A stretch of DNA of 13,902 nucleotides from a virus (lineage: Duplodnaviria > Heunggongvirae > Uroviricota > Caudoviricetes): the IMG/VR virus record IMGVR_UViG_3300029376_000363. One strand, 5' to 3'. This document shows positions 1 to 13,902 of the stretch, in pieces. The first letter of the stretch is position 1. Each line of letters starts with the position of its first letter. A program made the translations under genes and the position numbers. Below the pieces are notes generated by a model. That model was not told where the DNA came from. It saw only the letters and a list, made by a program, of their open reading frames with translations, and ran no database searches.

Positions 1-4833: not shown

Positions 4834-7590
4834 TCATTCTTCAGATGAGTTGTAATCTCCTGGCTGGTAATTGAGTACATAAACGTTTATTTGTCGTCCC
4901 TGAATACGTGGTGATTTTCTTTGGTATCCACGACCGCTGTTTGGTGGGGTTAGCATCCCGGCTTTTTTCAACACTTCAGCAAACTGTTTTGCGTTGAAAC
5001 CACATGCGATCTCCTTTTCAAATGTGGCCGGGAATGTGTAGAAAATCATTGGGCTTTCGTCATGTTCTCCACGCTGACGGTATCCGGCTAAATCTTTGAT
5101 GGGCAAATCTGCCGGGCTGTATGGAAATGGAGCAAAACGGCTAAGCCCATAGGCATTAAGAAATGCCTCCGTTTGTTCAATAATCTGCTGATGCTCTTTG
5201 TTACCTGTGCCGAACTCGCGCAACCATGCGTTATAGCTGTGCTGTATCGCATCACGGCATGTCTGAGCATCCCAGCCTGTTACAACCTCGCCTAACAACA
5301 ATGCGGCCTCCAGAATGGCAAATCGCGCGGCTACACGGTGAACCTGCTCACCATAATCGGATGGGATCAGGCTTCTCCATCTGCTTTCGCAATCACGAAC
5401 GGTTTTAATAGCCTGTTGCTGGTGGTCTGCCAGCCATTTAATCCACTCACGCCCGGACGCGCCGTGGTGATGCTGGTAAGCGTCTTTCAGTGCGTCTGCG
5501 TGCTGTTTTCCGTTCTGGTAATCGTGAAAGCGTACTGCTTTACTCAACGGAATATTCAGCAGTCGCACCAGTTGCCCGGCTTTGGTTTTTCGCCCGGAAG
5601 TAGCGATAAATGTTTCTAAATCCATTTCTCCGGTGCTGATTGCCACTGTACGCCAGCGTTTTAGATCCCGGTTTCCACCATCTTTAGCGCCTTGCAGTTT
5701 CCCTACACCGTTAAATAACGCATAGGCAGACTGTGAAACACTGACAGGATCAGCGCCCTGACCAACTTCATCAAGCGGCATTAGTCCGTCATTGTGGGCG
5801 GCAGCTTCATTTGCCAGCCCCAGCGCGGTTCCGTACCACGTCAGCCGCAGTAAATCAGGGTTGCCGTATAAGCTGCTCGCCACGTTTGCCGTGGTGGTCT
5901 TACCTGCGCTCGACTGCTCATAGAAATGAATGCCGAACCCGTCAGCGCCAACCAGCCCAATCAATGGCGCTGCCAGTGCTGCGCCGATCCCGGTCATCAT
6001 TGAATAGTTACCAAAGGCCAGACGCGCCACGTTATCACGCCAGCTTTTCGCGCTCCCTGAGACGGTATATCCGGCTGCGGCTGAGCTTCTCCCGCTGAAC
6101 AGCACAGGATTTTCAGGTGTTCCGATGATTTCCCCATCAGGCATGATGTACGCTCCGCATTGCCAGCCAGTAGCATGAGCAACACGCCACAATTCACGAG
6201 AGCCACTGCGTTGTAGCCAGTCTGCCAGTATTGCTCTGAGGCTGCTTTTGGTCGTGACATTTACCCCACCAGCTTTAAGTGTGCGCCATCCTTCACGTTC
6301 ACCAATATCAGCCAGTGGAATGGCAGCGGTTGTCGGCGTTTCAGAACCAAACGACAGCCAGCGAAGAATGAGATACTGGTCTTTATCGTCTCTGCCAGTA
6401 CCGATAACGCTTAACGGAGAACATAACCAGCTTTCGTTATTGATGATTTCTCCACTCTGGCTGTCAGCTCTCGGAGATACCCAATAAATACCATCCTCGC
6501 GGCTTTCTATTCTTGGTTTCAGTGGGTCGGTATCCATAACCTTAAAATCGCTTCCCTCAATGGTCTGTGGCTCCTGTTTCACGCCATTACCCTGTGGTTG
6601 GTACATTGATTTATTGAACGCTTCTGCGGCGCATTTAATGCCGTGTTTTTGGTGGTAATCATTCCAGTCTGCTTTGTGATCTGTCGGGGGTAATGCCACC
6701 CATCCAGAAACAGATAAAGCTGCTTTTTCTGCTGCTATTCTCCCCGTGTTTTGTCTTCCTTCGCTGTGGTCGTTATCCGCAGCAATGATGATTTGTGCTG
6801 AAGGAAATTTATCCCGCAGTACCTGGGCGACATATAACAGGTTCCCGGCATCAATCGCCGCCACTGTCAGCGCCTCTGGACGCATTAAATGGGCAGATAA
6901 TGCCGTTGCCAGCCCTTCTGCGATTAAGATGCTCTGTGTTGTTTCTGGTGCGTTTATGGCGTGATATGCCCCCCGCTTTGCTGAGCCTGTCAGGAGTCTT
7001 TTTTCACCATGTGAGGTAATAGTCTGTGCTGCTGTGACTGCGCCGGATTTATCCACCAGCGCCAGCAACAGAGATCCATCGGGCAACACGGGGAATGTAA
7101 AATCACCTACCCCTTTCGCAACCAGATAATCAGATTTGCCGTTTACAGCCTTTCTGCGCATGTCATCAAACTGACGGGAAAACGTATCCCGTCTTTGTTG
7201 TTCGTCCTTCTCTGCCCTTTTCAGGCGCTCCTGTTCGCGTCGCTGGCGCTCGGTTTCCAGTTGTTCCCGTTTCTGGCTGGTGGCTTCTGGTGTTTCCGTT
7301 GTCCGGTAATCAATACCCAGAACATCAGCGGCAAGCAGCGCCGCCTCTGTTGTGTCGCAGTTATTTACGCGTTTAATTAAATCCAGCCCATCACCAGCGC
7401 CGCACTGATTACAGATGAAGCTACCGCGCCCGTTGTCATCGAACCGGAATCGATCTTTGCCCCCACATGCAGGGCAGGGAGCATGACGGCGCGGAGAGTC
7501 AGGGACATTTATGTTCAGGCAGCCCAGCACATGAGGCCAGTTGTTTTCAGACGCACTGATAACCTGACGGATAAGATCAATGTTTCGCAT
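4834..7590 (-). CDS. Primase-helicase, phage/plasmid P4-family type (Zn-ribbon + Toprim + P-loop NTPase), 918 aa
   Basis: N-terminal CPACGG...CNQCG zinc ribbon; Toprim-like IAEGLATA and AADNDHS motifs; Walker A SSAGKTTT and Walker B-like LMPLDEV. ATG at 7590 (GTG at 7593 also possible) overlaps the upstream gene end. Confidence 0.9.
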   Translation of the reverse strand: MRNIDLIRQVISASENNWPHVLGCLNINVPDSPRRHAPCPACGGKDRFRFDDNGRGSFICNQCGAGDGLDLIKRVNNCDTTEAALLAADVLGIDYRTTETPEATSQKREQLETERQRREQERLKRAEKDEQQRRDTFSRQFDDMRRKAVNGKSDYLVAKGVGDFTFPVLPDGSLLLALVDKSGAVTAAQTITSHGEKRLLTGSAKRGAYHAINAPETTQSILIAEGLATALSAHLMRPEALTVAAIDAGNLLYVAQVLRDKFPSAQIIIAADNDHSEGRQNTGRIAAEKAALSVSGWVALPPTDHKADWNDYHQKHGIKCAAEAFNKSMYQPQGNGVKQEPQTIEGSDFKVMDTDPLKPRIESREDGIYWVSPRADSQSGEIINNESWLCSPLSVIGTGRDDKDQYLILRWLSFGSETPTTAAIPLADIGEREGWRTLKAGGVNVTTKSSLRAILADWLQRSGSRELWRVAHATGWQCGAYIMPDGEIIGTPENPVLFSGRSSAAAGYTVSGSAKSWRDNVARLAFGNYSMMTGIGAALAAPLIGLVGADGFGIHFYEQSSAGKTTTANVASSLYGNPDLLRLTWYGTALGLANEAAAHNDGLMPLDEVGQGADPVSVSQSAYALFNGVGKLQGAKDGGNRDLKRWRTVAISTGEMDLETFIATSGRKTKAGQLVRLLNIPLSKAVRFHDYQNGKQHADALKDAYQHHHGASGREWIKWLADHQQQAIKTVRDCESRWRSLIPSDYGEQVHRVAARFAILEAALLLGEVVTGWDAQTCRDAIQHSYNAWLREFGTGNKEHQQIIEQTEAFLNAYGLSRFAPFPYSPADLPIKDLAGYRQRGEHDESPMIFYTFPATFEKEIACGFNAKQFAEVLKKAGMLTPPNSGRGYQRKSPRIQGRQINVYVLNYQPGDYNSSEE

Positions 7591-7948
7591 CACCGTACCC
7601 CACGTGGTCTATAGCGTTTGCGATATGGCTAACCAGCATCTGCCACTTGGTTATTCCGTAATCAGTCAGCATGCCATCATTGTTTAGCCACATATCAAAT
7701 TCAGCGGTTGTCGCAAGTTTCCACTTATCGCCGTGGACAGTCCTCATTGCTGGGTACATGAATGCGCAAATCAGATCACAAACATCTGACGGCTTCAGAG
7801 ATGTAGTAATGGTGCGTCCCTCTGGCGTCTGAATTGCCATTTTCTCTTCACCAGTAGAATGAAGGTTATGAATCCACACAGCACCAGCAATCTTTGCCAC
7901 CTGCTCTCCGATTGCGGAGCTAAGCGCCATTTCTGCATTTTCACGCAT
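7577..7948 (-). CDS. Hypothetical protein (123 aa)
   Basis: ATG at 7948 with GGGAGG RBS; overlaps the neighbouring gene's stop. Confidence 0.65.
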   Translation of the reverse strand: MRENAEMALSSAIGEQVAKIAGAVWIHNLHSTGEEKMAIQTPEGRTITTSLKPSDVCDLICAFMYPAMRTVHGDKWKLATTAEFDMWLNNDGMLTDYGITKWQMLVSHIANAIDHVGYGDAKH

Positions 7949-8282
7949 GAGAACCTCCCGCTACAGTTGCGCCCATGTCATTAACCATGCTTTGCCATAT
8001 CTCACGCCCGACGTCAGTCAATCCGTCCTTAGTGACGCAACGCTCAAGAAGCTCGATCCCCACGGTTTCCCACTGCGGGTAGAACACTTTCATGGCTGCC
8101 AGTGTGTAGCTATCGATCAGGCTGCGAACGCCTTTTACTCCATTGACGATTTCCACACGTACGGCCTCGCCGTCCGCATCAACCATGAAATAGTCCCCGC
8201 CGCTGGTGGAGGTAATGTGGTTATACAGTGCCGACGCATACTTATTTGCCAGCGCATTCAGTCGGAAATTTTTAGTAATCAT
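7941..8282 (-). CDS. Hypothetical protein (113 aa)
   Basis: ATG at 8282 with GAGGATGG RBS; in operon with overlapping neighbours. Confidence 0.65.
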   Translation of the reverse strand: MITKNFRLNALANKYASALYNHITSTSGGDYFMVDADGEAVRVEIVNGVKGVRSLIDSYTLAAMKVFYPQWETVGIELLERCVTKDGLTDVGREIWQSMVNDMGATVAGGSHA

Positions 8283-8292
8283 GGTTCCATCC

Positions 8293-8895
8293 TCAGTGCG
8301 TCACTGGTTCCGCTGGCATGCCGTTTTCATTCAGTTCAGCTATAAAGCTGTTGTGAAGTTCAGCAAGCGTTTCACGACCAAATGGAGTCAGTGCTCCTTG
8401 TTCCACATCCATCATGGCTCTGTAGAAAATGATGGCGCGTTCTGTGCCAGACTCGATGCCAAAACGTTCTATCATCGCGCCCTCAATGTTGTTTGCCATA
8501 GCGAGGCGCTCTGCTACTGGATACAGCGGCATGGCGACGATGCCGTTGGAATAAACAGCCACTTCGGAAGGATTGCCAGTATCATCAATGATGCTGACAG
8601 TGCCGTTTTCCTCTCTCATTTCCAGCATGAATACTGTTGCGATCAGCCATCTCCACATAATGACGTTATGCTGTGATGTGTAATCGAAATATCCCTGGTT
8701 GCCGCCATCGGCAATAGCGAGATGTATTGACATACCTTCATCTGGTTTATCGTCATAATCCCCGGCATCCAGACGATTTACGGCATCAATATATGAGACG
8801 GCCTCAACGCGTTCTGTCATGCCATCGTTGCTGCGGTACATGATGTTTACGCCGTCAGGCGTTGCTTCTGCATGGAAAGTTAAGAAATTATTCAT
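8293..8895 (-). CDS. Hypothetical protein (200 aa)
   Basis: ATG at 8895 overlapping the upstream stop (ATGAATAA); the longer track ORF to 9000 would overlap the upstream gene and was trimmed. Confidence 0.65.
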   Translation of the reverse strand: MNNFLTFHAEATPDGVNIMYRSNDGMTERVEAVSYIDAVNRLDAGDYDDKPDEGMSIHLAIADGGNQGYFDYTSQHNVIMWRWLIATVFMLEMREENGTVSIIDDTGNPSEVAVYSNGIVAMPLYPVAERLAMANNIEGAMIERFGIESGTERAIIFYRAMMDVEQGALTPFGRETLAELHNSFIAELNENGMPAEPVTH

Positions 8896-9109
8896 GTTTC
8901 GCCTCGCCTGAATGATTCTGTAACTCATATTTGCCCAACAATTCGTCCGCTTCCTGAATAGCTTCTGGTACGCCATTGAGCAGTGACATAACCGCGCCAA
9001 TCATTAACTTGTCTCTGTTGCTGGGGCTGGCCCCTTCAAGCCAGAACCCTAAAACAGTCTGAACCTGTTCGATGCGACATTGCGCTTCAATGAGCTGGAT
9101 GTTGGTCAT
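8888..9109 (-). CDS. Hypothetical protein (73 aa)
   Basis: ATG at 9109 with GGAGAG RBS; ATGA overlap with the upstream stop. Confidence 0.6.
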   Translation of the reverse strand: MTNIQLIEAQCRIEQVQTVLGFWLEGASPSNRDKLMIGAVMSLLNGVPEAIQEADELLGKYELQNHSGEAKHE

Positions 9110-9369
9110 TTCGCACTCTCCACATCGATTAAACCGATATCTATCAGGGAGGTAACTTTTTGTAGCCAGCTATTGATTACTGTCGCCTGTTCCCCTCCCA
9201 CCGAGGGAACAATCTCATTCATCACATGAACCAGACCTGTGCGCGCTCTGGTAAGCCGTTCAGTCGCGCAATCTGCAGGAGTGAATGTGTCTGGATATGG
9301 CTCTTCACGCCCCAGCAATGATTCAATTTCCAGCTCACACGGATGACGATAAATTAAGTTGATATTCAT
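9106..9369 (-). CDS. Hypothetical protein (87 aa)
   Basis: ATG at 9369, ATGA overlap with the upstream stop, GGGGTG RBS. Confidence 0.6.
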   Translation of the reverse strand: MNINLIYRHPCELEIESLLGREEPYPDTFTPADCATERLTRARTGLVHVMNEIVPSVGGEQATVINSWLQKVTSLIDIGLIDVESAK

Positions 9370-9560
9370 TTTTCACCCCCAAGAATTACCAGCTCGGCAC
9401 GGGCATCGTTAACCAAAGATGAGCACGCTTTAATCGCATCCACGACATCAGCAGCGTCCATTTCTTCAGCTGAAAGACTGACAGCAACCAGGACAGCCGC
9501 TGCTTGCTCGATTAATTGAAGTGCGGACGTAAGGCGAGGGGTATTAATTGAGTTATTCAT
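9366..9560 (-). CDS. Hypothetical protein (64 aa)
   Basis: Internal ATG at 9560 (MNNSINTPRL...) overlapping the upstream stop; the track's longer N-terminal extension would overlap the upstream gene. Confidence 0.55.
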   Translation of the reverse strand: MNNSINTPRLTSALQLIEQAAAVLVAVSLSAEEMDAADVVDAIKACSSLVNDARAELVILGGEK

Positions 9561-9771
9561 TGGTTGCCCCCGTTTTTCCTGGCATTTCGCCACCTTCCAG
9601 CAGGAAATGAACGTCACGAACGGCGAGATCCAATATCGCGAGTAACGCCTTCAGTCTTTCGTCTCGTGAGGGAGAGTTGCTCACCAGAATGTCGTTAATC
9701 ACTTCTGTCAGTGTGATGATCTGGCTTGTGCGTTCGAGGGGATCCATATGCACATCGTAGGTTTTAATCAT
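9553..9771 (-). CDS. Hypothetical protein (72 aa)
   Basis: ATG at 9771 with GGAGGTGG RBS; start overlaps the stop of the 64-aa gene. Confidence 0.6.
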   Translation of the reverse strand: MIKTYDVHMDPLERTSQIITLTEVINDILVSNSPSRDERLKALLAILDLAVRDVHFLLEGGEMPGKTGATNE

Positions 9772-9958
9772 GTGCCACCTCCATGCGGATACGACCAGCA
9801 AAAAAGCAGATGTGATCGCGCACCAGAGAACGGCGAGCATCGCGTTCAGACTCGGCAGCAATATGATGAATTTTGGCGGTAATTGTCGGGCAATCGCGGC
9901 GAACTGCGGCGATAATCCAGATAAATTGCGGTTTTTGGGTAGGGGTAGTAGCCAGCAT
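9764..9958 (-). CDS. Hypothetical protein (64 aa)
   Basis: ATG at 9958 preceded by AGGAGG with 6-nt spacer. Codon usage in this frame is good (CTG, CGC, GCC) while the overlapping long-ORF frame here uses rare CTA/CCC codons. Confidence 0.5.
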   Translation of the reverse strand: MLATTPTQKPQFIWIIAAVRRDCPTITAKIHHIAAESERDARRSLVRDHICFFAGRIRMEVAHD

Positions 9959-9960
9959 GT

Positions 9961-10620
9961 GGCAGCCTCCTTGTACTGGGAATTCTTCCCACCACCGGAG
10001 CTGCGAAACTCGCTGGTGGTGGACTGAACAGAGTTCGCAGTACCGGCGTACAAGGAAACCGGCCAGCCTTTCGGCTGCCCTGTCCAGCCCACCATAATTT
10101 TGCAAGCGACGCGGATTATAACCACATCACTGAAAAAAGTGTGAGTCTGGCTAACGGCACAAAAAAAGACGCTCGGCGCGTCATGTGTCGCCTCGTACAT
10201 TTCCGGGCTGCGAAACCCGGCACCCGTTTTATGAGGTGCCTTATAACCATAAACCGTGTTGCCGCATAACGGCAAGCTCTTTTTTATGGACTCCGAAAAC
10301 TCACTATTGGAAGCACCAGATGCACAATACATCGCGCTCATTTCGTTAACGTCGCGCGTGTGGACGAAGGTTTTTGTGGAGTCACTACGCGAGCAGAGAA
10401 AGCCATCTACGACCAGAAATTCTCTGGCGCAGCCGCCGACCTTCTCAACGCTAACACCATCGACCGTAATTTCTGACATAGTTAAGGCATCCGCTCCTAC
10501 CACCAGAAAATGATAAACTTTGCTTGTATCTGCTGTATTAATGCCAGACTTTGCTGTCATATTGCTGGATTTTGGCGACATACCAGCCAGTGAAAATATC
10601 TTCTTCTGGACGGTTAGCAT
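9961..10620 (-). CDS. Hypothetical protein, 3' end unresolved (at least about 220 codons; no in-frame stop before the next gene)
   Basis: ATG at 10620 with GGAGG RBS, overlapping the upstream stop. The frame stays open to 9553, but coding quality switches to another frame near 9958. Possible frameshift, sequencing error or pseudogene. Confidence 0.45.
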
Positions 10621-10796
10621 TTGTTAACCTCCGCGAACTCCTTCATGAAGTGCGCCGGCGGTTGTACGCATGGCGATTGATACCCGTCGCGATAAAACGT
10701 CACTCGGTTGTGAGACACGCTTTCGACAGTAACGAGTGCTCCGTGGGCATCTTTGTAGCGTTTTTGAGGTTGTGGTGTTCCTGTCGGCTTAAACAT
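10614..10796 (-). CDS. Small hypothetical protein (60 aa)
   Basis: ATG at 10796 with GGAGG RBS, overlapping the stop of the antirepressor-like gene (MFKPTGTPQPQKRYKDAHG...). Confidence 0.55.
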   Translation of the reverse strand: MFKPTGTPQPQKRYKDAHGALVTVESVSHNRVTFYRDGYQSPCVQPPAHFMKEFAEVNKC

Positions 10797-11620
10797 GGAC
10801 CGCCTCCAGACGCTTGGCGAGCCAGCGTTGCGACAGGCGGGTGAGTTCTCCTTTGCGCTGCTCATATTCCATGCCCATATCAATTAACGTGATATTGGTG
10901 CTTTCGAGATATGAGAGGTGCTCAAGCTGTTCTGCGTTCATATGGTCGCGAGGTTCGCCAGAATAGCCATTTATCCGCGCCCACTGCTNNNNNNNNNNCT
11001 CCAAGAACGATACGAGAAATCATATTGCTCTCGTTTGTGTAGTGGTGTTGATGCGTCGTTTTCCCCTGCTCGGCACGGGCCATATTCAGCGCATCGCACA
11101 TTGGCTTAAAGTTGTTTGCGGCACTGATACGGGCTTTTAGCTGGCGACGATAGCGGGCGGCGATTTCAGGCACGCTACGCTGTAATTCTTCCTCGCACTG
11201 GATGAAATAACGACGGATAGCGCGACCCTGATCATTGCGTTCGATCATTGCCAGTTCTTTCGCCATTCCGACACTTAACAGATAGTCTTTGCCGGGTCTG
11301 CCAGACTGCTTAATCTTGCTGTAAGCCGCGCCATTCGGGCTTTTCCCCAAATTTGGGGAAATTGTTTTATGGACTGAGTAATCGTGCCCAATGGTGAAGT
11401 CATATTCAGAGATGCGATCAGTGATCCATGTAGAGAAGTCTTTTCCCACGCCCAACGCTTTGTGTAACGCTTTTGCGCTAACAATATTGGTTTCACGCCC
11501 ACCGATGTGACCAGGAATAACCGGGACAATTGCGGCAAATTCATTACCGTTAATTGTGCCCAGAGAGGCGTTCAGATGAGGGGCGGCCTCAGAAATTAAT
11601 CTGCTTTTTTCGATGTTCAT
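10789..11620 (-). CDS. Phage antirepressor-like regulatory protein (AntA/Rha-like), interrupted by an assembly gap
   Basis: ATG at 11620 with GGAGA RBS. Motifs SAKALHKALGVGKDFSTWITDRI and DYLLSVGMAKELAMIERNDQGRAIRRYF resemble antirepressor N-domains (from memory). The frame changes across the N10 gap; the post-gap frame ending at 10789 has good codon usage and couples to the next gene. Confidence 0.55.
10989..10998. other. Assembly gap (run of 10 N)
   Basis: Ten consecutive n characters in the sequence; true length unknown. Confidence 0.95.
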
Positions 11621-11632
11621 TTTCAGTCTCCG

Positions 11633-12064
11633 TTAGGCGGCGTTAAACGCGTCCGGGTAGAGTTTCAGAATGTCGGCAATTTCCTGCTGAGAAAGTCCGT
11701 TGTGATCATTTATGTTCGCAAGATGGTTAATATGAGTGATCACTTTCAGAACATCACCGCGGCAGGAGAAACGGTAGCGAAGGTGTGTTCCGATACCATC
11801 AGGATTCTTTTCGTCGATACGCTCCAGAGTGATTCCAAGCTGGCGTTCTAACTCTGTTGCATAGTTACGACCAGAAGACAGACGGCAGTAGCGAAGAATG
11901 TCATTTTCTGTCCATCCCTCTATACCAGTACGCAGCATATAGACTCTGGCACGATGCTTTTTCGGTGTGCGCTTTGGTGCTTGAAGGGATTTTGTAAGGG
12001 GCGTAACATCAGATACGCGAATATCTGAATTAGCCGCCTGTAATGGGCGGTTTTTCTTTTCCAT
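11633..12064 (-). CDS. Hypothetical protein (143 aa)
   Basis: ATG at 12064 overlapping the AlpA-like stop (ATGA); basic N-terminus; no motif recognised. Confidence 0.7.
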   Translation of the reverse strand: MEKKNRPLQAANSDIRVSDVTPLTKSLQAPKRTPKKHRARVYMLRTGIEGWTENDILRYCRLSSGRNYATELERQLGITLERIDEKNPDGIGTHLRYRFSCRGDVLKVITHINHLANINDHNGLSQQEIADILKLYPDAFNAA

Positions 12065-12267
12065 CAGGCCACCTTCCCGCGGCGTTCTGCCAGCCAGTTG
12101 TGAATCTCAACCGCATCAAACGCAGTTATTTTTTCTCCCAGCTTTACCGGACGTGGTAGTGAACCGTTTCTTACTTTACGGTCGATGGTGGATACACTAA
12201 CGCCCAGCAATTCAGCCAGGCGAAAGCGTCTGATATAGCCTTTTGTAGGAATCGTGTCGGTGTTCAT
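12064..12267 (-). CDS. alpA: AlpA-family phage transcriptional regulator / excisionase-like HTH protein (67 aa)
   Basis: LAELLGVSVSTIDRKVRNGSLPRPVKLGEKITAFDAVEIHNWL matches the AlpA-type HTH pattern (recalled); typical position near a P4-type integrase. Confidence 0.8.
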   Translation of the reverse strand: MNTDTIPTKGYIRRFRLAELLGVSVSTIDRKVRNGSLPRPVKLGEKITAFDAVEIHNWLAERRGKVA

Positions 12268-12271
12268 GCTT

Positions 12272-12386
12272 CCCGTAACCTCTTAGCGATAGTTGTTGCT
12301 TCGTTACGGGTATTTAATGGTGTGCATGCTCAAAAGTGAATTACAGTAAATTTTATTGTCACGATACTAAATTTTATTATCATGAT
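12272..12386. promoter_or_regulatory. Repeat-rich control region upstream of the AlpA-like gene
   Basis: Inverted repeat CCCGTAAC (12272-12279) / GTTACGGG (12303-12310). Two 18-bp direct repeats AAATTTTATTGTCACGAT (12348-12365) and AAATTTTATTATCATGAT (12369-12386) with 21-bp phasing; the second overlaps the stop codon of the cargo gene. Confidence 0.35.
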
Positions 12387-13225
12387 TTCTTCTTTCCTGC
12401 CGTGGTACGTTTTTCCGGCAATCTGTCCATGTCAGATATGATCTTCTTTAAATAATCTGTAGATGGTTCATCATAATCGCCACCCACATGTGGCCAGTGG
12501 TCTATCGTAGCGTTTGCCCACGCTTCGTTGGTTTCTTTCCCGTTTTTCCCTTTGCACTCTTCCGGATAGTGCCGTTTCACATAAATCAACGCCATAATGC
12601 TATTCTCACGGTTCAGGCTATGTCGTGCTCTATTTCCATGCTCTATGTTTTTAAATTCCTTTTCATAAAGATCGTGTGAACCCAAATGGAGTATGCTGGG
12701 TATTGGCTGATTTTTATCCATGCTTTCAGCTATATATTCAACCCACGGTCTTGATATATACAAATCTTCCACAGACGATACGGTGGTATCATGTTCGCGA
12801 AAATCGTAGAAAAAGTAACGTCCTGATGTGATATCTAGTTCTTTTTTTATATATGCTGGTGAGAATATGAGTGGAATGTCAGGGGCTCTCTTAACCCCTG
12901 CAAGGGAAGCAATGAAATCACTAGGAACGTGCCATAATCCACTTGCTAAGCACTTCATACCATCGAAAATACCTTCATTTAGATATCTTTCGGTATCTTC
13001 TCTAGTAGAAATAATAGAACCAAATAATAAGTTTTCTATGTCTTTGCTGCCGTGGTCTGGTGGCAAGTTTCCCGCTTGATAGAGTACGCCTTCATACTGG
13101 CGAATTATTGTGCTCAAAAATATAGAGCCTGATACTCCCATAAGTAGAAGATCATCGACTTCTATTTCTAATAAATTTGCTGCTCTATTAAGTCGGAAAA
13201 AGAGATTTGGTGGTAGTTTTTTCAT
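12380..13225 (-). CDS. Hypothetical cargo protein (281 aa), AT-rich, no recognisable domain
   Basis: ATG at 13225 with AAAGGTGA RBS. About 34-40% GC against about 50% in flanking genes; uses rare codons (ATA, AGA, CTA). Sits between integrase and the AlpA-like gene. Confidence 0.7.
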   Translation of the reverse strand: MKKLPPNLFFRLNRAANLLEIEVDDLLLMGVSGSIFLSTIIRQYEGVLYQAGNLPPDHGSKDIENLLFGSIISTREDTERYLNEGIFDGMKCLASGLWHVPSDFIASLAGVKRAPDIPLIFSPAYIKKELDITSGRYFFYDFREHDTTVSSVEDLYISRPWVEYIAESMDKNQPIPSILHLGSHDLYEKEFKNIEHGNRARHSLNRENSIMALIYVKRHYPEECKGKNGKETNEAWANATIDHWPHVGGDYDEPSTDYLKKIISDMDRLPEKRTTAGKKKS

Positions 13226-13257
13226 TGCGTCACCTTTTACGCTGCGCCTTATTTTGT

Positions 13258-13313
13258 GATTGAGCCAGGCGGTAAGGCTTCCCGCTTTTCGCCCCGTCGA
13301 GCTAGGCTCAATC
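13258..13313. promoter_or_regulatory. 9-bp inverted repeat between the integrase 3' end and the cargo gene start
   Basis: GATTGAGCC (13258-13266) and GGCTCAATC (13305-13313), perfect, 38 bp apart. Confidence 0.3.
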
Positions 13314-13320
13314 TATTCAG

Positions 13321-13902
13321 TTAGTTCGCCCTTCTGAGAGGCGTTACGTTGTGGTCTTTTCCGCTTTCCAGTGCCACCAGCAGATCAGCCCACTGTGCCA
13401 GTGCTGCTTTACGCTCATCAAAATACTGATGGCGGTTATAAATCCCCTCTACGCCCTTAATGCGATGATTGAGGCATCGTTCCGCCACGACAGGATCAAC
13501 ACCCAACGCTGCTAAATGAGTACGTGCGGTGCGTCGGAAGTCGTGAATCGTGAAATTAGGCACATCCGGCATTTCGGCGCGAACCTTAGCCAGTGCTACG
13601 GGCAAAGTGCTTTCCTGAATATGTGGGATCATTCTGTTTTGCATCTTCCTGGCTGGAAGCACCCATGCGCTATTACATGAAAAGGTGTGTAGCTCTCTCA
13701 ACCATTCAACGGCTGGGGAAGGTAGAGGTATATCAATAGGGTCTCCGTTTTTGCTGCGTTCTTCCGGCAAATGCCATACCGCACCATCTAAATCAAACTC
13801 TTCCCATCGTGCGGCGCATAACTCCATCTTACGAACGCATAGTGCCAGCAATAGCTTAAATGTCAGTTCGTTCTGGCGGCTGAATCCTTTTGCGGTGCGC
13901 AT
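13321..13902 (-). CDS. int: Tyrosine recombinase / P4-type integrase, C-terminal catalytic region (partial; N-terminus beyond the window end)
   Basis: HDFRRTARTHLAALGVDPVVAERCLNH...GVEGIYNRHQYFDERK is the conserved C-terminal catalytic region of P4-family integrases, including the tyrosine-bearing segment. Stop TAA at 13321-13323. Confidence 0.9.
   Translation of the reverse strand: MRTAKGFSRQNELTFKLLLALCVRKMELCAARWEEFDLDGAVWHLPEERSKNGDPIDIPLPSPAVEWLRELHTFSCNSAWVLPARKMQNRMIPHIQESTLPVALAKVRAEMPDVPNFTIHDFRRTARTHLAALGVDPVVAERCLNHRIKGVEGIYNRHQYFDERKAALAQWADLLVALESGKDHNVTPLRRAN

What the first reader, a model, noticed from the sequence alone, without database searches (positions are those of the whole stretch)
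12380..13225. AT-rich orphan cargo gene between integrase and the AlpA-like gene: candidate single-gene defense or abortive-infection factor
The 281-aa protein has no motif I can recognise. Its GC is about 10-15 points below its neighbours, with rare codons, indicating recent acquisition. It sits in the variable slot next to the integrase, where P4-like and PICI-like satellites are known to carry anti-phage systems.
Basis: partly seen in the sequence, partly recalled or inferred. Interest (0 to 1): 0.7.

Follow-up and report, generated by a model that had tools for sequence, protein, structure and literature searches.

The report
Integrase-to-alpA slot gene of phage satellite
The "orphan" gene is real and AT-rich, but it belongs to a widespread unnamed protein family that always sits between the integrase and the AlpA switch gene of phage-satellite islands, so it more likely helps control the island's excision or induction than defends against phages.

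Summary
ORF 12380-13225 (- strand, 281 aa) lies between a P4-type integrase and alpA. Its GC is 39.8% against 47-51% for neighbours, and no Pfam, NCBIfam, PHROG or PADLOC model matches it.

It is not an orphan. A profile search finds 175 representative clusters (50% identity), all unannotated. In 23 of 24 fetched loci that extend past the gene (Enterobacterales, Aeromonadales, Rheinheimera, Laribacter, Chitinivorax), plus two Klebsiella "plasmid" records, the gene lies directly upstream of alpA, usually 64-137 bp away. This holds even where 4 kb of cargo separates it from int.

The protein has an AlpA/MerR-like winged-helix N-terminus, a hypervariable middle and a conserved C-terminal helical module. 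In E. coli the ORF plus the alpA upstream spacer swaps as a sharply bounded cassette. A second, unrelated family occupying the slot is equally position-locked.

The closest known analogue is the PICMI int-overlapping/contiguous gene (IOLG/ICG), reported as needed for satellite excision. My best reading is a DNA-binding accessory or regulatory factor of the Int/AlpA switch (confidence 0.45). Single-gene defence remains a rival (0.22). None of 92 members matches PADLOC, and the window's best defence candidate (PDC-M13-like) is at the other end, 242-1288.

The parts
12380..13225 (-). Slot gene 'X', 281 aa (RefSeq WP_000735991.1, 'hypothetical protein'); member of an unannotated family placed between int and alpA
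   Evidence: ORF and translation; E. coli 042 annotation; 175 family representatives; synteny census
13082..13225 (-). N-terminal module (aa 1-48): predicted AlpA/MerR/excisionase-like winged helix-turn-helix, the most conserved part of the family
12644..13081 (-). Hypervariable central region (aa 49-194), interrupted by two conserved anchors: GLW (aa 95-97) and DLYIsR..I (aa 153-164)
   Evidence: Per-column information 0.4-0.7 bits against 2-4 in the end modules; low model confidence at 50-90; dN/dS about 1.2 against the L005 allele, from only 11 substitutions
12380..12643 (-). C-terminal conserved helical module (aa 195-281): H195, R205, E206, C223 and W235 nearly invariant; no known fold or family
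   Evidence: pLDDT 94-98; conservation; hhalign to the 321-aa and 316-aa slot alleles, 97% and 95% probability; dN/dS 0.12
12311..13220 (.). Exchangeable cassette: the ORF from its start codon, plus about 70 bp downstream of its stop
   Evidence: blastn breakpoints against islands with 99% identical flanks; 98-99% identity of ORF plus spacer within an 78-84% identical backbone
12347..12378 (-). Allele-specific direct repeat AATAAAATTTA x2, 21 bp apart, immediately after the stop codon; candidate binding site
   Evidence: p about 0.003 against shuffles; direct repeats with a 20-22 bp period at the same place in L008, L010, L017 and L027
12272..12310 (-). Conserved inverted repeat CCCGTAAC-N23-GTTACGGG in the alpA leader; as RNA, a hairpin whose 3' arm overlaps the alpA Shine-Dalgarno
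   Evidence: -13.6 kcal/mol, z -3.17; comparable hairpins of different sequence in 9 of 12 other loci
12064..12267 (-). alpA (67 aa), the satellite's master activator/excisionase-type gene; the slot gene's constant downstream neighbour
   Evidence: Phage_AlpA E 2.2e-8; role of AlpA in PICIs from PMC6092414 and PMC11773190
13321..13902 (-). 3' part of the P4-type tyrosine integrase (runs off the window); full gene is 419 aa, next to yicC in E. coli 042
13226..13320 (-). int-to-X spacer carrying the ribosome-binding site; shared with some other alleles (L002, L006) but part of the swapped segment in others (L003, L004)

Best explanation
The gene is the local representative of a large, unnamed, fast-diverging family that fills a fixed position between the P4-type integrase and alpA in AlpA-controlled phage satellites. 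These include EcCIMP1-like PICIs and PICMI-like islands.

The protein has three parts: a conserved N-terminal AlpA/MerR/excisionase-type winged helix, a hypervariable middle, and a conserved C-terminal helical module.

I propose it is a DNA-binding accessory or regulatory component of the island's excision/induction switch. In this model it is made with or just after Int in the quiescent island. It acts with Int and AlpA, at the recombination complex and/or at the alpA control region that travels with it in the cassette. The variable middle would set specificity, either for a helper-phage cue or for island type.

Shown here: the architecture, the family, the position lock, and the cassette exchange including the alpA upstream spacer. 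Inferred: DNA binding, the role in excision or induction, and the meaning of the variable region.
For: (1) Position lock. In 23 of 24 family-bearing loci with flanking sequence, across two proteobacterial classes, the order is int, gene, alpA on one strand. Two Klebsiella 'plasmid' copies show the same order.
(2) Linkage is to alpA. The spacer to alpA is 64-137 bp in 23 of 25 loci, while the distance from int ranges from -4 to 4187 bp. In L015, 4 kb of other cargo lies between int and the gene.
(3) Coupling to int. Some members overlap int by ATGA or lie 3-13 bp after it (L014, L016, L010, L038, L007).
(5) The mobile unit is the ORF plus the alpA upstream spacer. That spacer carries allele-specific paired repeats: 13 of 21 loci at p < 0.05, five of them direct repeats with a period of two helical turns.
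(6) An unrelated family in the same slot (L006 type) is equally position-locked in Yersinia, Providencia and Neptunomonas. So the slot is a functional position filled by analogues.
(7) Precedent. In PICMI115 the gene in this slot (iolg) is reported as necessary for helper-induced excision and transfer, and 13 unrelated IOLG/ICG families fill the slot (PMC10803314). L018, a fis-integrated PICMI-like element, carries a member of the present family there.
(8) There are no relatives in 50,697 phage records, and no PADLOC match in 92 members.
Against: No experiment exists on this family. Homology to PICMI115 IOLG could not be tested because its sequence was not obtainable. In that study the iolg deletion was complemented only with int and iolg together, so a polar effect is not excluded.

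EcCIMP1, which has nearly the same backbone but another integrase type, is mobile without a family member (PMC11773190). The family is therefore not universally required.

Alleles are swapped between identical int/alpA backgrounds. That argues against tight co-evolution of the variable part with Int or AlpA.

Confidence: 0.45

Rival explanations
1. Single-gene anti-phage defence or abortive-infection factor carried in the PICI 5' accessory hotspot. The variable middle would sense a phage component and the conserved C-terminal module would act as effector.
For: Low GC and rare codons. Sharp cassette exchange, with unrelated genes in the same slot. A hypervariable central region. PICIs are reported to carry immune systems at their 5' or 3' ends (PMC11364771). 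EcCIMP1-type islands give unexplained superinfection immunity with no known system detected (PMC11773190). Near-invariant H195, R205, E206 and C223 in the C-terminal module could form an active site.
Against: None of 92 members hits PADLOC beyond chance. The family is never found outside the int-alpA position or in phages, unlike typical defence genes. It stays beside alpA when other cargo is inserted. The slot always holds one gene of about 216-321 aa in the sampled E. coli islands, never a multi-gene system. EcCIMP1 itself lacks the family. The window's PADLOC-detectable candidate (PDC-M13-like) is at the other end of the window. No effector-like fold was found.
Confidence: 0.22
2. Master repressor and helper sensor of the island, analogous to SaPI Stl. 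The wHTH would bind operators in the cassette-borne alpA upstream region and keep alpA off. A helper-phage protein binding the variable domain would lift repression. Cassettes would then define induction-specificity types, like phage immunity regions. This is a sharper version of the best explanation and is scored separately.
For: [quoted passage not shown]' (PMC10803314). The ORF and the alpA upstream spacer move together. The spacer carries allele-specific paired repeats, as direct repeats 20-22 bp apart or as palindromes without T-runs. The architecture is HTH plus variable domain, as in Stl.
Against: The gene is co-directional with alpA, not divergent as stl is. The wHTH is the most conserved part while the putative operators differ completely between alleles. 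Alleles L002 and L003 have terminator-like hairpins instead of operator-like repeats. Islands lacking the family (EcCIMP1) still show helper-dependent alpA induction (PMC11773190).
Confidence: 0.15
3. Accessory cargo with a host-directed or inter-element function unrelated to the island's life cycle or to phage defence, for example a regulator of host genes or an exclusion factor against competing islands at the same att site.
For: These islands carry host-directed regulators such as PerC, which represses LEE in the EcCIMP1 study (PMC11773190). A DNA-binding domain is present. The gene is not universally present.
Against: The strict position lock and the constant spacing to alpA across classes, seen for two unrelated families, are hard to explain for a host-directed function.
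Confidence: 0.08

Closest known systems
PICMI IOLG/ICG (integrase-overlapping or integrase-contiguous gene) of Vibrionaceae phage-inducible chromosomal minimalist islands (PMC10803314)
   Same: It occupies the same slot on the same strand, between a P4-type integrase and alpA, in an int-alpA-primase satellite. Function is unknown and diversity is extreme (13 families in PICMIs; at least 3 unrelated occupants here). Some members of the present family overlap int by ATGA (L014). One member sits in a fis-integrated PICMI-like element (L018).
   Different: In this window the gene lies 95 bp after int, making it the 'contiguous' type. The host element is a 20-kb EcCIMP1-like PICI at yicC with a temperate P22-like helper type, not a 6-kb PICMI of virulent phages. 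The wHTH, hypervariable and C-module architecture and the cassette exchange were not described for IOLG.
AlpA / Xis / TorI / Vis family of small winged-helix excisionase-regulators (Pfam PF05930, PF12728)
   Different: No Pfam match at any useful threshold. The protein is four times longer, with a hypervariable insert and a conserved C-terminal module absent from AlpA and Xis.
SaPI Stl / Gram-positive PICI Rpr master repressors
   Same: An HTH N-terminus plus a highly divergent remainder; located next to int; a possible determinant of helper specificity.
   Different: Stl is transcribed divergently from the genes it represses, whereas this gene is co-directional with alpA. There is no sequence or fold relationship. 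No repressor function has been shown in any Gram-negative PICI.
PICI and P4 anti-phage hotspots (Fillol-Salom 2022, cited in PMC11364771; Rousset 2022, PMC9122126)
   Same: A variable locus with conserved flanks next to the integrase of a satellite; low-GC single genes of unknown function.
   Different: Known hotspots hold many different known systems of very different sizes, and the same systems also occur elsewhere in genomes. This slot holds one gene of 216-321 aa in the sampled islands. Its two examined families are found only here, and none matches PADLOC.
EcCIMP1 (E. coli PICI mobilised by the P22-like phage Kapi1; PMC11773190)
   Same: The window's island shares the backbone: alpA, a 143-aa gene, antA, DUF4222, ash, a TOPRIM/DUF927 primase, DUF2824 and P22-like DNA-transfer genes, plus PerC in the 042 copy.
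   Different: EcCIMP1 uses another integrase and another site (tRNA-Thr). Its slot gene, EcCIMP1_002, is described as about 10% the size of UvrB, and no family member is annotated there.

Membership tests
Gram-negative PICI (AlpA type), EcCIMP1-like - applies to the island that carries the gene | Integrase at one end, with alpA downstream in the same orientation | tested here: met
   int 13321-13902 and alpA 12064-12267, both on the - strand; same order in E. coli 042
Gram-negative PICI (AlpA type), EcCIMP1-like - applies to the island that carries the gene | Primase/replication module, and no complete phage structural or lysis module | tested here: met
   TOPRIM + DUF927 primase at 4834-7593. 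The only phage-like genes are DUF2824 and P22-like ejection homologues, as in EcCIMP1 (PMC11773190)
Gram-negative PICI (AlpA type), EcCIMP1-like - applies to the island that carries the gene | Helper-phage-dependent excision, replication and packaging | not testable with these tools
   Needs experiments. A 22.9-kb circular Klebsiella record of the same island type is compatible with excision but does not prove it
PICMI IOLG/ICG class | Gene between int and alpA on the same strand, overlapping or contiguous with int | tested here: met
   95-bp gap in the window; -4 to 25 bp in L014, L016, L010, L038, L007, L013, L009, L003 and L018
PICMI IOLG/ICG class | Sequence membership in one of the 13 described IOLG/ICG families | not testable with these tools
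   IOLG sequences are not in the held supplements. Fishing with PICMI115 AlpA returned no usable PICMI locus
PICMI IOLG/ICG class | Required for helper-induced excision | not testable with these tools
   Experimental; reported only for PICMI115 (PMC10803314)
Known or candidate anti-phage defence systems (PADLOC-DB 2.0) | Significant match to a defence-protein HMM | tested here: not met
   No hit for the window protein at E <= 0.1. Among 92 family members there are only three isolated hits at E 0.004-0.008, which is chance level
AlpA/excisionase/MerR-type winged helix (PF05930, PF12728) | Pfam match above the gathering threshold | tested here: not met
   No hit for the window protein. One of 92 members hits HTH_17 at E 0.005
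AlpA/excisionase/MerR-type winged helix (PF05930, PF12728) | Fold and profile similarity of the N-terminal 45 or so residues | tested here: inconclusive
SaPI Stl-like master repressor | Divergent transcription from the operon it represses | tested here: not met
   The gene is co-directional with int and alpA in all loci
SaPI Stl-like master repressor | Repressor inactivated by binding a helper-phage protein | not testable with these tools
   Needs reporter and interaction experiments

The most novel reading that the evidence does not exclude
The family is the missing helper-sensing regulator of AlpA-type satellites in Gram-negative bacteria. A constitutively made winged-helix protein would bind the cassette-borne control region upstream of alpA, or the excision complex. 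Its hypervariable domain would recognise a helper-phage protein. The exchangeable cassettes (gene plus operator) would then define induction-specificity types, in the way immunity regions do in lambdoid phages and Stl does in SaPIs.
Probability: 0.15. Interest if true: 0.8.

Novelty: new variant of a known kind. Interest (0 to 1): 0.5.

Why it matters
Two papers on Gram-negative satellites leave the same question open. It is unclear whether a repressor exists, and unclear how the helper phage switches on alpA and how Int, AlpA and the int-adjacent gene cooperate in excision (PMC6092414, PMC10803314).

This analysis shows that the int-adjacent gene of an E. coli PICI belongs to a family found in Gamma- and Betaproteobacteria. 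The family has a defined three-part architecture, a constant position 64-137 bp upstream of alpA, and cassette-like exchange together with the alpA upstream DNA.

That gives a concrete, genetically tractable candidate in E. coli 042 and related strains for the switch component. It also cautions against calling every low-GC unknown gene next to a satellite integrase a defence gene. If the gene does turn out to be a defence gene, it would be a new single-gene family specific to satellites.

Tried and rejected
- Pfam, NCBIfam, PHROGs and PADLOC on the protein, and Pfam and PADLOC on all 92 aligned members: nothing usable.
- PDB sequence searches with the single protein and with the profile: only chance hits.
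- First AF2 model from 8 sequences was poor (pLDDT 63). The 92-sequence model reached 82.
- Foldseek against PDB and BFVD: no hit at E <= 0.001. afdb50 was unavailable.
- Word-indexed homologue searches recovered only 9 clusters and gave a misleading impression of an orphan. The exhaustive profile search corrected that.
- The first genome-contig scan, with a mixed alignment, confirmed nothing.
- I could not obtain PICMI115 IOLG. It is not in the supplements, and AlpA-based fishing in the viral and metagenome collections gave no PICMI-like int-gene-alpA locus.
- The Cell 2022 paper on PICI immune systems is not held, so I could not check which 5' genes it tested.
- An alignment-based covariation test of the alpA leader hairpin failed because the leaders are not alignable across taxa.
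- The 293-aa and 216-aa slot occupants are not detectable relatives of the family.
- The weak PDC-S31 hit of the 321-aa allele (E 0.002) was rejected as chance.
- The conserved Cys/His positions in the N-terminal module of most members were considered as a metal site and rejected, because the window's subfamily has F, I and L there.

Full report
**1. The observation**

The window holds an ATG-initiated ORF of 281 aa at 12380-13225 on the - strand, with a good ribosome-binding site. Upstream on the same strand is the 3' part of a tyrosine integrase (13321-13902). Downstream is a 67-aa AlpA-family gene (12064-12267). The ORF's GC is 39.8% (GC3 35%), against 47-51% for ten neighbouring genes. Six rare E. 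coli codons make up 9.6% of its codons, against 1.8-6.7% in the neighbours. No Pfam, PADLOC, PHROG, NCBIfam or PDB sequence match exists. The description is therefore correct, with the GC gap closer to 10 points than 15.

**2. The element**

The window is part of an E. coli chromosomal island inserted next to yicC (E. coli 042). The gene order is:
- int, the slot gene (WP_000735991.1), alpA, a 143-aa gene, antA, DUF4222 and ash;
- several small genes, then a TOPRIM/DUF927 primase;
- DUF2824 and genes resembling the P22 ejection proteins, with PerC further on in strain 042.

This is the backbone of EcCIMP1, a PICI shown to be induced and transferred by the P22-like phage Kapi1 (PMC11773190). 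EcCIMP1 itself sits at tRNA-Thr, has another integrase type, and has only a very small gene in the slot.

**3. Not an orphan**

The word-indexed search found 9 clusters. An exhaustive profile search of 1.84 billion representatives found 175 at E <= 1e-3 and 54 at E <= 1e-10, almost all 260-380 aa. Every named member is annotated 'hypothetical protein', from Leclercia, Enterobacter, Pectobacterium, Salmonella, Klebsiella and Laribacter.

Conservation along a 92-member alignment defines the architecture:
- a conserved N-terminal module (aa 1-36);
- two anchors, GLW (95-97) and DLYIsR..I (153-164);
- a conserved C-terminal module (195-240 and beyond), with near-invariant H195, R205, E206, C223 and W235;
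- hypervariable stretches at 41-90, 100-150 and 170-193.

**4. Position lock**

I annotated all fetched loci with HMMs for the family, AlpA and the integrase, and used precomputed Pfam calls. Of 26 loci that carry a family member, 24 extend past the gene. In 23 of those 24 the order is P4-type integrase, family gene, alpA on one strand. The loci come from E. coli, Leclercia, Aeromonas species, Zobellella, Tolumonas (where alpA was not detected), Rheinheimera, Laribacter and Chitinivorax. Three Klebsiella 'plasmid' records match the family; the two I examined show the same order, and one of them is a 22.9-kb circular copy of the island type.

The distance from the gene's stop to the alpA start is 64-137 bp in 23 of 25 loci. 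The distance from int ranges from a 4-nt overlap to 4187 bp. In L015 the extra 4 kb holds a Q-like gene, a TumE/HVO_A0114 pair and an HTH_3 gene, yet the family gene still abuts alpA. No relative exists in 50,697 phage records.

**5. Cassette behaviour in E. coli**

Only 37-38 of 5426 complete genomes carry this allele, while several hundred share the flanks. Islands with 99% identical int and alpA carry other genes of 321, 316, 293 or 216 aa in the slot.
- The first two are true homologues through the C-terminal module (hhalign 97% and 95%).
- The last two are not detectable relatives.

Breakpoints are sharp. Against L002, identity stops at 12310 and resumes at 13221, which is the ORF's start codon. 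Conversely, strain CT29 (L005) has the same allele at 98.0% identity and the ORF-to-alpA spacer at 99.1%. Its int, alpA and next gene are only 82.5%, 84.3% and 77.5% identical. The mobile unit is therefore the ORF plus the alpA upstream region.

The first 50 nt or so after the stop codon carries a paired element in 13 of 21 distinct loci at p < 0.05 against shuffles. In five loci, including the window (AATAAAATTTA x2, p about 0.003), it is a direct repeat with a 20-22 bp period. Some of the inverted repeats are ordinary terminators (L002, L003, L014).

**6. A second family behaves the same way**

The 293-aa occupant of the slot (L006) defines its own family of 54 clusters, in Enterobacterales and Neptunomonas. 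Three distant members, from Yersinia at yicC, Providencia at another site and Neptunomonas, are again flanked by a P4-type integrase and a small AlpA-like gene, with an 88-106 bp spacer. The slot is thus a functional position filled by unrelated but analogous proteins.

**7. What is known**

In Vibrio PICMIs the same slot holds an 'integrase-overlapping gene' (iolg) or a contiguous gene (icg), in 13 unrelated families of unknown function. In PICMI115, deleting iolg abolished helper-induced excision, packaging and transfer. The authors propose that Int and IOLG are constitutive, that AlpA is phage-induced, and that the three form the excision complex (PMC10803314). Complementation was done with int and iolg together, so polarity is not excluded.

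One of my loci, L018 from Zobellella, has the fis 3'-end att repeat of PICMI-like elements 100 bp upstream of its integrase, and carries a member of the present family in the slot. L014's member overlaps int by ATGA. I could not obtain an IOLG sequence, so homology is untested.

**8. Weighing the readings**

Favouring a factor of the Int/AlpA switch:
- the position lock of two unrelated families over large evolutionary distances;
- the constant spacing to alpA;
- occasional translational coupling to int;
- the excisionase-like wHTH;
- co-transfer with the alpA control region;
- absence from phages and from other genomic contexts;
- the PICMI precedent.

Equally expected of a defence gene, and fitting the hotspot literature: low GC, turnover and the hypervariable middle. 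However, none of 92 members matches PADLOC beyond chance, and the slot never holds a multi-gene system in the sampled islands.

Arguments against a strictly essential core role: EcCIMP1 works without the family, and alleles swap between identical int/alpA backgrounds.

I put 0.45 on an accessory or regulatory DNA-binding component of the excision/induction switch. Within that idea, the sharper Stl-like repressor model gets a separate 0.15. Single-gene defence gets 0.22 and other cargo functions 0.08.

**9. Verdict**

'Variable slot, recently exchanged' is supported, while 'orphan' and 'defence' are not. The gene is a member of an undescribed family within a barely characterised positional class (IOLG/ICG). 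Interest is moderate (0.5). The finding does not reveal a new mechanism, but it supplies a tractable E. coli candidate for an explicitly open question in satellite biology.

Noticed in passing
window 242-1288 (+): ORFs 242-487, 484-1065, 1037-1288: Three overlapping genes (DUF3791, DUF3990 and a small third ORF) in low-GC DNA (about 43%). They match the PADLOC phage-defence candidate system PDC-M13 (E 2e-10, 7e-30, 8e-11). This is the window's best predicted defence cargo, and it lies at the opposite end from the integrase.
   Followed up: partly
window 12272-12310 (- strand), just upstream of the alpA start at 12267: Inverted repeat CCCGTAAC-N23-GTTACGGG. As RNA it forms a -13.6 kcal/mol hairpin (z -3.2) whose 3' arm overlaps the alpA Shine-Dalgarno. 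Hairpins of different sequence occupy the same place in 9 of 12 other loci from several genera. It may occlude the alpA RBS or serve as a palindromic operator.
   Followed up: partly
window 1-2359 and ORF 2112-2939 (-): The P22 gp20-like ejection-protein gene is truncated (275 aa against 473 aa in E. coli 042). Homology to every complete E. coli genome in the collection starts only at 2360, so the DNA to the left, including the PDC-M13-like genes, is joined to the island at a junction not seen in that set.
   Followed up: partly
window 2112-4071 (-): A satellite with no capsid or lysis genes carries homologues of P22-like head and ejection proteins: DUF2824/phrog_651, phrog_598 'DNA ejection' and phrog_917. 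The same was noted for EcCIMP1 and its P22-like helper Kapi1. Their role in the satellite is unknown.
   Followed up: no
window 13259-13312 (- strand), int-to-X spacer: 8-bp inverted repeat ATTGAGCC...GGCTCAAT flanking a GC-rich stretch directly after the integrase stop codon, with no T-run. Its function is unknown.
   Followed up: no
L038 (NZ_CP033626.1, K. pneumoniae, 22,859 bp circular 'plasmid'): This record is annotated as a non-mobilizable plasmid, but it has the island's gene order (int, family gene, alpA, 143-aa gene, antA, DUF4222, Icd). It may be an excised, circular satellite captured in assembly.
   Followed up: partly
L021 4968-5784; L037 2358-3968: The family gene in the Chitinivorax MAG is split into two overlapping ORFs, so it is frameshifted or contains an assembly error. 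In E. coli ECONIH4 an ISSpu7 element is inserted between the 321-aa allele and alpA, separating the gene from the alpA control region.
   Followed up: no
L006 2256-3137 (-) and loci L041-L043: A second unannotated family (291-331 aa, 54 clusters, Enterobacterales and Neptunomonas) occupies the same int-alpA slot and is equally position-locked. Its N-terminus shows a faintly similar HTH-like motif, but no significant similarity to the family studied here.
   Followed up: partly
window 11633-12064 (-): The 143-aa gene directly after alpA overlaps the alpA stop and is labelled 'PM1773 family protein' in some RefSeq records. It is conserved across EcCIMP1-like, yicC-type and Klebsiella islands and has no Pfam domain, so it is another uncharacterised core gene of the module.
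   Followed up: no
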